Assembly: GCA_040754475.1 (NCBI GenBank) | Contig: JBFMCN010000036.1 | Coordinates: 24,801-88,800, forward strand | Length of the DNA stretch: 64,000 bases | From: Actinomycetota bacterium | GTDB taxonomy: Bacteria; Actinomycetota; UBA4738; HRBIN12 | Reading direction: 5' to 3' | Shown: positions 1 through 64,000 of the stretch, one piece after another | How the letters are laid out: each line of letters starts with the position of its first letter | Position numbering within the stretch: the first letter of the stretch is position 1 | The notes under the pieces: model-generated | Seen by the model: the letters and a program-made list of their open reading frames with translations, nothing else | What the model was told of the DNA's origin: nothing | Database searches by the model: none | Translations under genes and position numbers: made by a program

Positions 1-125
1 TCGCAGTGCCGATGCACTTCGGGTACCTGGCCGGCTCGCCCTCGCAGGCGCCGCTGTTCCGCAAAGCTGCGGCGCCCGTGAAGGTCGAGCTCCTGACCCC
101 CAGGGACCCATTCGAACGCCCGTAG
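1..125 (+). CDS. 3' end of an upstream gene of unknown function (C-terminal 40 aa, stop TAG at 123-125)
   Basis: Open frame running into the window, ending ...LTPRDPFERP*. No recognisable domain in the fragment. Confidence 0.35.
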   Translation, partial: AVPMHFGYLAGSPSQAPLFRKAAAPVKVELLTPRDPFERP

Positions 126-146
126 TTGCTGGGGAGAGGAGCGAGG

Positions 147-1052
147 ATGGCTCTTGGTTACGAGAAGCCCCTGTACGTCTTGGCATTCGACCACCGGGGG
201 TCGTTCCAGAAGAAGTTCTTCGGCGTGACGGGACGGCCGAACGCCGAGGAGACCGCGAGGATCGCGGACGCCAAGATGGTCATCTTCGAGGGTCTGCTTC
301 ACGCGCTCGAAGACGGCGTGCCTCGCGAGTCTGCGGGAGGCCTCGTCGACGAGCAGTTCGGGGCGGGCATCGCGCGGAAGGCGAAGGCCGAAGGCCTCAC
401 GTTCGCCATGCCGGTCGAGAAGAGCGGCCAGGACGAGTTCGACTTCGAATACGAGGAGGACTTCGGAGCACACATCGAGGAGTTCGACCCGACTTTCACC
501 AAGGTGCTCGTCCGGTACAACCCGGAGGGCGACGCCGACATGAACGCCAGGCAGGCGGCGAGGCTGAAGCGCCTGTCCGACTGGCTCCACCAGCGCGGCC
601 GCATGTTCCTGTTCGAGCTCCTGGTTCCAGCCGAGCCCCACCAGATCGAGGCCGTCGGTGGTGACGAAGCCGGGTACGACACGGATGTGCGTCCGGGGCT
701 CATGAGGAGGACGATCGCCGAACTGCAGCAGGCCGGCGTCGAGCCCGACATCTGGAAGATCGAGGGGATCGACCGGCGTCCGGACTGCGAGGCGATCGCC
801 GAACAGACGCGTGCCGACGGACGGGACAGAGTCGCCTGCGTTGTCCTGGGCCGCGGCGCGGACGACGACGCGGTCGATCACTGGCTGCGAACGGGCAGCG
901 GGGTCCACGGCTACATAGGCTTCGCCATCGGCCGGTCGATCTGGTGGGACCCGCTGATGGCGCACGTCGAGGGCCGGGCATCGCGGGGCGAGGCGTCCAA
1001 CCAGATCGCCGCCAACTACCGCCGTTTCATCGACGTGTATGAGAAGGGCTAG
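147..1052 (+). CDS. DUF2090-like TIM-barrel protein (putative sugar-phosphate aldolase, IolC-associated family)
   Basis: ORF 126..1052. ATG at 147 has SD GGAGAGGAGCGAGG. N-term KPLYVLAFDHRGSF resembles the DUF2090/aldolase family. Family recalled from memory, no search run. Confidence 0.5.
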   Translation: MALGYEKPLYVLAFDHRGSFQKKFFGVTGRPNAEETARIADAKMVIFEGLLHALEDGVPRESAGGLVDEQFGAGIARKAKAEGLTFAMPVEKSGQDEFDFEYEEDFGAHIEEFDPTFTKVLVRYNPEGDADMNARQAARLKRLSDWLHQRGRMFLFELLVPAEPHQIEAVGGDEAGYDTDVRPGLMRRTIAELQQAGVEPDIWKIEGIDRRPDCEAIAEQTRADGRDRVACVVLGRGADDDAVDHWLRTGSGVHGYIGFAIGRSIWWDPLMAHVEGRASRGEASNQIAANYRRFIDVYEKG

Positions 1053-1066
1053 GCGAGGAGGGCAGA

Positions 1067-1270
1067 ATGGCAATCATCAAGACGATCGACGTGGTGGGTG
1101 TGTCGGAGGAGTCGTGGACGGACGCCGCCCACCAAGCGCTCAGCGAAGCGGCCAAGACCATACGCCACATAGAAGGGATGGATGTCCTCGGGACGTCGGC
1201 CATCGTCGAGGAGAACAGGATCAAGGAGTACCACGCCCACGTCCAGATCCGATTCCGCCTCGAGCGGTAG
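1067..1270 (+). CDS. dodecin family flavin-binding protein (67 aa)
   Basis: MAIIKTIDVVGVSEESWTDAA...HAHVQIRFRLER matches the dodecin fold signature. GGAGGG SD 6 nt upstream. Confidence 0.8.
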   Translation: MAIIKTIDVVGVSEESWTDAAHQALSEAAKTIRHIEGMDVLGTSAIVEENRIKEYHAHVQIRFRLER

Positions 1271-1322
1271 CCCGGGTCGGCTGTTCCGCCCTGCTTGGCC
1301 TGCCGGATAGACTTGTGGCGTC

Positions 1323-2597
1323 ATGCCGGCCGCGATCGTCATCGGGACTCAGTGGGGAGACGAGGGGAAGGGCAAGGCCGTCGACGAGCTTGCCGCGGGA
1401 ATGGACTTCGTCGTCCGTTACCAGGGTGGCAACAACGCCGGCCACACAGTCGTCGCCCAGGGCCGGGTCCTGAGGCTTCACCTGGTCCCCTCGGGGATCC
1501 TCTACCCGCACGTCACGTCGGTGATCACAGACGGTGTGGTCGTGGATCCGCGCGTCCTGCTCGAGGAGATGGACACGCTGGCCGGTCTCGGCATCGACGT
1601 CTCGCGTCTGGTGGTTTCCTGCAACGCGCATCTGATCATGCCCTACCACCTGGAGCTCGAGAGGCTGACCGAGCGATTCCTCGGCAAGAACGCGATCGGC
1701 ACTACGAAGCGGGGTATCGGTCCGGCCTATGCAGACAAGGCCGCCAGGATCGGGATCCGCGTGCAGGACCTGTTCGACCCGAAGATCTTCCGCGAGAAGC
1801 TCGACGTGGTTCTGAAGGAGAAGAACCTGGTCCTCACCAAGGTGTACAACCGCCTCCCCCTTGCGGTCGAGGGGATCATCGAGGACTACATGGGCTTCGC
1901 GGATCGCATGCGTCCGCACGTGGCCGACACCTCGAAGCTCCTCTACGACGGTCTTCGAGCCGGCAAGAGGCTCCTTCTCGAGGGAGCGCAGGGGACGCTC
2001 CTCGATCTGGACCACGGGACGTACCCATTCGTGACTTCGTCGAACCCGCTGGCCGGTTACGCGCTCGCCTCGGCGGGCATCGGGCCGCGGGAGGTCGAAC
2101 GCGTGATCGGAATCGCGAAGGCGTACGTCACCCGCGTCGGCGCCGGCCCCTTCCCGACGGAGGACACGGGCCCCGACGGTGAGCGGCTCGGCGAGGTGGG
2201 GCGGGAGGTCGGTACGACGACGGGACGCAAGCGCCGGTGTGGCTGGTTCGACGCCGTCGTCCTGCGCTACTCGGCACGTCTGAACGGTCTCACCGAGCTC
2301 TTCCTGACCAAGCTCGACGTCCTGTCGGGGTTTTCGGTGGTGAAGGTCTGCGTGGCCTACCGGACGAACGGCGAGATCTGTGAGGACTTCCCACCACATC
2401 AATCGCTCTTCCACCGCGCCGAGCCCGTGTACCAGGAGTTCGAGGGTTGGGAGGAGGACATAGGCGGCACCCAGTCCTTCCGCGACTTGCCGGACGCCGC
2501 GCGCGCGTACGTCGAGCGCCTCCAGGAGCTGGGTGGCGTACGCATCGGCGTCGCTTCCGTCGGACCGGCCCGCGAGCAGAGCCTCCTGGTCCCGTGA
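1323..2597 (+). CDS. purA: adenylosuccinate synthetase
   Basis: N-term VIGTQWGDEGKGK P-loop, GGNNAGHT and TTGRKRRCGWFD motifs. 424 aa. Confidence 0.95.
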   Translation: MPAAIVIGTQWGDEGKGKAVDELAAGMDFVVRYQGGNNAGHTVVAQGRVLRLHLVPSGILYPHVTSVITDGVVVDPRVLLEEMDTLAGLGIDVSRLVVSCNAHLIMPYHLELERLTERFLGKNAIGTTKRGIGPAYADKAARIGIRVQDLFDPKIFREKLDVVLKEKNLVLTKVYNRLPLAVEGIIEDYMGFADRMRPHVADTSKLLYDGLRAGKRLLLEGAQGTLLDLDHGTYPFVTSSNPLAGYALASAGIGPREVERVIGIAKAYVTRVGAGPFPTEDTGPDGERLGEVGREVGTTTGRKRRCGWFDAVVLRYSARLNGLTELFLTKLDVLSGFSVVKVCVAYRTNGEICEDFPPHQSLFHRAEPVYQEFEGWEEDIGGTQSFRDLPDAARAYVERLQELGGVRIGVASVGPAREQSLLVP

Positions 2598-3871
2598 GGG
2601 TCCTCGTCGTCGGCGGTGGAGGTCGGGAGCACGCTCTGATCTGGAGGCTCTCCCAGAACCCCACCGTCGACCGGCTGTACGCGGCTCCCGGCAACGCCGG
2701 GATCGCCAGCGAAGCCCTGTGCCTGCCGGTCGCGGCCGATGACATCCCCGGCATCGTCGATCTGGTGGAGCGTGAGGGGATCGACCTGACGGTGGTAGGT
2801 CCTGAGGTGCCGCTCGTTGCCGGGCTCGTGGATGAGCTGGAGTCGGTCGGTCGGCGCGTGTTCGGCCCAACGAAGGACGCCGCGCGGATCGAGGGCTCCA
2901 AGGCGTGGACCAAGGAGCTCTGCGAGCGGTACGGGATTCCGGCCGCCGCGTCGCGCACGTTCTCGGACGTCGCATCCGCCGTCGAGTACCTGGATGCCTT
3001 CGATCCGCCGTACGTCGTCAAGGCGGACGGCCTTGCGGCCGGCAAGGGCGTGGTGATCGCCGAGGACGGGCCGGTCGCCATCGGGGCGATCGAGGCGTGT
3101 TTGGTGCACGGGGCGTTCGGCGAGGCGGGCGCGAAGGTCCTGATCGAGGAGCACCTGACGGGCCGCGAGGTCTCGGCGTTCGCACTCACCGATGGGCGCG
3201 ACGTCCTCCCCCTCGTGATGGCCCAGGACTTCAAGCGCGTGGGGGACGGGGACTCGGGACCCAATACCGGCGGCATGGGTTCGTACTCGCCGGTCCCGTT
3301 CGTCGACGAACGGACTGAGGCGCGTATCTGGGACGAGATCGTGTCTCGCGCCGTTCGAGCTATGGAGTCCGAGGGCGTGCGCTATCGCGGCATGCTTTAC
3401 GCGGGGGTCATCCTCACGGACGAAGGACCGAAGCTGCTGGAGTTCAACTGCCGGTTCGGCGACCCAGAGACGCAGGCGATCATCCCGCGCCTTCGCTCGG
3501 ATCTGGGGGAGCTCCTCCTAGCCTGCGTAGAAGGGAACCTCTCCAACTACCGGGCCCACGTCGTTCCGGATGCCTGCGTGACGGTCGTGGTCGCGTCGGG
3601 CGGGTATCCGAGCGGGTACAGGACCGGCTTCGAGATCCGAGGGCTCGAGGATGCGGAAGCCCTCGAGGGCGTAGTCGTCTTTCACGCGGGGACGGCCGAG
3701 CAGCAGGGTAGAGTTGTCACCGCGGGGGGGAGGGTCCTTGGAGTGAGCGCCGTCGGCCGGACGCTGGCCGAGGCCAGGGCCCGCGCCTACGCGGCCTGTT
3801 CCCTGATCGAGTTCGAGGGGATGCACTACAGAAGGGACATCGCGCAACGCGCGGCCGAGGAGGGCGGGTGA
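2594..3871 (+). CDS. purD: phosphoribosylamine--glycine ligase
   Basis: VRVLVVGGGGREHALIWRL N-terminus. GTG start overlaps the purA stop (GTGA). ATP-grasp motifs present. Confidence 0.9.
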   Translation: MRVLVVGGGGREHALIWRLSQNPTVDRLYAAPGNAGIASEALCLPVAADDIPGIVDLVEREGIDLTVVGPEVPLVAGLVDELESVGRRVFGPTKDAARIEGSKAWTKELCERYGIPAAASRTFSDVASAVEYLDAFDPPYVVKADGLAAGKGVVIAEDGPVAIGAIEACLVHGAFGEAGAKVLIEEHLTGREVSAFALTDGRDVLPLVMAQDFKRVGDGDSGPNTGGMGSYSPVPFVDERTEARIWDEIVSRAVRAMESEGVRYRGMLYAGVILTDEGPKLLEFNCRFGDPETQAIIPRLRSDLGELLLACVEGNLSNYRAHVVPDACVTVVVASGGYPSGYRTGFEIRGLEDAEALEGVVVFHAGTAEQQGRVVTAGGRVLGVSAVGRTLAEARARAYAACSLIEFEGMHYRRDIAQRAAEEGG

Positions 3872-4341
3872 GCGATCAAGCGCCGATGGTCGGGGTCCTT
3901 GTCGCGTCTCCGGCCGAGCTGTCGGTCATGCAGCAGGCGACAGCGATCCTCGAGAAGCTGGGGGTCGCCCACGAGATCCGCGTCGTGTCGGCGGCGCGCA
4001 ATCCCGATCTCGTCGACGAGTACACGCGCACGGCGTACGAACGCGGGCTGAAGGTGCTGATCTGCACCACCGGCATCTCGGGTCACCTTGCGTCGGCGGC
4101 TGCGGCCAGGACCGTGCTACCGGTGGTAGGTGTGCCCGTGGCCTCCGAGCAGATGGGCGGCGAACAGGCGCTCTACGTCACTGCCCAGATGCCGAGCGGG
4201 GTCCCCGTTGCGACGGTCGGCGTCGACGCAGCGGTGAACGCTGCCATCCTCGCGGCCGAGATCGTCGGCGTCGGCGACGCCGAGGTGCAGGCTCGCCTGT
4301 GGAAGTTCAAGGACGACCTTGCGGAGGGGCTCAGGCTGTGA
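3868..4341 (+). CDS. purE: 5-(carboxyamino)imidazole ribonucleotide mutase / AIR carboxylase catalytic subunit
   Basis: MVGVLVASPAELSVMQQA...PVVGVPV PurE signature. GTG start overlaps the purD stop. Confidence 0.9.
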   Translation: MSDQAPMVGVLVASPAELSVMQQATAILEKLGVAHEIRVVSAARNPDLVDEYTRTAYERGLKVLICTTGISGHLASAAAARTVLPVVGVPVASEQMGGEQALYVTAQMPSGVPVATVGVDAAVNAAILAAEIVGVGDAEVQARLWKFKDDLAEGLRL

Positions 4342-4375
4342 GCCCCTGCTGCGCCCGGTCCGAAGGGACCCTCGC

Positions 4376-5689
4376 GTGATCCCCCGCTACACGCTGCCCG
4401 AAATGGACGAGATCTGGTCCGACGAGGCCCGGTTCGGCCGCTGGCTCGAGATAGAGATCCTGGCCGTGGAGGCCTGGGCGCGCCTTGGCAGGATTCCCGA
4501 GGACGACGCCCAGGAGGTCCGGGAGCGTGCGTCGTTCACCGTTGAGCGGGTCCTGGAGCTCGAGCAGGTCACCCGGCACGACGTCGCCGCGTTCGTGCAG
4601 TGCGTGGCCGAGTCTGTTGGCCCCGCCGGTCGCTGGATCCATTTCGGCATGACGTCCTCGGACGTCCTCGACACAGGACTCGCGCTACAGCTGCGCTCGG
4701 CGACCGATCTGCTCCTCAGGCGGCTCGAGCGTCTCCTCGCCGTCGTGAAGCGGTTGGCGCTCGAGCACCGTGAAACACCGATGATCGGAAGGACGCACGG
4801 CGTGCACGCAGAGCCGACGAGCTTCGGACACAAGCTCGCCGTCTGGGCTTTCGAGCTCGACCGCGGCCGCGAGCGACTTCGGCGGGCGCGCGAGGGCATC
4901 AGCGTCGGGAAGCTCTCGGGTGTGGTCGGCACGTACGCACAGCTCGATCCGCGGATAGAGGAGGACGTCTGCTCGAAGCTCGGGCTGCGGCCGGCGGAGG
5001 CTTCGACCCAGATCCTGCAGCGTGACCGCCATGCCGAGTACTTGGCGGCACTTGCGCTCCTCGCCTCTTCGCTCGACAAGTTCGCCACCGAGATTCGGAA
5101 CCTCGCACGCACCGAGGTTCGAGAGGTCCAGGAGCCGTTCGCCCCCGGGCAGAAGGGCTCGAGCGCAATGCCCCACAAGCGGAACCCCGTGATCTGCGAG
5201 CGTGTTTGCGGACTGGCGCGCGTGGTCCGAGGGAACCTCCAGGCGGCGCTCGAGAACATCGCGCTCTGGCACGAGCGCGACATCTCGCACTCTTCGGCCG
5301 AACGCGTGATCCTTCCCGATTCGACGATGGTCCTGGACTTCATGCTCAAGGACTTCACCGATGTGCTCGAGGGGCTCCGCGTGTTCCCCGAGCGGATGCG
5401 CAAGAACCTCGAGGTCGGCGGCGGGCTCGCCTTCTCGCAGACCGTGCTGTTGGCGCTCATCGGCAGGGGTCTCTCGCGCGAGGACGCATACCGGATCGTG
5501 CAGTCGGCGGCTGCTGCCGCCTGGGACCGGGGCGCGAGCTTCCGGGAGCAGGTGGCCGCCGACCCCGACGTGGTCGGGCTGGTCCCGCGGAACGAGCTCG
5601 AGGCGCTCTTCGATCCATCGCGGTTCCTGCGCAACCTCGACGGCGTGTTCGATCGGCTGGCTGGCCTTCCCGCGGGTGAGGAGACATGA
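4376..5689 (+). CDS. purB: adenylosuccinate lyase
   Basis: IPRYTLPEMDEIWSDEARF N-terminus and fumarate lyase signature GSSAMPHKRNP. GTG 4376 chosen inside ORF 4319..5689. Confidence 0.9.
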   Translation: MIPRYTLPEMDEIWSDEARFGRWLEIEILAVEAWARLGRIPEDDAQEVRERASFTVERVLELEQVTRHDVAAFVQCVAESVGPAGRWIHFGMTSSDVLDTGLALQLRSATDLLLRRLERLLAVVKRLALEHRETPMIGRTHGVHAEPTSFGHKLAVWAFELDRGRERLRRAREGISVGKLSGVVGTYAQLDPRIEEDVCSKLGLRPAEASTQILQRDRHAEYLAALALLASSLDKFATEIRNLARTEVREVQEPFAPGQKGSSAMPHKRNPVICERVCGLARVVRGNLQAALENIALWHERDISHSSAERVILPDSTMVLDFMLKDFTDVLEGLRVFPERMRKNLEVGGGLAFSQTVLLALIGRGLSREDAYRIVQSAAAAAWDRGASFREQVAADPDVVGLVPRNELEALFDPSRFLRNLDGVFDRLAGLPAGEET

Positions 5690-6636
5690 GCGACACCGTG
5701 AAGCTCCACGCCCAGGGTAAGGTCCGGGACGTCTACGACGCGGGAGAACACCTGCTGCTGGTCGCGACCGACCGCATATCCGCGTTCGACGTCGTCCTTC
5801 CGAACCCTATCCCCGACAAGGGACGTGTCCTGACCGGGATGTCGCTGTTCTGGTTCGAGCGAACGAAGGACATCGTCGGCAACCATCTGATCTCGGGCGA
5901 CCGCCGGGACCTTCCCGAGCCCTTCCGCAGCGAACCGTCGCTTTCCGGGCGAGCGACGCTTGTGAAGAGGGCGAAGGTCATCCCCGCGGAGTGCGTGGCG
6001 CGTGGGTACCTGGCAGGTTCGGGTCTGAAGCAGTACCTGGCCGAGGGCCACGTGTGCGGCGTTCCGCTTCCTCCGGGCCTGAGGGAGTCCGACCGGCTGC
6101 CGGAGCCCATCTTCACGCCGACGACCAAAGCGGCCGAGGGTCACGATCTGCCGCTCACATTCGAGCAGACGGCCGACCTCGTAGGTAGGGGACTTGCAGA
6201 GAGGCTCCGGGAGCTCACGATCGCGCTCTACGAGCTCGGAGCCGAGATCGCGCTCGAGCGGGGAATCATCATCGCGGACACGAAGTTCGAGTTCGGGTTC
6301 GCGGAAGGGGAGCTGATCCTGGTCGACGAGGCGCTCACGCCGGATTCCTCCCGACTGTGGCCGGCCGACGGATACTCGCCCGGCCGGTCGCAGTCGTCCT
6401 TCGACAAGCAATACGTGCGCGACTGGCTAGATGCGAGCGGGTGGGACCACGAGCCGCCGCCTCCGGAGCTGCCCGCCGAGGTCGTGGCCAAGACCTCCCT
6501 CAAGTACCGCGAGGCGTTCGAGCGGATCACGAGGGAGAAGTTCGACCACTACCGGCACCGAATGGGCGTCATGAGCGATAGGGATTGGGAGTCGTGCGCG
6601 GTCGACCTCGAGCGGCTGCGAAGGGAGCATGCATGA
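5686..6636 (+). CDS. purC: phosphoribosylaminoimidazole-succinocarboxamide synthase
   Basis: KVRDVYD...LLLVATDRISAFDVVL SAICAR synthetase motifs. ATGA overlap with purB. Confidence 0.95.
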   Translation: MSDTVKLHAQGKVRDVYDAGEHLLLVATDRISAFDVVLPNPIPDKGRVLTGMSLFWFERTKDIVGNHLISGDRRDLPEPFRSEPSLSGRATLVKRAKVIPAECVARGYLAGSGLKQYLAEGHVCGVPLPPGLRESDRLPEPIFTPTTKAAEGHDLPLTFEQTADLVGRGLAERLRELTIALYELGAEIALERGIIIADTKFEFGFAEGELILVDEALTPDSSRLWPADGYSPGRSQSSFDKQYVRDWLDASGWDHEPPPPELPAEVVAKTSLKYREAFERITREKFDHYRHRMGVMSDRDWESCAVDLERLRREHA

Positions 6637-6914
6637 GGTTCCGCTGCCGCGTCGAGGTTGAGCTCAAGCCGGGCCTCCTGGATCCGCAAGGAAAGGCGGT
6701 CGAGGGATCGCTCCCGGCGATGGGCTGGACGAACGTCTCGAACGTGCGTATCGGAAAGGCGATCTGGATGGACGTAGAGGCCTCAGACGAGCAGACGGCG
6801 ATCGCCCGGGTGCAAGAGATCGCCGAGCGACTGCTGTCGAACCCGGTCATCGAGCGGTTCGTGGTCCGCAGCGTGGAGGAGATCCCTCGCCTGACCTTCG
6901 AGGACCACGCGTGA
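6633..6914 (+). CDS. purS: phosphoribosylformylglycinamidine synthase subunit PurS
   Basis: MRFRCRVEVELKPGLLDPQGKAV... is a typical PurS. ATGA overlap with purC. Confidence 0.85.
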   Translation: MRFRCRVEVELKPGLLDPQGKAVEGSLPAMGWTNVSNVRIGKAIWMDVEASDEQTAIARVQEIAERLLSNPVIERFVVRSVEEIPRLTFEDHA

Positions 6915-7618
6915 GTCGCAGACCGCGGATCGGGGTCGTTACGTTTCCCGGGTCGCTCGACGACCGGGACGCGCGCCGAGCCGTCGCCGCCATGGGGGGC
7001 GAAGGGGTGCCCCTTTGGCACTCCCACAGCGATCTGCAGGGCGTCGACGCGGTGATCCTTCCCGGCGGGTTCTCCTACGGCGACTATCTGCGGACCGGCG
7101 CGATCGCTCGCTTCGCGCCGATCATGGAAGAGGTGCGCACGTTCGCCGATGCAGGCGGTCCGGTCGTGGGGATCTGCAACGGCTTCCAGATCCTGTGTGA
7201 GGCGCAGCTCCTCCCGGGCGCACTGATCCGCAACCGGCAGCTGCGCTTCGTGTGCCGGTTCGTGGACGTCCGCGTCGAGACCTCGCTCTCTCCACTTACC
7301 GAGGGGCTGGTGCCCGGCGAGGTGCTCACCGTTCCGGTGAAGCACGGCGAAGGGCAATTCGTCGCCGGCGCCGAGGAGCTGGATCGGATCGAGGGTGAGG
7401 GACTCGTCGTGTTCCGGTACTGCGCCCCCGACGGCTCGTTCGACGACGAGCACAACGTCAACGGCAGCCTCGACTCGATCGCCGGCGTCCGGAACGAGGT
7501 GGGAAACGTCGTTGGTCTGATGCCTCACCCGGAGCACGCTGTCGATCCCGATGTCGGGCCGACCGGCGGGCAGCCTATGCTGGCTTCTTTGCTGTCGTAC
7601 GCCCTCGCCCGGGTGTAG
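6911..7618 (+). CDS. purQ: phosphoribosylformylglycinamidine synthase I (glutaminase subunit)
   Basis: IGVVTFPGS...GICNGFQ class I glutamine amidotransferase motifs. GTGA overlap with purS. Confidence 0.9.
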   Translation: MSRRPRIGVVTFPGSLDDRDARRAVAAMGGEGVPLWHSHSDLQGVDAVILPGGFSYGDYLRTGAIARFAPIMEEVRTFADAGGPVVGICNGFQILCEAQLLPGALIRNRQLRFVCRFVDVRVETSLSPLTEGLVPGEVLTVPVKHGEGQFVAGAEELDRIEGEGLVVFRYCAPDGSFDDEHNVNGSLDSIAGVRNEVGNVVGLMPHPEHAVDPDVGPTGGQPMLASLLSYALARV

Positions 7619-7623
7619 CGACG

Positions 7624-9849
7624 ATGCCTTCCGATCAGCCCCTTCACCGCGCGCTCGGCCTCACGGACGAGGAGCTCGAGGCGATCCGGACGACACTCGG
7701 ACGAGAGCCGAACCCGAACGAGCTGGCGATGTACGGGGTGATGTGGTCCGAGCATTGCTCCTACAAGAGCTCGAAGATCTACCTCCGCACCCTGCCGACC
7801 GAGGGCCGGCACGTCCTCGTCGGGCCCGGGCAGGACGCCGGCGCCATCGACATAGGCGACGGCCTGGCGGTCGTGTTCAAGATGGAGTCGCATTCGCACC
7901 CAAGCGCCATCGAGCCGTATCAGGGCGCCGCCACGGGTGTGGGGGGCATCGTCCGCGACATCGTCGCGATGGGGGCGCGTCCGATCGCGTTGCTGGATCC
8001 GTTGATGTTCGGACCGCTCACAGAGGAGCGGAACCGATGGCTCTTCGAGGGCGTTGTCGCCGGTATCGGCGGATATGGGAACTGCATCGGGGTTCCGACC
8101 GTCGGCGGCGAGGTGCACTTCGCCGAGCCTCACTCGACCAACCCTGTTATCAACGTGATGTGCGTCGGGGTAGCCTCCGCCGACGATCTGGTGACGGCCG
8201 CCCGGGAGGTACACGAGGGGTCGCTCATGGTCCTGATCGGCGCGGCGACCGGCCGCGACGGGATCGGCGGCGTGTCCGTGCTGGCCTCACGGACGATCGA
8301 AGAGGATGCGGCCGAGACGCGCCCGAGTGTGCAGATCGGCGATCCCTTCGCCGAGAAGCTGCTCATCGAGGCATGTCTGGAGCTGGTGCGACGAGATCTG
8401 CTGGAGGGCCTGCAGGATCTCGGCGGCGCCGGACTCACTTGTGCTGCAAGCGAATCGACGGCTCGTTCCAGGATGGGCTCGGAGATCGATCTGGATGTGG
8501 TTCCGCTTCGGGCACCGGATCTGGAGATCTGGGAGATCCTCACGAGCGAGTCGCAGGAGAGGATGCTGGCGATCGTTAGCCCCGACCGGCTGGCGGACGT
8601 CCGCGAGGTCTGCACGAAGTGGGGACTGGCCTCCTCGGTGATCGGGAAGCTGGTGGCCGGCGGGGGCCTTGCCGTCCGGAAGGGCGGTGAGGTCGTCGCC
8701 CAGGTACCGGCAAGGTCACTCGCAGACGAGGGGCCGATCTACGAACGGCCGGCGCGGCAACCCCGGGGGTTGGACGAGCTCGAGCAGGACGATCCCACGT
8801 TCTCGACGGTGAAGGCGTCGCCGCTGGATTCGTTCCTCACGGTCCTGGCCTCGCCCAACGTCGCCTCGAAACGGTGGGTGTGGGAGCAGTACGACTTCCT
8901 CGTGCAGGGTGGGACGGTGGCCGGTCCCGGAGCGGACGCGGCGATAGTCCGGATCGAGGGGGCGCTGAAGGCTCTCGCGCTCTCGACCGACGGCAAGGGG
9001 CGCTTCGGGCATCTGAACCCGTACCTGGGGGCTGCACACGCGGTCGCGGAGGCGGCGCGAAACGTCGCGGTGATGGGCGCGACACCGCTTGCGATCACGA
9101 ACTGCATGAACTTCGGCAACCCTGAGCGGCCCGAGGTCATGTGGCAGTTCGCCGAATCGGTTCGTGGGATGGCCGATGCCTGCAGTGCGCTGGAGACGCC
9201 TGTGACCGGCGGTAACGTCAGCTTCTACAACGAGTCCGGCGACTCGTCGATCTGGCCGACGCCGGTGATCGGCATGCTTGGGCTGATCGAGGACCACCGG
9301 CTGCTGGTGCGTCCCGGCTTCACCGGTCCGGGTCTCGTCGTCTACCTGCTCGGCGAGACGTTTCCCGAGCTGGGGGGCTCCGAGTTCGCAGAGGTGGTGC
9401 TCGGCAAGGTGGCGGGACGGGCGCCGGCGCTCGACTTCGACAGTGAGAGGGCGCTCCACCGGGTGCTCATCGAAGGCTCACGCAAGGATCTCCTCGCGTC
9501 CGCGCACGATTGCTCCGAGGGCGGGCTCGCCGTCGCCCTTGCGGAGTCGGCGATCACCGGCAACGTGGGCTTTGCAGTCGCGCTGCCGGGTGACGTCCCC
9601 TGGTACGTGACGCTGTTCGCCGAGTCGGCTTCGCGAGCGGTGGTCTCGACCACTCTCGAGGCCGCTGCGGCTCTCGAGGCCCTCGCCGAGGAGCATCACG
9701 TTCCCGTCTTCCCCCTCGGCGAGACGGGAGGGCCACGGATGGTCTTCGACTCGCTCTTCGAGGTGACTGTCGAGGAGGCCAGGGCTGTCTATGAGGGGAC
9801 GATTCCGAAGCTCCTTGCCGGCGAAGGTCGCTCGGCCCCCGGATCGTAG
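7624..9849 (+). CDS. purL: phosphoribosylformylglycinamidine synthase II
   Basis: 741 aa. MWSEHCSYKSS, ESHSHPS and AIR-synthase-related repeats are typical of small PurL. Confidence 0.95.
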   Translation: MPSDQPLHRALGLTDEELEAIRTTLGREPNPNELAMYGVMWSEHCSYKSSKIYLRTLPTEGRHVLVGPGQDAGAIDIGDGLAVVFKMESHSHPSAIEPYQGAATGVGGIVRDIVAMGARPIALLDPLMFGPLTEERNRWLFEGVVAGIGGYGNCIGVPTVGGEVHFAEPHSTNPVINVMCVGVASADDLVTAAREVHEGSLMVLIGAATGRDGIGGVSVLASRTIEEDAAETRPSVQIGDPFAEKLLIEACLELVRRDLLEGLQDLGGAGLTCAASESTARSRMGSEIDLDVVPLRAPDLEIWEILTSESQERMLAIVSPDRLADVREVCTKWGLASSVIGKLVAGGGLAVRKGGEVVAQVPARSLADEGPIYERPARQPRGLDELEQDDPTFSTVKASPLDSFLTVLASPNVASKRWVWEQYDFLVQGGTVAGPGADAAIVRIEGALKALALSTDGKGRFGHLNPYLGAAHAVAEAARNVAVMGATPLAITNCMNFGNPERPEVMWQFAESVRGMADACSALETPVTGGNVSFYNESGDSSIWPTPVIGMLGLIEDHRLLVRPGFTGPGLVVYLLGETFPELGGSEFAEVVLGKVAGRAPALDFDSERALHRVLIEGSRKDLLASAHDCSEGGLAVALAESAITGNVGFAVALPGDVPWYVTLFAESASRAVVSTTLEAAAALEALAEEHHVPVFPLGETGGPRMVFDSLFEVTVEEARAVYEGTIPKLLAGEGRSAPGS

Positions 9850-9898
9850 CCGGGCTCGAGGCGGTCGCGTGTCCCCGTCACGGTTCGCCGAGGGGCGA

Positions 9899-11323
9899 GT
9901 GCTACCATCGCGCCCGACTGTGGGCGGCGAGGGTCCGAGAGAGGAATGCGGCCTCTTCGGGGTGTGGGCACCCGGTGAGGAAGTCGCCCGCCTTGCGTAC
10001 TTCGGCCTCTTCGCGCAGCAGCACCGCGGACAGGAATCTGCGGGCATCGCGGTCTCGGACGGCCAGAACCTCCTCGTGTACAAGGAGCTCGGGCTGGTCT
10101 CGCAGGTCTTCAACGAGGCGACGCTCGCGACCCTTCAGGGCGACCTCGGGATCGGCCACACCCGGTACTCGACCACCGGAAACACGACCTGGGAGAACGC
10201 CCAGCCCGCATTCAAGACCGACGGGCACCGCTCGCTGGCCCTCGGCCACAACGGGAACCTCGTGAACACGGCGGAGCTCGCCGGCCGGGTCGGCCGCACG
10301 GCGGGGCGGGCGACGACCGATTCCGACCTGGTTGCAGCCCTGCTGTCGCGTCAGCTCGAGGGCGGGCTGCGGGAGGCCGCGCTGGCAGTCCTGCCGATCC
10401 TCGAGGGCGCCTTCTGCCTGGTCGCGATGGACGAGCGGAGTGTCTACGCGGCGCGCGACGCCTGCGGTCTGCGGCCGCTCTCGCTCGGTCGCCTGCCGAA
10501 CGGCTTCTGCGTCGCCTCCGAGACCTGTGCGCTCGACATCGTCGGCGCGACGTTCGTCCGCGACGTCGAGCCCGGGGAGCTGATCCGTATCGACGACCGC
10601 GGTCTGCACTCCGAGCAGTTCGCGGACGAATCCCGCCCGGCGCTCTGCGTCTTCGAGTTCGTCTACCTCGCCCGGGCGGATTCCCGCATCCATGGACGTA
10701 CGGTCCACGAGGTTCGGCGGGAGCTGGGACGCCGCCTGGCTGCAGAGGCGCCGGCCAAGGCGGAACTCGTGATCCCGATACCCGACACCGGGCACTCGGC
10801 CGCGCAGGGATACGCGGAGGTCTCCGGTATCCCGTACGGCGAGGGGCTGATGAACAACCGCTATGTGGGTCGGACGTTCATCCAACCCTCGCAGTCGCTC
10901 CGCGAGCGGGGGGTGAAGCTCAAGCTGAATCCGATACCCGATTCGATCCGAGGCAAGCGGCTCGTCGTCATCGACGACTCGATCGTTCGCGGAACGACCA
11001 CCCGGCAGATCGTCCAGGCCCTGAGGGAGGCGGGCGCCTCCGAGGTGCACACGCGCGTTACCTGTCCGCCGATCAAGTGGCCGTGCTTCTACGGGATCGA
11101 CATGTCCACGCGGCAGGAACTGGTGGCCTCCGACCTAAGCGTGGAGGAGATACGCGAGTTCATCGGGGCCGACTCGCTCGGGTATCTGTCGATGGCGGGA
11201 ATGGTCCGCGCGACCGGCCTTCCCGAGGAGGAGCTCTGTCGAGCCTGCTTCGATGGCGAGTACCCGGTCCCCGTCCCCGAGAACGCGGGGAAGTTCCTCC
11301 TGGAGCATCCGGCGAAGTCGTGA
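9899..11323 (+). CDS. purF: amidophosphoribosyltransferase
   Basis: Catalytic Cys in CGLFGVWA preceded by a short propeptide. GTG 9899 has SD GAGGGG. Alternative GTG at 9920. The 5' end overlaps the purL 3' end. Confidence 0.9.
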   Translation: MLPSRPTVGGEGPREECGLFGVWAPGEEVARLAYFGLFAQQHRGQESAGIAVSDGQNLLVYKELGLVSQVFNEATLATLQGDLGIGHTRYSTTGNTTWENAQPAFKTDGHRSLALGHNGNLVNTAELAGRVGRTAGRATTDSDLVAALLSRQLEGGLREAALAVLPILEGAFCLVAMDERSVYAARDACGLRPLSLGRLPNGFCVASETCALDIVGATFVRDVEPGELIRIDDRGLHSEQFADESRPALCVFEFVYLARADSRIHGRTVHEVRRELGRRLAAEAPAKAELVIPIPDTGHSAAQGYAEVSGIPYGEGLMNNRYVGRTFIQPSQSLRERGVKLKLNPIPDSIRGKRLVVIDDSIVRGTTTRQIVQALREAGASEVHTRVTCPPIKWPCFYGIDMSTRQELVASDLSVEEIREFIGADSLGYLSMAGMVRATGLPEEELCRACFDGEYPVPVPENAGKFLLEHPAKS

Positions 11324-12321
11324 GCGAGGCCTACCGACGCGCCGGGGTCGATCTCGAGGCGGCGACGAAGGCCGTGGCGCTCATCCGCGACCTGGCGAAG
11401 CTCGCGATCAGGGTCGAAGTGGTCGAAGGCGTGGGTGGGTTCGCGGGGCTGTTCCGGATCGGCGAGGGACGGCTCCTTGCGGCCGCCACCGACGGCGTCG
11501 GCACGAAGGTCGAGGTTGCACGGATCGTCGGCCGCCTGAACACGGTCGGTATCGACCTCGTGGCGATGTGCGCCGACGACGTGGTGTGCACCGGGGCCGA
11601 GCCGCTGTTCTTCCTCGACTACCTGGCCGTCGGGCGTCTTGTGCCGGATGAGGTCGCAGCAATCGTCGAGGGCGTCACCGAGGGGTGCCGTCGCGCCGGC
11701 TGCGCTCTCCTCGGGGGCGAGACCGCGGAACACCCGGGCATGGGACCCCCTGACCGATTCGACCTCGCAGGCTTCTGCGTCGGTATCGTCGAGGAGTCTC
11801 GGATCCTCGGGCCACATCGAGTTCGGGATGGGGACGTGCTCGTGGGCCTGGGATCGAGCGGTCTGCACTCGAACGGGTACTCGCTCGTCAGAAGAGCGCT
11901 TGTCGACGAGGGGGAGTACGAGCTCACCGACATGCCTCCACTCCTCGGTCGCCCGCTCGCCGACGAGCTCCTGGAGCCGACGGTGATCTACGCCCCGCTC
12001 GTGCTGGACCTTGCCCGCGCAGAGCTTGTGAACGCGGCCGCGCACATCACGGGCGGTGGCTTGCAGGAGAACGCCTTGCGCGTGTTGCCAGAGGGGTTCA
12101 CCGCCGAGATCGAGTGGGGATCTTGGCCGGTGCCGCCGATCTTCGATCTGGTCCGCGAGGCCGCGGCGGTGTCGGAGGCCGACATGCGGGCGACGTTCAA
12201 CATGGGAGTCGGCATGACGCTGGTCGTTCCGGCCGGTCAGATCGGCGACGTCGTCGCCAGGGCCACCGACGCCGGTACTCCGGCCTTCGCAATCGGTCGC
12301 GTACGGGCCGGATCGGCGTAG
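11320..12321 (+). CDS. purM: phosphoribosylformylglycinamidine cyclo-ligase (AIR synthetase)
   Basis: VSEAYRRAGVDLEAA...GGFAGLF PurM motifs. GTGA overlap with purF. Confidence 0.9.
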   Translation: MSEAYRRAGVDLEAATKAVALIRDLAKLAIRVEVVEGVGGFAGLFRIGEGRLLAAATDGVGTKVEVARIVGRLNTVGIDLVAMCADDVVCTGAEPLFFLDYLAVGRLVPDEVAAIVEGVTEGCRRAGCALLGGETAEHPGMGPPDRFDLAGFCVGIVEESRILGPHRVRDGDVLVGLGSSGLHSNGYSLVRRALVDEGEYELTDMPPLLGRPLADELLEPTVIYAPLVLDLARAELVNAAAHITGGGLQENALRVLPEGFTAEIEWGSWPVPPIFDLVREAAAVSEADMRATFNMGVGMTLVVPAGQIGDVVARATDAGTPAFAIGRVRAGSA

Positions 12322-12503
12322 CAGGCTGTCTGGATGCCGCCCGGGTGGCGGAGGTACCTCGCGTGATTGCCGAGGACGGGCTACCCGCGGATGGTCCGCC
12401 CGATCGTCCACCGTGTGGCGGGGGGTACTACGTCCGGTACGAGGAAACCGGTCGGGCGGCCGATTCCGGAGTGTGGACGGCCCCGCGTACCCTCGTGGTT
12501 GCC

Positions 12504-12887
12504 ATGGAGAACGGCGACCGGACGAGCGTGCTCGTCGTCGACGACGAGCCACAGGTCGTCTGGATGCTCCAGTTCAGCTTGGAAGCGGAGGGCTACCGCA
12601 CGTTCTCGGCCCGCGACGGGCAGGCCGCGCTCGACGAGCTCCGTGAGCACCGGCCCAAGCTCATGCTGCTCGACATCATGATGCCAACCATGGACGGCTG
12701 GAGCGTCCTTCAGGAGATGCAGGCGCTCCCGCCCGACGATCGCCCGAGGGTGGTCGTCGTCTCGGCGCGCTCGAGCCTCCGCGACCGGGCGAAGGCGGCG
12801 GAGCTCGGGGCCGATGCCTTTGTCCCGAAGCCGTTCGACGTCAACGACCTGCTCGGCGTCCTTCACCGCCTGGAGCACGCCTGCTGA
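12504..12887 (+). CDS. single-domain response regulator (CheY-like receiver, 127 aa)
   Basis: SVLVVDDEPQV...LMLLDIMMPTMDGW...DAFVPKPF is a canonical receiver domain. No output domain and no kinase adjacent. Confidence 0.75.
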   Translation: MENGDRTSVLVVDDEPQVVWMLQFSLEAEGYRTFSARDGQAALDELREHRPKLMLLDIMMPTMDGWSVLQEMQALPPDDRPRVVVVSARSSLRDRAKAAELGADAFVPKPFDVNDLLGVLHRLEHAC

Positions 12888-12926
12888 GCTAGCCCGACAC
12901 ACACCGGTCTGGATGAGCCGGCGCGG

Positions 12927-13136
12927 CTAGGCAGAGACCACCTTGGCGAAGCGCACGCCCCGAGCCGGCACTTGCACCAGGTTGCCGTCCCCTTTCCGGA
13001 TGACGTAGGTCTCCGCTGCTTGATCGAAGGCCTCGAGGATGCCGAGGATCTCGCCGACGTCGCCGTTCGGGAGCTCGAACTGGAACGCCACGCGCCTGCC
13101 GACGTCCTCCGGTGTGACGGCGTTCCGAACCCCCAT
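12927..13136 (-). CDS. hypothetical 69-aa protein
   Basis: Plausible coding composition. 8 nt downstream of and co-oriented with the binding-protein gene. No recognisable family. Confidence 0.4.
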   Translation of the reverse strand: MGVRNAVTPEDVGRRVAFQFELPNGDVGEILGILEAFDQAAETYVIRKGDGNLVQVPARGVRFAKVVSA

Positions 13137-13144
13137 GCGCCCGC

Positions 13145-14062
13145 CTAGCGCTTGGCCTGCATGATCGCGTCCCCCGGAGGTTCGGGGAAGGCGTGCGGGT
13201 GCACCACCCAGGCGAGGATCTCCAGGCCGTCGACGATCCTCGGGCCGGGACGCGAGAAGTACGAGGCCGCGTCGACGGCGAACACGCTTCCTTCGCGTGC
13301 GGCCGGAGTCTCTGAGAACTCAGCGTTCTCGTACAGGAGCGCCGCCTCCTCCTCCGCCTCCTCGAGGTAGTAACCGCAGGGCATGAAGGCGACGACCTCA
13401 GGATTCGCGTCGCGAATCTCCCGCCATGTGACGATCCGGGAAGGCCGCTCCTTCGTGCCAAGTAGGTTGACGCCTCCCACGATCTCGACCATGTCGGGTA
13501 TCCAGCGGCCGGCTGCGAAGGGCGGGTCCAGCCACTCGAGGCAGAACACACGGATCGAGGGAAGTCGGAGCGCCTTGCTTCGGACGACCTCCATGCGGGC
13601 TCGGAGCGAGTCCACGAGCTCGGCCGCCCGCTGCTCGGCTCCTAGGAGCTCTCCGACCGTCCGGACGCCCTCTAGGACCTGGGCGAGCGAGTGGGGATCG
13701 AGCGAGAGCACCTTCGCGTCGGTTGCCCCGATCTCCTCGAGGGCGCGCTGCACCTGACCACTGGACACACCGCAGATGCGGCACAGGTCTTGAGTGAGGA
13801 TCACATCGGGTCGGATTCTTCGGATGAGGTCCTTGTCTAAGACGTAGAGAGGCTCTCTCCGGTCCATCCGCCCACGCACGGCATCGTCGATCTCGCGACA
13901 GGAGAGCGGTCGTCCCTGCGAGAGGGCGCTGCGTGAGACGATCGGCCGCTTCGTTGCCTCTACGGGGAAGTCGCATTCGTCCGTTACGCCCTCGATGTGC
14001 TCTCCGAGGCCGAGCGCGAACACGATCTCGGTCGCCGACGGCAGGAGGGAGACGATCCTCAC
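13145..14062 (-). CDS. ABC-transporter-type substrate-binding protein, BtuF/TroA (cluster A) family, no signal peptide
   Basis: MRIVSLLPSATEIVFALGLGEHIEGVTDECDFP mirrors the mature N-terminus of BtuF-like cobalamin/siderophore binding proteins. An in-frame stop lies just upstream, so there is no leader. Confidence 0.7.
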   Translation of the reverse strand: MRIVSLLPSATEIVFALGLGEHIEGVTDECDFPVEATKRPIVSRSALSQGRPLSCREIDDAVRGRMDRREPLYVLDKDLIRRIRPDVILTQDLCRICGVSSGQVQRALEEIGATDAKVLSLDPHSLAQVLEGVRTVGELLGAEQRAAELVDSLRARMEVVRSKALRLPSIRVFCLEWLDPPFAAGRWIPDMVEIVGGVNLLGTKERPSRIVTWREIRDANPEVVAFMPCGYYLEEAEEEAALLYENAEFSETPAAREGSVFAVDAASYFSRPGPRIVDGLEILAWVVHPHAFPEPPGDAIMQAKR

Positions 14063-14200
14063 TTCCGAACCTCATCGTTTCGAAGTCTCTCGCGCATGTC
14101 CTTCTCACCGGGATCGAGTCTGCGAGAGCATATACACCGCGCCCGGTATCCGGACGACGGCCAAGGAACCGTCGGGCCAGGGTACCGCCGATGCGCAGAG

Positions 14201-14273
14201 TGGCCAGGGGCAGAATCGAACTGCCGACACCGCGGTTTTCAGCCGCGTGCTCTGCCAACTGAGCTACCTGGCC
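14201..14273 (-). tRNA. tRNA-Phe (anticodon GAA)
   Basis: Reverse complement GGCCAGGTAGCTCAGTTGGCAGAGCACGCGGCTGAAAACCGCGGTGTCGGCAGTTCGATTCTGCCCCTGGCCA folds as a cloverleaf with anticodon loop CTGAAAA. Confidence 0.9.
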
Positions 14274-14303
14274 GTAACCGGTCCTCGAGGACCGGGCGTC
14301 CAG

Positions 14304-14379
14304 CGCGGGTGACGGGCTTCGATCCCGCGATCTCCGCCTTGACAGGGCGGTGAGGACGGCCAGGCTCCTCTACACCCGC
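14304..14379 (-). tRNA. tRNA-Asp (anticodon GTC)
   Basis: Reverse complement GCGGGTGTAGAGGAGCCTGGCCGTCCTCACCGCCCTGTCAAGGCGGAGATCGCGGGATCGAAGCCCGTCACCCGCG. 7-bp acceptor stem, D, anticodon (CTGTCAA) and T arms all pair. The T-loop is unusual (ATCGAAG). Confidence 0.65.
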
Positions 14380-14395
14380 GTGCTATTCGGTTGTG

Positions 14396-14468
14396 TGCCC
14401 CCAACGGGATTCGAACCCGTGTCGCCGCCTTGAAAGGGCGAAATCCTGGGCCGCTAGACGATGGGGGC
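14396..14468 (-). tRNA. tRNA-Glu (anticodon TTC)
   Basis: Reverse complement GCCCCCATCGTCTAGCGGCCCAGGATTTCGCCCTTTCAAGGCGGCGACACGGGTTCGAATCCCGTTGGGGGCA is close to the canonical bacterial tRNA-Glu. Confidence 0.85.
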
Positions 14469-14826
14469 CCGTGCGTCCCCGGGACGCCCGTTGCGCCCGA
14501 CCTGGGGGCAGCCGAAGAAGTATAGCCTGCCCTGCTGCGGCCTCTGGAGCGGCGGGTTCAACACGTGCGTGGTGGTCGTTCACCATCCGGGTGGGCGCTC
14601 TACGGGAGGTGCCGATCGGCGCCGATGAGAGGTGCATGCGGGCGCTGCTCGAGTTCCTTGGGATCCTCGAGCCTGACCGAGCGCGCCGTGAGCCGGTCAC
14701 GCTGCCCTCGTGGGCTTTCTGGACGGCCCCACTCCTCGTCCTTGCCCTGGTGGTGGCTTCGACCCTCGTGCTCGTGGTCATTCGGGCCTTCTTCTGAACC
14801 GCGGCTCCGCGGGAAGGCGGCTCAGC

Positions 14827-15153
14827 TCAGTCCATCCGCATCTGATCGCCTGGCAGGAGATCGGCATCCTCGGGTGCCTCGAGCACGTGGAGTGCACGCA
14901 GACGTGGGAGCAGGAGCCTCCCGGGGGACACATGCTCGACTCGAACCACGCGAAGGTGTCGGTCGAGGAAGACCGCGGTGATCTCGAACCGCATGCCGAA
15001 CGTGTGGACCGACCGCGCGCGCTCGAACAGCATCGCACGCCGTTCCTGCAGTTGAGTGCGTCCCAGCAGACCTCGCGCCCGCTCGAACCGGCTCGTCGGA
15101 ACATCGACCTGCCAGGAGGAGCCTCGCGGGTCGGTCAACAGAATCGTTCGCAA
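14827..15153 (-). CDS. DUF192 domain-containing protein (108 aa)
   Basis: GLLGR...MLFER..SVHTFGMRFEITAVFLD...RVV matches the DUF192 (COG1430) pattern. No signal peptide. Confidence 0.65.
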   Translation of the reverse strand: MRTILLTDPRGSSWQVDVPTSRFERARGLLGRTQLQERRAMLFERARSVHTFGMRFEITAVFLDRHLRVVRVEHVSPGRLLLPRLRALHVLEAPEDADLLPGDQMRMD

Positions 15154-15192
15154 GAGGGGCCACCGTAGCGGATGGGTCGGACACGCCTTTCC

Positions 15193-15266
15193 GGAGTGGC
15201 TTGTGGAGTGGCGTGCGGAGTGGCTTGTGGAGTGGCTTGTGAGGTCTCAGTGTGAGGTCTCAGTAC
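15193..15266. repeat. tandem repeat block: 12-mer GGAGTGGCTTGT x4 (one variant GGAGTGGCGTGC) followed by 13-mer GAGGTCTCAGTGT x2
   Basis: Read directly in the sequence. It ends 3 nt from the 3' end of tRNA-Lys. Confidence 0.85.
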
Positions 15267-15269
15267 CCG

Positions 15270-15344
15270 TGGGGCGGGCAGGATTCGAACCCGCGACACG
15301 AGGGTTAAAAGCCCCCTGCTCTGACCCGGCTGAGCTACCGCCCC
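15270..15344 (-). tRNA. tRNA-Lys (anticodon TTT)
   Basis: Reverse complement GGGGCGGTAGCTCAGCCGGGTCAGAGCAGGGGGCTTTTAACCCTCGTGTCGCGGGTTCGAATCCTGCCCGCCCCA. Anticodon loop CTTTTAA. Confidence 0.9.
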
Positions 15345-15421
15345 GCTCGGTGGAGTCTACGGCGGGAACCCGCCTTCCTTCGCAGGGCGTCAAAGAACCC
15401 CACGAGGAAGGAGGGAGCCAC

Positions 15422-16141
15422 ATGAAGGCCCACGCAAGATGGGGCGTCGCCGGGATGCTCCTCGGGCTCGTCGCGGCGCTCGCGATACCTTCGTTCGCAC
15501 AGACGCCGTCCCCGACCCCGTCTCCTGCGATCTCCGACCGAACCGTGACCGTGACCGGGACGGCCATCATCCGCTCGTCGCCCGACAAGGCCGTCGTCAC
15601 GCTCGGCGTGCGAACGCAGGCGGAGAGCGCCCAGAAGGCCATGGAGGAGAACGCGGACAAGATGTCCCGCGTCATGGAGGCACTCAGCGACGCCGGCTTG
15701 GAGGAAGGCGACATCGCCACTGCCTGGGTCAACCTGTACCCGAACTACGACGAGCATGGCTTGGTCGTGGTCTCCTACACGGCGGAGAACCAGGTGGACG
15801 CGACGGTCCACGACATGGACGAGGTGGGAGAGGTCATCGACACAGCGGTCGCTGCGGGCGCGAACCTGGCGGGCGGCATCTCGTTCCAGCTCTCCGACCG
15901 GGACAAGGGCGTCGACCGGGCGCTGCAAGCAGCGGTGGCGGATGCTCGATCGAAGGCCGAGATCCTGGCGGCCGCCGGCGGTGCCACGCTTGGTTCGGTG
16001 ATTTCGATCACCGAGACGGGCGCGTCGACGTCATCACCCGTCTACTACAGGGACGAAGCTGTGGCTGCAGCCACCACGCCGGTGTCACCTCCCACGCTCG
16101 AGACGCAGGTGAGCGTCGCCGTCGTCTGGTCGCTCTCGTAG
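15422..16141 (+). CDS. SIMPL (DUF541) domain secreted protein
   Basis: Signal peptide MKAHARWGVAGMLLGLVAALAIPSFAQ. Body (TVTGTA...SPDKAVV...AGG.SF) is typical of SIMPL/26-kDa periplasmic immunogenic proteins. Strong SD GGAGGGAG. Confidence 0.75.
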   Translation: MKAHARWGVAGMLLGLVAALAIPSFAQTPSPTPSPAISDRTVTVTGTAIIRSSPDKAVVTLGVRTQAESAQKAMEENADKMSRVMEALSDAGLEEGDIATAWVNLYPNYDEHGLVVVSYTAENQVDATVHDMDEVGEVIDTAVAAGANLAGGISFQLSDRDKGVDRALQAAVADARSKAEILAAAGGATLGSVISITETGASTSSPVYYRDEAVAAATTPVSPPTLETQVSVAVVWSLS

Positions 16142-16195
16142 CCGTCGGGTGAAACCGTCGCGGAGAGGGAGGGGCCGAGGTGACGGGGTCCAACC

Positions 16196-17839
16196 TCAGT
16201 GCGAGGGCGGGCGGTATCGGTTGGTGATGGGGATGCGGCGATCCCGCCCGAACGCCTTGGGCGTGATCTTCACACCCGGCGGGGCCTGACGCCGTTTGTA
16301 CTCGGCCCGGTCGATCATCGCGATCACGCGCTGTACGAGCCCGGCATCGAACCCCCGGGCGGCGATCTCCTCCGCCGAGCGGTCCTCCTCGACGAACGCC
16401 TCGATGATCGGGTCGAGCTCCTCGTAGGGCGGGAGCGTGTCCGTGTCCCGCTGATTCGGCCGAAGCTCTGCCGACGGCGGCTTGTCGATCACTCGCTGCG
16501 GGATGGGTGCCGGGTCGCTCTGTTGGTTCCGCCAGTGGACCAGCTCGTAGACCAGTGTCTTGGGGACGTCCTTGATCGGTGCGAAACCGCCCGCCATGTC
16601 CCCGTAAAGGGTGGCGTAGCCCACGGCGTACTCGCTCTTGTTACCCGTCGCCAGGCAGAGGGAGCCGAACTTGTTCGACACCGCCATCAGCAGGTTCCCG
16701 CGGATCCGTGCCTGAAGGTTCTCCTCCGCCACGCCCTCCTCCGTGCTGCGGAAGGCGTCCTCGAGAGCGAGGAGATACGCCTCGAACACTTCGTCGATCC
16801 GTATCTCCTCGGCCCGGATTCCGAGGCGGCTGGCGATCTCGAGGGCGTCTTCGACACTCCCGGTGGACGAGTAGGGCGACGGCATCGCGAAGGCTCGGAC
16901 GGCCTGAGATCCGAGGGCGTCCGCCGCCAGGGTTGCCACGAGCGCGGAGTCGATGCCGCCTGATAGGCCGAGCACGACCTCTCGAAAGGCGTTCTTGCGT
17001 GCATAGTCGCTGAGACCAAGGACGAGAGCCCGATAGACCTCCTCGGGTCCTTCAGGCCAAGGGGAGCGCTCGGGGCCGGGAGCGCCCGCCCTGCTGGCGT
17101 GGCCCCGTGCCTCTTTCAGCTCGACGACGAGCAGGTCCTCCGCGAACATCGCAGCTCGATGAGTGAGCGTGCCGTCGGGCGAGACGACCATGCTCCCGCC
17201 GTCGAAGACCAGCTCGTCTTGGCCGCCGACCGCGTTCACGTACACGATCCAAGCGCTGGCTTCGCGCGCCCGGTCCCGGCACACCTCGAGCCGCTCGAAC
17301 GTCTTGTGGCGGTGATATGGGGAGGCGTTGATGTTCACGACGACCGGGACCTGCTCGCGTTCGTACGAGTCGAACGGCGGCCCCGGCTGCCACGCGTCCT
17401 CACATATCGAGAGGCCGAGCGCCAACGAATCCACGCGGACGGTGCGTGCTCCGGCTCCGGGCGCGAACGTCCTCCGCTCGTCGAAGACGCCGTAGTTCGG
17501 CAGCTTGATCTTGCGATAGCGTTCTTCAATCGCGCCTCCTCGAAGCAGGGCCGCGGAGTTGTGCAGGCCCAGGTCACTCCGGTCGACGAAGCCGACGAGC
17601 ACTGCACACCCTCCGGCCGTCCGCGCCGCGAGATCCTCGAGTGCCGCCAGGTTGTCGTCCACGAACGCCGGCCTCAGCACAAGGTCTTCTGGCGGGTATC
17701 CGGTGATGGCGAGCTCGGGGAAGCAGGCGATGTCGGCCCCGGAGTCCGTGGCCCGGCCAGCCCAGTCGGCCAGCTTCGTGACGTTTCCGTCGAGGTCGCC
17801 GACCGTGGTGTCGACCTGGCCTAGCGCGATGCGGACCAC
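16196..17839 (-). CDS. nadE: glutamine-dependent NAD+ synthetase (CN-hydrolase + NAD synthase domains)
   Basis: 547 aa. N-terminal nitrilase-like domain (FPELAITGYPPEDL). C-terminal LGLSGGIDSALVA PP-loop. Confidence 0.9.
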   Translation of the reverse strand: MVRIALGQVDTTVGDLDGNVTKLADWAGRATDSGADIACFPELAITGYPPEDLVLRPAFVDDNLAALEDLAARTAGGCAVLVGFVDRSDLGLHNSAALLRGGAIEERYRKIKLPNYGVFDERRTFAPGAGARTVRVDSLALGLSICEDAWQPGPPFDSYEREQVPVVVNINASPYHRHKTFERLEVCRDRAREASAWIVYVNAVGGQDELVFDGGSMVVSPDGTLTHRAAMFAEDLLVVELKEARGHASRAGAPGPERSPWPEGPEEVYRALVLGLSDYARKNAFREVVLGLSGGIDSALVATLAADALGSQAVRAFAMPSPYSSTGSVEDALEIASRLGIRAEEIRIDEVFEAYLLALEDAFRSTEEGVAEENLQARIRGNLLMAVSNKFGSLCLATGNKSEYAVGYATLYGDMAGGFAPIKDVPKTLVYELVHWRNQQSDPAPIPQRVIDKPPSAELRPNQRDTDTLPPYEELDPIIEAFVEEDRSAEEIAARGFDAGLVQRVIAMIDRAEYKRRQAPPGVKITPKAFGRDRRIPITNRYRPPSH

Positions 17840-17878
17840 GTCGAAAGCCTAGCGCGGCGGCAGCGTGGAGCCCGGACC

Positions 17879-18355
17879 CTACTCGACCCCGCCTATGTCG
17901 AGGTGGTAGGCCTCCCAGATCAGGTCGGCCGCCGACTGACGGTGGCGCGCGACCATGCGGAGGAGACGCTGGATGTCGTTTCGAGCCTCGTCCAGAGGCC
18001 ACCTGTCGCCGATGCCCGGCTTGTCCATCAGCGCGACGAGCTCCTCGACGCGGGCTCGCAGGATCGGGTGTTCGCGCTGAAGCCGCTTGATCCGCGAGGA
18101 GAGCCGCGGAGCCGCCCCCCGGACCTCGTCGTGCAGACCCCCCGGCCGCTCGGTCAGCTGTATGTGCTCGTCGATCGCCTCCAGCATCTGCTCGAGGCTT
18201 GAGACGACCTCCTGGATCCATTCGTCGAGATGGCCGGTCGCGTCGCGCGCGATCGCCTGTTCGAGCTCGACTAAGGCGCGGTGGAAGTCCCCCCGTCGTC
18301 CTTCCGCGTCCTGCAGGATGAGGGTGCGTTCCTGATCGGAGAGCTCGCCGCTCAT
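17879..18355 (-). CDS. hypothetical protein, possible hemerythrin/HHE-like four-helix cation-binding domain
   Basis: Spaced H/E pairs (HLDEW, EHIQL, EHPILRARVEEL, RHRQ...EAYHLD) resemble HHE repeats. Weak. Confidence 0.4.
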   Translation of the reverse strand: MSGELSDQERTLILQDAEGRRGDFHRALVELEQAIARDATGHLDEWIQEVVSSLEQMLEAIDEHIQLTERPGGLHDEVRGAAPRLSSRIKRLQREHPILRARVEELVALMDKPGIGDRWPLDEARNDIQRLLRMVARHRQSAADLIWEAYHLDIGGVE

Positions 18356-18439
18356 GGCGCGTACCTCAGTGGGCTTCCCGGAGCGCGATCCGGCCGCCGC
18401 GTCGAGCAGCGCGGCTGAGCCCCTTCTCGGACTGGGCCG

Positions 18440-19768
18440 CTAGAGGATCGGCAGGTAGCGTTCCAGCTCGTAGGGGGTGACGTGGGACTTGTACCCATCC
18501 CACTCCTCCCGTTTGTTGCGGATCAGGAACTCGTGGACGTGGTCCCCCAGAGCATCTCGAAGGACCTTGGACTCGTCCGCCAGGTGGATTGCCTCGACCA
18601 GGTCCTCGGGCAGGGAGCAGATGCCGGCCGCCCGTCTCTCCTCCTCCGTCATCTCGTAGATGTTGTTCGAGGCCTCGGGGGGCAGCTGATAGTCGCCCTC
18701 GATGCCGGCGAGGCCGGCGGAGAGCATGGCAGCGAACGCCAGGTACGGGTTGCACGCGGGGTCGGGGGAGCGGTACTCGATCCGCGTCGCGGTCTCCTTG
18801 CCGGGCTTGTACATCGGCACGCGGACCAGCGCGGAGCGATTCCGCCGGGCCCAGCAGACGTAGACCGGCGCCTCGTAGCCGGGGACAAGGCGCTTGTACG
18901 AGTTCACCCACTGGTTCGTCACGAGCGTGATCTCGGGGGCATGACGTAGGATCCCTGCGATGTACTGCTTCGCGATCCTCGATAGGTGATACTCATCGCT
19001 CCTTTCGAAGAACGCGTTTCGGTCGCCTGAGAACAGCGACTGATGCGTGTGCATCCCGCTCCCGTTCACGCCCGACACGGGCTTCGGCATGAAGGTCGCG
19101 TAGATCCCAAACTCCTGAGCGACCTCCTTCACCGTGAGGCGATAGGTCATGACGCTGTCCGCCATCGTGAGGGCGTCCGTGTAGCGGAGGTCGATCTCGT
19201 GCTGGGACGGCGCCACCTCGTGGTGGACGTACTCGACCGGGATGCCCATGGACTCGAGGTACGTGACCGTCCGCTTCCGCCAGTCGGTCGCGACGTCCAG
19301 GGGCGTCTCGTCGAAGTACCCGCCGTGGTCCAGGAACTGCGGCTGATCGAGGCTGCGGAAGTAGAAGTACTCGAGCTCCGGTCCGACGTAGAAGGTGTAG
19401 CCCAGGTCGGCGGCTCGCTTGAGCTGGCGTTTCAGAACGTGCCGCGGATCGCCTTCGAAGGGCGTGCCGTCGGTGTTGAGGACGTCGCAGAACATCCTCG
19501 CGACCTGCGCCTCCGCCTTCCAGGGGATCAGCTGGAACGTCAAGGGATCGGGCAGCGCGACCATGTCTGACTCCTCGATCCGGGCGAATCCGTCGATCGA
19601 CGAGCCGTCGAACCCCATGCCCTCGGCGAATGCGCCCTCCAGCTCCTGCGAAGTGATCGTGAACGACTTGAGGAACCCGAGGACGTCGGTGAACCAGAGC
19701 CGGACGAAACGGATGCCGTGCTCTTCCACTGTGCGCAACACGTACTCAGCTTCTGCGGTGAGTGCCAT
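18440..19768 (-). CDS. glnA: glutamine synthetase, type I (GSI-alpha-like, GlnA2-like)
   Basis: 442 aa. [31 protein letters not shown] glutamine synthetase motifs. Confidence 0.9.
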   Translation of the reverse strand: MALTAEAEYVLRTVEEHGIRFVRLWFTDVLGFLKSFTITSQELEGAFAEGMGFDGSSIDGFARIEESDMVALPDPLTFQLIPWKAEAQVARMFCDVLNTDGTPFEGDPRHVLKRQLKRAADLGYTFYVGPELEYFYFRSLDQPQFLDHGGYFDETPLDVATDWRKRTVTYLESMGIPVEYVHHEVAPSQHEIDLRYTDALTMADSVMTYRLTVKEVAQEFGIYATFMPKPVSGVNGSGMHTHQSLFSGDRNAFFERSDEYHLSRIAKQYIAGILRHAPEITLVTNQWVNSYKRLVPGYEAPVYVCWARRNRSALVRVPMYKPGKETATRIEYRSPDPACNPYLAFAAMLSAGLAGIEGDYQLPPEASNNIYEMTEEERRAAGICSLPEDLVEAIHLADESKVLRDALGDHVHEFLIRNKREEWDGYKSHVTPYELERYLPIL

Positions 19769-19854
19769 GGCCCGCAGGCTACTACGCTGCGTGGCCGCGC
19801 GCAGTTACGGGGTCGTTAAGTCTCCGGCCCTGAGCCCGGGCGTAGGCTGGCGAT

Positions 19855-20100
19855 ATGGACGAGGAAAGGCGGTCGGGCATGCACGTCGCCGTCGCCGGCT
19901 GGATCGTGATCTTTGGAATCCTCTTCGTGTGGCAGGGGCTCGGGATGGCGAAGGGCCCGCCCTGGCTGACGGTCTCGGACATGCTCCGCTCATTCATGCG
20001 TCCGCTGGTGGGCAGGTGGGTGCTGTTCGCGCTTTGGCTGTGGCTTGGATGGCATCTGTTCGTCCGGGGCTGGGAGTTCTTCTTGCGCGGGCGGCCGTGA
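19855..20100 (+). CDS. small integral membrane protein (2 predicted TM helices)
   Basis: Hydrophobic helices VAVAGWIVIFGILFVW and WVLFALWLWLGWHLFV. Divergent from glnA. Confidence 0.4.
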   Translation: MDEERRSGMHVAVAGWIVIFGILFVWQGLGMAKGPPWLTVSDMLRSFMRPLVGRWVLFALWLWLGWHLFVRGWEFFLRGRP

Positions 20101-20438
20101 TGCTCCGGCAGGTCGTCGTACCCGTGCTCGCCGCATATCTGCTGTGTGTCGCGCTTGTCCTGTTCGGGGCGCGTCATCCGGTGAGGCGGCCGGGCTTCGG
20201 GGCGCCAGCCTTGACGCGGGACCGTCTGCCCGGCTTGCTTCGATACCTTGCGCGGCTCGAGATCGGAGGCTACGCGGTCCTCCTCCTCATCATTGCCGTC
20301 TTCAGCGTGCTGATCGTCGGCGACCGGGAAGCCCTTTGGAGCGCGACGTGGAGCGGGGCCTTCCTGCTCCTCGTTGCGACGCCCGTGTTCGTCGCGCTCT
20401 CGGCGTTGGCGGGGCGGCAGAATCACCGTTCGATCTGA
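20100..20438 (+). CDS. small integral membrane protein (3 predicted TM helices)
   Basis: ATGA overlap with the previous ORF. Three hydrophobic spans. Immediately precedes glnE. Confidence 0.4.
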   Translation: MLRQVVVPVLAAYLLCVALVLFGARHPVRRPGFGAPALTRDRLPGLLRYLARLEIGGYAVLLLIIAVFSVLIVGDREALWSATWSGAFLLLVATPVFVALSALAGRQNHRSI

Positions 20439-20471
20439 CGGGGTTCGGGGTGAAGCGGGCATGATGGGTCC

Positions 20472-23120
20472 GTGATCATGTCGGAGACGCTCAGGCGAGC
20501 GCTGGCCGAGGCGCCCGATCCGGAACTTGCGAGCTTGGCGGTATCTCGAGTGGGTGAGGACCCACGTGCGTACGAGGTTCTCATGCGCGAGGGCGTGCTG
20601 CCGCTGGCCGTCCAACTGCTCGGGTTCTCGACCGCGGCTGCGGACTTCCTCGTAGCACACCCCGATGAAGCGGGGGCCCTCGTGGACGTGCGCCCGCGCC
20701 TGCTGCCACAGCTCGCCGCCGAGCTCCGTGGCGACGTGGATCGGCTGGGCTTCGTTGCCGGCCTCCGCCTGTTCCGTCGGCGGGCGATGCTTCGGGTCGC
20801 CGCGCGCGATCTCGCCGGGGCGCGTTTCGAGGAGATCGTCGAGGAGATCAGCGATGTCGCGGAGGTCTGCCTGGATGAAGCGTGCCGGAGCGTGGCGGCC
20901 CTTGGGCTTGCGGTGGTGGGGCTGGGGAAGCTGGGCGGTAGGGAGCTCAACTACGCATCGGACGTTGACGTCGTCTTCCTCCACGAGGGGAGTGGGGGCA
21001 CGCGACAGGAGGAGGCTGGGCACGCGGTCGAGGAGATGATCAGGCTCCTGTCCGAGCCGACGTCCGAGGGCATCGCGCTCCGCGTCGATACCGCCCTTCG
21101 GCCGGGTGGCTACGGGTCCCCGCTCGCTCGGTCGCTCGATGCGATGCGTGAGTACTACGCGAGCCAGGCCGCGACATGGGAGCGGCAGGCACTCATCAAG
21201 GCGAGGCCAATCGCCGGCGACCGCTTCCTCGGCGAGGCGTTCGTCGAGATGGTCGCGCCGTTCGTCTACCCGGCGGAGCTCGCACCCGAGGCGATCAACG
21301 AAGTGCGCCGGGTGAAGGTAAGGCTGGAGGAGTACGTGCGCGCTCGCGGCAAAGCCGATATCGAGGTCAAACGCGGGTGGGGAGGGATCCGCGACGTCGA
21401 GTTCGCGGTGCAGCTCCTTCAGATCGTCCACGGCCGGCGAGACGAGCGCCTGCGTCAGCCGAACACTCTCCGCGCCCTCGCGACGCTTGCCGAGGAGGGG
21501 TATGTCGCCGAGTCCGATGCCGAGGCGCTGGCTGGTGCATATCGATTTCTGAGGACCCTCGAGCACCGGTTGCAGATGGTTCGGGACCTCCAGACCCATG
21601 AGCTACCTGCCGACAGCGCGTCTCGCCGCCGTCTCGCGCGCTCGCTGGGGCTGGAGGGGCCGGAGGCTCTGCAGGCCGAGTATGAGCGCAAGACGACTCT
21701 CGTTCGGGGGCTGCACGAACGCCTCTTCTATCGACCTCTCCTGGAGGCCTTCGCAGGTCCAAGGTTGCCGCGACCCGGCGTCGAGCGGGAGGCGACCGAG
21801 GAGCTGCTCGCGGGGCTCGGGTTTCGTCGGCCCTCGGCCGCCTACGAGGTCCTGGACAGGCTGGTCGACCCATCGACGCGCCTCGGGAAAGTGCTTGCCC
21901 ACGTGTTCCCGGTTATGGCACCGGCGCTTGCCCTGGCGTCGAATCCCGATGCGGCGCTCGTACGGCTCGAGCGCGTTACGGAGGCGCTCGAGGACGGTCG
22001 AGACGTCGCAGATGCCCTCGCGACCGATCCGGGAGCGGCTCGGCGACTGGCCAACACCGTGTCGGCGAGCTCATTCGCCACCGATCTCCTCGTGTCGCGG
22101 CCGGCTCGAGTGCTCTCGCTGGAGGAGCGCGCCGAAGACGTGGACGCCGCAGGAGCGCTCGTGTCGGTCGTCGGCCGGTGGGCGGCCCGCGAGCTTGATC
22201 CGAGGGATAGCGGCCGGGCGCTCGCGGCCGTGGCCGATCGCGTCGTGCGCGAGGCAGTCGAGGCCGCCGAGGCCGATCTCTCGTTCGCGGTGATCGGCCT
22301 GGGCAAGCTCGGCGCGGAGGAGCTGAACTTCGCATCGGACCTCGACGTGGTGTTCGTCTACGAAGGTGAGGGACCCGACGATTTCCGACGGGCCGCCGAC
22401 GTTGGCGAACGCGTGCTGGCCGGGATCCGCGACGCAGGGTGGGAGCCCGACGCTCGCCTACGCCCCGAGGGACGGGCGGGACCCCTCGCACGCTCGTTCA
22501 CGGCGTTCGTCGAATACTGGCAGCGGTACGCGCAGACCTGGGAGTTTCAGACGCTGCTCCGCGCGCGGTTCGTCGCGGGGGATGAGGCGCTCGGGCAACG
22601 CTTCTGCTCGTTCGCTGAGCGCTTCGCATACCCGGAGCGGCTGTCGATCGATCAGGTGGCGGAGATTCGCCGCATGCGCGAGCGTATCGAGCGCGAACGC
22701 GTCGGGCCGGTCGACGCCGGAACGTTCCACTTCAAGCTCGGATACGGTTCGCTTGCCGATGTGCAGTTCGCAGTGGAGCTATCACTGATGCGGCACGGTA
22801 TCGAGTTCCCAGAGGTCCGAGCAAGGAGCACGCTGGACGCGGTCGAGAGGCTGGCCCGAACGCGGCTCATGGAGGACAGCGTGGCCATGGCACTCGCCGA
22901 GGCGTTCGTGTTCCTCTCCGATGTCAAGAACGCGCTCGAAGTCGATCGGCGCGTGCACGCGGAGTCTGTTCCGCCCTCACCGGAGGAGCAGACGGCGCTC
23001 GCGCGGAGGCTCGGCTACGAGGAGTACCCGCGGCAGAGCTTCCTCGAGGACTACCGGAGGATCGCGCGGCGCGCACGTCGCGCGATGGAGCGCGTCTTCG
23101 CCGAGATCGACGAGCCCTGA
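20472..23120 (+). CDS. glnE: bifunctional glutamine synthetase adenylyltransferase/adenylyl-removing enzyme
   Basis: 882 aa with two nucleotidyltransferase modules (GKLGGRELNYASDVDVVF and GKLGAEELNFASDLDVVF). Confidence 0.9.
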   Translation: MIMSETLRRALAEAPDPELASLAVSRVGEDPRAYEVLMREGVLPLAVQLLGFSTAAADFLVAHPDEAGALVDVRPRLLPQLAAELRGDVDRLGFVAGLRLFRRRAMLRVAARDLAGARFEEIVEEISDVAEVCLDEACRSVAALGLAVVGLGKLGGRELNYASDVDVVFLHEGSGGTRQEEAGHAVEEMIRLLSEPTSEGIALRVDTALRPGGYGSPLARSLDAMREYYASQAATWERQALIKARPIAGDRFLGEAFVEMVAPFVYPAELAPEAINEVRRVKVRLEEYVRARGKADIEVKRGWGGIRDVEFAVQLLQIVHGRRDERLRQPNTLRALATLAEEGYVAESDAEALAGAYRFLRTLEHRLQMVRDLQTHELPADSASRRRLARSLGLEGPEALQAEYERKTTLVRGLHERLFYRPLLEAFAGPRLPRPGVEREATEELLAGLGFRRPSAAYEVLDRLVDPSTRLGKVLAHVFPVMAPALALASNPDAALVRLERVTEALEDGRDVADALATDPGAARRLANTVSASSFATDLLVSRPARVLSLEERAEDVDAAGALVSVVGRWAARELDPRDSGRALAAVADRVVREAVEAAEADLSFAVIGLGKLGAEELNFASDLDVVFVYEGEGPDDFRRAADVGERVLAGIRDAGWEPDARLRPEGRAGPLARSFTAFVEYWQRYAQTWEFQTLLRARFVAGDEALGQRFCSFAERFAYPERLSIDQVAEIRRMRERIERERVGPVDAGTFHFKLGYGSLADVQFAVELSLMRHGIEFPEVRARSTLDAVERLARTRLMEDSVAMALAEAFVFLSDVKNALEVDRRVHAESVPPSPEEQTALARRLGYEEYPRQSFLEDYRRIARRARRAMERVFAEIDEP

Positions 23121-23126
23121 GACCGG

Positions 23127-24347
23127 TCAGGCCGGGCGGCCAGCCTCGTCGAGCACGCCGAGGACTCGCTCGAGCGCCCAGTCCAGGTCCTCCTCGCTGA
23201 TCACGAGGGGTGGAGCCAGGCGGATCGTGGTCTCGTGCGTGTCCTTTGCCAGGACACCTCGCCCGAGCAAGGTCTCGCAGTGGGCGCGCGCCGGGACGGC
23301 TTCGGGCGCGATCTCGATCCCCGCCCACAGTCCGCGGCCCCGGACCTCGGTGACCGCCGCAAGCCCAGCCTCGCGGAGCGTCCTCAGCATGTGCTCGCCG
23401 AGCTTCTTCGATCGCTCCTGAAGCTCACCGGTCTTCACGATCTCCACCACTTCGCGCCCGATCGCGCAGGCGAAGGGGTTCCCACCGAAGGTGGACCCGT
23501 GGGTCCCCGGCGTGAGGACGCCGAGGACGTCCGAGTTCGCAACGACGGCCGAGAGCGGCACGATCCCGCCCCCGAGGGCCTTGCCGAGGATGTACACGTC
23601 CGGCACGACGTCCTCGTGCTCACAGGCGAACGTCGAGCCTGTGCGACCGAGGGCGGTCTGGATCTCGTCGGCGATCATCAGAACGCCGTGCCGGGTGCAT
23701 GCCTCACGGACCTCCCGTAGGTAGCCGTCGGGGGGGACGATGACGCCCGCCTCGCCCTGGATGGGCTCGACGAGGAAGGCGACGACGTCGTCGTCGATCA
23801 CTGCTTCGAACGCTTGGGAATCCCCGTACGGGACCGTTACGAATCCGGGCATGAACGGGCCGAATCCCCGCTTGGCCAAGGGGTCGGTCGAGAAGCTGAT
23901 GATCGTCGTCGTTCGGCCGTGGAAGTTCCGCTCGCAGGTGACGATCTTCGCCCGGCCGTCGGGGACGCCCTTCTTCTCGTGGCCCCACTTGCGCGCGGTC
24001 TTGATCGCGGTCTCGACGCCCTCGGCGCCGGAGTTCATGGGCAGGACCATCTCCTTCCCGCAGAGATCCGCGAGGTCGCGGATGAACGGTCCGATCTGGT
24101 CGTTGTGGAACGCGCGGCTCGTGAGCGTGAGCCGGTCCAACTGGGCCTTGGCTGCCTGGACGATGGCCGGGTGCCGGTGCCCGAGATTCATAGCGGAGTA
24201 GGCGGACAGCATGTCGAGATAGCGTTTGCCCTCGACGTCGGTGACCCAGGCGCCCTCTCCGGTCGCGACCACCACGGGAAGCGGGTAGTAGTTGGGCGCC
24301 GAGTACCTCTCGACGAGCTCGATCTCCTGCCGCGCCAGATCCGCCAT
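23127..24347 (-). CDS. rocD: ornithine--oxo-acid aminotransferase (class III PLP aminotransferase)
   Basis: RKWGHEK...IVTCERNFHGRTTTIISFSTDP is the OAT signature, with a PLP lysine region. Confidence 0.85.
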   Translation of the reverse strand: MADLARQEIELVERYSAPNYYPLPVVVATGEGAWVTDVEGKRYLDMLSAYSAMNLGHRHPAIVQAAKAQLDRLTLTSRAFHNDQIGPFIRDLADLCGKEMVLPMNSGAEGVETAIKTARKWGHEKKGVPDGRAKIVTCERNFHGRTTTIISFSTDPLAKRGFGPFMPGFVTVPYGDSQAFEAVIDDDVVAFLVEPIQGEAGVIVPPDGYLREVREACTRHGVLMIADEIQTALGRTGSTFACEHEDVVPDVYILGKALGGGIVPLSAVVANSDVLGVLTPGTHGSTFGGNPFACAIGREVVEIVKTGELQERSKKLGEHMLRTLREAGLAAVTEVRGRGLWAGIEIAPEAVPARAHCETLLGRGVLAKDTHETTIRLAPPLVISEEDLDWALERVLGVLDEAGRPA

Positions 24348-24409
24348 GGGAAGCCTCCTTGCTCGCTCTGCCAGCCATCATACGGGGGGCGGGCGGTGCC
24401 CTCTCCGGG

Positions 24410-25303
24410 TCAGATGCCGTCGATCGCGCGCGGCTCCAGGCGAGGCCCGAACGCCGGGGCCCGGGCCCCGCTGACGCGCAGGAGGCGCTGGACACGACCG
24501 CGGTGCGGGCGGTACGGCTCGAGCAGCTCGAGCATCCGCGCGTCGGTGCCACGCGCCTCGCCGGCCAGGATCCAGCTGACGACGTGTGGCAGGTGGAAGT
24601 CGCCCACCGAAACGGCGTCTGCGTCGCCGAGCGCGACCCGCGACACCTCCGCGATCGTCCAGGATCCGATGCCCGGGAACGAGGCCAGACGGGCGCGGGC
24701 CTCCTCGAGCCGCAGCGCCCCATCGTCGAGCCAAGACGCTCTTGCACAGACCGCGCGAAGGGTCTCGGCGCGTCGGCGCTCGATCCCGAACGGATGGAAC
24801 GCGAAGTAGGGGAGCTCGGCAACCCGTGCCGGATCCGGCGGAAGGGAAAGCCCGGCGGGGCCCGGCGCCGGCTCGGCCAGGGTCCTCGCAAGGCGTCCGT
24901 AGGCGCGGTGGGCGTCGGAGGCTGTGACCTTCTGCTCAAGGATCACCGGTATCAGGGCCTCGGTCACGAGTCCCGTACGAGGGATCCGGAGGCCCGGATG
25001 CCGTCGCCGGAGGTCGCAGATCGGCCCCGGCGGCGGATCGAAGCCGGTGTCGTCGTCGAGCGCCCCACACCACGCCGGCGCGTGCTCCCAGAACCACTCC
25101 GCGCCCGGGCCCCACGTTTCGATCTCGACACCGCGGTCTGTTGCCGTCAGGTGTGCCGTGACCGGGCCGCACGGTGTCCTCGACGCGCGCCACAGGTCGG
25201 TCGAGCCGAGAAGCGTCGCCGGATCGCCCTGGCCGTGCTTGAGGGGAGCGAGCGTTCTAGCGATATCGATCGGGGATGGGATCGGGATGAACCGGGACAC
25301 CAC
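24410..25303 (-). CDS. DNA-3-methyladenine glycosylase II family protein (HhH-GPD)
   Basis: HhH-GPD motif FPGIGSWTIAEVSRVALGDADAVSVGDF with catalytic Asp. Confidence 0.75.
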   Translation of the reverse strand: MVSRFIPIPSPIDIARTLAPLKHGQGDPATLLGSTDLWRASRTPCGPVTAHLTATDRGVEIETWGPGAEWFWEHAPAWCGALDDDTGFDPPPGPICDLRRRHPGLRIPRTGLVTEALIPVILEQKVTASDAHRAYGRLARTLAEPAPGPAGLSLPPDPARVAELPYFAFHPFGIERRRAETLRAVCARASWLDDGALRLEEARARLASFPGIGSWTIAEVSRVALGDADAVSVGDFHLPHVVSWILAGEARGTDARMLELLEPYRPHRGRVQRLLRVSGARAPAFGPRLEPRAIDGI

Positions 25304-25374
25304 GAACTGAGGCTACCTCGCCGCGCGGACGGTCCTAAGGTAGCTTCGCAACTACTCGAACCGGGCGGAGGGAT

Positions 25375-26277
25375 ATGGCGACGGCCATCCGCGCCGAGGG
25401 TCTCTCAAAGACCTTCGGCAAGACCGAGGCGCTCGTGTCTTTGAACCTCGAGGTGCCCGAGGGAGAGGTGCTCGGGTACCTAGGCCCGAACGGCGCCGGC
25501 AAGACCACGACGATCCGACTCTTCCTCGGCCTGATCCGGGCAACGGCCGGCCGGGCCGAGATCTTCGGTATCGACGCGCAGGCCGATCCAGTCGAGGCGC
25601 ACAAGCGCGTGGCGTACGTTCCGGGCGAGGCAAGCCTGTGGCCTGCGCTCACGGGGACGGAGACCCTGCACCTGCTCGGGCGTGTACAGGGGCGCGTCGA
25701 CACGGCCTACAGGGATCTTCTGATCGAGCGGTTCGAGTTCGATTCCTCCAAGAAGGTTCGTGCGCTCTCGAAGGGCAACCGGCAGAAGCTCATTCTGATC
25801 GCCGGCCTCATGACCCGGGCGGACCTCCTGCTGCTCGACGAGCCGACGGCCGGGCTGGACCCCCTCATGGAGCGTGCCTTCCGGGAGTGCGTCGAGGAGG
25901 CGCGCGGGCGCGGGCAGACTGTCTTCCTCTCCTCGCACATCCTGGCGGAGGTCGAAGCGGTCTGCGACCGTATCGCGATCCTGCGCGAGGGCCACCTCGT
26001 GGAGGTGGGAACGCTTGCCGAGATGCGTCACCTCTCTGCGCTCTCGGTCGAGGCCGAGCTCCACGGCTCCGTACCCGACCTGTCGAGCGTCCCCGGCGTG
26101 GCGGCCGTCGAGGTCGACGGCAACCGGGTTCGCTGCCAGGTGACGGGTTCGGTCGAGCCGCTGCTCCGCGTCCTCACCCGGGCCGGGGTGCGCCACCTCG
26201 TGAGCAGGGAGCCGTCGCTCGAGGAGCTCTTCCTGGCTCACTACGGCGCGGGGGAGGGATCGCCCGATGCGAAGTAG
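25375..26277 (+). CDS. ABC transporter ATP-binding protein
   Basis: Walker A GPNGAGKTT, signature LSKGNRQKL, Walker B LLLLDEPTAGLD. Confidence 0.9.
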   Translation: MATAIRAEGLSKTFGKTEALVSLNLEVPEGEVLGYLGPNGAGKTTTIRLFLGLIRATAGRAEIFGIDAQADPVEAHKRVAYVPGEASLWPALTGTETLHLLGRVQGRVDTAYRDLLIERFEFDSSKKVRALSKGNRQKLILIAGLMTRADLLLLDEPTAGLDPLMERAFRECVEEARGRGQTVFLSSHILAEVEAVCDRIAILREGHLVEVGTLAEMRHLSALSVEAELHGSVPDLSSVPGVAAVEVDGNRVRCQVTGSVEPLLRVLTRAGVRHLVSREPSLEELFLAHYGAGEGSPDAK

Positions 26278-27901
26278 GGGCGTGTATGGCGAGAGGCGCG
26301 CCCGCCGGGTCGTGGCGGCCGCGACCGCCCGGTGGGCAGGTCGGCAGGGGTTGCTGTGGGGCCTACTGTTCGGGGCGACGATCGCGGCGTCCGCGAGCAC
26401 GTACTCCTCCAGCTACCCAACGGAGGCCGCGCGGGCGAAGATAGCGCTCGTCTTCGAGGGGAACACGGCGTGGGAGGCCCTGTTCGGCCCTATCCGCCAC
26501 CTCGACACCGTGGCCGGCTTCACCGCGTACAAGTCGGGCATGTTCACCGTCATCCTGGGAGGAATCTGGGGGCTGCTCGTCGCGACGCGCATGCTCCGCG
26601 GGGAAGAGGAGACCGGCCGGTGGGAGCTGTACGTCGCCGGCCACACGACTCGCGCCCGGGCCGCGGCCCAGGCCGCGATCGGGCTGGGCGTGGGGGTCAT
26701 CGCGCTCTGGGTTCCGACGGCGCTGCTCACCGCCGCCACCGGGGCGTCTGAGAACGTGGGGATCGGGCTCGGGGCGTCGCTGTTCTTCGCCACGTCGGTG
26801 GTGGCCGCGGCCGCGATGTTCATGGCGATCGGGCTATTCGTCGGTCAACTCGCCGCCACCAGGCACGACGCCAACCTGATCGGTGCCGCGGTGCTGGCCG
26901 GCTCCTACCTGGTCAGGATGGCCGCGGACTCCGACGCAACCCTCGCCTGGCTGCGGTGGGCGAGCCCGCTCGGCTGGATCGAAGAGCTCCGGCCGCTCAC
27001 CGGGTCAAGGCCGATCGCGCTCATCCCAATTGCCGTGCTCGTCCTCGGACTCTCGGTCGCCGCGGTGGCGGTGGCGAGCCGGCGGGACCTGGGCGCAAGC
27101 GCGCTCTCCAGTCGGGACGCGCCCAAGCCGCGAACGCTTCTGCTGGGCGGCCAGGCGGGCCTGACGATCCGACTCACGCGCTGGACGATCGTCGCCTGGG
27201 TGGCGGCTCTTACCGTGACCGGCCTCGTGCTGGGGCTTGTCGCCCAAGCGGCAGGGACGGCGCTGCGCGGAGCCCAGGGCCTGGAGGAGGCTATCCAGCG
27301 CCTGGGGGCGACCGGCGGTGGGGCGGCCGCGTACCTCGGTTTCGTATTCCTGCTGGCGGCTGGGCTGGTCGCGATCGCAGTCGCAGGCCAGGTCGCGGGG
27401 ATCCGCAACGAGGAGGCTTCGGGGCACCTTGAGAACCTGCTGGTCCGCCCGGTCGCCCGCTGGCGGTGGCTGGGGGTGCGCCTCGGGGTCGGTCTGGGGC
27501 TCGTTGTTCTGACGAGCGCCTTCGCGGGCGTCGCCGCCTGGGTCGGCGCCCTGAGCCAGCACGCCGGTGTCTCGTTCAGCGAGCTCCTGAAGGCCGGACT
27601 GAACGTCGTCCCGCCGGCCGTCTTCATCCTCGGGGTGGGAGCTCTCGCCTACGGCCTCTGGCCTCGCGGCGCGATCGGCGTCGCCTACGGCCTGGTCGTC
27701 TGGTCGTTCTTCGTCGAGATCATCTCCGCGGTGTTCGATTCCAACCATTGGCTGCGCGACACGTCGCCTCTTCTGCACATGGCCCCCGTGCCGGCCGCCG
27801 ATCCGAACGTGACCGCAGCGGTCTGGCTCTTGGTCCTCGGCCTGCTTGCCGCGGCCGTCGGGACCGCATCGTTCGGCAGGCGGGATCTGGTGGGCGCCTG
27901 A
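26267..27901 (+). CDS. ABC transporter permease (ABC-2 type, about 12 TM helices)
   Basis: 544-aa polytopic hydrophobic protein. 11-nt overlap with the ATPase gene. Confidence 0.75.
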   Translation: MRSRGVYGERRARRVVAAATARWAGRQGLLWGLLFGATIAASASTYSSSYPTEAARAKIALVFEGNTAWEALFGPIRHLDTVAGFTAYKSGMFTVILGGIWGLLVATRMLRGEEETGRWELYVAGHTTRARAAAQAAIGLGVGVIALWVPTALLTAATGASENVGIGLGASLFFATSVVAAAAMFMAIGLFVGQLAATRHDANLIGAAVLAGSYLVRMAADSDATLAWLRWASPLGWIEELRPLTGSRPIALIPIAVLVLGLSVAAVAVASRRDLGASALSSRDAPKPRTLLLGGQAGLTIRLTRWTIVAWVAALTVTGLVLGLVAQAAGTALRGAQGLEEAIQRLGATGGGAAAYLGFVFLLAAGLVAIAVAGQVAGIRNEEASGHLENLLVRPVARWRWLGVRLGVGLGLVVLTSAFAGVAAWVGALSQHAGVSFSELLKAGLNVVPPAVFILGVGALAYGLWPRGAIGVAYGLVVWSFFVEIISAVFDSNHWLRDTSPLLHMAPVPAADPNVTAAVWLLVLGLLAAAVGTASFGRRDLVGA

Positions 27902-27918
27902 CCTCAGCCGTTCCCGGA

Positions 27919-29349
27919 TCAGATGTCGTAGTACAGCGCGAACTCGTGGGGGTGCGGGCGCAGCCGCACCTGGTCGAGCTCGTGCAAGCGCTTGTACTCG
28001 ATCCAGGTGTCGATCACGTCCTGCGTGAACACACCGCCCTCCAGCAGCCACTGGTGATCCGCCTCGAGCGCGTTGAGCACCTCCTCGAGCGAGCCCGGGA
28101 CCTGCTTCACCAACGCCTTCTCCTCGGGCGGCAGGTCGTAGAGGTCCTTGTCCATCGGCTCGGGCGGCTCGATCTTGTTCTTGATGCCGTCGAGCCCGGC
28201 CTGAAGCATCGCGGCAAAGGCAAGGTACGGGTTGCAGGAGGGGTCAGGCGACCGGAACTCGAGGCGCTTCGCCGCCGGAGTCTTGTGGTACAGAGGTATG
28301 CGAACGCACGCGCTCCGATTGCGCTGCGAGTACACGAGGTTGATGGGCGCCTCGTAGCCCGGCACGAGGCGGCGGTAGGAGTTCGTCGTCGGAGCGCTGA
28401 AGGCGAGCAGCGAGGGCGCGTGCTCCAGCAGTCCGCCGATGTACCAACGCGCCGAGTCGCTGAGGCCCGCATACCCGACCTCGTCCCAGAACAGGTTCTC
28501 GTCGTCCCGCCACAGACTCTGGTGGGTGTGCATGCCGGAGCCGTTGTCCATGAATATGGGCTTCGGCATGAACGTCACGGTCTTGCCGCGGCGCCGGGCG
28601 GTGTTCTTGACGATGTACTTGTACTTCATGACGTTGTCGGCGGCGCGCAGCAGGGTGGCGTAGCGCATGTCGATCTCTGCCTGACCCGCCGTGCCGACCT
28701 CGTGGTGGTGAACTTCGATCTGGATGCCGACCTTCTCCAGGTTGAGCACCATCTCCGTGCGCAGGTCCTGGAAGTGGTCCATGGGGGGAAGCGGGAAGTA
28801 GCCCTCCTTGTACCGGGGCTTGTAGCCGCGGTTCGGCTCGCCGTCCAGCTCGCGCTCGCGGCCCGAATTCCACACTCCCTCGACGGCGTCGATGTGGTAG
28901 TAGCCCTCGTGCTGGTTCTGGTCGAAGCGGACCGAGTCGAAGATGTAGAACTCGCACTCCGGTCCCCAGTAGGAGATGTCGGCGATACCGGTCTGCTTGA
29001 GGTACAGCTCGGCCTTGCGCGCTATGGACCTCGGGTCGCGGCTGTACATCTCACCGGTCACGGGATCCTTCACGAAGCAGTGCAGGGCGAGCGTGGGGTG
29101 CTCGGTGAAGGGATCGATGAACGCCGTGTCCGGGTCCGGGACCAGGAGCATGTCGGACTCCTGGATCTCCTGAAACCCCCGGATCGACGAGCCGTCGAAG
29201 CCGTATCCGTCGTCGAAGCCCGCCTCGCTCAGCTCGGCGATCGGGACGGAGAAGTGTTGCATGAGCCCGGGCAGGTCGCAGAATCGGAAATCGGCGATCT
29301 CGGCTCCCACGTCCTTGGCCAGGGCGAGGACGTCCTTCGGCGTTGCCAC
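27919..29349 (-). CDS. glnA: glutamine synthetase, type I (GSI-beta, GlnA1-like)
   Basis: [12 protein letters not shown]...[33 protein letters not shown] start with SD AGGAAGGGGG preferred over the upstream ATG of ORF 27919..29382. Confidence 0.9.
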
Positions 29350-29507
29350 CGCGTTCCCCCTTCCTTGAGACCGACGACCCACCCAAAGGGTAAGGGCGGG
29401 CCGGGGGTGCGAGGTTTCCTGAGGGTTAATTGTGACGGGAACAGTCCCTGCGCGCCCGACTTAGTGGATCGAGATTCGGCCCCGGCATGCGAGACGCGAG
29501 CCGTCGC

Positions 29508-30179
29508 CTACAGGTCGGCGGCCCGGTACCCGACCCCTCGGACGGTCTCGATCAGCGACTCGTGCTCCGGACCGAGCTTGGAGCGGAGCCGGCGGACGTG
29601 CACGTCGACTGTCCTGGTGCCCCCGTAGAAGTCGTAGCCCCACACCTCGCGCAGCAACGCGGGGCGCGTGAAGACCCTGCCCGGCCGCGAGGCGAGGAAC
29701 CTCATCAGCTCGAACTCCTTGAACGTGAGGTCGAGTGACCGTCCGGCCACCGTGACCTTGTAGCTGTCGACGTCGAGCACCATCGGCCCTAGGCGTATCG
29801 CGCTGCCCTCCGATCCTCCCGCGCGCCGCCTCAGCATGGCGATGCGAAGGCGGATCTCGGCCTCCGGCGCGGACGGATAGAGGACCTCGTCCGCGATCTC
29901 CTCCCACCTAAACCGCTCCAGGTCGCGCCGCTCTACGATGGCGATAGCGGGGGACCGTGGAGTCCGTTCGCGGAGTCGCCGCAAGACGCTGAACCCCTGC
30001 CCGGGGTTCTCCGCGGCGTCCACCAACAAGGCCTCAGGGCCGAGCTGAAGCGCGTCGCCCAGGGAGGCGAGGGACAAAGGCTGAATCTTGAGGTCGAGGT
30101 CGGTGGGCGCGAGGGCAGGCACGATGGCGGCGAGCGCCTCGTCCGGGAAGCGGTCCGAGAGCAAGACGATGGTGGCCAC
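29508..30179 (-). CDS. OmpR-family orphan response regulator with atypical receiver (GlnR-like)
   Basis: C-terminal winged-helix trans_reg_C (LTFKEFELMRFLASRPGRVFTRPALLREVWG...VDVHVRRLRSKL). Degenerate receiver with no DD pair. Lies directly upstream of glnA on the same strand. GTG start at V102 of ORF 29508..30482. Confidence 0.6.
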   Translation of the reverse strand: MATIVLLSDRFPDEALAAIVPALAPTDLDLKIQPLSLASLGDALQLGPEALLVDAAENPGQGFSVLRRLRERTPRSPAIAIVERRDLERFRWEEIADEVLYPSAPEAEIRLRIAMLRRRAGGSEGSAIRLGPMVLDVDSYKVTVAGRSLDLTFKEFELMRFLASRPGRVFTRPALLREVWGYDFYGGTRTVDVHVRRLRSKLGPEHESLIETVRGVGYRAADL

Positions 30180-30229
30180 TACCCGACCGAGAGTAGCAGG
30201 CGCTCGCCCGGCGGTACCCTTGACCTGGG

Positions 30230-30472
30230 ATGACGACCGTTCGGGTTCGGCTGTTCGCCGCCCTGCGCGAGATCGCGGGGGATTCACACGTGCAGGCCGA
30301 GGGTGAGACGGTCGGCGACATCGTCGCCTCGCTTTCCGCACGCTATGGCGAGCGATTCGCCGCGATCGCCCGTTCAGGGTCGGTTGTCGTCGACGGCGAG
30401 AGGGCACCCGCGACCCTTCGCCTGGCCGGGGGGGAGGATGTCGCGGTCCTTCCACCGATCTCCGGCGGTTGA
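30230..30472 (+). CDS. MoaD/ThiS/CysO-family sulfur carrier protein (80 aa, C-terminal Gly-Gly)
   Basis: Ends ...VLPPISGG* with a beta-grasp-like composition. Confidence 0.7.
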   Translation: MTTVRVRLFAALREIAGDSHVQAEGETVGDIVASLSARYGERFAAIARSGSVVVDGERAPATLRLAGGEDVAVLPPISGG

Positions 30473-30508
30473 GCGGCCCCATCCCACGCGGCTGTCATAC
30501 TCGCTTGG

Positions 30509-31435
30509 ATGCTCGCCGTCCGGCGCTTCCAGCGCCTCCTGCTGCTCGCGAACCCCGTCGCCCGGACCGTGTCGCTCCCGACGCTCGGGGTGATCGAGAA
30601 GGCGCTCTCAGCGGACTTCGAGCTGGAAGTCCTGGAGACGGTGGAGCGGGGGCACGCCACGGAGGTCGCCCGGAAGGCGGTAGCCGAGGGGATCGATCTC
30701 CTGGTCGTCTTCTCGGGCGACGGCACGATCAACGAGGTGGTGAACGGCGTCGCGGGCTCGGAGACGGCGCTCGGCGTGCTTCCAGGTGGGGCGACGAACA
30801 TCCTCGCACGAGCCCTGGGGCTGCCGCTCGACCCGGTGGAGGCGACCGGCGTGCTGATCGCCAAGGCGCTTGAGGGAAGGGCCCGGCGGCTGGACCTCGG
30901 CCGGGCCGACGGTCGGTACTTCGCGGTCAACTGCGGCGCAGGCGTCGACGCCGCCGCGATGAAGCGTCTGGACCGCAAGTTCCCGAAGAGCAAGGCGGAG
31001 TTCTCACGCGCGGCGTTCCGGGCGGTCGCGCGTGAGTTGTTCGCCGGGTACGCGGGCCGGTCGCCCGACCTCTCGGTACGGGTCGACGGACGCGAACCGA
31101 CCCCCTCGATGTCGGTGATGATCGGCAGGACCGATCCCTACACGTACTACAAGGACAGAGGCGTCCGGGTGACGCCGCAAGCCTCGCTGGAAGAAGGGCT
31201 CGACGTCTTGTCGATACGCCGCCTCCCGCGGCGGAGCGTGGCGCGGATCGCCTGGCAGATGCTCGGGTCGGCTAGACACGTCAAGGGTCGCGACATCGAC
31301 TACTGGCACGAGGTCTTGCGTGTGGACGTCACATCGGAGCGGCCGTTCCCCGTCCAGGTAGACGGCGACGTGATGGATGACCGGACCTTGCTGGAGGTGC
31401 AGCTCGCTCCCGATGCGCTCTGGGTGGTCGCGTAG
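30509..31435 (+). CDS. diacylglycerol kinase family lipid kinase (YegS/BmrU-like)
   Basis: DAGK_cat motifs LLVVFSGDGTINEVVNG and GVLPGGATNILAR. Confidence 0.8.
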   Translation: MLAVRRFQRLLLLANPVARTVSLPTLGVIEKALSADFELEVLETVERGHATEVARKAVAEGIDLLVVFSGDGTINEVVNGVAGSETALGVLPGGATNILARALGLPLDPVEATGVLIAKALEGRARRLDLGRADGRYFAVNCGAGVDAAAMKRLDRKFPKSKAEFSRAAFRAVARELFAGYAGRSPDLSVRVDGREPTPSMSVMIGRTDPYTYYKDRGVRVTPQASLEEGLDVLSIRRLPRRSVARIAWQMLGSARHVKGRDIDYWHEVLRVDVTSERPFPVQVDGDVMDDRTLLEVQLAPDALWVVA

Positions 31436-31438
31436 GGA

Positions 31439-32239
31439 CTAGGGGTCGAGCCGGATGACTATGTCGTCCTGACGCGTGGCCTCACGGGTCTGGATCCCGC
31501 ACTCCCACTTGGAGAGGCCGGCCCAGCGTCCTGCCCGCTCGGGCTCGCCGGGGAAGCGGGCGCGCGTGCACGGTGCGCATCCGATCGATGCGTAGCCGAG
31601 CTCGTACAACGGGTTGTGTGGAAGGTCGTTTGCCTCTAGGTACGCCCACGTGTCCTGCCGAGTCCAGTTCACGACGGGATTCACCTTCACGATGCTGCGC
31701 CCAGGCTCGAGCTCGTACTCGTCGACGATCGGAGCATGCGCGCGTGTGGGGGAGGAGTCGCGACGAAATGCCGTGATCCACGCGTCGAGCCCTCGAAGCG
31801 CCTCGAACATCGGGCGCACCTTGTTGATCTCGCAGCAAAGCGTCGGATCGCGCTCGTACAAACGAGGGCCGTACTCGGCCGCCTGGGCCTCGACGGTGTG
31901 CTCGCCGACGAGAGCCACGACGTTCAGCCCGAGCTCTTCTGTGAGCTGTTCCTTGAAGGCAAGCGTCTCCGCGAAATGGAATCCGGTCTCGAGGAAGAGG
32001 ATGGGCACGCCCGGGTGGATCAGCGAGGCCATGTGGATGACGCAAGTACCCTCGGCCTGGAATGCCGAAGCGATCGCGACACGGTCCAGACCCGAGTCCT
32101 CGAGGGCCCACCGGATGATCTCCTGGGGGAGCGCCGACTCGAAGCGCTCGTTCAACCCACGGACGTCTTCCGGGGCGAGCAGGGTCTTCACGGGGGCCGC
32201 CTCGCTCTCTCTCGGGTCATCCGAGTATAGCCGGACCAC
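31439..32239 (-). CDS. cysH: adenylyl-sulfate/phosphoadenylyl-sulfate reductase (thioredoxin), Fe-S type
   Basis: PAPS-reductase fold with CC...CxxC cluster (TLCCEINKV ... IGCAPCT) and C-terminal KWECG. Confidence 0.85.
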   Translation of the reverse strand: MVRLYSDDPRESEAAPVKTLLAPEDVRGLNERFESALPQEIIRWALEDSGLDRVAIASAFQAEGTCVIHMASLIHPGVPILFLETGFHFAETLAFKEQLTEELGLNVVALVGEHTVEAQAAEYGPRLYERDPTLCCEINKVRPMFEALRGLDAWITAFRRDSSPTRAHAPIVDEYELEPGRSIVKVNPVVNWTRQDTWAYLEANDLPHNPLYELGYASIGCAPCTRARFPGEPERAGRWAGLSKWECGIQTREATRQDDIVIRLDP

Positions 32240-32313
32240 CCGTCGAGCCCGGGCGGGCCGCGGCTATGCTGTGACCCCGGCAAACCCCCATCTACCAGAG
32301 GAAAGGCGGATCG

Positions 32314-33480
32314 ATGACCGACACCATCGCGCCTCACGGCGGGGCTCTCGTCAACCTGCTCGCACCCGGCGCGGAGGCGGAGCAGCTCACCCAGCAGGCC
32401 CGGCGCTACCCGAAGACCAAGGTCAGCGAGCGCGAGCTCTCCGATCTCGAGATGCTCACCGTGGGCGCTCTCTCGCCGCTCACAGGGTTCGTCGGTGAGA
32501 AGGACTACCGCTCGATCCTCGAAACGATGCATCTGACGAACGGCCTGCCGTGGACGATCCCGGTCACGCTTTCCCTCGACCAGGAGGAGGTCAAAGGGAT
32601 CGCGAGAGCCGAGGCCGTTGCGCTCATGACTGCCCAGAGCGACCGGTCGATCGCGATTCTCGAGATAGCCGAGGTCTTCAAGAGGGACCGTCCGAAGGAG
32701 GCGCTCGCGGTCTTCGGCACCGAGGATCTCGAGCACCCGGGCGTAAGGGCCCTCCACGACGCTGGGGACTACTGCCTGGCCGGGAGGGTGCGAGCGATCC
32801 GACTGCCCGAGCACCGCACGTTCACGAAGTACCGCCTTACGCCGGCCGAGACCCGAGCGGAGTTCGCGAGGCGGGGATGGAGGACGGTCGTGGGCTTCCA
32901 GACCCGCAACCCCATCCATCGGGCTCACGAGTACATCCAGAAGTGCGCGCTGGAGATCGTGGACGGTTTGCTCGTGCACCCACTCGTAGGTGCGACGAAG
33001 GGGGACGATGTGCCGGCAGAGGTCCGGATGCGGTGCTACGAAGCCCTGTTCGAGGGGTACTACCCGAAGGATCGTGCGATGGTCACCGTGTTCCCGGCGG
33101 CGATGCGCTACGCGGGGCCGAAGGAGGCCATCTGGCACGCGATCGCCCGCAAGAACTACGGTTGCACGCACCTCATCGTCGGTCGCGATCACGCGGGCGT
33201 CGGCACGTACTACGGCACTTATGACGCGCAGAAGATCTTCGATGAGTTCGAGCCGGGGGAGCTCGGCATCACCCCGCTCTGCTTCGAGCACTCCTTCTAC
33301 TGCAAACGGTGCGAGGGGATGGGCTCGCCGAAGACCTGCCCGCATGAGGACGAGGATCGCGTGATCCTTTCGGGTACGAAGGTGCGCGAGATGCTGCGCG
33401 GCGGTGAGCGTCCGCCTGTCGAGTTCAGCCGTCCTGAGGTGGCCGACATCCTCATCGAGGCGATGCGGGCGAAGGCATGA
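32314..33480 (+). CDS. sat: sulfate adenylyltransferase (single-chain ATP sulfurylase)
   Basis: GFQTRNPIHRAHE and HLIVGRDHAGVG motifs. 388 aa. Confidence 0.9.
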   Translation: MTDTIAPHGGALVNLLAPGAEAEQLTQQARRYPKTKVSERELSDLEMLTVGALSPLTGFVGEKDYRSILETMHLTNGLPWTIPVTLSLDQEEVKGIARAEAVALMTAQSDRSIAILEIAEVFKRDRPKEALAVFGTEDLEHPGVRALHDAGDYCLAGRVRAIRLPEHRTFTKYRLTPAETRAEFARRGWRTVVGFQTRNPIHRAHEYIQKCALEIVDGLLVHPLVGATKGDDVPAEVRMRCYEALFEGYYPKDRAMVTVFPAAMRYAGPKEAIWHAIARKNYGCTHLIVGRDHAGVGTYYGTYDAQKIFDEFEPGELGITPLCFEHSFYCKRCEGMGSPKTCPHEDEDRVILSGTKVREMLRGGERPPVEFSRPEVADILIEAMRAKA

Positions 33481-33624
33481 CAGAAGGATTTGCCCCGTTC
33501 ACGAGCCCTTTGGTAGCCTCCCGACGGCCAGAGCGGCGCCGCCATCCGTCCCAAGGAGGCCTCGACGACCGCTCCTAGGAGGCAGATCCGCACCATCCTC
33601 GCCCTCGTCCTCGCGGCGGGGGTC

Positions 33625-34575
33625 ATGAGCGCGACCCCCACCCTGGCCGATACGAAGTCCGACCTGGAGAGCGCGAAGCGGGAGCTGGCCCGCCTCCAAG
33701 CCAGTCTGGACCAGGCGACCGCCGAGTGGCAGGCTGCCTACTCCTTGCTTGTGCAGACGAGGGCGAAGATCGCGTCCACGCGCGAGGAGATCGACGCGCT
33801 TCAGCGGAACATCGCGAGGATCCAGGAGCGGCTGCAAGAGCGGGCCGTGATCGCCTTCGAGAACGGGCCGGCCAGCACGATTGATCTCCTGCTCTCCTCT
33901 GAGACGTTCGCCGAGTTCTCCGACCGGATGGAATTCCTGGGGAACGTGGCGCAGAGCGACTCGGACCTCGTCCTCGAGCGCGAGGTGTCGGAGGAGCAGC
34001 TCAAGCGTAAGGAGGAGAACCTCAAGTCCCTCGCGATCGATCGGGCGGCCACCACGCAGCGGCTCGAGTCGGTCAAGAGCTCGATCTCGGCGGACACGGC
34101 CGCGATGAAGCGAGAGGTCGACGATCTGGAGGCGAAGTACAAACAGGAGCAGCGGCTCCTTCAGGTTCTCGGGCAGACTGTGAACATGGGCGCGTCTATC
34201 GCGCGGTGTCCCGTGGCGGGTCCGAACTCGTTCGTCGACTCGTTCGGCTGGCCGCGCTCGGGCGGCCGCACCCACCAAGGGATCGACCTGATAGCCGCAT
34301 ACGGGACCCCAGTTGTCTCAGTGCAGAACGGGACCGCCGTCCGCAACTACAACTCGCTGGGCGGAAACGCGGTCATCGTCTACGGTCCCGGGGGAGACTG
34401 GACCTACTACGCGCACCTGTCCAGCTACGGCGCCTCCGGCAGCGTGAGCGTCGGAACGGTGATCGGCTACGTCGGGGCGACCGGCAACGCGGGCATCAAC
34501 CACCTGCATTTCGAGTACCACCCTGGTGGCGGGGCGGCTGTCAATCCCTACCAGGCGCTCCTGTCCGTCTGCTGA
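33625..34575 (+). CDS. M23 family metallopeptidase with N-terminal coiled-coil (EnvC-like). True start probably upstream, see findings.
   Basis: C-terminal M23 motifs (HQGIDL, GNAVIV, GNAGINHLHFE). Long coiled-coil N-terminal region. In-frame upstream sequence encodes a signal peptide. Confidence 0.8.
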   Translation: MSATPTLADTKSDLESAKRELARLQASLDQATAEWQAAYSLLVQTRAKIASTREEIDALQRNIARIQERLQERAVIAFENGPASTIDLLLSSETFAEFSDRMEFLGNVAQSDSDLVLEREVSEEQLKRKEENLKSLAIDRAATTQRLESVKSSISADTAAMKREVDDLEAKYKQEQRLLQVLGQTVNMGASIARCPVAGPNSFVDSFGWPRSGGRTHQGIDLIAAYGTPVVSVQNGTAVRNYNSLGGNAVIVYGPGGDWTYYAHLSSYGASGSVSVGTVIGYVGATGNAGINHLHFEYHPGGGAAVNPYQALLSVC

Positions 34576-34637
34576 GCGAACGCCGGCCGTGCCCTCAGGT
34601 CCTACAATCGGCGGGTACTGGATCGCGAAGGAGCATC

Positions 34638-35165
34638 GTGGCCGAGCCTCGTGGCAACCGTCGGATCGATCGCATTCTGAGGCCGGACTTCACGGCGGGC
34701 CTGGCGGGCCTTTCCCTCGAGGAGCTTCGTCGTCGCCGGGACGAGTGCCTCGTGGAGCGCGAGTCCCTTTCGCTTCTTCGCCGGCTGGTTCAAGGTCGCG
34801 CGGAGATCCTCAGGGCGGAGGTCGAGCGCCGCGGGCACGGCGACTCGGGTTCGCTGGTCGACCGGCTCTCCACGATCCTCGCCGCGGGCGGTCACGAGCC
34901 TTCGCGCGGGGAGGCTGTGCGGGTGGGTGTTCCTCAAGAGGAGCTGGCGCTCGCCCGGCGGCGAGTGGAGCGTCTCGTGGCCGACGCCGGCCTCTCCGAT
35001 CCTGGCGCTCTCGACGACGACCGGCTTTCGAAGGCGGTCGGCCTTCTCTCCGAGGAAGAGAGGAAGGTGTCGGAAGATCGGGCGGCCGTCATCTCGGTCC
35101 TGGACGAGATTCAGAGGGAGCTCAAGCGCAGGTACAAGGAGGATCCCTCCCGGGTCCTGTCCTGA
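34638..35165 (+). CDS. hypothetical coiled-coil protein (175 aa), weakly RsiG-like
   Basis: GTG start with SD AAGGAG. Highly charged helical sequence. Two partial E-x3-S-x2-R-x3-Q-x3-D-like motifs. Confidence 0.5.
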   Translation: MAEPRGNRRIDRILRPDFTAGLAGLSLEELRRRRDECLVERESLSLLRRLVQGRAEILRAEVERRGHGDSGSLVDRLSTILAAGGHEPSRGEAVRVGVPQEELALARRRVERLVADAGLSDPGALDDDRLSKAVGLLSEEERKVSEDRAAVISVLDEIQRELKRRYKEDPSRVLS

Positions 35166-35332
35166 CGGCGCGGATCACCCACAATCTCGCTCTGTAGCTC
35201 CCTCGGGGGACTGATTTCGCAGCAGATTGCTGGGTCGTACGGGTCCAACCGGGTGATAGGCGTTTGGTCCATCGGGGCGATGGACCGACCCCGTTCAAGA
35301 CGCCAGGCTAAGCCCGCGCCGGGGCGTTCTCG

Positions 35333-36175
35333 GTGCACGGTTGCGCGGCCCGTATGAAGAGGCAAGCCCACCGCTCCGAGCAACGGCACGGGGATCCGTC
35401 GGATCCGGAGCTTCCGGCCGTCCACCAGCAGCTCATCGTGTTCGCGCGTGAGCTCGGCCAGCTCTACCGCCTTGAGCGTTCGCGGAGCGCAGAGCTCGAG
35501 CGGGTCCTCGACAGCGTCCAGGACATGTACCTGGCGACCATGAGGAGCCTCGCCCAGGTCATCGAGGCGAAGGATCGGACGACGCGGGGGCATCTCGACC
35601 GAACCCAGGCTCTGGGCGTCGCCCTGGCAAGACGGATCGACCCCGCCCTCGCGGAGGGACCGGAGCTAGGCTACGGCTTCTTCCTCCACGACATCGGGAA
35701 GGTGTGTATCCCCGAACACATCCTCTGCAAGGTGGGACCTTTGACCGGCGAGGAATGGGAGGTCGTCCGCACGCACCCTGTCGTGGGCGCCAGGATCGTC
35801 GCCCCGATCCGGTTCCTAGGCGACGCGGCCCTTGTGATCCGCCACCACCATGAGTGGTTCGACGGCGAAGGCTATCCCGACGGACTGAGAGGCACCGCCA
35901 TACCGCTCGCGGCGCGGGTGTTCGCGGTCGCCGACTCCTACGACGCGATGACGAACGACCGTCCCTACCGCAACGCGCTGACCCGCGATCGCGCTGTCGA
36001 GGAGCTGCGGCAGGGCGCGGGCACCCAGTTCGACCCGGACGTCGTCGATGTGTTCGTCGACATGGTCGAGGAGGAGCCCTCGCCGATCTGGAACGGGGCG
36101 GGACCCTACCGCTTCGAGGAGGGCACCCCGGACCTTGCCGCGATCGGACAGCCGTCCGTTGCCGTCGGGCTCTGA
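35333..36175 (+). CDS. HD-GYP domain c-di-GMP phosphodiesterase
   Basis: HD (FLHDIGK) and HHHEWFDGEGYPDGL motifs. Confidence 0.8.
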   Translation: MHGCAARMKRQAHRSEQRHGDPSDPELPAVHQQLIVFARELGQLYRLERSRSAELERVLDSVQDMYLATMRSLAQVIEAKDRTTRGHLDRTQALGVALARRIDPALAEGPELGYGFFLHDIGKVCIPEHILCKVGPLTGEEWEVVRTHPVVGARIVAPIRFLGDAALVIRHHHEWFDGEGYPDGLRGTAIPLAARVFAVADSYDAMTNDRPYRNALTRDRAVEELRQGAGTQFDPDVVDVFVDMVEEEPSPIWNGAGPYRFEEGTPDLAAIGQPSVAVGL

Positions 36176-36251
36176 CACGACGCTGCGGATCTGATCAGGA
36201 TTCGGCGTTGCAGGTGCAATCGATTCGGCGTGGGTTGCGTACCATCGTCTT

Positions 36252-37526
36252 ATGGTCTGGAAGTCGAACGGCTCCTCCACGCAGACACGAATAGCCATCG
36301 TAAGCATGCACACATCCCCCCTCGAGCAGCCGGGGACGGGCGACTCGGGCGGCATGAACGTCTACATACGGGCGGCTGCCGAGCGCCTCGCCCGACAGGG
36401 AGTGAACATCGACGTCTTCACGCGGAGACGCGGCCGTGGCATCTCCGAGGTGGAGCAGCTCACGCCTGCCTCTCGGGTCATCAACGTGATGGCGGGACCC
36501 CGCGACCCCGTCCCGAAGCAAGATCTGCCGCGGCTCCTTCCGCAGTTCCTCGGCGGCCTGCTGCGCCACGTGAGGATGGATGGTCGAGGGTATGACCTGG
36601 TCCACAGTCACTACTGGCTCTCCGGGTGGGTTGGGCGCAGCGCGAAGGAGATCTGGGGGGTGCCGCTCGTCGCCTCGTTCCACACCCTCGGCAAGGTGAA
36701 GAACCACTCGCTGGCCGGCGGCGAGAGCCCGGAGCCGCCGGAGCGGCTCGCGAGTGAGGTGGCCGTGATCGAGAACGCCGACCGGATCGTGGCGGCTACT
36801 CCTGCGGAGGCGGCGCAGCTCGTGCGCTTGTACCGAGCCGACCCGGCCCGCATCCGGCTCATTCCGCCGGGTGTCGACCACGGGCTGTTCTTCCCGCGGC
36901 TCAAGGAACAGGCCAAAGCGCGAGTGCATCTCGCGGGAGTCCGGCTGCTGTTGTTCGCCGGAAGGCTGCAGGCGCACAAGGGTCCCGACATCGCGATCCG
37001 AGCGCTGGCGGAGGCCAGCGCTCGAGAGCCGGCGCAGATGCGCGACGTCGTTCTCGGGATCGTGGGCGGTCCGAGCGGCACGGGCAACGGGGCAGAGGTG
37101 GGACGGCTGATCGACCTCGCCCTGACCCTCGGCGTCGAGGATCGGGTCGTGTTCTTCCCCCCTCAGCCGCAGGCGCGTCTGGCCGATTTCTATGCGGCTG
37201 CCGAGTGCCTCCTTGTCCCGTCCCGGTCCGAGTCGTTCGGGCTGGCGGCGCTGGAAGCGCAAGCATGCGCGACCCCGGCCGTGGCGGCGGCCGTGGGCGG
37301 CCTGCGCCACGTCATCGCCGACGGCGTGACCGGGCTGCTCGTGGAGGGGCACGATCCGGCCGACTACGCCGAATGTGTCCTTCAGCTCCTGCGCGATCCG
37401 GAGGTGGCGCAGCGGATGGGGGAGTCCGCGAGCGCTCGCTCCCTCCGGTTCTCTTGGGATGCGACCGCGACCGAGATCCTGTCCGTCTACCGAGAGCTTC
37501 TGGACTCAAGGGTTGCCGCAGGATGA
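36252..37526 (+). CDS. mshA: D-inositol-3-phosphate glycosyltransferase (mycothiol biosynthesis, GT4)
   Basis: IAIVSMHTSPLEQPGTGDSGGMNVYI matches the MshA N-terminal signature. GT4 C-terminal E-x7-E region. Confidence 0.85.
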   Translation: MVWKSNGSSTQTRIAIVSMHTSPLEQPGTGDSGGMNVYIRAAAERLARQGVNIDVFTRRRGRGISEVEQLTPASRVINVMAGPRDPVPKQDLPRLLPQFLGGLLRHVRMDGRGYDLVHSHYWLSGWVGRSAKEIWGVPLVASFHTLGKVKNHSLAGGESPEPPERLASEVAVIENADRIVAATPAEAAQLVRLYRADPARIRLIPPGVDHGLFFPRLKEQAKARVHLAGVRLLLFAGRLQAHKGPDIAIRALAEASAREPAQMRDVVLGIVGGPSGTGNGAEVGRLIDLALTLGVEDRVVFFPPQPQARLADFYAAAECLLVPSRSESFGLAALEAQACATPAVAAAVGGLRHVIADGVTGLLVEGHDPADYAECVLQLLRDPEVAQRMGESASARSLRFSWDATATEILSVYRELLDSRVAAG

Positions 37527-37870
37527 TTCCGGGTGCCGAAGGGCCTCGTTCCGATGCTCTTCTTGTCACTCTTTCTGTCGAACGCCCTACCAGCATATAT
37601 TGGGCGTGACCAGGCAGTTCTCGGAGTTGACCGCCCTCAGCGTGGCCGGTAGATTTCCGGTCGCTCCGAGCAGCTGGAGCGGCTGAATCAGGGAACCGAA
37701 GTGGGGACCCCTGGGAAAGCCGTAAGGCGAACTGGGCGCACTTGGTCGTACGGTTGGGAAGGCCAACTAGCTGTGCGGGCGGGGAGGCTCGGGACGCCCC
37801 AAAGCCCAACGAAAGGGTCTACCGCCAGGAAACCAAGACAGCTGCGGAGTTGCTCGGGGCACCTGAGCCC

Positions 37871-37925
37871 GAGGGGCTGATGGTGGTCGGAAGCTTCGGC
37901 TTCTGGCGAGCCGGAGGTCCCTCGG
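37871..37925 (+). terminator. long hairpin (11-bp GC-rich outer stem GAGCCCGAGGG/CCCTCGGGCTC enclosing a UUCG-loop inner hairpin) followed by TTTTT
   Basis: Read directly. Lies about 60 nt upstream of the PRODH start, at the 3' end of a 450-nt non-coding region. Confidence 0.5.
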
Positions 37926-37980
37926 GCTCTTTTTACTGCCCTTCCTATACTCGCGGGGCCATGCCCGAAGGGAACACGCC

Positions 37981-38907
37981 TTGACGACTCCGGCCTTCCG
38001 CATGCTCGTTGGGTGGATGGTCTCGTTCCCGTGGGTCCGGTGGGTCGTCAGTCGGACGAGGCCGGGCCGTGCCGTTGCTTCGAGGTTCGTCGCGGGGGAG
38101 TCGCTCGACTCGGGGATCGTGGCCGTCCGGGCGCTCGAGGCGGAAGGGATCGCCGTCGCCCTCAGTCACCTCGGAGAGAACGTTGCCGCTCCGTGGCAGG
38201 CGGATGCTGCTGCCGCCGCGTACGTCCGTTCCATCGAGCGACTCAGCGCGGAGCCGGGGCTCGACTGCTCGATCTCCGTGAAGCTCACGCAGCTCGGGCT
38301 CGACGTGTCGAAGGAGCTCTGCGTCTCCGAGCTCGAGCGCGTGCTCGACGCGGGCGAGCGTCTCGGGATGCTCGTCACGATCGACATGGAGAGCTCCACT
38401 CACGTGGACAGAACGCTCGACGTGTTCCGCGAGCTTCGGGCTCGTCACGAGGGTCTGGGGATATGCCTTCAGTCCTGCCTGCGGAGGACGCCTGCGGACC
38501 TGGAGACTCTCCCAGGGGGCTCTGTCGTCAGGCTCGTCAAGGGTGCATACCTGGAACCGTCCGAGATCGCGCTACCGAGGCGGAGGGACGTCGACTTGGC
38601 GTTCGCTCGCTGTTTCGTCACCCTGCTCGCCCGCGGCCATACCGTGCACGTGGCCACTCACGATCAGCGGCTCCTCAATGGAGCCCGGCGGATCGTGGAG
38701 CGCGACGGGGTTCCTCGGTCGCGCGTGGAGTTCCAGATGCTTTACGGTGTGCGACGAGATCTGCAGACGCGGCTCGCACGCCAGGGATGCCCGGTCCGGG
38801 TCTACGTTCCGTACGGGAGCGATTGGTACCCGTACCTGGCTCGACGCCTGGCCGAGCGACCTGCAAACATGTGGTTCTTCCTGTCGAACCTTGTGAGGAC
38901 GCGATGA
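37981..38907 (+). CDS. proline dehydrogenase (monofunctional PRODH)
   Basis: FAD-dependent PRODH TIM-barrel motifs (VKLTQLGLD, VRLVKGAY, YGSDWYPYLARRLAERPANMWFF). TTG 37981 or ATG 38002 as start. Confidence 0.85.
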   Translation: MTTPAFRMLVGWMVSFPWVRWVVSRTRPGRAVASRFVAGESLDSGIVAVRALEAEGIAVALSHLGENVAAPWQADAAAAAYVRSIERLSAEPGLDCSISVKLTQLGLDVSKELCVSELERVLDAGERLGMLVTIDMESSTHVDRTLDVFRELRARHEGLGICLQSCLRRTPADLETLPGGSVVRLVKGAYLEPSEIALPRRRDVDLAFARCFVTLLARGHTVHVATHDQRLLNGARRIVERDGVPRSRVEFQMLYGVRRDLQTRLARQGCPVRVYVPYGSDWYPYLARRLAERPANMWFFLSNLVRTR

Positions 38908-39728
38908 ATGATCGGAAGGTCGCCTTCCTGGGCGGCGGAAAGATGGGCGAGGCGCTTGTGTCGGGGTTGATCCGATCCGGCGGCCGTGGGGTCGACGAGA
39001 TCGTCGTGACGTGCCGGCGGCAGGAACGGGCGAAGGAGCTCGGCGACCGATACGGCATCACCGTTACGCAGTCGAACCCCGAGGCGGTGGCGTGGGCCGA
39101 GACGCTCGTGCTCATGGTGAAGCCGCAGGACATGGAAGCGCTCTTGGGCCAGATCGCCGGGCACGTTCGTCCGGATCAGCTGGTGGTCAGCTTCGCAGCC
39201 GGGATTCGCACTTCGTTCGTCGAGAAGCACCTGCCCGAGCTCGTCCCGGTCGTGCGAGTGATGTCCAACGTCGCCGTGCTGGTCGACGAGGCCATGTCGG
39301 TGGTGGCAGCCGGCGCGCACGCGGAGGACAGTCACCTGGCCGTCGCCGAGGAGCTGCTCGGCTACGTCGGCAAGGTGCTCCGGTTGCCCGAGGTGCATCT
39401 TGATGCGATCACGGCTACCAGCGGCTCGGGCCCCGCGTACTTCTTCCTGCTGGCGGAGGCGATGATCGAGGCCTGCATACTGCTCGGGCTGTCTCGCGAC
39501 GTGGCAACCGAGCTGATCGTGCAGACGATGCTCGGCTCCGCGAAGATGCTCCGCGATACTGGTCGGCATCCGGTGGAGCTTCGCGAGATGGTGACCTCGC
39601 CGGGCGGTACCACCATCGCGGCGATCCGCGTGCTGGAGGAGACTGGCGTCCGGGCTGCCTTCCTGAACGCCATCGACGCCGCCAGGAGCCGAAGCGCCGA
39701 GCTCGCGCAGGGCGGCGAAGAGGACTAG
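38904..39728 (+). CDS. proC: pyrroline-5-carboxylate reductase
   Basis: VAFLGGGKMGEAL Rossmann N-terminus and TSPGGTTIAAI motif. ATGA overlap with PRODH. Confidence 0.9.
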   Translation: MNDRKVAFLGGGKMGEALVSGLIRSGGRGVDEIVVTCRRQERAKELGDRYGITVTQSNPEAVAWAETLVLMVKPQDMEALLGQIAGHVRPDQLVVSFAAGIRTSFVEKHLPELVPVVRVMSNVAVLVDEAMSVVAAGAHAEDSHLAVAEELLGYVGKVLRLPEVHLDAITATSGSGPAYFFLLAEAMIEACILLGLSRDVATELIVQTMLGSAKMLRDTGRHPVELREMVTSPGGTTIAAIRVLEETGVRAAFLNAIDAARSRSAELAQGGEED

Positions 39729-39748
39729 GGACGGAGGAGGACTGAACC

Positions 39749-39859
39749 TTGGGACGTGGTGACCGACGCAAGGTGCGCTGGGCGCACGATCGCGAGAGGA
39801 AGAAGAAGGACCGCGAGAAGCGCGAGGCGGCCGGACGCGGCGCACGCAAGAAGAAGTAG
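39749..39859 (+). CDS. candidate 36-aa highly basic (Lys/Arg-rich) small protein
   Basis: TTG start 8 nt after a perfect SD GGAGGAGG. Product MGRGDRRKVRWAHDRERKKKDREKREAAGRGARKKK. No homolog assigned. Confidence 0.3.
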   Translation: MGRGDRRKVRWAHDRERKKKDREKREAAGRGARKKK

Positions 39860-39871
39860 TCGGTTCGGTCA

Positions 39872-40714
39872 TCACCTGGGGTCGGAGCTCTTACGTATGC
39901 TGCGCGGCCCCCGTCCCGTCCGTCGCTGAGATCGGCCTGCCGGGCGGCCGATTCGGTTGCAGAGTATGCCGATGCCCTCCGCTTCCAGCTCTATCTCGGC
40001 GCCGGGCCAGATCCGTTGCTCGAGGCCGGAGATCTCGAACGGCGAAGACGCGAACGCCTCCCCCGGGAGCAGCTCCTCGATGCGTGAAGCCTGTGCGACC
40101 GACGCCAGCAGCCTCTGGCCGGTGCCGTTGAGGTTGCCCTTCACCCACTCCTCGCCGTCCACGCGGACTGTGACGAAGATCGTCTGGGGATCGATCTCGT
40201 CCGGCGTGACGACGCACGGACCGATGGCGATCGGGAGCGCTTCGGGGCGTGGCGTGGGATCGCCTGTCGCCCCGCGAACGGTCCAGTCGTTCACGAGGGT
40301 GTAGCCGAACACAGCCCCGGGCGCCTCGTCGGCGCCAAGTCCACGGACGGGTCTGCGGAGGATCGCGACGATCTTGGGCTCGTACTCGAGCCAGCCGGCG
40401 CCGTCGGGCCAGGGAACCTCATCGTGTGGACCGATCACCCGACGGACCCCGTCCTGGGCATCGCGGCTGCGGAGCGAGGAGGGCAACAGGGGCGGTAGCA
40501 GGCGCGCGTTCGTAACGACGAAGCGCTCTGCCTCGTCCCGTTCGAGGGCGGCCCGGGCGGCGTCCAGCACCGTTCCCCCGTTGCTCGAGACCAGGGCCTC
40601 CATCGTGGCGGGGAAGGCCGGGTGCCCGACCGTCTCGGGCAGGTCCACGATCTCCTCGCCGAGGAACGCTCCCAGTCGCCGGTGCCCCCTCCGGTCGAAG
40701 GTCACGAACCTCAA
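39872..40714 (-). CDS. fumarylacetoacetate hydrolase (FAH) family protein
   Basis: FAH-fold motifs (PKIVAI, GYTLVNDWTVRG, metal-binding acidic residues). Confidence 0.75.
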   Translation of the reverse strand: MRFVTFDRRGHRRLGAFLGEEIVDLPETVGHPAFPATMEALVSSNGGTVLDAARAALERDEAERFVVTNARLLPPLLPSSLRSRDAQDGVRRVIGPHDEVPWPDGAGWLEYEPKIVAILRRPVRGLGADEAPGAVFGYTLVNDWTVRGATGDPTPRPEALPIAIGPCVVTPDEIDPQTIFVTVRVDGEEWVKGNLNGTGQRLLASVAQASRIEELLPGEAFASSPFEISGLEQRIWPGAEIELEAEGIGILCNRIGRPAGRSQRRTGRGPRSIRKSSDPR

Positions 40715-40865
40715 GGGAGGCCGATGATACGCCCGGCCGCCGCCCGTTTCTCGATATCGGCCGGGTAGTTTGGCCGTTTGGCGTGCCGTCCGAGTCTGGG
40801 CGTGCCGTCCGGACTTGGGGAGTATCTGAGCGCCCGGCTAGGATGAGGACGTCCCCGGCGTCTTT

Positions 40866-42455
40866 GTGCGCAAGGAGGCGACTTCGATGGCAGAGCAGGG
40901 GTTCCGGATCACCTACGCGACCATGTCGGCCGACAACGAGGAGCTGCACCGCCTCTACGACAAGGGGATCGAGGTCGCCAGGTCCTGGCTCGGCGAGAAG
41001 CACTCCTTCCACGTGAACGGAGAGGATCGTGAAGGGAGCGGGTACGAGGAGGTCCGCTCGCCGATCGACCGGGAGATGGTGATCGGCAAGTTCGCACAGG
41101 CGACCCGTGAGGACGTTCGGGACGCCGTCGCTGCCGCGAAGGCCTACTCGTACGAGTGGGCGAACGCGCCCTGGCAGGAGCGCGTCGCCCTCGTCCGTGC
41201 GGCCGCCGACCTAATCTCCGAGCGTCGCTACGAGCTCTCCGCACTGATGGCGATGGAGGTCGGCAAGAGCCGCTTGGAGGCGCTCGGCGACGTGGAGGAG
41301 TCGGCCGACCTGCTCCGCTGGAACTGCAACGAGATGGAGAAGCACGACGGCTTCGTCACGACCATGCAGTCCCTCGGATCCCCGGGGCAGTACTACGACG
41401 TGCTCCGGCCATACGGCGTGTGGGGCGTCATCAGTCCCTTCAACTTCCCGATGGCCCTGGCGGCCGGTCCGTCTTCCGGCGCGCTGGTGGCCGGCAACTG
41501 CGTGGTCTTCAAGCCCGCGCACCTCGGCGTGTTCACCGGCCTGAAGCTCTACGAGGTGTACCGGGACGCCGGCGTTCCGCCCGGGGCATTTCATTGCCTG
41601 TCCGGCTCCGGTGGCATCGTCGGCGACGAGATCATGAACCACCCCGATGTTGGTGGGATCACATTCACCGGCTCCTACGAGGTGGGGATGGGCATATACA
41701 AGGGGTTCGCCAAGGACTTCCCGAAACCGGCCATCTGCGAGATGGGCGGCAAGAACCCGACGATCGTCACCGAGATCGCCGACCTCGACAAGGCGACCGA
41801 TGGCGTGCTGCGCTCGGCCTTCGGGTTCGGAGGTCAGAAGTGCTCGGCGTGCTCACGCGTATACGTGCACCGCAGCGTCCACGACCAGTTCATCCAGCTT
41901 CTGAAGGAGAAGACAGAGAAGGTCAAGATCGGGAACCCGCTGGACAAGGACGTCTACCTCGGGCCCGTCGTGGACGAGCACGCGGTCGCCACCTTCGAGG
42001 AGGCGACGGCGGAGGCGAAGAGAGGCGGCACGGTCGTGGTCGGAGGCGAGCGTCTCACCGAGGGTGATCTCGCCCGCGGGTACTTCGTGCAGCCGACCGT
42101 CGTCGAGGTCCCCCTCGACTCGTGGATCTGGCGGAAGGAGCTGTTCGTGCCGTTCGTGGCCGTCGCCGCGTACGAGGACCTGGACGAGGCGATCCGCATG
42201 GCCAACGAGAGCGAGTACGGCTTGACGGCCGGCTTCTACAGTGAGGACAAGGCCCAGATCGACAAGTGGATGAGCACGATCGAAGCCGGTGTCATCTACG
42301 TGAACCGGCGCGCCGGCGCCACGACAGGTGCGTGGCCGGGAGTCCAGCCGTTCGGTGGGTGGAAGGCGTCGGGGACCACCGGCAAGGCTGGAGGTGGTCC
42401 CTACTACGTGACTCAGTACATGCGCGAGCAATCGAGGACGGTGATCGAGGAGTGA
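40866..42455 (+). CDS. pruA: L-glutamate gamma-semialdehyde (1-pyrroline-5-carboxylate) dehydrogenase, RocA/PruA type
   Basis: ISPFNFP, EMGGKN, SAFGFGGQKCSACSR, YFVQPT and C-terminal VQPFGGWKASGTTGKAGG mirror RocA-type P5CDH. Confidence 0.8.
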   Translation: MRKEATSMAEQGFRITYATMSADNEELHRLYDKGIEVARSWLGEKHSFHVNGEDREGSGYEEVRSPIDREMVIGKFAQATREDVRDAVAAAKAYSYEWANAPWQERVALVRAAADLISERRYELSALMAMEVGKSRLEALGDVEESADLLRWNCNEMEKHDGFVTTMQSLGSPGQYYDVLRPYGVWGVISPFNFPMALAAGPSSGALVAGNCVVFKPAHLGVFTGLKLYEVYRDAGVPPGAFHCLSGSGGIVGDEIMNHPDVGGITFTGSYEVGMGIYKGFAKDFPKPAICEMGGKNPTIVTEIADLDKATDGVLRSAFGFGGQKCSACSRVYVHRSVHDQFIQLLKEKTEKVKIGNPLDKDVYLGPVVDEHAVATFEEATAEAKRGGTVVVGGERLTEGDLARGYFVQPTVVEVPLDSWIWRKELFVPFVAVAAYEDLDEAIRMANESEYGLTAGFYSEDKAQIDKWMSTIEAGVIYVNRRAGATTGAWPGVQPFGGWKASGTTGKAGGGPYYVTQYMREQSRTVIEE

Positions 42456-43741
42456 GCGCCACCGAGATCGTCGACCTCGCCGCCGCCCAGGCCCCTCACC
42501 TGATCACCGACGTTCCGGGACCCGAGGCGCTCGCGCACGTCGAACGCGATCGCAGAATCACGAGCCCATCGCTGCCGCGCGCGTACGAGTTCGTGCCGAG
42601 GAGAGGCGCCGGGTGCGTGGTCGAGGATGTCGACGGAAACCTGTTCCTCGACGTCAACGCCGGGATCGCCGTCGCCTCGACCGGCCACGCGCATCCGAAG
42701 GTCGTCGAGGCGATAAGGCGGCAGGCCGGGCAGCTGATCCACTACTCGGCGAGCGACTTCTTCCTGCCCATCTACACCGAGGTCTGCGAACAGCTGGATC
42801 GGATCGCGCCGATCTCCGAGCCCACACGGGGCTTCCTCACGAACTCGGGCACCGAAGCCGTCGAGGGCGCGATCAAGCTCGCGCGCAGCGCCACCGGCCG
42901 GCAGTACGTGATCGCCATGATCGGTTCGTTCCACGGCCGCTCCTACGGAAGCATGTCGCTCTCGGCAAGCAAGGCGAAGCAGCGGGCGAGCTTCGGGCCG
43001 CTGCTGCCGGGTGTGCACCACTCGTTCTTCGGGGACTTCGAGCACATCGAGCGGGTACTGTTCAGGCACCTGGTCTCGCCCGATGAGGTTGCGGCGATCA
43101 TGGTCGAGCCGATCCTTGGTGAGGGCGGCTACGTCCTGCCCCCCCACGGCTGGCTCGCGTACCTGCGTGAGCTCTGCGACCGCCACGGCATCCTGCTGGT
43201 CGCCGACGAGATTCAGAGCGGCGCGGGGCGCACCGGCCGCATGTGGGCGATCGAGCACTTCGGCGTCGAGCCCGACGTGCTGCTCACGGGCAAAGGCATC
43301 GCCAGCGGCATGCCGCTCGGGGCGATGGTGGCGCGCGAAGGCCTCATGACTTGGGAGGCCGGGTCGCACGGTTCGACCTACGGCGGCAACCCCCTTGCCT
43401 GTGCCGCCGCTCTCGCCACGATTGGGCTGCTCGAGGACGGCCTGATCCAGAACGCTGCGACGGTCGGGGCCGAGCTACTGGAGGGGTTGCGCGGCATACA
43501 AGAGCGACACGAGACGGTCCGCGAGGTCCGGGGCATCGGCCTTATGATCGGGGTCGAGTTCCCCGACCACGAACAGATGGTGGCGGTCCAGGAGACCGCG
43601 TTCCGCAAGGGGCTCCTCACGCTCGGCTGCGGCGAGGCTACGATCCGGATGTCTCCACCGCTCGTTATCCGGCGAGACCAGGCCGAGACCGCCCTCGAGG
43701 TGTTCGAGGAGGCCATAGCCGAGGCCGAGCGCGGGGGCTGA
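42452..43741 (+). CDS. gabT: 4-aminobutyrate aminotransferase-like class III aminotransferase
   Basis: GTGA overlap with pruA. DVDGNLFLD, TNSGTEAVEGAIKLAR, ADEIQSGAGRTG, GKGIASGMPLG. Confidence 0.8.
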   Translation: MSATEIVDLAAAQAPHLITDVPGPEALAHVERDRRITSPSLPRAYEFVPRRGAGCVVEDVDGNLFLDVNAGIAVASTGHAHPKVVEAIRRQAGQLIHYSASDFFLPIYTEVCEQLDRIAPISEPTRGFLTNSGTEAVEGAIKLARSATGRQYVIAMIGSFHGRSYGSMSLSASKAKQRASFGPLLPGVHHSFFGDFEHIERVLFRHLVSPDEVAAIMVEPILGEGGYVLPPHGWLAYLRELCDRHGILLVADEIQSGAGRTGRMWAIEHFGVEPDVLLTGKGIASGMPLGAMVAREGLMTWEAGSHGSTYGGNPLACAAALATIGLLEDGLIQNAATVGAELLEGLRGIQERHETVREVRGIGLMIGVEFPDHEQMVAVQETAFRKGLLTLGCGEATIRMSPPLVIRRDQAETALEVFEEAIAEAERGG

Positions 43742-43751
43742 GGGGGTAGGC

Positions 43752-44666
43752 ATGAGCAAGGTCGCCACAATGAGAGACGCCGTCGCGGAGCTCGTGCGCG
43801 ACGGCGACACGGTGGCGATCGAGGGATTCACGCACCTCATCTGCTTTTCCGCGGGTCACGAGATCATCCGCCAGCGCAGGCGCGACCTCACGCTCTGCCG
43901 GCTGACTCCGGACGTCGTCTACGACCAGATGATCGGGGCCGGCGTCGCGAAGAAGCTCATCTTCTCCTGGCTCGGCAATCCCGGGGTCGGATCGCTGCAC
44001 GCGGTGCGGCGCCGAGTGGAGAAGCAGGATCCCGAGCCCCTCGAGATCGAGGAGTACAGCCACTTCGGGATGGTGTGCCGTTACGTGGCCGGAGCCTCGA
44101 ACCTACCGTTCTTCCCGATCCGAAGCTACTTCGAGAGTGACATCCCCAAGGCGAATCCCAAGATCGTTCCGGTGAGGAATCCATACGGCGACGAGGAGGT
44201 CTACGCAGTCCCGCCCCTCAACCCTGATGTCACGATCGTGCATGTTCAGCGAGCCGATGCGGACGGAAACTCACAGATCTGGGGTCTGCTCGGATGCCAG
44301 AAGGAGGCGGCTTTCGCGGCGAAGCGCACGATCGTGGTCTGCGAGGAGATCGTCGACGAGTCGGTGATCCGCGCAGACCCGAACCGAACCTTGATCCCCG
44401 GCCTCGTCGTCGATGCGGTGGTCGAGGAGCCGTTCGCCTGCCACCCGTCCTACGCGCAGGGCTACTACGACCGCGACAATCGCTTCTACCTCGATTGGGA
44501 GCGGGTGTCGCGCGATCCGGAGGCCCTCGAGACCTGGCTGAGAGAGTGGGTCTACGACCTGGGATGCCACCGGGACTACGTGGAGAAGTGGGGCGGGGCC
44601 CACTGGGACTCGCTCCGTCCGGGGGTGGCGATGTCCGGCGAGGTCGACTACGGGGAGTACGCGTGA
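43752..44666 (+). CDS. family I CoA-transferase subunit A (glutaconate CoA-transferase-like)
   Basis: N-terminal DGDTVAIEGF and overall similarity to GctA-type A subunits. Confidence 0.75.
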   Translation: MSKVATMRDAVAELVRDGDTVAIEGFTHLICFSAGHEIIRQRRRDLTLCRLTPDVVYDQMIGAGVAKKLIFSWLGNPGVGSLHAVRRRVEKQDPEPLEIEEYSHFGMVCRYVAGASNLPFFPIRSYFESDIPKANPKIVPVRNPYGDEEVYAVPPLNPDVTIVHVQRADADGNSQIWGLLGCQKEAAFAAKRTIVVCEEIVDESVIRADPNRTLIPGLVVDAVVEEPFACHPSYAQGYYDRDNRFYLDWERVSRDPEALETWLREWVYDLGCHRDYVEKWGGAHWDSLRPGVAMSGEVDYGEYA

Positions 44667-45442
44667 GCGCGAACGCCGACCTCGGCTGGTCGCGTTCGGA
44701 GATGATGATCGTTGCGAGCGCTCGCCAGCTCGCGGGGCGGCGGGTGTGCTTCGTCGGCATCGGGCTGCCGAACATCGTCTGCAACCTCGGAAAGCGCACC
44801 GTGGCGCCGGACCTCCACCTCGTGTACGAGTCCGGCATCTTCGGGGCCGTTCCGAAGCGCCTGCCGCTTTCGATCGGAGATCCCACGCTCGTAACGGGCT
44901 CCACAGCCGTGTGCAGCATGTACGAGCTGTTCGCGTTCTACCTTCAGGCCGGCCTCGTCGACGTGGGGTTCCTCGGCGCGGCGCAGATCGATCGGTTCGG
45001 GAACATCAACACCAGCGTGATCGGCGACTACGCGAACCCGAAGGTGCGACTGCCCGGCTCGGGTGGCGCGTGTGAGATCGCGATCAACTCCCACGAGGTG
45101 TTCGTGATCATGCGGCAAGGACAGAGATCGTTCGTCGATACGCTCGACTTCCGCACCTCGCCCGGGCACTCGGGCGATCCCGAGCACGATGCGAGGCGCG
45201 GTTGGTTCGGAAGCGGGCCGACGTCGGTGGTTACCGACCTCGGCGCCTACTCCTTCGACCAGGCGACCGGCGAGATGACGCTCACGACGATCCACCCTGG
45301 GGTCACGCTCGACGAGGTTCGGGAGAACATGGGCTGGGACCCCAAGGTGGCGAAGGACCTTGGTGAGACGCTGGGGCCGACCGACGAGGAGCTCCATCTC
45401 ATCCGCGAGGAGCTTGACCCGCAAGGCGTCTACGCGAAGTAG
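44663..45442 (+). CDS. family I CoA-transferase subunit B
   Basis: GTGA overlap with subunit A. Glycine-rich PGSGGACE region typical of B subunits. Confidence 0.75.
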   Translation: MSANADLGWSRSEMMIVASARQLAGRRVCFVGIGLPNIVCNLGKRTVAPDLHLVYESGIFGAVPKRLPLSIGDPTLVTGSTAVCSMYELFAFYLQAGLVDVGFLGAAQIDRFGNINTSVIGDYANPKVRLPGSGGACEIAINSHEVFVIMRQGQRSFVDTLDFRTSPGHSGDPEHDARRGWFGSGPTSVVTDLGAYSFDQATGEMTLTTIHPGVTLDEVRENMGWDPKVAKDLGETLGPTDEELHLIREELDPQGVYAK

Positions 45443-45450
45443 CCGGTGCG

Positions 45451-46764
45451 ATGAGTCACGTCTTCCACCGTGTCCTGAACCGGGAGCTGCCGAAGGCTGT
45501 TCGGGCGGAAGGGGCCTGGATCGAGGACGTGGACGGCAGGCGCTACCTCGACGGTGCGGGTGGCGCGATCGTCGTCAACGTCGGCCACGGGGATCGAAGG
45601 CTCGTCGAGGCGATGGCGGCGCAGGCCGGTCGAGTGGACTACGTGCACGGCACGATGTTCACGACAGAGTCGCTCGAGTCCTACGCGAACGAGCTCGCCC
45701 CACTGCTTCCCATGGACGAGCCCCGGATCTACCCGGTCTCCGGCGGCAGTGAGGCCGTGGAGACCGCGATCAAGCTCGCTCGCACCTACCACCTAGCGAG
45801 AGGAGAGGACCGGACGGTGGTGATCGGGCGCAGGGCTTCGTACCACGGCAACAGCCTCGGTGCGCTCGATGCCGGCGGAAAGGAGACCCTCAGGCGGCCG
45901 TACGCACCGTGGCTCGGGAGGTTCGCGCATGTCGATGCTGCGTACGAGTACCGCTGCACGATGCCGGATCACCCGAAACGGTGCGGGGCACAACATGCCG
46001 AGGCTCTCGATCGAACCATCCGCGAGATCGGGGCCGACAAGGTGACCGCGTTCATCGCAGAGCCGGTCGTTGGGGCGACCCTCGGCGCGGCCGTGCCGAC
46101 CGACGACTACTGGCCGGCCGTGGTCGGTATCTGCCGGAACCACGACGTCCTCCTCATAGCCGACGAGGTCATGACCGGCTTCGGTCGCACCGGCCGCTGG
46201 TTCGGTATGGATCACTGGGGCGTGCGGCCCGACATCATCACGTGCGGGAAGGGCTCGACGAGCGGGTACTGGCCCTTCGGCTTCACCGCGGCAAGTGGCC
46301 CGGTGTTCGACACGGTCAGGCCGAAGGGGTTCGTTCACGGCTTCACGTGGTCGCACAACGGCGTGGGGGCTGCGGTTGCCCATGCGGCCCTCCGCGCGCT
46401 GCGGGACGGCGACCTCGTCGAGGCGAGTCGAGCGAAGGGGGAGCTGCTCCTGGAGGAGCTATCGAGTGCGTTCGCCGATAGTCCCATCGTCGGCGACGTG
46501 CGCGGGATCGGCCTCATGGTTGGCATCGAACTCGTTGCCGACAGGGCGTCAAAGGCCCCGTTCCCACGATCGGACCGGGTGACAGAGCGTGTGGTGGCCG
46601 CGGCGCGAGACCGGGGCCTGCTTCTGTACTCCAGCACTGGCCACGCCGACGGGGTGAACGGCGACCTCGTGATGCTTGGGCCGCCGTTCGTGATCTCCGA
46701 CGAGGAACGTGCTCTCCTGGTCGAACGGACCGAAGCCGCCGTCGCGGCCGTGGCGGGCGTATGA
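45451..46764 (+). CDS. omega-amino acid aminotransferase (class III)
   Basis: VSGGSEAVETAIKLAR, ADEVMTGFGRTG, TCGKGSTSGYWP. Confidence 0.85.
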   Translation: MSHVFHRVLNRELPKAVRAEGAWIEDVDGRRYLDGAGGAIVVNVGHGDRRLVEAMAAQAGRVDYVHGTMFTTESLESYANELAPLLPMDEPRIYPVSGGSEAVETAIKLARTYHLARGEDRTVVIGRRASYHGNSLGALDAGGKETLRRPYAPWLGRFAHVDAAYEYRCTMPDHPKRCGAQHAEALDRTIREIGADKVTAFIAEPVVGATLGAAVPTDDYWPAVVGICRNHDVLLIADEVMTGFGRTGRWFGMDHWGVRPDIITCGKGSTSGYWPFGFTAASGPVFDTVRPKGFVHGFTWSHNGVGAAVAHAALRALRDGDLVEASRAKGELLLEELSSAFADSPIVGDVRGIGLMVGIELVADRASKAPFPRSDRVTERVVAAARDRGLLLYSSTGHADGVNGDLVMLGPPFVISDEERALLVERTEAAVAAVAGV

Positions 46765-47909
46765 GCGGGCCGGCCGGCCTCGTCCTGTGCCCGGAGGCGA
46801 GGATCTACGACCACGGGCCGGGGCATCCCCTCAAACCGGAGCGGGTCCTGCTCACGTGGGATCTGATTCGCGCCTGCGGGCTGCTTGAGCGACCGACCGT
46901 CCGGACGCTGCGGGCGGCGATGGCGACCGACGACGAGATCGGGCTCGTCCATACGCCTGAGTTCATCGACGCGACGAGGCGGGCCGGCCACGGCGAGAGG
47001 GGTGAGTGGTACCGGTACGGCTATGGGCCGGGCGACAACCCGATCTTCCCGCAGATGCATGAGGCGGGTGCCTGGGTCGTCGGCGCTTCGATCGCGGCGG
47101 CGCGTGCAGTCCTCGACGGAGAGGTCGCGCACGCGTTCAACGCCGCGGGCGGCCTCCACCACGCGATGCCCTCACGCGCCTCGGGGTTCTGCGTCTACGA
47201 CGATCCCGTAATCGCCATCAGGTGGTTGCTGGAGCGCGGCGTTGAACGCGTCGCGTACGTGGACGTCGACGTCCATCACGGCGACGGACCGCAGGCCTTG
47301 TTCTACACCGATCCCCGGGTTCTCACGATCTCGATCCACGAGTCGGGGGAGTTCCTGTTCCCGGGGACCGGCTTCGTGTCGGAGCGGGGAGCCGGTGAGG
47401 CGGAGGGCACGAAGGTCAATGTCCCGCTGCAGCCGGGGACGGGCGACGGGGCCTGGCTGGAGGCGTTCCGCGCGGTCGTTCCGCCGCTCGTCCAGGCCTG
47501 GAGGCCGGACGTTCTCGTCACGCAGCTCGGCTGTGACACGCACGAGACCGATCCGATGGCGCACCTGCGCCTGACCACGGGGACGTACCGAGAGACCGCG
47601 AAGTGGCTGCACGAGCTCGCGCATGAGGCGGCCGGCGGGCGCTGGGTGGCGACGGGAGGCGGCGGCTACCAGTGGGCGCGTGTCGTCCCCCGTGCGTGGA
47701 CTCTCTACTTCGCCGAGATGAGCGAGACCGAGCTACCCGACGCGGTCCCTGAGTCCTGGATCGGGGAGATCGAATCCCAGATCGGCGCGCCCCTTCCCGC
47801 CCGATTCACCGACGAGCCGGTGAGCGGGCGCGAGGAGGATGTGGAGATCGGCAGCCTGGTGGATCTCGTGCGCAGGACCTGCTTCCCGGCGCTGGGTCTG
47901 GAGCCATGA
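46761..47909 (+). CDS. histone deacetylase superfamily protein (AcuC / acetylpolyamine amidohydrolase-like)
   Basis: GFCVYDD, DVDVHHGDG, Zn-binding D/H residues. ATGA overlap on both sides. Confidence 0.8.
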   Translation: MSGPAGLVLCPEARIYDHGPGHPLKPERVLLTWDLIRACGLLERPTVRTLRAAMATDDEIGLVHTPEFIDATRRAGHGERGEWYRYGYGPGDNPIFPQMHEAGAWVVGASIAAARAVLDGEVAHAFNAAGGLHHAMPSRASGFCVYDDPVIAIRWLLERGVERVAYVDVDVHHGDGPQALFYTDPRVLTISIHESGEFLFPGTGFVSERGAGEAEGTKVNVPLQPGTGDGAWLEAFRAVVPPLVQAWRPDVLVTQLGCDTHETDPMAHLRLTTGTYRETAKWLHELAHEAAGGRWVATGGGGYQWARVVPRAWTLYFAEMSETELPDAVPESWIGEIESQIGAPLPARFTDEPVSGREEDVEIGSLVDLVRRTCFPALGLEP

Positions 47910-49330
47910 GCCCGCGGCGGGCGAAGCTCGTCTGCACTCTGGGGCCGGCGAGCGGCACGCCCGAGGGTGTTCGGGCTCTGGCGGAGGCCGGCTGCGATGT
48001 CTTCCGCGTGAACCTCTCGCACGGTGCCGCGGAGTCGCACGCCGGGTTCGTCCAGGCGGTGCGCACGGCCGCGGAACAGATCGGCCGCGAACTCGCCGTG
48101 ATGGCCGATCTCCCCGGTCCGAAGATTCGTCTCGGTGAGCTCGCGACCCAGCCCTTGAGGATCAGGGCCGGCTCGCGGTTCGTCCTGCGCGCCGGGGGTG
48201 GGCGGCTTGGCGACGAGACCGGGGTGCGGACGAACTACCCGGGTCTTGCCCGAGACGTTCGTGTCGGTGACCGGGTGCTCCTCGCCGACGGTGCGGTGGA
48301 GCTCGTCGTGCGGGGTGTCGAAGGGGAAGACGTCGTGACCGAGTGTGTGCGAGCGGGCTCGGTATGCTCGCACGCAGGCCTGAACGTCCCAGCCGAGCGT
48401 CTCAACCTGCCGGCCGTCACCGACCGGGACCGCGCGGCTCTGGCGATCGCCGTCGATCTCGGGGTGGACCTCCTTGCGCAGTCGTTCGTGCGGAGCGGGG
48501 AGGACCTGATGGAGCTCCGCGTCCTGATGCGCGATCGCCCTATCCCGATCATCGCCAAGATCGAGACACGGCCTGCGATCGACGACATCGACAACCTGCT
48601 CGCCCAGGCCGACGGGATCATGGTCGCGCGCGGCGACCTCGGCGTCGAGCTGCCGATGGAGGAGATCCCCATCCTCCAGAAGGAGCTGCTGCGGCAGGCT
48701 CGGGCGGCCGGGAAGCCGGCCATCGTCGCCACTCAAATGCTGGAGTCGATGACCCACGCGCCGAGACCGACGCGCGCCGAGGCGAGCGATGTGGCGAACG
48801 CGGTGCTCGACGGCGCCGACGCGATCATGCTCTCGGCCGAGAGCGCGATCGGGGAGTTTCCGATCGAAGCGGCGCGCGCCGCCGTCCGGATCGCCGAGGT
48901 GGCGGAGGAGCGCGCCGGCGGGTTCCGGGTGATCTCGGCCCCGTGCAGTCACAGGGATGAGGCCGCCGCCGTCGCCCATGCAGTCGCGGAGGTTGTGGCC
49001 GGCGACACGGAGGTGGTCGCCATCGCCTGCTTCACCAGAACCGGCCGCACGGCGGCGCTGCTCTCCTCCGAGCGCCCTGGCGTGCCGATCTACGCGTTCG
49101 CACCCGACGCGGCCGTCCGCCGAAGGCTCGCACTCCGGTGGGGCGTCACGGGGCTCGCCGCCCGGATTCCGGGCAGCACGGACGAGATGATCGACCTCAT
49201 GGACTCGGGGCTGCGGGCGGCCGGAGTCGCCGCTGTCGGCGACACGGTCGTCATGTCGGGGTCTCTGCCGGCCGGGAAGACGCAGACGAACATGCTCAAG
49301 GTCCACCACGTCGGTGAGGCGGCCGGCTGA
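47906..49330 (+). CDS. pyk: pyruvate kinase
   Basis: KLVCTLGPAS, IIAKIETRPAIDDIDNL, MVARGDLGVE, ATQMLESM. Confidence 0.9.
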   Translation: MSPRRAKLVCTLGPASGTPEGVRALAEAGCDVFRVNLSHGAAESHAGFVQAVRTAAEQIGRELAVMADLPGPKIRLGELATQPLRIRAGSRFVLRAGGGRLGDETGVRTNYPGLARDVRVGDRVLLADGAVELVVRGVEGEDVVTECVRAGSVCSHAGLNVPAERLNLPAVTDRDRAALAIAVDLGVDLLAQSFVRSGEDLMELRVLMRDRPIPIIAKIETRPAIDDIDNLLAQADGIMVARGDLGVELPMEEIPILQKELLRQARAAGKPAIVATQMLESMTHAPRPTRAEASDVANAVLDGADAIMLSAESAIGEFPIEAARAAVRIAEVAEERAGGFRVISAPCSHRDEAAAVAHAVAEVVAGDTEVVAIACFTRTGRTAALLSSERPGVPIYAFAPDAAVRRRLALRWGVTGLAARIPGSTDEMIDLMDSGLRAAGVAAVGDTVVMSGSLPAGKTQTNMLKVHHVGEAAG

Positions 49331-49387
49331 GGAGCAGCCGCGCCTATGGAATCCGAGGGTTCAGCCGCGAAGGGTTCGGACGTGCCG

Positions 49388-50173
49388 CTACTTGGCCCGC
49401 GTTGCAGAGAACCGTGAGGTGACCTTCCGCACGCCCCATCGGTACAGCGGGGGCGTGAGGATGCGGAGCGCTTCCAGTGGCGCGACGGCACGAGGCACGG
49501 TTACTTGGGGCGCCTTACCCTTCTTCACCGTGTCAACGATGGCGGCCGCGACCTTCTCGGGCTTCATCAGGATCGCCTTCGGACGGTGCGTCTGGGGGAA
49601 GCGCTCGGTCACCGCGAACCCCGGGTTGACGCTCGTGACGAGGATCCCCTTCGGTCCAAGCTCGTAGTAGAGGGCTTCCGAGAATGCGATGACGCCCCTC
49701 TTCGTGGCCCCATACACGGACGCGCCCGGTGCGGCGAATCGTCCCGAGAGTGACGCCACGTTCACGATGTGGCCGCGCCCTTGTTCGAGCATCATCGGCA
49801 GGAACACCCTCGTGCAGAGCATCACGGCGAGCAGGTTCACGCGTACCACCTGCTCGATCGCCTCGAACGACAGGTCGATCAGGGGTCCACCGCCGGGGAT
49901 GCCGGCGTTGTTGACGAGAACGTCGCAGCGCCCGTAGGCCTCGTCGACGCGGTCTCGGAGCTCCTCGAGGTCGGCGAGCTTCGTCACGTCGCAGGGGACG
50001 ACGACGGCGCTTCCGCCTCGGGCAGCGATCTGCTCTGCGACGCCCTCGAGCCGCTCGGCGCGGCGGGCGGCGAGCGCGACATTCGCCCCTTCGCTCGCCA
50101 GGAGCTTCGCCGTGAGCTCCCCGAACCCCGAGGAGGCACCGGTGACGACGGCAACCGCTCCGCGAAGCTCCAT
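49388..50173 (-). CDS. SDR family oxidoreductase
   Basis: VTGASSGFG cofactor motif, NNAG, Y-x3-K. ATG 50173 chosen. The longer ORF N-terminus overlaps the neighbour. Confidence 0.85.
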   Translation of the reverse strand: MELRGAVAVVTGASSGFGELTAKLLASEGANVALAARRAERLEGVAEQIAARGGSAVVVPCDVTKLADLEELRDRVDEAYGRCDVLVNNAGIPGGGPLIDLSFEAIEQVVRVNLLAVMLCTRVFLPMMLEQGRGHIVNVASLSGRFAAPGASVYGATKRGVIAFSEALYYELGPKGILVTSVNPGFAVTERFPQTHRPKAILMKPEKVAAAIVDTVKKGKAPQVTVPRAVAPLEALRILTPPLYRWGVRKVTSRFSATRAK

Positions 50174-50243
50174 GTCAGACCTCCCCGTTAGTCGAGACCA
50201 CCTGGCCGTCCGCCGACGCTCGAACACGGTGCGCTCCCGTACG

Positions 50244-51086
50244 ATGGAAGCACCGATGGACGTTATCGAATCCCACGTCTCGCGGCTCCCGCATATGGAT
50301 GATCGCTGGAACCCGCAGCCGTTCGACAGACGGAATCTCGTGCGCGGACTGGTGGATGGGGGCATCGCGGGTCCGATGGTCGGTCATCCGATGGAGAACG
50401 TGCTCGGCAACATCCGGCGGCTCTTGGACGGGGATGAGGACAAGCTATTCGGGATGAGCGGGCTCGCCGGCGCGATGACGCCGGACGGAGTGCTCGGGCT
50501 CGTCGGCCGAGCGGCCGGCTTCGAACCGGACCCGGAGTGGACGAGCGGACCGGTCCCGGTCGATCCGAATCTGGTGCTCGATGGCTGCGAGGCCGTCGGC
50601 GACCGGCTGGCCCTCGCTTGCAGGCGCCGCGAGCGGATGATCCTGGCGACCGGTCACCCCGTGGGGCTCGCGCACCTGTATGTCGAGGTCGGGCGCCAGC
50701 TCCGGAGACGGGGAGCTGAGCTGCTGCAGCCCTACGAGGGTGTGCCCTGGAGTGAGGAAGGCGGGCACGAGCTGCGGGAGGTCCGGTTCCTGGAGGGAGT
50801 CGCCATGCTCGCCGATCAGGCCTCGATGAGGCACACGCACAGCGGAGCGCCGATGTTCCGGATGCTGCGCGTGGCTTCTCCCGATCTCGTCTTCGCCGAC
50901 CACGGGTTCGCGGGGGCGGCCATCGAGTCCGGCGTGGAGACGCTCTCCATCGCCGACGTGAACGACCCGGCCCTGCTCGTGGCAAAGGCCCAGGGTCGAA
51001 CCCAGGCCGTGATCGTGATGGACGACAACGTTCAGCCCGAGGACTACTGGCCGTGCTTCCAGGCCATCTGTGCTCGGCTCCCATGA
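50244..51086 (+). CDS. conserved hypothetical protein (280 aa)
   Basis: Good coding composition. Motifs ATGHPVG, HTHSG, ADHGFAG. No family assigned. Confidence 0.5.
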   Translation: MEAPMDVIESHVSRLPHMDDRWNPQPFDRRNLVRGLVDGGIAGPMVGHPMENVLGNIRRLLDGDEDKLFGMSGLAGAMTPDGVLGLVGRAAGFEPDPEWTSGPVPVDPNLVLDGCEAVGDRLALACRRRERMILATGHPVGLAHLYVEVGRQLRRRGAELLQPYEGVPWSEEGGHELREVRFLEGVAMLADQASMRHTHSGAPMFRMLRVASPDLVFADHGFAGAAIESGVETLSIADVNDPALLVAKAQGRTQAVIVMDDNVQPEDYWPCFQAICARLP

Positions 51087-51310
51087 TCTCGGAGGCCGTC
51101 CCGGTTGCCCCCGGGTAGAATCGGGTCACGTTGAAGATGAAACCCTTCTCCGAGGCACGGTTCGTTTGCGCGAAGAGGCTTACACGCCCTGTGCGAGGGT
51201 CCATGTCCGCCCACCTACCCACCGGACGGAAGGATCCGCCCGCGAGCTGACTTCCCGCACGCACGGAACGAGGCCTCCAAGGAGGGCTTGGAGCCCACCC
51301 GGAGGCGAAG

Positions 51311-52201
51311 GTGAACGAGCACGAGGCGCTCGTCGAGAGGGCCGTGCGCGACATGAGCACGGTGCTGTTGATCGGCGGGCTGGACACTGGCAAGACCACG
51401 CTGTCCCTGTCATTGCTGCGGGCGGCTGTGGAGGCCGGGCGACCGTCGGCGTTTCTGGACGCCGACGTCGGGCAGAAGACAGTTGGGCCACCGGCGACGC
51501 TCACGCTCAAGGTGGTACGGCAACCGGTGGATCTGGAGCCCCAGGCGATGGCCGAGGCCGACGCCCTCTACTTCGTCGGATCGACTTCGCCCCAGGGTCA
51601 TCTACTGCAAGTCGTGACCGGAGTTGCGAGCCTCGCGGTCAGGGCGAGGCAGTGGGGGGCCGAGTTCGTAGTTGCCGACTCGAGCGGACTCGTCTCTGGC
51701 GTGTACGGGCAGAGCCTCAAGTACCACAAGGTGGAGATGCTCCGGCCGGACCTGGTCGTTGGCCTCCAGCGTGGGGAGGAGCTGCAGCCGCTCCTCGGCG
51801 TGATCCAGCGTTTCTTCCGAACCGAGGTCGTGCCGCTCGGGGTTCACGCCGACGTCGTGCCCACCACCGTCGAGCGGCGGGCCGAGAGCCGCGAGGAGGC
51901 GATGGCCAGGTACTTCTCCAAGGAGCTCCACCGCTGGCGCGTGAAGCCGACGGTGTTCATGCCGGCCCTCCCGCCACTGTTCGATCTGTCTCAGCTCGAC
52001 CGGCTTCTCGTCGGCCTCTCCGACGGTGCGGGTGCGTACCTCGGGATCGGGTACCTGGAGTGCGCTTCCGAGGAGGGGGTCCTGCGCCTCATCTCTCCTG
52101 TGGCAGAAGGACCGAAGGCGCTTAGACTGGGCTCCGTTCGCCTGGAGGAGGGCTACCGCGCCAAGCGGGTCGACCTCCGGAACCTGTTCGGATCAGGCTG
52201 A
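51311..52201 (+). CDS. Clp1/Grc3/Nol9-family P-loop polynucleotide 5'-kinase homolog
   Basis: VLLIGGLDTGKTTLSLSLLRAAVEAGRPSAFLDADVGQKTVGPPATL aligns with the eukaryotic Clp1 Walker A plus clasp region (VLVVGPTDVGKSTV...ELDVGQGSV). GTG start with SD GGAGG. Confidence 0.7.
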   Translation: MNEHEALVERAVRDMSTVLLIGGLDTGKTTLSLSLLRAAVEAGRPSAFLDADVGQKTVGPPATLTLKVVRQPVDLEPQAMAEADALYFVGSTSPQGHLLQVVTGVASLAVRARQWGAEFVVADSSGLVSGVYGQSLKYHKVEMLRPDLVVGLQRGEELQPLLGVIQRFFRTEVVPLGVHADVVPTTVERRAESREEAMARYFSKELHRWRVKPTVFMPALPPLFDLSQLDRLLVGLSDGAGAYLGIGYLECASEEGVLRLISPVAEGPKALRLGSVRLEEGYRAKRVDLRNLFGSG

Positions 52202-52217
52202 TGGAGAAGGGAACCGC

Positions 52218-52319
52218 GTGCCTTCGCTGATCAAGAAGCGCCGCAAGAAGATGCGGAAGAAGAAGCACAGGAAGCTCTTGAAGAAGACCCGCTGGCAACG
52301 TCGTCAGCAGGGTCGCTAG
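52218..52319 (+). CDS. 30S ribosomal protein bS22 (33 aa, actinobacterial)
   Basis: [33 protein letters not shown] is near-identical in pattern to mycobacterial bS22 [33 protein letters not shown] (recalled from memory). SD GGAGAAGGGAA 5 nt upstream of the GTG. Confidence 0.8.
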   Translation: [33 protein letters not shown]

Positions 52320-52338
52320 GAGCGCGGGGCCCGGACCC

Positions 52339-53109
52339 ATGCCGAACACGGGGGCGCGCCGAATCCGCAGCCTCCGAACCGTCGCCCTGATGTTCGCCGT
52401 CGCCCTGATCGTCGGTGGCTGCAGCCGTGACGGGACGCAGGAGCTGAGTGTCGACCTGGCCGAGTCGAGGGCTGTGACGTTCAGCACCGCGGACGGCGTC
52501 CGGCTCGCGGGCCGGCTGTTCGGAGAGGGCGACGTTGGCGTCGTCCTCTCCCACATGCTCCCTGCGGATCAAACGTCCTGGTGGGCCTTCGCGAGGACCA
52601 TGGCGGACGAGGGATACGTGGTCCTTACGTTCGACTTCCGAGGTTACTGTCCGGGCGGCGACGCCGGCTGCTCAAGCGGCACGAGGGACATATCGGAGAT
52701 CTGGCTGGACGTGCTGGGGGCGGTCGAGTTCCTGCAGGGGCAGGGTGCTCGCCGGATCGTGCTCGTCGGCGCCAGTATGGGGGGTACGGCCTCGCTCGTG
52801 GCGGCCGCCCAGCCCGGGGTCGATGTGACCGCTGTGGTCACGCTGTCGGCGCCAACGTCGATCGAGGGGCTCACAGCCGACGCGAGCACACTGGCGGAGA
52901 TCACAGCTGCCAAGCTGTTCGTCGCCGGCAACGGCGATCCGATGGGCGCGGCCGAGGCGGCACGGCAACTCCTGGCGCAGTCACAGCCCCCGAGGCGCCT
53001 GGAGATCGTCGACTCGAGCGACCACGGAACCGACCTCCTTAACCACGGCCAGGCCGAGTACGTGCAGACGCTCCTCCTCGACCATCTCGATGAGTGGGCT
53101 CGGGTCTGA
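52339..53109 (+). CDS. alpha/beta hydrolase lipoprotein (dienelactone hydrolase-like)
   Basis: Lipobox LIVGGC after a basic n-region. Nucleophile elbow GASMGG. Confidence 0.7.
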   Translation: MPNTGARRIRSLRTVALMFAVALIVGGCSRDGTQELSVDLAESRAVTFSTADGVRLAGRLFGEGDVGVVLSHMLPADQTSWWAFARTMADEGYVVLTFDFRGYCPGGDAGCSSGTRDISEIWLDVLGAVEFLQGQGARRIVLVGASMGGTASLVAAAQPGVDVTAVVTLSAPTSIEGLTADASTLAEITAAKLFVAGNGDPMGAAEAARQLLAQSQPPRRLEIVDSSDHGTDLLNHGQAEYVQTLLLDHLDEWARV

Positions 53110-53936
53110 TGCGCCCCATCGTGTTCCTCAGCGACTACGGGCTCGGGGGCGAGCTCGTCGGCGTGTGTCACGGTGTGATGGCGAGGATCGCCGCCGGCGT
53201 GCAGGTGATCGACCTCACGCACTCCGTACCGAGGCAGGACGTCCTCCAGGGGGCGGTCACGCTGGCCAGGGCGGTCCGCTTCATGCCGGAAGACGCCGTG
53301 TACCTCGCCGTGGTCGACCCAGGAGTCGGCTCGGAGCGCCGGCCCGTGGCGGTCGAGGCCTCCTCTGGGGCGCTCCTAGCGGGGCCGGACAACGGCCTGC
53401 TCTCGATGGCGTGGGAAGCGCTGGGCGGTACGGCCAGGGCGGTGGAGATCGCATCGGAGGACGTCCTCCTCCAGCCGGTGTCCCGAACCTTCCACGGGCG
53501 GGACGTGTTCGCACCGGCCGCCGCGCACCTGGCGGCCGGGCTGGCGCTCGAGGCCCTCGGCCCCGCCGTCGATCCGGGTTCGCTCCGCCGCATGGACCTC
53601 CCCGGGCCCATGGTCACGCCCGGCGCGATCGGGGCGAGGGTTGTCGTGATCGACGGGTTCGGCAACGTGCAGCTCAACGTCGCCCCCGAGGACCTGGAGG
53701 CTGCGGGTCTTCGGGGACCGCTGTCCTTCGGGCGCTGGACGATTCTGCGGGCGGCGACCTTCGCCGACGTGCCGAGAGGAGCCCTGGCGGCGATCTTCGA
53801 CTCGCAGGGCTTCCTGGCGCTCGTCGTCAACCACGGTAGCGCGGCGAGGATGCTCGGCCTGGAGGCCGGCGCCACGGTGAGGCTGTCCCGCGCCTCCGAA
53901 GCGGACCAGTTGCCTACCGCACGACCTGCACAGTAA
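53109..53936 (+). CDS. SAM hydroxide adenosyltransferase family protein (DUF62, fluorinase/chlorinase-like SAM hydrolase)
   Basis: IVFLSDYG...AVVDPGVG...DNGLL...FHGRDVFAP are family hallmarks. ATGA overlap with the hydrolase gene. Confidence 0.8.
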   Translation: MRPIVFLSDYGLGGELVGVCHGVMARIAAGVQVIDLTHSVPRQDVLQGAVTLARAVRFMPEDAVYLAVVDPGVGSERRPVAVEASSGALLAGPDNGLLSMAWEALGGTARAVEIASEDVLLQPVSRTFHGRDVFAPAAAHLAAGLALEALGPAVDPGSLRRMDLPGPMVTPGAIGARVVVIDGFGNVQLNVAPEDLEAAGLRGPLSFGRWTILRAATFADVPRGALAAIFDSQGFLALVVNHGSAARMLGLEAGATVRLSRASEADQLPTARPAQ

Positions 53937-55713
53937 GGAAGGCCTTGCCCTTCACGACGAGGTCCTGCGCCCGGCTGGTCTGCGTGCCGAACCCCGTCGC
54001 GATGAGGTCGTTTGGATGCTCTCCGCCGCTCAGGTGCGCGAGCAGCTCGTCGAAGGACCGGGGCGGGGAAACGAACCGTTCCTTGCCGCCGCGCAGCATG
54101 ATGGTTTCGAACCCACCGGCCCACGAGGGCACCTTCATCTGCATCTTCGTGATGACGTTCGGCCCGCCGTCGAGCGGTGTGAGCGTCGTTTCGATCGTGA
54201 TCTTGTCGCCCGGCCGTACCTTCAGAAGGCTCCGCTGTGCGAGCTTCGGCTGGAGCGAGCTGGCCGTCCGGACCCTCGTGATCGTCCCCCGAAGCTGCTG
54301 CTGGGTGATCTCTCCGGCGGCATGGATGCCGGTGAACGTGACCTTCTCGAACTTGTTGTATGCGAGCTGGTATACGGCGTCGACGAGCTTGTAGGCCGCA
54401 TACATGGCGTCGTAGTCGGAGTAGACCATGGTCCGGTTCTCGATCGTGAAGGGCATGCCCTCCGCGGTCAGGCCCTCGATCGTGTAGGCGATGCTCAGCG
54501 TGCCGTCCCCGATACGCTGGGCTACTGCGCCCAGGTTCCCGATCATGTGGCTCCACACGATCTCCGGGAACCAGAAGCCGGCCTGGTAGATCGCTTCGGT
54601 CTTGCCGTCCCGAGACAATCCCGTGTCAGGGCTGGAGAAGGAGGAGGTGATGGGTGTCACCTCGGGCGAGGTGCCGACCGTTCCGACCGATCCGGCGAAC
54701 CGGTCCTGGGTAAAGGTCCCCCTGGGCTCGGTCAGGACGGGCACCATGTCCCCCGGCCATATGCCGCCCCCGCTTCCGACCGCGAGGACCTCCGCGCCGG
54801 TCATCCCGATCGTGACGTCGCCAGGGGGGGAGCCGAAGAGCGTGTGCCCGTACGCGATGAGCTTGCTGCCGCACGTCAACGTGACCGTTCCTGCAGTCCA
54901 GATCGTGGCGTCTCCCCAAGAGAGCACCGATCCGATCGGCTGTCCGGGTGCGAACGGCACCGAGCTCACCGGCAGCCCCGCGCTCATCCCGGCGGCGGGA
55001 GCAACGTGCATCCCCGCGTGGTTACGGTCCAGGACGTCTTGGAACCGCCGGAGCTGGCCCGTCGACAGGCCGGAGACTCCCAGGTAGGTCGGGATCCGCT
55101 GAAGACCGCTCGGCGCCTGGCTTGCCGGCACTCCCAGCGCGCGGGCAACGGTCCTCCTTGTGGCGGGATCAAAGGCGATCCGCTCGGGGAGCCGAACGGC
55201 CCCGGCTTTCGAGAGGTTGAACATGTCGACCATCGCCTGGGCTGGTGTGAGGCCGAATATCGTCGGGTCGCCCGAGACCGCGTAGGACACGGCGCCCACC
55301 AGCTTCCCATCGATGTAGACGGGCGAGCCCGACATCCCGTAGAAAGCTCCCCCTACCTCATCGAGGAACGATTGCGGTCCGGTCATCCGGGCCACGACGA
55401 CGTCTATTCCAAGCCAGATGTAGTCGGGCATGACACCGAGGATCTCTACGTCGAACCTGGTCGGTGTCGTGCCCTCGATGGTGGTGAGCCCGGTGCCGGT
55501 CATGCCGGCCCGAATCTGGGCCTCGGGGAAGACTGCAGGCTGGCTCGAGCAGCTGCTCGCGGCCGGTGCCGGAGCGGCGGCCAGGGTCGTTGCGAGGAGC
55601 GCGAAGACCACGACGGCCGTGCCGAGTATGCCGCGTCGTCGGTCGAGGGAACCAGAGTTGCGCACGAACACCACCCCCTTCTCAAGTGCGATCCTACGCC
55701 TCGGACGGACCAA
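53914..55713 (-). CDS. secreted serine peptidase, S55 (SpoIVB-like)/trypsin-fold
   Basis: Signal peptide (RRRGILGTAVVVFALLATTLAAAPAPAAS). Catalytic-serine context FYGMSGSPVYIDGKLVGAVSYA. Family assignment from memory. Confidence 0.55.
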   Translation of the reverse strand: MVRPRRRIALEKGVVFVRNSGSLDRRRGILGTAVVVFALLATTLAAAPAPAASSCSSQPAVFPEAQIRAGMTGTGLTTIEGTTPTRFDVEILGVMPDYIWLGIDVVVARMTGPQSFLDEVGGAFYGMSGSPVYIDGKLVGAVSYAVSGDPTIFGLTPAQAMVDMFNLSKAGAVRLPERIAFDPATRRTVARALGVPASQAPSGLQRIPTYLGVSGLSTGQLRRFQDVLDRNHAGMHVAPAAGMSAGLPVSSVPFAPGQPIGSVLSWGDATIWTAGTVTLTCGSKLIAYGHTLFGSPPGDVTIGMTGAEVLAVGSGGGIWPGDMVPVLTEPRGTFTQDRFAGSVGTVGTSPEVTPITSSFSSPDTGLSRDGKTEAIYQAGFWFPEIVWSHMIGNLGAVAQRIGDGTLSIAYTIEGLTAEGMPFTIENRTMVYSDYDAMYAAYKLVDAVYQLAYNKFEKVTFTGIHAAGEITQQQLRGTITRVRTASSLQPKLAQRSLLKVRPGDKITIETTLTPLDGGPNVITKMQMKVPSWAGGFETIMLRGGKERFVSPPRSFDELLAHLSGGEHPNDLIATGFGTQTSRAQDLVVKGKAFLTVQVVR

Positions 55714-55744
55714 TCAATGGATCGGTTCCGAGGAGCTCGACCGG

Positions 55745-56556
55745 TCATACCGGAAGCGACAGGCGTGTCCCGCAGAGCTCGCGGTGGCCGACCAGCAGCT
55801 CGTGCAGCGCCGTTCCCGTGTCGAGGTAGGGGCGCAGATCGAGCTCGAGTGAGATTGTTCCCGGGAACCTCTCCGCCGCAAGGTGGTCCAAGAACCCATC
55901 GATGTCGAGGACGCCGCGATCCACCGGCAGGTGCGAGTCCCAGCCGCGGCCGGCGTTGTTCGACAGGTGGATGTGCTCGAGCCTGTCCGCGAGCCTTCGA
56001 TACGCGTCGAGCAGGTCATGTCCGGCCACCGCGGCGTGGCTCGTGTCAAGTACGACGTGCGGGAATCGCGCCAGATGGTCGAGCGTCTGCCGCGCGTGGA
56101 ACGTGACCTTCCGTCTTCCCGAGATGGTGATAGGGAACACGTTCTCGACGGCGACCTTCACCTCGGTGCGCTCGGGAAGCCGGGGAAGCTGCTCGTCGAG
56201 CCACCGGCCGTAGCCTGCCTGCCACCGACAAGGGGGGTGGACCACCACGAGCGGAGCGCCGACGTTCTCGGCGAGGTCGATCGATCGGAAGATCTTCGCA
56301 ACGGGTTCGGTGCCCCAGACCCTCCTCGTCATCAGCAAGAAGGGCGCGTGGATTGCCCGGATCGCCAGTCCGTGTCCGCCCGAGAGCTCCCGGAGACGGT
56401 GCGGGTCTTGGGTGATCGGGTCGGGGGTCACCATCACCTCCACGCCGTGAACCCCGCCGCCGAGATCCGGTCGAACGCGTTGCGCAGCGGGCGCCCGAAG
56501 AAGCCGCCGGTGGAGAAGGCGAGATGTGGCCCGGGGAAGGGGGTGTCTGAGCTCAC
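55745..56556 (-). pseudogene. sugar phosphate isomerase/epimerase (xylose isomerase-like TIM barrel) split by a frameshift near 56440
   Basis: ORF 56434..56700 encodes ...HLAFSTGGFFGRPLRNAFDRISAAGF and stops. The motif continues as HGVEVMVTPDP... in another frame, which is ORF 55745..56443. The join lies in a G-run (gcggcgggg). Confidence 0.6.
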
Positions 56557-56595
56557 GCCCGGGGAGTCCGGCCGCGGCGCCGATCTCGGCCGCCT

Positions 56596-57342
56596 ATGCT
56601 GCTTGGCGCCATGTGGGTCCTCGCCTTGGGAGCCGGCGCCGTCGCTCTGGCCTTCGCCGGGGTCCTTGCGCGCCAGTGGCTCTTCCATCGACGTCCCCAT
56701 CAGGCGGTGTGGGCTGTCGCGATGCTCATGTACGCGGCGGCCTCGCTCGCGCTGTTCCTGGGCTTGCTGGACGGGTGGTCGGCCGGCGAGTTCAAGGTGT
56801 ACTGGCTCTTCGGTGCGATCCTGAACGTCCCCTGTCTGCTGCTCGGCGAGCTGTACCTCCTCGTGCGCCGTCGCGTGATCGTGGACGGCCTTCTCGTCGC
56901 CCTCCTGTTCCTCACGGCGTTTGCCGTCTCACGTGTTCGTACGGCCACGATCGTCGGCAGCCTGTCGACGGATCTGCCGCTGGGGAAGGACGTGTTCGGA
57001 GACGGCTCGGTGCCGCACCGGCTCGCCCAGTACTACGCGTACCCTGCGTACGTCCTGCTCGTTGCCGCATGCGGGTGGTCGGCCTGGCGGATGCGTGGCA
57101 GGCCGGAGCTCAGGGACCGCTTCGGTGGGACGCTTCTGATTGCGGTGGGCGCCACGATCGTGGCGATCGGGTCGGGGGTGGGAGCGGGCCTCGAAGTGGT
57201 TCCCGTGCTTTCCGTTGGCCTGCTCGCCGGGGTTGCCGTCATGTTCTGGGGATTCCTTAGGGCCTCCGGATCGGGAGCGCGCTCCGGCGGGGGGGCAGAG
57301 CCCAGTGCCGGTCGGCCGTGGCCCTTCCGACGCAGGGCTTGA
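56596..57342 (+). CDS. integral membrane protein (about 6 TM helices), function unknown
   Basis: Strongly hydrophobic 248-aa ORF. Confidence 0.5.
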   Translation: MLLGAMWVLALGAGAVALAFAGVLARQWLFHRRPHQAVWAVAMLMYAAASLALFLGLLDGWSAGEFKVYWLFGAILNVPCLLLGELYLLVRRRVIVDGLLVALLFLTAFAVSRVRTATIVGSLSTDLPLGKDVFGDGSVPHRLAQYYAYPAYVLLVAACGWSAWRMRGRPELRDRFGGTLLIAVGATIVAIGSGVGAGLEVVPVLSVGLLAGVAVMFWGFLRASGSGARSGGGAEPSAGRPWPFRRRA

Positions 57343-57383
57343 GCATTTGTGCGCCGATCACGCCCTGGGCTAGCATCCCGGCC

Positions 57384-58025
57384 GTGAGCGAGCGCCCCGT
57401 CCCCGAGGCCACCGTGGGGCGCCTTCCCATCTACCTGCAAGCGCTCGTCGAGATCGGCCAGGGCGGGGCGTCGACGGTCTCGTCAGAGGCGCTGGGGGAG
57501 ACCGCCGGGGTCAACTCGGCGAAGGTCCGCAAGGATCTTTCGCATCTGGGGTCGTACGGGACGCGAGGCGTCGGCTACGACGTCGCCTACCTCATCCACC
57601 AGATACGTCGAGAGCTGGGGCTCACCGAGTGCTGGCCGGTCGTGATCGCGGGTATCGGCAACCTCGGTCACGCGCTCGCAAACTACCCGGGCTTCGCCGA
57701 CAGGGGATTCCGGACGGCGGCCCTCGTCGACACGGACCCGACGAAGGTGGGGGAAGTAGTGGGGGGCCTCACCGTCCGCCACGTGGACGAGCTTCCCGAG
57801 ATCCTGCGGGAGCACGGTCCGGCGATGGGCGTGATCTGCACGCCGGCCTCCCAGGCTCAGGCGGTGGCCGACCGGCTCGTGGCCGCCGGGGTGCGCTCGA
57901 TCCTGAGCTTCGCTCCGGTGACGATCCTGGAGCCGGCGGGCGTTTCGGTGAGGAAGGTCGACCTGGCCGTCGAGCTCCAGATCCTCGCGTTCCACGAGCA
58001 GCGCAAGCGGGCGCTCGCGACGTGA
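57384..58025 (+). CDS. rex: redox-sensing transcriptional repressor Rex
   Basis: N-terminal winged helix (GRLPIYLQAL...SSEALGE.AGVNSAKVRKDLSHLGSYGTRGVGYDV) plus Rossmann NADH domain (VIAGIGNLG). Confidence 0.85.
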   Translation: MSERPVPEATVGRLPIYLQALVEIGQGGASTVSSEALGETAGVNSAKVRKDLSHLGSYGTRGVGYDVAYLIHQIRRELGLTECWPVVIAGIGNLGHALANYPGFADRGFRTAALVDTDPTKVGEVVGGLTVRHVDELPEILREHGPAMGVICTPASQAQAVADRLVAAGVRSILSFAPVTILEPAGVSVRKVDLAVELQILAFHEQRKRALAT

Positions 58026-58095
58026 AGATGGGCAGACGGGCGGTGGAGAGGCGCGTAGCGATCTCTCGTCGGGGGCTGACGGTCGTGGGGGCCTG

Positions 58096-58521
58096 ATGGA
58101 TCTCGCCCGTGCGCGGAGGATGTTCGGTGGGCTGCCGGTCGCGAACGTGGCCACGGTCGGTCCTGGGGGAACGCCCCACGTCGTGCCGCTCTGGTTCGTG
58201 TGGACCGAGGACGCGATCTATGTCTCGACGCGCCAGCCCAGCCGGACGTGGAGCAACGCGAACGCCGATCGGAGCGTATCGCTCGCCATAGACCTTGGGC
58301 GGAGCTGGGTGGAGATCGCAGGGATCGTCGTGGAGGGAAGCGCCGAGCCGCTGGCAGCGGACCACCCGTCGATGCGCAAGCCGATCTCGGCCTGGCACGA
58401 GAAGTACCGCTCGCTCCTTGCCGGCGACGGCTTCGAGCGCTTCTCGGAAGAGGTCGAGCGTCTGGTCTTCCTGCGGGTCGTCCCCGAGCGCGCGCGGTCA
58501 TGGGACCACGCCCGCGGGTAG
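58096..58521 (+). CDS. pyridoxamine 5'-phosphate oxidase-like FMN/F420-binding split-barrel protein
   Basis: ANVATVGPGGTPHVVPLWFVW is the PPOX-class N-terminal signature. Confidence 0.7.
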   Translation: MDLARARRMFGGLPVANVATVGPGGTPHVVPLWFVWTEDAIYVSTRQPSRTWSNANADRSVSLAIDLGRSWVEIAGIVVEGSAEPLAADHPSMRKPISAWHEKYRSLLAGDGFERFSEEVERLVFLRVVPERARSWDHARG

Positions 58522-58556
58522 CCTTCATTGCCGATTCGAAGGGCCGTTGTCTAGGC

Positions 58557-58574
58557 TTGAGAACGGATTCACAA
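58557..58574 (+). promoter_or_regulatory. Rex operator (ROP)-like site TTGAGAA-CGGA-TTCACAA
   Basis: 17 of 18 positions match the consensus TTGTGAA-N4-TTCACAA. Lies about 50 nt upstream of the GGR gene start and 530 nt downstream of the rex gene's 3' end. Confidence 0.55.
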
Positions 58575-58624
58575 GTCGTCGGAAAGCTGCGGAGTCTTCA
58601 CAGACGGTTGGGGACGGCCACGTC

Positions 58625-59875
58625 GTGACCGATACGGCAAACACCAGACGAGACGTCGATGTGCTCGTCGTGGGGGCAGGCCCCGGAGGTTCGGCGACCG
58701 CCTACCACCTGGCTCGCCACGGCATCGACGTCATGCTGGTCGAAAGATCCGCATTCCCGCGCGAGAAGGCGTGCGGCGACGGGCTGACGCCCCGCGGGGT
58801 CAAGGCGGTGATCCGAATGGGGGTCGACCCTGACGACCCCGGCTTCGAGAGGGTTCGAGGCCTTCAGGTGCACACGCGGAAGGTCACTCTGCACTTCCCG
58901 TGGCCGACTCTGCACGACTACCCCGACTACGGGCTCATTCGCACACGTATGGAGCTCGACGATCTGCTCGTGCGCCGCGCCGAGAAGGCCGGCGCCACGC
59001 TTCACGAGAGGATCGAGGCGGTCTCGCCCGTCCTCGTCGATGGCTGGGTCGCCGGCGCCACGGTCCGTCCCGTCGACGGAGGCGAGCCGGCGGAGGTCCG
59101 AACGCGGTTCATCGTCGCCGCCGACGGCGCCTCCTCTCGCTTTGCCGCCCAGGCCGGCGTCGGTCGAGACGCGTCTCGCCCGCTGGGGATCGCGGCGCGC
59201 CGCTACTACCGAACGAATCGCCGCCCCGGTCCCTGGATGGACGTCTGGATGGACCTGTGGGACGAGGATTCGCTCATGCCGGGCTTCGGCTGGATCTTCC
59301 CGCTTGCCGATGGTCGCGTGAACGTCGGGGCGGGGCTCCTGAACACATTCAGGAACTTCAAGAACGTCTCCGCGCAGCGGGTCTTCGACGCGTTCTGCAG
59401 TACGCTCCCGCGGGACTGGGGCGTGGGCGAGGAGACCTCGGACGGCCGCCTTCTCTCCGGTCCGCTCCCGATGGCGCTCAACCGCGGCCCCCAGGCAGTA
59501 CCGGGAATGCTGGTGGTCGGTGACGCGGCGGGACTCGTGAACCCGTTCAACGGAGAGGGGATCGCCTACGCGATCGAGTCGGGGGAGATCGCCGCAGAGC
59601 TGATCCACGACGCTTTGGTCAAGGATCGGCCAGGACTCGCGCACATGTATCCGGCGGTTCTACGGGAGCGATATGGGCGGTACTTCCGCGTTGGTAGGGA
59701 GTTCGTTCGACTCATAGGGAACCCGAAGGTCATGCGAGTGCTCACCGAGTACGGTCTCCCGCGGCAGTGGCTGATGCGCTTTGCCCACCGGTTCATGAGC
59801 AACCTCACGGACGGCAGGAAGGGCGACGCACAGGACCGATTGATGGACGCGCTTCTCAGACTGGTTCCGGCGTGA
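58625..59875 (+). CDS. geranylgeranyl reductase family FAD-dependent oxidoreductase (MenJ-like menaquinone side-chain reductase)
   Basis: DVLVVGAGPGGSATAY FAD motif, CGDGLT, and GGR-family C-terminal region. Confidence 0.75.
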   Translation: MTDTANTRRDVDVLVVGAGPGGSATAYHLARHGIDVMLVERSAFPREKACGDGLTPRGVKAVIRMGVDPDDPGFERVRGLQVHTRKVTLHFPWPTLHDYPDYGLIRTRMELDDLLVRRAEKAGATLHERIEAVSPVLVDGWVAGATVRPVDGGEPAEVRTRFIVAADGASSRFAAQAGVGRDASRPLGIAARRYYRTNRRPGPWMDVWMDLWDEDSLMPGFGWIFPLADGRVNVGAGLLNTFRNFKNVSAQRVFDAFCSTLPRDWGVGEETSDGRLLSGPLPMALNRGPQAVPGMLVVGDAAGLVNPFNGEGIAYAIESGEIAAELIHDALVKDRPGLAHMYPAVLRERYGRYFRVGREFVRLIGNPKVMRVLTEYGLPRQWLMRFAHRFMSNLTDGRKGDAQDRLMDALLRLVPA

Positions 59876-59924
59876 AAGGGAGGAAGGCGGGGATGCTGTC
59901 CGGGTTCCAGATAGAGTCCGGCCC

Positions 59925-60932
59925 ATGAGCAGTGGCCTGCTCCCTGGGGTCGCGCCGCCGGACCCGACGCTCGAGCGAGAGATACGCGGTCGGCTGCGCG
60001 AGGTCGAAGCGGCCCTGGAGAAGGCCGTGCGGGCCGACTCGGGCATGCTTGGTGAGACGGCCGCGTACCTGCTGGCGGCCGGCGGCAAGCGCTTCCGGCC
60101 GATGCTGATCCTGCTCTCCGGATACTTCGGCGACCCGGCGGACCCCCGTCTGATCCCTGGATCGGTCGTGATCGAGCTCGTTCACGTGGCCACGCTGTAC
60201 CACGACGATGTGATCGACGAGGCGGACTCGCGCCACGCGGTTCCGAGCGCGAACGCCAGGTGGAGCAACACCGTTGCGATCCTCACCGGTGACTACCTGT
60301 TCGCGCGAGCGTCCGAGATAGCGGCAGAGCTCGGGACGGACGTTTGTGCCCTGCTGGCGCGCACGATCGCAACGCTGTGCGACGGGCAGATCCGCGAGGT
60401 CGAGGCCGCCGGGCGTCTGACCCAGACCGAACAGGCCTATCGAGAGATCATCCGCCGCAAGACGGGGGCGCTCATCGCCGCCTCATGCAGGCTGGGCGGG
60501 ATGCTCTCGGGCGCTCCGGCTCCGTTCGTCGAGGTGCTCGAGGAGTTCGGTGAGGCGCTCGGCATGGCTTTCCAGCTTTCGGACGACATCATGGACATCA
60601 CTTCGACCCAGCTCGAGCTCGGCAAGGAGCCGGGAGTGGACATGAAGGAGGGCGTCTACACGCTCCCAGTGCTCCACGCGCTCGCTACCGCCGGGCAGCG
60701 GGATGAGCTGGCTCGGCTGCTCGCTGCAGGACCACCCGCGGAGGAGCGTCTGGACCGGGCGCTTGAGATAGTGCGCGCAGGGGACAGCTTGGCGCACGCG
60801 AAAGCGGCCGTCGCCGCCGAGGTCCGCCGGGCAACCGACCTTGCCCGGCAGCTCCCCGACAACGTCTCTCGCGGGGCCTTGGTCACGCTCGCCGAGTTCC
60901 TCGCGACGCGCTGCGGGGCCGGGCGGTCGTGA
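59925..60932 (+). CDS. polyprenyl diphosphate synthase (trans-IPPS, GrcC-like)
   Basis: First DDxxD motif ([11 protein letters not shown]) and second (LSDDIMD). GKRFRP region. Confidence 0.85.
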
Positions 60933-61345
60933 CGGGCTTGTTGCTAGAATCCCCGCTGCTCGGAGAAGCATCCACAAGCGTGGAGACCTACTACCAGTCC
61001 TACGGGGTCGTCCTCGCGGTCCTGGTCGCTGGCGCGGTGCTCGTCGCGGCCGCATTCGGGATCGCGCGGCTGCTGGCGCCTCACCGTCCGCTGCCCGACA
61101 AGCTCAAGACGTACGAGTGCGGTATCGATCCGGTCGGGGAGGGATGGTCCCAGAGTCAGGTCCGCTACTACGTCTACGGGTTCCTCTTCGTCATCTTCGA
61201 CGTCGAGAGCGTGTTCCTCTTCCCGTGGGCCCGGGTATTCGAGGGACTCGGCTATCAGGCCGTGATCGAGATGGCCATCTTCATCGGGATCCTCGCGGCC
61301 GGTCTCGTCTACGCGTGGCGGAAGGGGGTCCTGCGTTGGGCCTGA
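60929..61345 (+). CDS. nuoA: NADH-quinone oxidoreductase subunit A
   Basis: YECGIDP...[26 protein letters not shown] overlap with the upstream gene. Confidence 0.9.
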
Positions 61346-61848
61346 TCGAGAAGACGTCGCTCCCCAAGCTTCAGCCGGTCAAGTTCATCCTGAACTGGGG
61401 TCGGCGCTACTCGCTCTGGGTGATCAACTTCGGTCTCGCGTGCTGCGCCATCGAGTTCATCGCGGCCTCGACGTCCAAGCACGACTTCATCCGCTTCGGA
61501 GTCATTCCGTTCGCCCACGGTCCGCGGCAGGCCGACCTGCTCGTGGTGGCGGGGACTCTCACCGACAAGATGGCTCCGGTGGTCAAGCGTGTGTACGAGC
61601 AGATGCCGGAGCCGAAGTACGTGATCTCCTACGGTTCGTGCGCGAACTGCGGGGGGCCCTACTGGGACAGCTACTCGGTCACGAAGGGCGTGGACCAGAT
61701 CGTGCCGGTGGACGTGTACGTGCCGGGCTGCCCGCCCCGCCCCGAGGCCCTGCTGCAGGGGATCATGAGGCTGCAGGAGAAGATCGCGAAGGAAGACATC
61801 AGGGAGAAGTGGAGTGGCCAGCACACGGCGCCCGCTACCACCCCCTGA
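61336..61848 (+). CDS. nuoB: NADH-quinone oxidoreductase subunit B
   Basis: [35 protein letters not shown] start overlapping the nuoA end. Confidence 0.9.
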
Positions 61849-62341
61849 GGTCGAGTCGCGCCTGCGGGCGAGTTTCGGCGATGACGTGCTTTCGTTCGAG
61901 GATCAGTACGGGCACGCGGTCGTTTCGGTCGCGCCGGCCCGCTACCGGGACGTGGCCATCTTCCTCCGCGACGATCCGGATCTCGCGTGCGACTTCTGCG
62001 ACTTCGCGGGCGGTGTCGATCTCGGCTCGGCCGGGTTCGAAGTGGTGACCCACCTCTACTCGACAACGCACAACCACAATGTCCGTCTGAAGGTTCGGCT
62101 TCCGCACGAGAACCCGGTGTGCCCGACCATCTCCGACGTCTTCCCGGGTGCGAACTGGCACGAGCGCGAGACAGCCGAGATGTTCGGGATCGTCTTCGAG
62201 GGGCATCCGCAGCCTGTGAAGCTGCTGCTTCCGGAGCCTTTCGAGGGTCATCCGCTGCGAAAGGACTTCCCCCTGATCAGCCGCGAGGTCAAGCCCTGGC
62301 CGGGGGCAATAGAGGGCGAAGAGGCGGAAGAGGAAGAGTGA
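61814..62341 (+). CDS. nuoC: NADH-quinone oxidoreductase subunit C (30-kDa subunit)
   Basis: [20 protein letters not shown] motif. 175 aa. Not fused to NuoD. Confidence 0.85.
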
Positions 62342-63342
62342 TCGTGGCTGCTCAGGGCGTGAGCATCTTCAACGACTGGATCGGCAACTTCTGGGTCGTC
62401 CTCGTCGTCAAGGCCATCGCCGCCCTCGGGTTCTTCTTGATCGCGGCGCTGGCGATCGGCTATCTGGAGCACAAGGTCCTTGCCCACATGCAGGCGCGGC
62501 TCGGACCGATGTACGCGGGTGGCTTCCACGGCTGGGCCCAGCTCCTCGCCGACGCGGCGAAGTTCATCCAGAAGGAAGACGTGATCCCAGCCGCGGCCGA
62601 CCGGTGGGTGTTCTCGCTTGCTCCTGCGGTCGTGATGATCCCGTACGTCGTCATCTTCGTCGTCATCCCCTTCTCCAACACGATCTACGCGGAGAACCTC
62701 GACGTGGGGATCTTCTTCGTGATGGCGATCGGGTCCATGAGCGTGATCGGGATCCTGATGGCGGGATGGTCCTCGGCCAACAAGTTCTCGCTGATCGGGG
62801 CTCTCAGGGCGGCGGCTCAGCTCATCGCCTACGAGCTGCCACTCATCCTGGCGGCGGCGGCCGTCGTGATGCAGGCCGGCACGCTATCGCTGATAGGCAT
62901 CGCCGAAGCCCAGGACCGGTACTGGTTCGCGTTGACCCAGCCGATCGGGTTCCTCATCTTCCTGACTGCATCGCTCGCCGAGCTGGCGCGTTCGCCCTTC
63001 GACATGCCCATCGCCGACTCGGAGATCATCGCGGGCGCGTACACCGAGTACACGGGCATGAAGTTCGCGTTCTGCCTGCTGTCCGAATACGCAGGCATCG
63101 TCGCGCTCTCCGCGATCGCCTCTGTCCTGTACCTCGGCGGTTACCAGGGGTTCCTCGGGGTACCCGAGCCGCTCTGGATGGCGGCCAAGATCGGCGCGTT
63201 ATCGTTCTTCGTCATCTGGCTGCGGGCCACGTACCCGCGCATGCGCGAAGACCAGCTCCAGCGGTTCTCTTGGCTGGTGCTGATCCCGTTGGCGCTCGTC
63301 CAGATCGTCGTGGTCGGGCTGGTGAAGGTCGCGGTCGGGTAG
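62338..63342 (+). CDS. nuoH: NADH-quinone oxidoreductase subunit H
   Basis: [36 protein letters not shown] overlap with the nuoC stop. Confidence 0.9.
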
Positions 63343-63360
63343 GCCGGAGAGCGGGGAAGC

Positions 63361-64000
63361 GTGGCGATCGAGGAGAAGGGCGTCCGCAGGCCGGAGAAGG
63401 AGGTCTCAGGCACCGGCCTGGGCCTGCTCAAGGGCCTCGGCGTCACCCTCAAGCACTTCATGAGGAAGACGGTGACGCAGCGGTATCCGGAGGAACGGCC
63501 GGACCTCCCCCCCCGCACACGCGGCGTGATCGCGCTGAAGCAGGAGAACTGCACCGTCTGCTACAAGTGTGCGCGTGAGTGTCCCGACTGGTGCATCTAC
63601 ATCGATGCGCACAAGGAGACCCACCAGCCGGCGTCCGTCGGCAAGGCCCGCTCGGTGAAGGTGCTCGATCGCTTCGCCATCGACTATGCGCTCTGCATGT
63701 ACTGCGGGATATGTGTCGAGGTCTGCCCCTTCGACGCCCTGTTCTGGAGCCGGGAGTTCGAGTACGCGGAGTACTCCGTCGTGGATCTCATCCACGAGAA
63801 GGAGAGGTTGCAGGAGTGGACCTACACGGTTCTGCCCCCGCCGCCCCTCGAGGAGGGAGCGGAGATGCTCGCCCGCCCGACTGAGGTCGCCGACGTCACA
63901 GCGGCAGAGGAGGCCGTGGAGCCCGCCGCCGCTGCTCCAAGCGCTGCTCCGAGCGCCGCTCCGAGCACGTCCGTCGCTACCGCTGAGACAGGACCCGCTC
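63361..64000 (+). CDS. nuoI: NADH-quinone oxidoreductase subunit I (2x[4Fe-4S]), partial at the window edge
   Basis: [12 protein letters not shown] and [12 protein letters not shown] ferredoxin motifs. Low-complexity Ala/Pro/Ser C-terminal tail continues past 64000. Confidence 0.85.

Follow-up and report, generated by a model that had tools for sequence, protein, structure and literature searches.

A conserved ACG triplet as the probable start codon of an M23 peptidase gene in uncultured Actinomycetota

Architecture of the locus

The window analysed here, a 64,000-nt stretch of DNA from an uncultured member of the Actinomycetota, encodes on its forward strand an M23-type peptidase that NCBI annotates (P0001) as a protein of 316 amino acids starting at ATG 33625. 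The product combines a PcsB-type coiled coil with a Peptidase_M23 domain (Pfam E = 1.2e-18 and 2.6e-09). In the translation extended upstream of the annotated start, PF24568 (CC_PcsB; 37.3 bits against a gathering cut-off of 27) spans residues 92–165 and PF01551 (Peptidase_M23; 67.5 bits against 28.7) spans residues 252–344. The motifs H253-x3-D257 and H329-x-H331 (HQGID and HLHFE), which we take to be the zinc ligands, are invariant in a 34-sequence alignment (A1). Relatives are named ‘EnvC family’ or ‘MepM/NlpD’ in the sources, and the product is predicted to be a secreted PcsB/EnvC-like coiled-coil M23 peptidoglycan endopeptidase, with export assigned by homology. Near-full-length homologues are annotated at 310–382 amino acids, with called starts spread over about 70 codons; such scatter among gene callers is the signature of a missing canonical start. 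The features discussed below, all on the forward strand, are as follows.

33490–33495, + strand: −35-like hexamer TTGCCC, from conservation and geometry
33511–33519, + strand: extended −10-like element, TGG followed by TAGCCT (TGGTAGCCT), a conserved hexamer
33526–33564, + strand: predicted 5′ untranslated leader of about 40 nt, from a putative transcription start near 33526
33553–33559, + strand: Shine–Dalgarno sequence AAGGAGG (SD1), a GGAGG-type motif conserved upstream of the ACG
33565–33567, + strand: ACG, proposed initiation codon, conserved and 5 nt after SD1
33565–33574, + strand: 10-mer ACGACCGCTC, the proposed start codon and positions +4 to +10, with the lowest entropy in the region
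33565–33648, + strand: predicted signal-peptide coding region of 28 codons, (M)TAPRRQIRT / ILALVLAAGVM / SATPTLA, from hydropathy and alignment
33577–33582, + strand: second AGGAGG (SD2), which encodes the Arg-Arg of the n-region and is followed by ATC 33586–33588
33625–33627, + strand: annotated ATG, the NCBI start of P0001, inside the predicted signal peptide
33649–34575, + strand: mature PcsB-like coiled coil (about 33790–34011), Peptidase_M23 domain (about 34270–34548) and stop codon, from Pfam and the A1 motifs

A signal peptide encoded upstream of every canonical start

Upstream of ATG 33625, 36 codons (33517–33624) remain open in the same frame, as far as TAG 33514–33516. They encode PPDGQSGAAIRPKEASTTAPRRQIRTILALVLAAGV, which leads into M-SATPTLA-DTK. 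The original prediction read this segment as a signal peptide (…RRQIRTILALVLAAGVMSATPTLA|DTK), most of it encoded before the annotated start and upstream of every canonical start, and our analysis bears it out: no ATG, GTG or TTG trinucleotide occurs at 33517–33624 in any of the three forward frames, and hydropathy, arginines, the T-L-A motif and the alignment of homologues all agree. Mean hydropathy over nine residues reaches 2.8 across ILALVLAAGVM, which is preceded by arginines and followed by T-L-A, and the segment aligns to the N termini of homologues (consensus ..TxAxRxxxRxxLALALxAGxLxxxPALADTK). In that alignment the Ala at −1 is invariant, the mature start reads ADTK and the family consensus is PALA|DTK, which places the predicted cleavage between Ala (33646–33648) and Asp (33649–33651). 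Taken alone, a start-less gap of this length is statistically ordinary, the chance of 36 random codons containing no canonical start being about 0.23 at 67.8% GC; it is the signal-peptide content of the gap that lifts it above chance.

Read from ACG 33565, the peptide has the features of a Sec substrate of signal peptidase I, with three arginines in the n-region, the core ILALVLAAGVM, and T at −3 and A at −1. We also compared it with the Tat motif S/T-R-R-x-F-L-K: with P-R-R-Q-I-R-T in the window and A-R-R-T-A-L-R-T-F-L in many orthologues, the fit beyond R-R is poor. The R-R pair is frequent, yet is missing in several orthologues (for example, TTARHMIV and TAAPKST), and the signal peptide is treated as Sec type by default.

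That the annotation is right after all, with translation starting at ATG 33625 and the protein either lacking a signal peptide or using another export route, seems to us extremely unlikely. In its favour, NCBI chose ATG 33625, and no canonical start comes earlier. However, it corresponds to Met37 of the extended translation, only 8 residues ahead of the conserved AxA-type cleavage site, and a comparison of orthologue starts found that this Met is not conserved, most homologues having L, V, A or F in its place. No GGAGG precedes it, the 27 codons upstream keep their frame, hydropathy and arginines across about 60 species, and a peptidoglycan hydrolase has to reach the cell wall.

The missing start recurs across species

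We compared about 80 related genomes, all of them metagenome-assembled genomes of uncultured organisms, among which 59 orthologous loci from GTDB species representatives form clade 1. In 33 of the 59 loci, the interval from the nearest in-frame stop to the hydrophobic core holds no ATG, GTG or TTG, and the canonical codons found in the remaining loci are scattered without positional conservation. Apart from the window, 32 species-level genomes from independent assemblies thus lack a canonical start.

This recurrence bears directly on the possibility of an assembly or sequencing error, or of a recent inactivating mutation in this genome (for example, TCG 33562 having once been TTG), which we consider very unlikely. 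The nearest relatives, loci L081–L083, do have TTG at the codon before the ACG where the window has TCG, but that TTG lies just 2 nt after the Shine–Dalgarno sequence, and codon −1 is highly variable, being near-cognate or canonical in 5 of 59 loci (ACG twice, GTG twice and AGG once). The suggestion that an indel hides the true start is refuted, as the arrangement recurs in dozens of independent species-level assemblies; moreover, no frame of the leader contains a canonical start, so no single indel can create one.

An invariant ACG behind a conserved Shine–Dalgarno sequence

All 59 clade-1 loci carry an in-frame ACG at one aligned position, and this is the sole invariant triplet of alignment A2, an invariance that is partly by construction because A2 was anchored on the in-frame ACG. 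Two further comparisons reduce this concern without removing it. A frame-blind motif search recovered matches that were in frame in 55 of 59 cases, with 28–42 codons from ACG to the cleavage site; two of the four out-of-frame matches are spurious. In L046 and L049 the motif lies out of frame with the gene and carries CTG, which counts against our reading. As a codon-usage control, other conserved Thr columns of the same genes are 55% ACG and 42% ACC. No other aligned position in the 59 loci holds a consistent near-cognate codon, and in six loci an in-frame stop lies only 3–5 codons upstream of the ACG.

A GGAGG-type motif precedes the ACG by 3–8 nt (mode 5) in almost all loci, and canonical starts in the window have the same modal spacing. 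In the window this motif is SD1, and its reading as ‘KEA’ in the translated leader explains the apparent ‘protein’ conservation upstream of the ACG. Some orthologues have a canonical codon next to the ACG (TTG at −1 in L081–L083, GTG at −1 in L035 and L040, and ATG at −4 in L064 and L068), and these loci may use it instead. As a general explanation, the upstream ATG and GTG codons of some orthologues were rejected: they occur anywhere from −1 to −271 codons, in many cases before the conserved promoter or within the Shine–Dalgarno sequence itself (GAGGAGGTG, ATGAGGGGAGG), and their frame shifts with spacer length. A genome-wide relaxation of start choice was likewise discarded. Scanning the window for GGAGG sites with a long downstream open reading frame and no canonical start returned this ACG together with spurious noise from GC-rich open reading frames, and within the window the non-canonical start looks specific to the M23 gene.

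The non-canonical start had first been placed at ATC 33586. Both elements of that proposal are present, AGGAGG at 33577–33582 and, 3 nt after it, the in-frame ATC, and initiation there, alone or besides the ACG, would give the peptide (M)RTILALVLAAGVMSATPTLA, which keeps one Arg ahead of the hydrophobic core. AUC is about 5–8 times stronger than ACG as a start in Escherichia coli reporters (PMC3643588), and locus L076, with AGGAGG, 6 nt and ATC, has this codon as its sole plausible start. Against these points, GGAGG-to-canonical-start spacing in the window is rarely 3 nt (2/31) and most commonly 5 nt (11/31); the closest relatives, 79% identical, have GTC (L083) and GTT (L081) at this position; and at most 5 of 59 loci have ATC at any nearby aligned position. 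The second AGGAGG is missing in L001 and L081 and degenerate (AGGAC, AAGAC) in most loci, and its AGG codons are better explained as encoding the Arg-Arg of the n-region. We therefore leave the ATC a small but real chance. The idea of a non-canonical start thus stands as a class, given the 33 of 59 loci without a canonical codon, while its placement at ATC 33586 gives way to ACG 33565, the conserved candidate.

In sister lineages, the ACG-equivalent site holds CTG, ATC, ATG or GTG. With the same Shine–Dalgarno spacing, CTG is found in 11 sister-lineage loci and ATC in L076; L070, which is nested in the CTG clade, has an ATG one codon off the CTG position. That ACG, CUG and AUC have replaced one another at one site speaks for selection on weak initiation as such.

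A putative conserved promoter and an unstructured leader

The TAG at 33514–33516 that bounds the upstream open frame belongs to the extended −10-like element. A TANNNT hexamer is found at this place in 57 of 58 loci (TAGCCT in 37), usually preceded by TGG or TGA; almost all of these 57 also have (G)TTGCCC, about 18 nt before the box. TTGCCC and TGGTAGCCT together probably form a conserved promoter of the housekeeping type. A generic sigma-70 scan of the locus did not detect the −10-like element, since TAGCCT and TATAAT agree at just 3 of 6 positions. Given the position of this conserved promoter, the distant upstream ATGs picked by some gene callers would not be part of the transcript made from it.

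Across loci, the −10-like box is separated from the ACG by 33–58 nt, a distance that is not a multiple of three, and the interval thus behaves as non-coding. A leaderless mRNA was considered and set aside for the window, where the box ends 45 nt before the ACG with no ATG or GTG between them; L070 is the sole orthologue in which TGGTAGCCT is followed, after 6 nt, by ATG.

Searches for RNA structure gave negative results. Rfam matched nothing in 33350–33800 at E ≤ 10 and, at gathering score across the whole window and six orthologous loci, found only four tRNAs (window 14201–15344), none near the M23 gene. RNAalifold predicted 0 pairs in 58 leaders, and folding energies compared with shuffles gave no excess stability (z = +0.22 for the window and −1.3 to +1.9 for six leaders). 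One helix, GAGCGG (33530–33535) with CCGCTC (33569–33574), occurs in the minimum-energy fold of the window; it was rejected, its covariation being at background and its 77% of paired cells being equalled by shuffles (191/500). If anything, the leader region is open. A literature search for an ‘M23 RNA motif’ found nothing.

The conserved 10-mer beyond the proposed start codon

Conservation does not end with the ACG. Nowhere in the region is conservation higher than in the 10-mer ACGACCGCTC, whose entropy is 0–0.7 bit per position. Codon 2 is ACC in 48 of 58 loci and ACG in none; codon 3 is GCT in 48 of 58, compared with 3% of Ala codons in the same genes; and codon 5 is AGG in 34 of 58, AGG making up about 7% of Arg codons. 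The conservation of ACCGCTC exceeds what start-codon function alone would call for, and the 10-mer could therefore be a binding site for something else.

One reading of this pattern is that ACGACCGCTC is mainly a cis-regulatory RNA or DNA site (for a protein, a small RNA or rRNA) or a site of ACG-to-AUG editing and owes its conserved ACG to that role, initiation then being factor-dependent or proceeding by an unseen mechanism. The extension of conservation well past the ACG, through rare codons (GCT and AGG), favours this reading, as do a partial copy, GACGACCGC, just upstream of the Shine–Dalgarno sequence in many loci and a conserved GCGGCGGCCGAGACCG block in the 5′ leader. However, the leader has no consensus structure, helix covariation, excess folding energy or Rfam match, and the rest of the window shows no excess of the 10-mer (14 matches, 16.3 expected), which also speaks against a regulon. 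The variable distance of 3–8 nt from the Shine–Dalgarno sequence is start-codon behaviour; the gene needs a start codon in any case, and the ACG is the only conserved candidate. We know of no report of C-to-U editing of start codons in bacteria. We regard this reading as improbable. Equally doubtful, in our estimate, is the related proposal that ACGACCGCUC is a dedicated element licensing efficient or regulated ACG initiation, either because the ribosome or a trans-acting factor contacts it or because C-to-U conversion turns the ACG into AUG; if true, it would represent a mode of translation start not described in bacteria.

Model of weak initiation at ACG 33565

The start-less signal peptide is best explained by a non-canonical initiation codon, and the comparative data point to ACG 33565–33567, rather than ATG 33625, as the probable start of M23 translation, with the combination of a weak start and a strong Shine–Dalgarno sequence probably under selection. 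In this model, the housekeeping-type promoter would produce an mRNA whose leader, about 40 nt long, is unstructured. Judging from spacing and conservation, AAGGAGG (33553–33559) would set the P-site of the 30S subunit 5 nt downstream, on the ACG, where initiator tRNA would pair with a mismatch at the middle position. From its codon class and the proofreading role of IF3, such a start would be expected to be IF3-sensitive. Translation would yield a preprotein of 336 residues, whose 28-residue Sec signal peptide would, by homology, be cleaved behind T-L-A, so that the mature hydrolase is set free outside the membrane. Selection would have kept the weak start and strong Shine–Dalgarno sequence across the lineage, with CUG or AUC taking the place of the codon in sister lineages. 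The arrangement would probably serve to hold down the amount of a potentially lytic enzyme, possibly in tune with growth state.

In E. coli, ACG initiates with Met at about 0.6–1% of the activity of AUG (PMC3643588; 10.1101/063800). Extrapolating from the figure of about 1% in those reporters, initiation at the ACG should be inefficient. Of the near-cognate codons tested in E. coli, ACG ranks lowest, about 5–10 times below AUU, AUC and CUG (PMC3643588), which counts against our reading; nor did it appear as an annotated start in the 79 bacterial genome and plasmid records surveyed by Hecht et al. (10.1101/063800). Our literature search for a natural bacterial ACG start found no report.

Implications and comparison with known systems

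If the ACG is the start, a whole bacterial lineage would be making natural use of an initiation codon that genetic code table 11 does not list. The M23 family would then be mis-annotated across public databases, some members being truncated so that they lack the signal peptide and others extended over the promoter into the upstream gene; as a consequence, localisation and secretome predictions would be wrong for this protein in these Actinomycetota. Start-finding software that admits conserved near-cognate codons behind strong Shine–Dalgarno sequences would mend such cases.

Selection for weak initiation in a cell-division hydrolase would extend to cell-wall remodelling a principle known from infC, pcnB and ccpN. 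The near-cognate start of infC makes its translation sensitive to the level of IF3, which provides autoregulation. In E. coli, both infC (which encodes IF3) and pcnB are translated from a weak AUU start (cited in PMC3643588 and PMC13009471). The M23 gene resembles them in having a conserved near-cognate start that would limit translation; in contrast to their AUU, its predicted ACG mismatches at the second position, and its product is a predicted secreted cell-wall hydrolase. In Staphylococcus aureus and Bacillus, ccpN (AUA) and cvfC1 (AUU) have conserved non-canonical starts with extended Shine–Dalgarno sequences, and this pairing of a weak start with a strong Shine–Dalgarno sequence has been kept in different species and reduces the amount of protein made (PMC13009471). 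The M23 gene shares the conserved weak start and the strong, properly spaced Shine–Dalgarno sequence. Whereas the starts of ccpN and cvfC1 were mapped by retapamulin ribosome profiling and reporters, the M23 ACG is proposed from comparative genomics, with CUG or AUC in sister lineages.

Plant chloroplast genes offer another parallel, having ACG start codons that are converted to AUG by C-to-U RNA editing. The likeness lies in a conserved genomic ACG at the position of the initiation codon and the difference in plastid editing; to our knowledge, bacteria have no C-to-U RNA editing system like that of plastids. At the level of the protein, the predicted product resembles PcsB of Streptococcus and EnvC of E. 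coli, with a signal peptide, a long coiled coil (CC_PcsB) and a C-terminal peptidoglycan hydrolase domain. PcsB has a CHAP domain and EnvC a degenerate LytM domain, whereas the M23 gene keeps the presumed H-x3-D and H-x-H zinc ligands intact.

Reading frame upstream of the annotated M23 start

The M23 gene product combines a PcsB-type coiled coil with a Peptidase_M23 domain whose zinc-ligand motifs are invariant among the aligned homologues, and its NCBI annotation (P0001, 316 amino acids) starts at ATG 33625. Upstream of this ATG, the frame is open for 36 codons as far as TAG 33514–33516, and these codons translate to PPDGQSGAAIRPKEASTTAPRRQIRTILALVLAAGV, followed by M-SATPTLA-DTK. In agreement with the original prediction, the stretch encodes signal-peptide content, carries AGGAGG at 33577–33582 and an in-frame ATC at 33586, and is free of ATG, GTG and TTG; none of the three forward frames contains one between 33517 and 33624. 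The signal-peptide content is an Arg-rich segment, a hydrophobic core (11 residues; 9-residue hydropathy up to 2.8) and T-L-A ahead of the conserved DTK. The absence of canonical starts refutes the proposal that an indel hides the true start. A run of 36 codons without a canonical start has a chance of about 0.23 at 67.8% GC and is not rare in itself; its significance comes from what it encodes. A start at ATG 33625 would yield an enzyme bound for the cell wall without a signal peptide.

A conserved ACG behind a Shine–Dalgarno sequence

In 80 orthologous loci, one genome per GTDB species and all from uncultured Actinomycetota MAGs, we read the DNA that precedes the conserved cleavage site. Fifty-nine uniform loci (clade 1) share a GGAGG-type Shine–Dalgarno sequence, a spacer of 3–8 nt (mode 5) and then ACG ACC GCT C.C AGG. 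The window counterparts, separated by CCTCG, are:

33553–33559, + strand, Shine–Dalgarno sequence AAGGAGG
33565–33567, + strand, ACG, the proposed start codon

The upstream amino-acid conservation ('KEA', 'REE', 'GEG', 'KGG') is the Shine–Dalgarno sequence read as codons. Initiation at ACG 33565, directed by AAGGAGG, is the best explanation of the locus and a probable one; it would give a preprotein of 336 residues, the first 28 of which form a Sec signal peptide.

In 33 of the 59 loci, the interval from the closest in-frame stop to the hydrophobic core is free of ATG, GTG and TTG, and in six an in-frame stop lies just 3–5 codons ahead of the ACG (for example, L017, L023 and L029, TGA GGG GAG GGC CCC ACG; also L075). 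The remaining clade 1 loci have canonical codons at scattered positions, many upstream of the promoter or inside the Shine–Dalgarno sequence. Across the 59 loci, no other aligned position holds a consistent near-cognate codon, apart from AGG at codon 5, 17 nt from the Shine–Dalgarno sequence, and the AAG/AGG belonging to the Shine–Dalgarno sequence itself.

The closest relatives (79% identity) read GCC TTG ACG (L081:1585–1600 and L083:1580–1595) at the window's GCC TCG ACG, placing a canonical TTG one codon ahead of the ACG and 2 nt from the Shine–Dalgarno sequence; gene callers passed over this TTG and picked ATGs adjoining or overlapping the upstream sulfurylase gene. In a subclade of three loci (L064, L067 and L068), an ATG lies in frame four codons ahead of the ACG position (CCC ATG GGG GGC AGC ACG, about −12 to 0), and in L067 the ACG is replaced by AGG, which suggests that these loci now start at the canonical ATG.

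Nucleotide-level constraint around the ACG

Every clade 1 locus uses ACG at the proposed start. The same genes have seven further conserved Thr columns, which divide into 55% ACG and 42% ACC, a mixture indicating saturation of synonymous sites over this evolutionary distance. Of 58 loci, 48 use ACC at codon 2 and none uses ACG there; codon 3 is GCT in 48 of 58, against 3% of Ala codons in these genes; and codon 5 is AGG in 34 of 58, against roughly 7% of Arg codons. Variability across the whole region is lowest at positions +1 to +10, lower even than in the Shine–Dalgarno sequence. ACCGCTC may help a poor start codon by offering it a favourable context, or may be bound by some factor. Searches found no Rfam family for the leader or the 10-mer (the ACG and positions +4 to +10) and no consensus structure of the leader, whose fold was no more stable than those of shuffled sequences; the 10-mer was not enriched elsewhere in the 64-kb window. 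The sole plausible helix was rejected for want of covariation.

Several loci (L003, L008, L010, L015, L018, L021, L030 and others) carry a second (G)ACGACCGC copy directly upstream of the Shine–Dalgarno sequence, within −30 to −10 of the ACG, in the arrangement GACGACCGCG-AGGAGG-CCCGG-ACGACCGCTCCCAGGAG. The repeat spacing, about 19–23 nt, changes with the Shine–Dalgarno-to-ACG spacer, and in the window the second copy is merely degenerate (about 33540–33552).

Coding behaviour on either side of the ACG

A frame-blind search for the ACGACCGCT motif gave 59 matches, 55 of which share the frame of the cleavage site; of the four out-of-frame matches, two were spurious and two genuine (L046 and L049). 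Between 28 and 42 codons separate the ACG from the cleavage site, yet the frame is kept. The Shine–Dalgarno-to-ACG spacer (3–8 nt) and the −10-box-to-ACG distance (33–58 nt) vary without triplet periodicity. The sequence from the ACG onward behaves as translated and the sequence before it as non-coding.

The two genuine exceptions, related nanopore-derived MAGs, read CCCC CTG ACC GCT CGA AGG AT.. at the motif, with CTG in place of ACG (L046:2900–3075 and L049:2930–3100). An extra base near GGATC(C)GCGC shifts the motif one base out of the M23 frame, which is closed by a TGA (within C-TGA-CC); L049 has no in-frame near-cognate codon ahead of an ATG near the end of the hydrophobic core. The offset could reflect systematic miscalling of bases at the GATC site, a genuine +1 shift or decay of the signal peptide.

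Putative promoter and transcript

A TANNNT hexamer, the actinobacterial −10 consensus, lies 33–58 nt ahead of the ACG in 57 of 58 loci (TAGCCT in 37), usually preceded by TGG or TGA, with (G)TTGCCC about 18 nt further upstream. The window counterparts are:

33490–33495, + strand, TTGCCC, conserved upstream element
33511–33519, + strand, TGGTAGCCT, conserved −10-like element

We infer a housekeeping-type promoter with an extended −10 box; the TAG taken to bound the open frame is part of this box. Transcription would start near 33526, giving a transcript whose first canonical start codon is at 33625. The ATGs that some gene callers place far upstream would also fall outside it.

Gene-caller starts among homologues

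The extended M23 translation matched thousands of relatives, and an alignment of 34 homologues shows a conserved N-terminal segment, ..TTA(P/R)RR..LALAL.AG....PALA|DTK. Their called starts are scattered, some within the hydrophobic core and some 40–70 residues further upstream (two homologues, P0002 and P0003, are called from ATGs adjoining or overlapping the upstream sulfurylase gene), the pattern that gene callers give when the true site lacks a canonical start. Initiation at the ACG would also account for this systematic mis-annotation of the family.

ATC 33586 as a possible alternative start

The general idea of a non-canonical start gained support; the specific ATC 33586 and its AGGAGG did not, on grounds of spacing and conservation. 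The window has 31 GGAGG sites followed by a canonical start and an open reading frame of 80 codons or more, of which 11 are spaced at 5 nt and 2 at 3 nt; ACG 33565 lies 5 nt from its own Shine–Dalgarno sequence and ATC 33586 3 nt from its own. At the ATC position, the 79%-identical relatives carry GTC (L083) and GTT (L081), and the second AGGAGG is absent from L081 and L001. Some contribution from ATC 33586 is possible in this genome, but it lacks backing from conservation.

Evolution of the proposed start site

On a neighbour-joining tree of the mature proteins, ACG is found on both sides of the midpoint root. Eleven loci have CTG, 5–8 nt from the Shine–Dalgarno sequence: clade 2 (CAGGAGG CAGACNNN CTG AGG) and L066, L072, L073 and L078. 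A few loci have a canonical ATG or GTG (L055, L062, L080, L045 and L067). L070, within the CTG clade, reads TGGTAGCCT, 6 nt and then ATG CAG GTC ATC CCC (about 2950–3010), an arrangement that looks leaderless; its ATG, one codon after the CTG position of sister species, independently marks the position of the N terminus. L076 has AGGAGG, 6 nt and ATC, and is likely an ATC-initiated orthologue. ACG, CUG and AUC are each one position off AUG, which indicates that a weak start was kept while the codon itself changed.

In L076, the M23 gene directly follows the sulfurylase stop codon without a separate promoter or leader (TGA GCTCCTCG AGGAGG CGTTCC ATC CGG CCA CGA), and the ATC is the only plausible start ahead of the hydrophobic core.

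Genomic neighbourhood

The gene order, shared with close relatives, is PAPS reductase (minus strand), ATP sulfurylase, M23, RsiG-like and HD_5; the order from sulfurylase to HD_5 is kept in L081–L083. Downstream of the M23 gene are:

34638–35165, + strand, RsiG-like protein (PF22802, E = 6.5e-17), directly downstream
35333–36175, + strand, HD_5 (HD-domain) protein, after the RsiG-like gene

In Streptomyces, the c-di-GMP-binding protein RsiG acts as an anti-sigma factor, and HD_5 is the domain of HD-GYP type; the M23 hydrolase may thus far be regarded as a possible partner of c-di-GMP signalling.

Elsewhere in the window, ARAGORN called a 96-nt tRNA-Asp (GTC) at 22605–22700 (+), where the Rfam tRNA model scored below gathering; four minus-strand tRNAs (Phe, Asp, Glu and Lys; 14200–15344) were matched by both. 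The call probably represents either a false positive or some atypical tRNA-like sequence.

Comparison with known weak starts

IF3 discriminates against near-cognate starts such as ACG, and infC is autoregulated through its own AUU start. Selection may have kept the weak M23 start, probably holding a lytic cell-division hydrolase at a low level, perhaps in an IF3-sensitive manner; the sequence facts, conservation statistics and spacing distributions were observed directly, and from them come the inferred promoter function, transcription start, ribosome use of the ACG, IF3 sensitivity and cleavage site. In Escherichia coli CAT reporters, ACG gave 48–78 units versus 7,300–7,800 for AUG (about 0.6–1%), with 238–631 for AUA/AUU/AUC and 327–906 for CUG (PMC3643588). 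ACG-initiated GFP carries N-terminal Met and some Thr, and the non-canonical starts annotated across 79 records of bacterial genomes and plasmids comprise CTG, ATT, ATC and ATA but not ACG (10.1101/063800). The literature searched did not describe any conserved start at ACG that occurs naturally in bacteria. In Staphylococcus aureus, mapped, conserved AUU/AUA starts with extended Shine–Dalgarno sequences limit and tune expression (PMC13009471). A start at ACG would extend this known translational control by weak start codons.

What the first reader, a model, noticed from the sequence alone, without database searches (positions are those of the whole stretch)
37527..37980. 450-nt structured non-coding region between mshA and proline dehydrogenase, ending in a compound hairpin plus U-tract
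There is no credible ORF; only low-complexity frames are present. Several internal stem-loops are visible (CTCCGAGCAGCTGGAG; CGGAAGC-TTCG-GCTTCTG with a UUCG tetraloop). An 11-bp GC stem GAGCCCGAGGG/CCCTCGGGCTC is followed by TTTTT about 60 nt before the PRODH start. This fits either an independently transcribed sRNA ending at the terminator or a long cis-regulatory leader/attenuator for the PRODH-proC operon. It does not match RNase P, tmRNA, SRP, cobalamin or glycine riboswitch hallmarks that can be checked by eye.
Basis: seen in the sequence. Interest (0 to 1): 0.6.

Follow-up and report, generated by a model that had tools for sequence, protein, structure and literature searches.

The report
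New conserved structured RNA gene
The gap between mshA and proline dehydrogenase holds a stand-alone gene for a ~272-nt structured RNA, with its own promoter and terminator, from a family absent from Rfam but present at the same spot in nearly all of about 200 related uncultured soil Actinomycetota loci; its function is unknown.

Summary
Bases 37527-37662 are conserved promoter and regulatory DNA. Bases 37663-37934 (+) are an RNA gene of about 272 nt.

Evidence for a real RNA:
- The + strand folds far better than shuffles (z -4.4); the - strand does not (z +0.8).
- 186 related loci hold a homologue. The RNA is about 91% identical across 67 window-type sequences, while flanking PRODH proteins are only 53-72% identical.
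- In the consensus fold, 99.4% of pair cells are paired. 24 pairs show compensatory changes, against 10.5±1.5 in shuffles.
- There is no codon periodicity (39/39/39) and no Pfam hit.

No Rfam 15 family matches any variant, and ARAGORN finds nothing.

The fold has a 13-bp closing helix P1, a variable central domain, and a near-invariant 27-bp 3' hairpin with a U-rich tail. The central domain is a rod here and an array of 3-10 GNRA hairpins in longer relatives.

Synteny is fixed: mshA-(GNAT)-RNA-(TetR)-(PRODH)-proC. The downstream gene has its own leaderless promoter in 146 of 163 loci, so the attenuator reading is disfavoured.

Function is unknown. My best guess is a trans-acting, protein-binding RNA, possibly this lineage's RNA-polymerase-binding RNA.

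The parts
37562..37574 (+). Conserved upstream DNA element CTTGTCACTCTTT. It is either a transcription-factor site or the -35 part of a weak distal promoter, with TACCAG at 37588-37593.
   Evidence: TTGTCAC is at least 95% conserved in 129 unique upstream regions across all RNA subtypes. It occurs only once in the window. Its function is inferred, not shown.
37587..37616 (+). Two direct repeats, consensus (S)T(G/A)ACCWGCGG, 20-21 nt apart. In the window they read CTACCAGC and GTGACCAGG. The second ends about 10 nt upstream of the -35 box. Probably a binding site for an unidentified regulator.
   Evidence: Conserved blocks are separated by variable spacers in A2 and in the 129-sequence upstream alignment. 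This is the only exact match to the pattern in the window. Function inferred.
37627..37655 (+). Promoter of the RNA gene: -35 TTGACC (37627-37632), 17-nt spacer, -10 TAGATT (37650-37655). The predicted start is at 37662-37663.
   Evidence: It is the only sigma-70-like site found in 37300-38200, against 0.0±0.2 in shuffles. TTGAC and the TA and final T of the -10 box are at least 95% conserved while the spacer varies. The start site is inferred from spacing, not mapped.
37663..37934 (+). The RNA gene itself, about 272 nt, a new family.
   Evidence: nhmmer E-values of 1e-60 to 1e-100 in 35 genome loci, and homologues in 186 of the first 200 loci fetched (L001-L200). Mean column identity is 91% over 67 sequences. 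99.4% of pair cells are paired. Only the + strand is significantly structured.
37663..37675 (+). P1, 5' strand (GCUCCGAGCAGCU). Pairs with 37848-37860.
   Evidence: In 106 unique family members, pair 6:31 is G-C in 64 and A-U in 42; pair 10:27 is A-U in 100 and G-C in 6; pair 12:25 is C-G, U-G or U-A.
37679..37845 (+). Central domain. In this subtype it is one long irregular hairpin: P2 37679-85/37839-45, P4 37702-07/37818-24, P5 37710-15/37805-16, P6 37726-29/37795-98, P7 37732-37/37787-92, P8-P9 37741-57/37767-83. The internal loops are almost invariant and purine-rich (GUCAGGGAACCGAAG, GGGAAAGCCGUAAGG, CCCCAAAGCCCAACGAAAGG, AGGAAACCAAGACAGC).
   Evidence: Nested covarying pairs (A4 columns): 22:184 (UA 44 / CG 21), 42:166 (GC 46 / CG 21), 68:136 (CG 48 / GC 13 / UG 6), 75:129, 76:128, 84:121 and 96:110 (UA 47 / CG 15). 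P3 and P5 never vary, so they remain untested.
37848..37860 (+). P1, 3' strand (GAGUUGCUCGGGGC region).
   Evidence: Same evidence as for the 5' strand.
37865..37929 (+). 3' hairpin of 27 bp: a 14-bp lower stem, a tandem GA/GA internal loop, a 4-bp stem, a G/GA loop, then a 9-bp stem capped by UUCG (37895-37898). It is the best-conserved part of the whole family and serves as the terminator stem.
   Evidence: Pair 51:124 (GC 78 / AU 19 / GU 9), pair 59:116 (CG 60 / GC 18 / UG 12), 65:110, 66:109 and 80-84:89-93 covary in 106 variants. Seven pairs show double changes in A4.
37930..37934 (+). U-tract (TTTTT) of the intrinsic terminator.
   Evidence: A terminator-like site was found here. In the family, 116 of 137 unique tails have at least 5 T in the 9 nt after the stem.
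37946..37984 (+). Not part of the RNA. This is the separate promoter and start region of the downstream gene: -10 TATACT (37946-37951), 9 nt, then ATG 37961 opening a 7-codon ORF (MPEGNTP, stop TGA 37982-37984) whose stop overlaps the PRODH TTG start (37981).
   Evidence: Read from the sequence. The same TANNNT-N5-11-start layout occurs in 146 of 163 unique loci against 4±2.3 in shuffles. L128 has the same short ORF (MPERMTP).

Best explanation
SHOWN. Bases 37663-37934 (+) are a single-copy, non-coding gene for a stable structured RNA of a previously uncatalogued family. The gene has its own near-consensus sigma-A-type promoter, preceded by conserved regulator-site-like repeats. The transcript should begin at the first base of a 13-bp closing helix (P1). 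It ends in a very conserved 27-bp hairpin followed by a U-rich tract. The element sits at a fixed position, mshA-(GNAT)-RNA-(TetR)-(PRODH)-proC, in an abundant uncultured Actinomycetota lineage.

INFERRED. The next gene starts from its own leaderless promoter. P1 and the 3' hairpin are conserved in sequence well beyond what pairing alone requires, while the central domain is free to expand from 160 to about 400 nt. From this I infer that the RNA acts in trans as a protein-binding or scaffold RNA, not as a leader.

MOST SPECIFIC GUESS. It may be this lineage's abundant RNA-polymerase-associated RNA, a functional analogue of 6S, Ms1 or CoRP. Such RNAs are lineage-specific and not alignable to each other in Actinobacteria. 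This last step is a guess by analogy, worth roughly 0.25 on its own. The confidence figure below applies to the broader claim: a stand-alone, trans-acting structured RNA rather than an attenuator.
For: - Strand-specific stability: z -4.36 on + against +0.78 on -.
- Conservation: E 1e-60 to 1e-100 and 91% column identity, next to PRODH proteins that are 53-72% identical.
- Covariation: 99.4% of cells paired and 24 pairs with double changes against 10.5±1.5 (0 of 500 shuffles reach this); slid controls give 1-8. 14 of 36 pairs covary in P1 plus the 3' hairpin over 106 variants. 32 of 87 pairs covary in the long subtype.
- Not coding.
- Promoter conserved with a variable spacer. U-rich tail in 116 of 137 members.
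- Single copy in the window and in every locus.
- A search seeded only on the RNA pattern returned 116 true loci, every one with recognisable flanking genes in the same synteny.
- The downstream gene has its own leaderless promoter in 146 of 163 loci.
- Lineage-specific RNAP-binding RNAs of 300-516 nt, with no mutual sequence similarity, are documented in Actinobacteria, and the authors propose one per species (PMC9130861, PMC11077062).
Against: - There are no expression data, so the start and end are predicted, not mapped.
- No partner protein is identified. Nothing ties the RNA to RNA polymerase except analogy.
- The central domain, where a 6S-like bubble would sit, is not conserved between subtypes.
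- The 3' end is not part of the closing stem, as it is in 6S RNA.
- The strict co-orientation and adjacency with the TetR/PRODH/proC cluster could still reflect a cis relationship. In some members the gap to the next start codon is only about 20-35 nt and the U-tract is poor (TACTATGTG tails).
Confidence: 0.55

Rival explanations
1. Cis-acting leader or attenuator. Transcription from the RNA promoter is terminated or read through at the 3' hairpin in response to proline, tRNA-Pro or a protein, and this controls TetR/PRODH/proC. A variant is transcriptional interference with the adjacent promoter.
For: - The RNA is always upstream of, and co-oriented with, the TetR/PRODH/proC cluster.
- The gap to the next start is about 20-35 nt in some loci.
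- The U-tract quality varies.
- From my own knowledge, not tested here: proline T-boxes control proBA and proI in Bacillus.
Against: - The next gene has its own -10 box at leaderless distance in 146 of 163 loci, and no Shine-Dalgarno sequence is visible for read-through transcripts.
- The gene immediately downstream differs between genomes, TetR or PRODH.
- The putative sensor domain is replaced between subtypes while the terminator stem stays invariant.
- The only alternative pairing that could compete with the terminator is 5 bp, and it is not supported by the P1 covariation (read, 38 alignments).
- No T-box or other riboswitch model matches, even at E up to 10.
- PRODH-proC loci exist without the RNA.
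Confidence: 0.12
2. Base-pairing regulatory sRNA. Conserved single-stranded loops pair with target mRNAs, as with 6C and other actinobacterial sRNAs. Expression would be controlled by the regulator that binds the upstream repeats.
For: - It is a stand-alone gene with a promoter, regulator-like upstream sites and a terminator.
- Several invariant unpaired stretches exist in the window subtype.
Against: - 270-520 nt is large for a seed-type sRNA.
- The invariant loops of the window subtype are absent from the long subtypes. The parts shared by all members are helices (P1 and the 3' hairpin) and a 4-5-nt linker.
- No target was identified.
Confidence: 0.13
3. Protein sponge with repeated binding motifs (CsrB/RsmZ-like), or a self-assembling or catalytic 'ornate' RNA (like raiA, ROOL or GOLLD). 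In this reading the GNRA-capped hairpins are the working units.
For: - Long subtypes carry 3-10 (mode 6) hairpins of nearly the same design: GCC-GCAA/GCGA-GGC with purine-rich internal loops.
- Copy number varies between genomes, as it does in sponge RNAs.
- Upstream activator-like repeats recall the GacA boxes of rsmY/Z (my own knowledge).
Against: - The window subtype keeps at most one such hairpin (GCC-GUAA-GGC), and covariation at 68:136 favours a competing long-range helix.
- GGA and GGAA motifs are not enriched over dinucleotide shuffles in most members tested, with z between -0.6 and 2.6 (only the GGGAA 5-mer reaches z 2.3-3.2, in the three window-type RNAs).
- No candidate binding protein was found.
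Confidence: 0.15
4. Not an RNA gene: only conserved DNA (operators, promoter, terminator of mshA) or a decayed coding remnant.
For: The first 135 nt of the flagged region are indeed DNA-level signals.
Against: - Compensatory changes preserve pairing, including many G-U pairs that are meaningful only in + strand RNA.
- Folding is strand-asymmetric.
- There is no codon phase.
- 270 nt at 91% identity is far more than operators would need.
Confidence: 0.03

Closest known systems
Ms1 RNA (Mycobacterium, Streptomyces scr3559) and CoRP RNA (Corynebacterium): RNA-polymerase-core-binding RNAs of Actinobacteria
   Same: - Stand-alone, roughly 300-500-nt, highly structured RNAs of Actinobacteria.
- Lineage-specific, at fixed syntenic positions.
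- Not alignable between lineages (PMC9130861, PMC11077062).
- Long irregular helices plus an extra 3' hairpin.
   Different: - The synteny differs. Ms1 lies next to HAD-hydrolase and oxidoreductase genes, and CoRP lies between tRNA genes. This RNA lies between mshA and TetR/PRODH/proC.
- There is no sequence similarity to S. coelicolor Ms1.
- RNAP binding is untested.
6S RNA (Rfam RF00013)
   Same: In the window subtype, the domain closed by P1 is a rod of about 200 nt with conserved internal loops, similar in overall size and shape to 6S RNA.
   Different: - No covariance-model match even at E up to 10.
- The 3' end is not in the closing stem.
- The largest internal loop is about 10 x 6 nt (plus a 6-nt bulge), and it is not conserved in the long subtypes, which are multi-branched.
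Orphan large bacterial ncRNAs (raiA motif, ROOL, GOLLD, OLE)
   Same: - A well-conserved, covariation-supported, multi-helix RNA of unknown function, found by comparative analysis.
- Rich in GNRA tetraloops.
   Different: - No match to any of these Rfam models.
- Different taxon and different gene context.
- Smaller than ROOL, GOLLD and OLE.
T-box and other amino-acid-responsive leaders (for example the proline T-boxes of Bacillus proBA/proI)
   Same: - Lies upstream of proline-metabolism genes.
- Ends in a hairpin plus U-tract.
   Different: - No T-box model match.
- The downstream gene has its own leaderless promoter.
- No conserved specifier or antiterminator.
- The sensor-sized domain is variable.
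CsrB/RsmY/RsmZ protein-sponge sRNAs
   Same: - Own promoter with conserved upstream repeats, and an intrinsic terminator.
- A variable number of near-identical hairpins in the long subtypes.
   Different: - The repeated unit is a GNRA-capped hairpin, not a GGA loop.
- GGA is not enriched.
- The window subtype has lost the hairpin array.

Membership tests
Any Rfam 15 family (4227 models, including RNase P, tmRNA, SRP, 6S, T-box, riboswitches, raiA, ROOL, GOLLD, OLE, HEARO) | Covariance-model score at or above the family's gathering threshold | tested here: not met
   Only four tRNAs elsewhere in the window reach threshold. In 37350-38150 at E up to 10 there are only chance-level miRNA and lncRNA hits of 13-16 bits. 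Seven loci carrying other subtypes give no relevant hit at E up to 1.
tRNA / tmRNA | tRNA-like domain and tag reading frame detectable by ARAGORN | tested here: not met
   0 genes found in 37300-38200.
6S RNA | 5' and 3' ends pair in a closing stem; large central bubble conserved across members; terminal stem | tested here: not met
   The 3' end lies in a separate 65-nt hairpin. The largest loop is about 10 x 6 nt. The long subtypes are multi-branched rather than bubble-containing rods.
6S RNA / Ms1 / CoRP | Physical association with RNA polymerase holoenzyme or core | not testable with these tools
Ms1 RNA | Conserved synteny with HAD-IB hydrolase, oxidoreductase and 'inhibition of morphological differentiation' genes (PMC9130861) | tested here: not met
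   The neighbours are MshA (TIGR03449, 474 bits, above its cut-off), GNAT, TetR, PRODH and ProC.
Ms1 RNA | Sequence similarity to a validated Ms1 | tested here: not met
   nhmmer finds no hit, and blastn gives only chance 11-17-nt matches to S. coelicolor Ms1. This is weak evidence, because validated Ms1 RNAs of different genera are also not alignable to each other.
Transcription attenuator / riboswitch leader | Regulated gene is on the same transcript, downstream of the terminator | tested here: not met
   A TANNNT box lies 5-11 nt upstream of an in-frame start in 146 of 163 unique loci, against 4±2.3 in shuffles. This indicates a separate leaderless promoter.
Transcription attenuator / riboswitch leader | Conserved sensor domain and a mutually exclusive antiterminator | tested here: not met
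   The central domain differs completely between subtypes. Only a 5-bp alternative pairing is available, and the G:C to A:U switch in P1 is not mirrored in the terminator.
Intrinsic (Rho-independent) terminator | G+C-rich hairpin immediately followed by a U-tract | tested here: met
   The window has TTTTT right after the stem. 116 of 137 family tails have at least 5 T in 9 nt; a minority are poor.
CsrB/Rsm-type sponge | Many GGA motifs presented in loops, enriched over background | tested here: not met
   GGA and GGAA counts fall within about 0-2.6 sd of dinucleotide shuffles in 7 representative RNAs.
Protein-coding gene / small ORF | Codon-phase substitution pattern; a conserved open frame; a domain match | tested here: not met
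   Variable columns are 39/39/39 by codon phase. No frame is open in all members. There are no Pfam hits.
Mobile or repeated element (REP, MITE, phage-borne RNA) | Multiple copies per genome, or presence in viral contigs | tested here: not met
   There is one copy in the window and one per locus. There are no true hits in IMG/VR.

The most novel reading that the evidence does not exclude
The RNA founds a new class of housekeeping-type ribonucleoprotein RNA in a widespread uncultured soil Actinomycetota lineage. The most likely version is a third or fourth independent 'solution' to RNA-polymerase sequestration, alongside 6S, Ms1 and CoRP. It would have a modular build: an invariant P1 plus 3' hairpin as the binding core, and an expandable array of GNRA hairpins.
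Probability: 0.25. Interest if true: 0.75.

Novelty: new variant of a known kind. Interest (0 to 1): 0.6.

Why it matters
Stand-alone structured RNAs of 270-520 nt that are conserved at rRNA-like levels are rare, and most known ones turned out to be central machines or global regulators. This one is absent from Rfam. It also comes with a ready-made comparative data set of more than 130 unique sequences with clear covariation.

If it is an RNA-polymerase-binding RNA, it would support the proposal that every bacterial lineage has one, and it would extend that proposal to uncultured Actinomycetota. If it is not, it is a new orphan RNA class with an unusual modular architecture that is worth structural and biochemical study.

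For annotation, it corrects the picture of this locus. PRODH/proC is not preceded by a long leader, but by a separate RNA gene and a leaderless promoter.

Tried and rejected
- Known RNA families. Rfam at gathering and permissive thresholds, on the window and on seven loci with other subtypes, plus ARAGORN, found nothing.
- RNase P, tmRNA and SRP by eye. GGGAAAGCC and ACAG resemble RNase P CR-I and CR-V only superficially, and they are missing from the long subtypes. Rejected.
- T-box or proline attenuator. Rejected for the reasons given under the attenuator rival.
- Coding potential. No codon phase, no conserved frame, no Pfam hit.
- CsrA-type GGA sponge. GGA and GGAA are not enriched.
- Ms1 homology. 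Synteny and sequence both negative. This cannot exclude functional analogy.
- Dispersed repeat or phage origin. Single copy, and no viral hits: the 38 viral matches to a short sub-pattern were chance.
- Regulon search. The upstream motifs do not recur in the 64-kb window, so the regulator stays unidentified. Resemblances to GlnR, PhoP and MtrA boxes, recalled from memory, did not fit the spacing and were dropped.
- Identifying the organism. All relatives are unnamed MAGs. The exact PRODH protein is not in the contig index. My recollection that 'HRbin12' (L026) belongs to GTDB class UBA4738 could not be tested; the literature on that name says nothing about RNAs.
- Literature searches for this RNA found nothing.
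- RNAalifold gives two different pairings for 37689-37715, depending on the alignment used. Those positions never vary, so P3 and P5 remain unresolved.

Full report
WHAT IS THERE

The flagged interval lies between a gene that meets the NCBIfam equivalog cut-off for MshA (36252-37526, 474 bits against a cut-off of 462) and a Thermus-type monofunctional proline dehydrogenase (37981-38907). ProC follows PRODH.

As RNA, the + strand folds at -225 kcal/mol, against -198±6 for dinucleotide shuffles (z -4.36). The - strand is no better than shuffles (z +0.78). That asymmetry is what a G-U-rich RNA read from the + strand would produce.

No ORF here is credible. There are no Pfam hits. Variable alignment columns split 39/39/39 over the three codon phases, and no frame stays open in all relatives.

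RELATIVES

PRODH homologues come only from unnamed Actinomycetota MAGs and metagenomes. I fetched 80 PRODH loci from species-representative genomes. In these, the intergenic sequence is far better conserved than the proteins around it. nhmmer E-values run from 1e-60 to 1e-86 over about 390 nt in 35 loci, with weaker two-part hits in about 40 more. A profile of the core raises the values to 1e-100.

A second search was seeded only on a 25-nt degenerate RNA pattern and run against metagenome contigs. 116 of them are true copies and four are chance matches inside coding DNA.

In this unbiased set the gene order is always mshA - (GNAT acetyltransferase, optional) - RNA - TetR-family regulator - (PRODH, optional) - proC, all on one strand. 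The window genome and one subgroup lack the TetR gene, and there is no TetR or GNAT homologue anywhere in the 64-kb window. There is one copy per locus. None occurs in viral contigs.

WHERE THE RNA STARTS AND STOPS

The alignments (A2, and 129 unique upstream regions) show two different kinds of conservation.

Upstream of 37662, short invariant blocks are separated by variable spacers:
- TTGTCACTCTTT;
- two direct repeats, (S)TGACCWGCGG, 20-21 nt apart;
- TTGACC, a variable 17-nt spacer, then TA(C/G)ATT.

The last pair is the only sigma-70-like promoter found by the scan. It places the start at 37662-37663, which is exactly the first base of helix P1.

From there to the T-run at 37930-37934 the sequence is almost invariant, with 91% mean column identity over 67 distinct sequences. 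After the hairpin the tail is U-rich in 116 of 137 members, and conservation then stops. The start and end are predictions, not mapped ends.

STRUCTURE

P1 (37663-75 with 37848-60) closes a central domain. A 4-5-nt linker then leads into a 27-bp 3' hairpin (37865-37929) with a tandem GA/GA internal loop and a UUCG cap.

I made 106 unique "mini" constructs from all subtypes, each with the central domain removed in silico. In these, 14 of 36 pairs show compensatory double changes. Examples are G-C 64 / A-U 42 at one P1 pair and G-C 78 / A-U 19 / G-U 9 in the lower stem.

For the window subtype, the consensus fold on 67 sequences has 99.4% of cells paired. 24 pairs show double changes, against 10.5±1.5 in column shuffles (0 of 500 shuffles reach this). 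Structures with the partner slid by 1-3 columns give only 1-8.

An unbiased all-against-all scan for covarying columns picks out the same nested pairs: 22:184, 42:166, 68:136, 75:129, 76:128, 84:121 and 96:110. Here the central domain is therefore one long irregular hairpin with invariant purine-rich internal loops. Two short helices, P3 and P5, never vary, and RNAalifold pairs them differently depending on the alignment. They remain untested.

FAMILY ANATOMY

Members range from 260 to 520 nt. What all share is the upstream DNA signals, P1, the linker and the 3' hairpin.

The central domain changes. In the 360-520-nt members it is a multi-branched array of 3-10 (mode 6) near-identical hairpins. 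Most are GCC-GCAA-GGC or GCC-GCGA-GGC, sitting above purine-rich internal loops. In that subtype 32 of 87 predicted pairs covary. The window subtype retains at most one remnant of this design, GCC-GUAA-GGC.

WHY IT IS NOT A LEADER

- The gene that follows is TetR in most genomes and PRODH in others.
- Whichever gene follows, a TANNNT box sits 5-11 nt upstream of an in-frame start codon in 146 of 163 unique loci, against 4±2.3 after shuffling the spacer. A CTTGTn -35 box is often present too. This is the classic actinobacterial leaderless-mRNA layout. The window has TATACT at 37946-51.
- Read-through transcripts would carry no visible ribosome-binding site.
- The part that would have to sense a signal is the least conserved part, while the terminator stem is the most conserved.
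- The G:C to A:U switch in P1 has no counterpart in the terminator, so there is no covariation support for an antiterminator.
- PRODH-proC loci without any RNA, mshA or TetR within 2.5 kb upstream also exist.

WHAT IT IS NOT

No Rfam 15 model matches any subtype, even permissively. ARAGORN finds nothing. The Ms1 synteny is different, and there is no similarity to the S. coelicolor Ms1 sequence. GGA and GGAA motifs are not enriched, so a CsrB-like sponge is unsupported. I found no paper describing this RNA.

MOST LIKELY MODE OF ACTION

The following features are shown: a strong, conserved and apparently regulated promoter; a 5' end buried in a helix; an intrinsic terminator; a single syntenic copy; sequence invariance of helices beyond what pairing needs; and a freely expandable peripheral domain. 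Together these are the signature of RNAs that work in trans as partners of proteins, such as RNase P, SRP, 6S and Ms1.

Actinobacteria are known to carry abundant, lineage-specific RNA-polymerase-binding RNAs that cannot be aligned with one another: Ms1 at about 300 nt and CoRP at 516 nt. The authors of that work propose one such RNA per species. By analogy I rank an RNAP-associated role as the single most likely specific function, at about 0.25. The broader statement, a trans-acting protein-binding or scaffold RNA, I put at about 0.55.

This step is inference only. The non-conservation of the central domain and the free 3' hairpin argue against a 6S-like promoter mimic. The rivals are a cis role (0.12), a base-pairing sRNA (0.13), and a hairpin-array sponge or self-assembling RNA (0.15).

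VERDICT

This is a real, well-supported and previously uncatalogued structured RNA gene. The attenuator reading is not. Function remains open.

Noticed in passing
window 37946-37984: Downstream of the RNA terminator, a -10 box (TATACT) is followed 9 nt later by ATG 37961, which opens a 7-codon ORF (MPEGNTP). Its stop, TGA 37982-84, overlaps the annotated PRODH start TTG 37981 (a TTGA overlap). L128 has the same layout (MPERMTP). In both, 2 of the 7 codons are proline. A leaderless mini-ORF translationally coupled to a proline-catabolic gene might be a proline-sensitive device, or just a remnant of the lost TetR gene.
   Followed up: partly
window 37562-37616, and the same region of all loci: Conserved DNA motifs lie upstream of the RNA promoter: TTGTCACTCTTT, plus two direct repeats (S)TGACCWGCGG spaced about 21 bp apart, in phase with the -35 box TTGACC. 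CTTGTC-N18-TACCWG also resembles the CTTGTn-N17-19-TACCGT promoters of the downstream genes. It could therefore be a weak distal promoter rather than a regulator site. No other copy occurs in the window.
   Followed up: partly
L017 1834-2478, L064 1847-2491 and most loci; absent from the window: The TetR-family regulator that normally follows the RNA is unusually conserved: 80-92% identity among the top 120 hits, and 3380 proteins at E<=1e-20. PRODH in the same genomes is only 53-72% identical. The window genome and the L006-type subgroup have lost it from this locus. In L017 its promoter overlaps a perfect palindrome, GTACCGAACGGTAC, which is a possible operator.
   Followed up: partly
L014 (JBHGAT010000039.1) and L079 (JBLMXP010000254.1): Contigs carrying this typical actinobacterial mshA-RNA-TetR-PRODH-proC locus are deposited under 'Candidatus Velamenicoccus archaeovorus' and 'Planctomycetaceae bacterium'. 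They are probably mis-binned contigs.
   Followed up: no
L031, L045, L047, L069: These PRODH-proC loci have 2.5 kb of upstream sequence but no RNA, mshA or TetR. The synteny is therefore broken in some relatives. I did not determine whether those genomes carry the RNA elsewhere.
   Followed up: no
window 14201-15344 (-): A cluster of four tRNA genes. These are the only Rfam hits in the window at gathering threshold.
   Followed up: no
window 37726-37729 against 37719-37728: The GGC of GCC-GUAA-GGC can pair either locally, giving a GNRA hairpin homologous to the repeated hairpins of the long subtypes, or with 37795-37798 to form P6, which is supported by covariation at 68:136. This is a possible conformational alternative and is unresolved.
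   Followed up: partly

Follow-up and report, generated by a model that had tools for sequence, protein, structure and literature searches.

A gene for a Clp1-family polynucleotide 5'-hydroxyl kinase, clp1, directly precedes the gene of ribosomal protein bS22 in the 64-kb stretch of actinobacterial DNA analysed here (the window). The assignment of its 296-aa product to the Clp1/Grc3/Nol9 family is strongly supported by profile, fold and motifs. We consider it likely that the protein is a competent 5'-OH kinase encoded in a core gene cluster, that clp1 is co-transcribed with bS22 and limited in its expression by a hairpin, and that it fills a slot between an HTH_17 gene and bS22. Both genes lie where the first-pass annotation had placed them, and the features of the locus are listed in Table 1.

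Table 1. Features of the clp1-bS22 locus (positions within the window).
Feature	Position	Strand	Description
PF15698 'Phosphatase' gene	50256..51086	+	276 aa; Pfam E = 1.3e-57
-10-like box GGGTAGAATC	51113..51122	+	TAGAAT at 51116-51121
HTH_17 (excisionase-type) gene remnant	51131..51250	+	39-aa ORF; only the N-terminal KPFSEARFV codons left
Predicted hairpin	51273..51306	+	GCCUCC arm (51273-51278) paired to GGAGGC (51301-51306), the Shine-Dalgarno of clp1
clp1	51311..52201	+	Clp1-family polynucleotide 5'-hydroxyl kinase, 296 aa, GTG start; stop codon 52199-52201
clp1 domains			Kinase, residues ~15-205; Clp1/NOL9-like C-terminal beta domain, residues ~206-296
bS22 (rpsV-like, 30S ribosomal protein)	52218..52319	+	33 aa, GTG start
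Alpha/beta hydrolase gene	52339..53109	+	Pfam Abhydrolase_1, E = 2e-10
SAM hydroxide adenosyltransferase/(R)-SAM hydrolase family gene (SAM_HAT)	53094..53936	+	SAM_HAT_N, E = 4.5e-49; SAM_HAT_C

Family and Fold of the Clp1 Protein

The 296-aa protein scored 123.1 bits (E = 1.6e-35) against the Pfam profile CLP1_P (PF16575), whose cut-off is 26.6, and the match extends over positions 1-187 of the 188 in the profile. Second among P-loop families was CbiA, which stayed under its own cut-off (21.5 vs. 25.4 bits; E = 2e-4). Human CLP1 aligned with the protein over residues 16-202 at E = 1e-12, and a profile-based comparison gave E = 1.9e-26. The GC content of codon positions 1, 2 and 3 (0.73, 0.44 and 0.85, respectively) showed a coding pattern, and a stop codon fell inside one of the 88 full-length tblastn alignments. 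The eukaryotic N-terminal domain is absent, and only 15 residues precede the kinase domain.

The AlphaFold model computed from a 51-sequence alignment had a pLDDT of 96.1; a single-sequence run gave 34. The best 23 Foldseek matches in the PDB were all Clp1, Grc3 or NOL9, with query-normalised TM-scores of 0.58-0.75. Human and worm Clp1 were nearest (best match 8hmy_E, E = 1e-20, TM 0.75), Grc3 and NOL9 came after them, and the next fold was SRP54 at E = 4e-5. The C-terminal domain of the model is probably covered in this alignment, judging from the TM-score of 0.75 over 308 columns and from a profile search in which the domain weakly matched NOL9 and worm Clp1. The Clp1/Grc3/Nol9 family proposed by the first-pass annotation is thus borne out by a full-length profile match, fold and motifs, and no unrelated P-loop family gave the best profile match. 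Standard annotation pipelines have already made this assignment, as the protein is named polynucleotide 5'-hydroxyl-kinase at NCBI and JGI.

Kinase Motifs and Their Conservation

Motif residues were counted in two sets, one of 84 unique sequences from the clade and one of 51 distant homologues. The P-loop (Walker A, GxxxxGK[T/S]) is present as G22-GLDT-G27-K28-T29; G22, G27 and K28 were invariant in both sets, with Ser or Thr at position 29. Walker B ([D/E]hhQ), which consists of the catalytic Asp and an RNA-phosphate-binding Gln (motif definition, PMC5900568), appears as D52-V-G-Q55 and aligns with the identical DVGQ of human CLP1. D52 was found in 84/84 and Q55 in 81/84 clade sequences. The first-pass annotation had rightly seen the P-loop in GGLDTGKTT, but the segment FLDADVGQ that it took for the clasp is Walker B. 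The lid arginines R190 and R194 were invariant in 51/51 distant and 84/84 clade sequences; they align with the arginines of RRECR in human CLP1, and a conserved Y201-F202 follows. The positions invariant in 84/84 clade sequences were G22, G27, K28, [ST]29, D50, D52, D123, G126, R190 and R194.

At the clasp, where the family has [T/S/L]xGW, the protein reads S124-S-G126-L127, with no tryptophan. Clade members retain the T/S and the Gly (G126 in 84/84), and their Trp position holds Leu, Met, Phe or Ile; the 51 distant homologues have L/F/M/Y/T/A there, never Trp. The clasp tryptophan of Grc3 contacts RNA and is required for activity (W364A, PMC5900568). As this residue is replaced throughout the bacterial group, substrate binding may differ.

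The departure from the clasp consensus might also be read as the mark of a kinase-inactive nucleotide-binding scaffold, since yeast Clp1 binds ATP without kinase activity (PMC6777427), or of an unrelated P-loop NTPase of the MobB/CobQ/BioD type, for which the weak CbiA match would speak. We regard this as very improbable. The Walker B Asp and Gln, the P-loop Lys-Thr/Ser and the lid arginines are invariant or nearly so in the 84 sequences, the E-values of Clp1-family folds and of other P-loop folds are about 5-15 orders of magnitude apart, and CLP1_P was matched by 51/51 diverse homologues and outscored by CbiA in none.

Gene Cluster around clp1 and bS22

The cluster begins with the PF15698 'Phosphatase' gene and the HTH_17 remnant, continues with clp1 and bS22, and ends with the genes for the alpha/beta hydrolase and the SAM hydrolase. 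The bS22 protein matched NCBIfam NF047430 (ribo_bS22; E = 6.4e-15, 55 bits, cut-off 34) and Pfam COX24_C (PF08213; E = 1.3e-8, 35 bits, cut-off 23), and its identity across all related loci was 73-94%. The spacer between clp1 and bS22 is exactly 16 nt long and contains the ribosome-binding site GGAGAAGGG. The alpha/beta hydrolase gene begins 19 nt past bS22, a position kept in 66/75 related species, and is overlapped by 16 nt by the SAM_HAT gene, whose match to the NCBIfam (R)-SAM hydrolase model was under its cut-off. SAM_HAT is the last co-directional gene of the cluster, and the next gene is convergent.

GC content is uniform (0.66-0.71) and all neighbours are housekeeping genes, and a recent horizontal transfer of clp1 was rejected on these grounds. 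PADLOC defence models gave no match at E <= 0.01 for the kinase and four neighbours, and an anti-phage defence reading was rejected on this basis. Rfam gave no match over 50900-52500 even at E <= 1, and across the whole window it detected tRNAs only.

The start of the PF15698 gene was set at the MDVIESH methionine common to its homologues (274-281 aa); an alternative ATG lies at 50244. This gene is directly upstream of clp1 in 64/67 related species. A 5'-kinase gene beside a gene named 'Phosphatase' recalls T4 Pnkp and bacterial Pnkp-Hen1, but the kinase here belongs to the Clp1 family and not to T4 Pnk, no RNA ligase, RtcB or Hen1 was found within the 64-kb window, and the putative phosphatase gene also stands upstream of HTH_17-bS22 at loci with no detected Clp1 (L105, L135, L143). 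Sequence and profile searches returned no solved relative of the PF15698 protein, and literature searches on PF15698 and on Rv0499 returned nothing. A phosphatase-kinase pair for end healing was not adopted, because the PF15698 gene belongs to a Clp1-independent block and has no solved relative.

Probable Promoter and Co-Transcription

The TAGnAT core of the -10-like box is shared by 80% or more of 40 aligned species and also occurs upstream of the intact HTH_17 start in locus L043. On the strength of this conservation the box is likely the promoter of the cluster; a generic sigma-70 promoter scan found nothing. The terminator scan found no terminator-like site. Together with the 16-nt spacer and the adjacency of the genes in every assessable related species, this indirectly supports the suggestion of the first-pass annotation, and clp1 and bS22 are probably co-transcribed. 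At locus L218 a -10-like box is situated between the two genes, and an internal bS22 promoter may lie within the 3' end of clp1.

As a side observation, a hairpin is predicted over the clp1 ribosome-binding site. RNAfold gave -24.8 kcal/mol for the folded region (z = -2.6). A hairpin with a GCCUCC-type 5' arm formed in 8/8 folded sequences and covered the Shine-Dalgarno in seven of them (not in L092). The arrangement of anti-SD followed by SD was present in 65/77 unique upstream regions, where a shuffled control already showed 69% pairing. We report the hairpin as a side observation only, because it did not emerge when RNAalifold was run on a plain MAFFT alignment and because anchored pair counts revealed little covariation apart from G-C runs.

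Conservation of the clp1-bS22 Pair

Relatives of the kinase are encoded in at least 268 GTDB species, the best 80 of which form the clade of this protein. Among the related loci of the clade comparison (relatives at 66-83% identity), bS22 was directly downstream of clp1 in 78/78 assessable species, all of them uncultured Actinomycetota. Other junctions erode among these species, with SAM_HAT kept in 37/68 and an intact HTH_17 in 9/74, so the clp1-bS22 junction is the most stable of an otherwise eroding neighbourhood. Further out the picture changes. Of five relatives at 46-51% identity, three (P0123, P0124, P0125) lack the pair, and the two lineages that keep it (P0122, P0126) are at about 50% identity. 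SAM_HAT adjoins clp1 in 4/5 relatives at about 50% identity; in L217, which has no bS22 beside clp1, it begins only 8 nt after clp1. At 40% identity or below, bS22 was not found beside clp1, and clp1 of distant relatives adjoins either the gene of a pseudouridine synthase or NUDIX and UDG genes. The conserved synteny with bS22 that was to be expected from the first-pass annotation is therefore found within the clade and lost in most relatives at 46-51% identity and beyond.

HTH_17 Remnant and the Proposed clp1 Slot

The DNA of the HTH_17 remnant could be aligned to HTH_17 of L043 and of L086, both intact, except for about 83 nt that are deleted, and the frame translations agree. The block GAGGCnCGGTTCG of the remnant is likewise kept in 80% or more of 40 species. 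An intact HTH_17 at the position of the remnant was also seen in loci L092-L096, and these loci, L005 and L218 have the complete order HTH_17-clp1-bS22.

In 43/67 metagenomic loci, a small HTH_17 gene of this excisionase type (46-62% identical) stood directly before bS22 on the same strand, with no Clp1. These bS22 loci were found with a DNA pattern whose codon choice precludes matching bS22 of the Clp1 clade, so the count of 0/80 with Clp1 arises partly by construction of the pattern and shows only that HTH_17-bS22 without Clp1 is widespread. In the actinobacterial pair, which we take to be Rv0500A-Rv0500B in M. tuberculosis, the two genes adjoin, whereas here clp1 stands between both genes and the HTH gene has decayed in the window. 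The kinase gene would thus take the place between HTH_17 and bS22 in an operon that, lacking Clp1, is widespread among Actinobacteria.

Possible Ribosomal Role of the Kinase

The adjacency to bS22 had led the first-pass annotation to suggest a role in rRNA or ribosome maturation. In its fullest form, this idea sees in the kinase a factor dedicated to ribosome biogenesis, the bacterial counterpart of Grc3/Nol9: a 5'-OH end left by cleavage of an rRNA precursor would be phosphorylated for 5'-to-3' exonuclease trimming, and bS22 would be co-expressed since both proteins act on the 30S subunit. The constancy of the pair in the clade and in P0122 and P0126, the stability of its junction and the fold matches to Grc3 and NOL9 are consistent with this.

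Several results argue against it, and we judge it unlikely. The pair is lost in three of five relatives at 46-51% identity, the more distant relatives have NUDIX/UDG or pseudouridine synthase neighbours instead, and bS22 keeps its HTH_17 partner without Clp1 in the loci described above. Human and worm Clp1 are closer than Grc3 and NOL9 by both sequence and fold. Among the called ORFs of the 64-kb window, none had a Las1/HEPN nuclease domain. The cluster also includes genes with other predicted products, the alpha/beta hydrolase and the SAM hydrolase. The constant adjacency can itself persist without a functional link, because tightly packed genes offer few breakpoints. In M. smegmatis bS22 is dispensable (PMC10081302). 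A ribosome-maturation role is therefore possible but unsupported, the adjacency being what speaks for it.

A version in which the kinase is a true factor of ribosome biogenesis or repair, acting on 16S precursors or toxin-cleaved rRNA, sharing its mRNA with bS22 and held to a ratio set by the hairpin, appears somewhat less probable still. If true, phosphorylated rRNA 5' ends would license 5'-to-3' trimming or re-ligation, and this lineage would have a bacterial analogue of the step that Grc3/Nol9 perform in eukaryotes.

Comparison with Known Kinases

Human CLP1 and C. elegans Clp1 (8hmy_E, 4ohv-4oi2) were the best matches by sequence (E = 1e-12) and by fold (1e-20, TM 0.72-0.75). They have the same order of motifs, namely P-loop, DVGQ Walker B, T/S-x-G clasp, RxxxR lid and YF. 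In contrast to them, the protein described here has no N-terminal domain, has Leu for Trp in the clasp and shows an identity of only about 20-24%, and the TSEN or cleavage-factor context of these tRNA-splicing and mRNA 3'-end kinases is missing.

Las1 nuclease is the defining partner of Grc3/Nol9 in ITS2 pre-rRNA processing. Grc3 and NOL9 share the kinase fold (E of about 1e-13 to 1e-10), and NOL9 the weak C-terminal profile match, but they are more distant from the protein than Clp1 proper; their N-terminal domain and C-terminal tail are absent here, as is the Las1/HEPN partner from the window. A likeness in a ribosome link is suggested only by the bS22 neighbour.

Thermus scotoductus Ts-Clp1 and Pyrococcus horikoshii Ph-Clp1 are single-gene CLP1_P kinases with P-loop and Walker B and without the N-terminal domain, and by analogy ATP-dependent 5'-OH phosphorylation is expected of the present protein as well. 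Both enzymes phosphorylate ssRNA, and ssDNA less well (PMC6777427). By its published description Ts-Clp1 lacks N- and C-terminal domains and has a less conserved lid, whereas the 296-aa protein has a C-terminal beta domain and fully conserved lid arginines; its clasp has no Trp. The fixed bS22 neighbour in a large uncultured actinobacterial clade is a context absent from PMC6777427, and a literature search on bS22 together with Clp1 found nothing.

The activity of prokaryotic Clp1 enzymes on ssDNA (PMC6777427) raises the question of a kinase that acts mainly on DNA 5'-OH ends in strand-break repair. The absent clasp tryptophan may loosen RNA specificity, clp1 of L088 (40% identity) is flanked by a NUDIX gene and a uracil-DNA glycosylase gene, the stops and starts overlapping, and an AP_endonuc_2 family gene is found 3.5 kb from clp1 in the window. 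Characterised homologues favour RNA, though, AP_endonuc_2 is a generic TIM-barrel family that occurs in the same conserved block of other loci, and no DNA ligase or known DNA-repair 3'-phosphatase is adjacent. We consider a main role in DNA repair improbable.

Proposed Mechanism

On the preferred reading, that of a competent Clp1-family 5'-OH kinase, the enzyme would use ATP to phosphorylate the 5'-OH ends of polynucleotides. Such ends come from metal-independent endoribonucleases or from self-cleavage. By analogy with the assayed prokaryotic Clp1 enzymes, the substrate is most likely single-stranded RNA and possibly also DNA. Once phosphorylated, the ends would be open to ligation, or to processing and decay that depend on a 5'-monophosphate. 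Clp1 and bS22 would most likely be transcribed together from a promoter about 190 nt upstream. The hairpin over the clp1 ribosome-binding site would hold synthesis of the kinase low, and bS22 would be translated from its own site.

Significance

Clp1 kinases occur in 0.9% of complete bacterial genomes, and one bacterial enzyme has been assayed (Saito et al. 2019, PMC6777427, which also cites Jain and Shuman 2009 on prokaryotic Clp1 kinases). Calling them rarely described in bacteria, as the first-pass annotation did, is fair at this frequency, yet they have been both described and assayed, and the present protein adds to bacterial Clp1 kinases already published (Saito 2019, PMC6777427). The clp1-bS22 locus does not overturn current knowledge. 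With it, the short list of bacteria with Clp1-type kinases gains a clade of uncultured actinobacteria that is large and uniform in its organisation. The locus shows a conserved actinobacterial HTH_17-bS22 operon gaining a gene and losing its regulator, and the invariant position of clp1 directly before a ribosomal gene in this clade gives rise to the hypothesis that the metabolism of 5'-OH RNA ends may be linked to the small subunit.

Identity of the Clp1-Family Protein

The clp1 ORF started with GTG, encoded 296 aa, was preceded by a GGAGG ribosome-binding site, and had a codon-position GC of 0.73/0.44/0.85 (positions 1/2/3), the pattern of a real gene in a genome of 68% GC. Pfam CLP1_P covered the protein with E = 1.6e-35 (123 bits, cut-off 26.6; profile positions 1–187 of 188). 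A sequence search against solved structures aligned human CLP1 to residues 16–202 with E = 1e-12. With a profile of 51 homologues this match improved to 1.9e-26, and residues 245–283 also weakly matched NOL9 and worm Clp1 within their C-terminal domains. The AlphaFold model built on the same 51-homologue alignment was very confident (pLDDT 96.1, pTM 0.92). In Foldseek against the PDB, the top 23 matches were all Clp1, Grc3, or NOL9 chains, led by human CLP1 (E = 1e-20, TM 0.75); the first other fold was SRP54 (E = 4e-5). Membership of the Clp1 family is certain for practical purposes. From these matches, the protein is built from a Clp1 kinase domain followed by a Clp1-type C-terminal domain and lacks the N-terminal domain found in eukaryotes. 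The unrelated P-loop families named in the first-pass annotation as possible refutations offered no competition to CLP1_P; CbiA reached just 21.5 bits, under its own cut-off.

An identical protein is already deposited in NCBI, annotated there as a polynucleotide 5'-hydroxyl-kinase, and its relatives in JGI carry the name "polynucleotide 5'-hydroxyl-kinase GRC3/NOL9". Clp1-family proteins were reported in 144 bacterial species, 0.9% of complete genomes, and Thermus scotoductus Clp1 phosphorylates ssRNA, and ssDNA less well (Saito et al. 2019, PMC6777427).

The bS22 ORF (GTG start, 33 codons) matched the NCBIfam ribosomal protein bS22 equivalog model with E = 6.4e-15 (55 bits, cut-off 34), and also Pfam COX24_C. 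The 16 nt between the clp1 stop codon and bS22 contained GGAGAAGGG. The first-pass annotation was correct in the coordinates, this spacer, and both gene identifications.

Kinase Motifs

Motifs were defined after Pillon et al. 2018 (PMC5900568): P-loop GxxxxGK[T/S], Walker B [D/E]hhQ, clasp [T/S/L]xGW, and a lid with two arginines. They were counted in 84 unique sequences of the clade (related species with kinases 66–83% identical) and checked further in 51 distant homologues, whose identity reached as low as about 27%. In the P-loop (G22...G27-K28-T29), G22, G27, and K28 were invariant in the clade and position 29 was Ser or Thr. FLDADVGQ, previously taken for the clasp motif, is actually Walker B (D52-V-G-Q55, the DVGQ of human CLP1), with D52 kept in 84/84 and Q55 in 81/84 sequences. 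The lid arginines R190 and R194 were invariant. The clasp itself (S124-S-G126-L127) kept Ser/Thr and Gly but never Trp, whose place was taken by Leu, Met, Phe, or Ile; in the distant homologues this position was L, F, M, Y, T, or A. The residues invariant in the clade were also invariant, or nearly so, in the distant set. Judged from sequence, this is the pattern expected where an enzyme is active and kept by purifying selection; the single systematic difference from the eukaryotic consensus lies at the RNA-contacting clasp residue.

One relative, P0122 (L005/L006 5001–5897, 50% identity), keeps the HTH_17-clp1-bS22 order (HTH_17 being a small excisionase-type gene) and has DADIVL in place of DADVGQ. 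As the Walker B Gly and the RNA-binding Gln are both lost, this kinase may be impaired.

Gene Neighbourhood

All genes from the phosphatase through the SAM hydrolase lie on the plus strand. Downstream of clp1 the gaps are 16 nt and 19 nt, followed by a 16-nt overlap, and no terminator-like site was found.

Features of the window around and beyond the clp1 gene
Feature	Position	Strand	Remark
Short-chain dehydrogenase	49388–50173	−	divergent
Pfam PF15698 "Phosphatase"	50256–51086	+	E = 1e-57
Non-coding stretch	51087–51310		224 nt, upstream of clp1
10-mer GGGTAGAATC	51113–51122		upstream of HTH_17 remnant
−10-like box TAGAAT	51116–51121		within the 10-mer
HTH_17 remnant ORF	51131–51250
Predicted hairpin	51273–51306
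GCCUCC arm	51273–51278
clp1 Shine-Dalgarno GGAGGC	51301–51306
clp1	51311–52201	+
bS22	52218–52319	+
Alpha/beta hydrolase	52339–53109	+
SAM hydroxide adenosyltransferase/(R)-SAM hydrolase family (SAM_HAT)	53094–53936	+
Convergent gene	53914–55713	−
tRNA genes Phe, Asp, Glu, Lys	14200–15344	−	four genes
GlnE adenylyltransferase ORF	20472–23120
ARAGORN "tRNA-Asp"	22605–22700		96 nt, inside glnE

The remaining genes of the window are housekeeping genes (purine synthesis, glnA/glnE/glnR, sulfate assimilation, nuo), and GC is uniform. No RtcB, RNA ligase, Hen1, or HEPN/Las1 match was found in the window, and the kinase and four neighbours gave no PADLOC hit at E ≤ 0.01. The PF15698 protein, a putative phosphatase, had invariant TGHP, HTH, DHG, and NDPAL motifs; neither sequence nor profile searches turned up a solved relative, and NCBIfam has no model for it. 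Rfam and ARAGORN agreed on four genuine tRNA genes. The ARAGORN "tRNA-Asp" inside glnE is probably a false positive, because Rfam gave it no support.

Distribution of the clp1–bS22 Pair

An exhaustive search of representatives (clustered at 50% identity) gave 2104 clusters with E ≤ 1e-3, 125 of them with E ≤ 1e-30. At least 268 GTDB species (one-genome-per-species contigs) encode a clp1 relative; the best 80 of these were 66–83% identical and almost all uncultured Actinomycetota MAGs. A 2.2-kb contig labelled Candidatus Velamenicoccus archaeovorus (Omnitrophota; L008, JBHGAT010000373.1) carried an 82%-identical clp1-bS22-hydrolase arrangement and most likely reached that bin as actinobacterial contamination.

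Neighbours were counted in the 80 GTDB species, with assessable species as denominators. bS22 was directly downstream of clp1 in 78/78. The phosphatase was upstream in 64/67; the other neighbours counted were the alpha/beta hydrolase (66/75), SAM_HAT (37/68), the short-chain dehydrogenase (35/62), and an intact HTH_17 (9/74). The clp1–bS22 junction is therefore the steadiest in an otherwise eroding neighbourhood.

Beyond the clade, synteny was kept in two of five lineages at 46–51% identity: P0122 (HTH_17-clp1-bS22-SAM_HAT) and P0126 (phosphatase-HTH_17-clp1, 75 nt with its own GGGTAGAATC box, then bS22-SAM_HAT-epimerase-acyltransferase). No bS22 lay beside clp1 in P0123 (phosphatase-clp1, then a convergent gene), P0124 (SAM_HAT upstream, divergent), or P0125, an Egibacteraceae MAG (clp1, 8 nt, SAM_HAT). 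Relatives at ≤40% identity had unrelated contexts, such as NUDIX-clp1-UDG or a place beside a pseudouridine synthase. The former is a tight arrangement with overlapping stops and starts (P0147, 40% identity, L088 1412–3401), which suggests that this branch of the family may work in a setting of DNA or nucleotide repair. A DNA-repair role for the kinase, a minor alternative, is suggested by these UDG and NUDIX neighbours in a single distant relative.

bS22 Loci and the HTH_17 Remnant

A DNA pattern for the bS22 core KKKHRKLL retrieved 80 metagenomic loci (L097–L176) with mainstream actinobacterial bS22 genes, and the 67 with at least 300 nt upstream were counted. A homologue of this lineage's HTH_17 protein (46–62% identity) was directly 5' of bS22 on the same strand in 43/67. 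None of the 80 had a Clp1 homologue, a zero that is partly by design, as the pattern codons cannot match Clp1-clade bS22. Three showed the order phosphatase-HTH_17-bS22, one with SAM_HAT 57 nt downstream, which shows that the phosphatase/HTH_17/bS22/SAM_HAT block also occurs apart from Clp1. Clp1 fills the HTH_17–bS22 slot in a lineage-specific manner. HTH_17 and bS22 form a conserved gene pair in mainstream Actinobacteria, one member regulator-like and the other encoding a ribosomal protein; no discussion of this pair was found in the searched literature, nor any paper naming bS22 together with Clp1.

An intact HTH_17 (64–83 aa) was present between phosphatase and clp1 in L022, L043, L056, L071, L078, L081, L086, L087, and L092–L096; in L092 the intergenic gaps were 28, 64, 12, and 15 nt. 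The non-coding stretch 5' of clp1 aligned with the intact genes of these sister lineages, minus a deletion of about 83 nt, and only the first codons (KPFSEARFV) survive in the remnant ORF. The stretch is a decayed excisionase-type HTH_17 gene. The TAGAAT box and the block GAGGCnCGGTTCG (the KPFSEARFV codons) were each shared by at least 80% of 40 species, although the ORF behind the block is scrambled. The relative L218 (46% identity) carries an identical GGGTAGAATC 10-mer at 5921–5930, in the gap that separates clp1 from bS22, and this position suggests an own bS22 promoter in that lineage.

Function and Expression

The best-supported reading is an active, chromosome-native Clp1-family polynucleotide 5'-OH kinase, whose activity and substrate we infer; by analogy with characterised homologues, general healing or licensing of 5'-OH RNA ends would be its default function. 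The first-pass annotation had observed both genes and their spacing rightly, and its interpretation holds in part. It also proposed a possible role in rRNA or ribosome maturation. This role appears improbable. Adjacency to bS22 is the one observation in its favour; that adjacency is real and stable within the clade, yet it is not general to the kinase family, bS22 needs no kinase neighbour, and no nuclease or ligase partner was found in the window.

The kinase gene probably shares one transcript with bS22 and the two metabolic genes, the promoter lying 5' of the HTH_17 remnant. In a predicted hairpin, GCCUCC pairs with the clp1 Shine-Dalgarno sequence. This anti-SD...SD arrangement was present in 65/77 unique upstream regions, and a shuffled control already paired in 69%. 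The hairpin interior was highly variable in length and sequence; formal covariation was weak, and one-sided C-to-U changes preserved G-U pairing. If real, the hairpin would lower translation of the kinase relative to bS22 on the shared mRNA.
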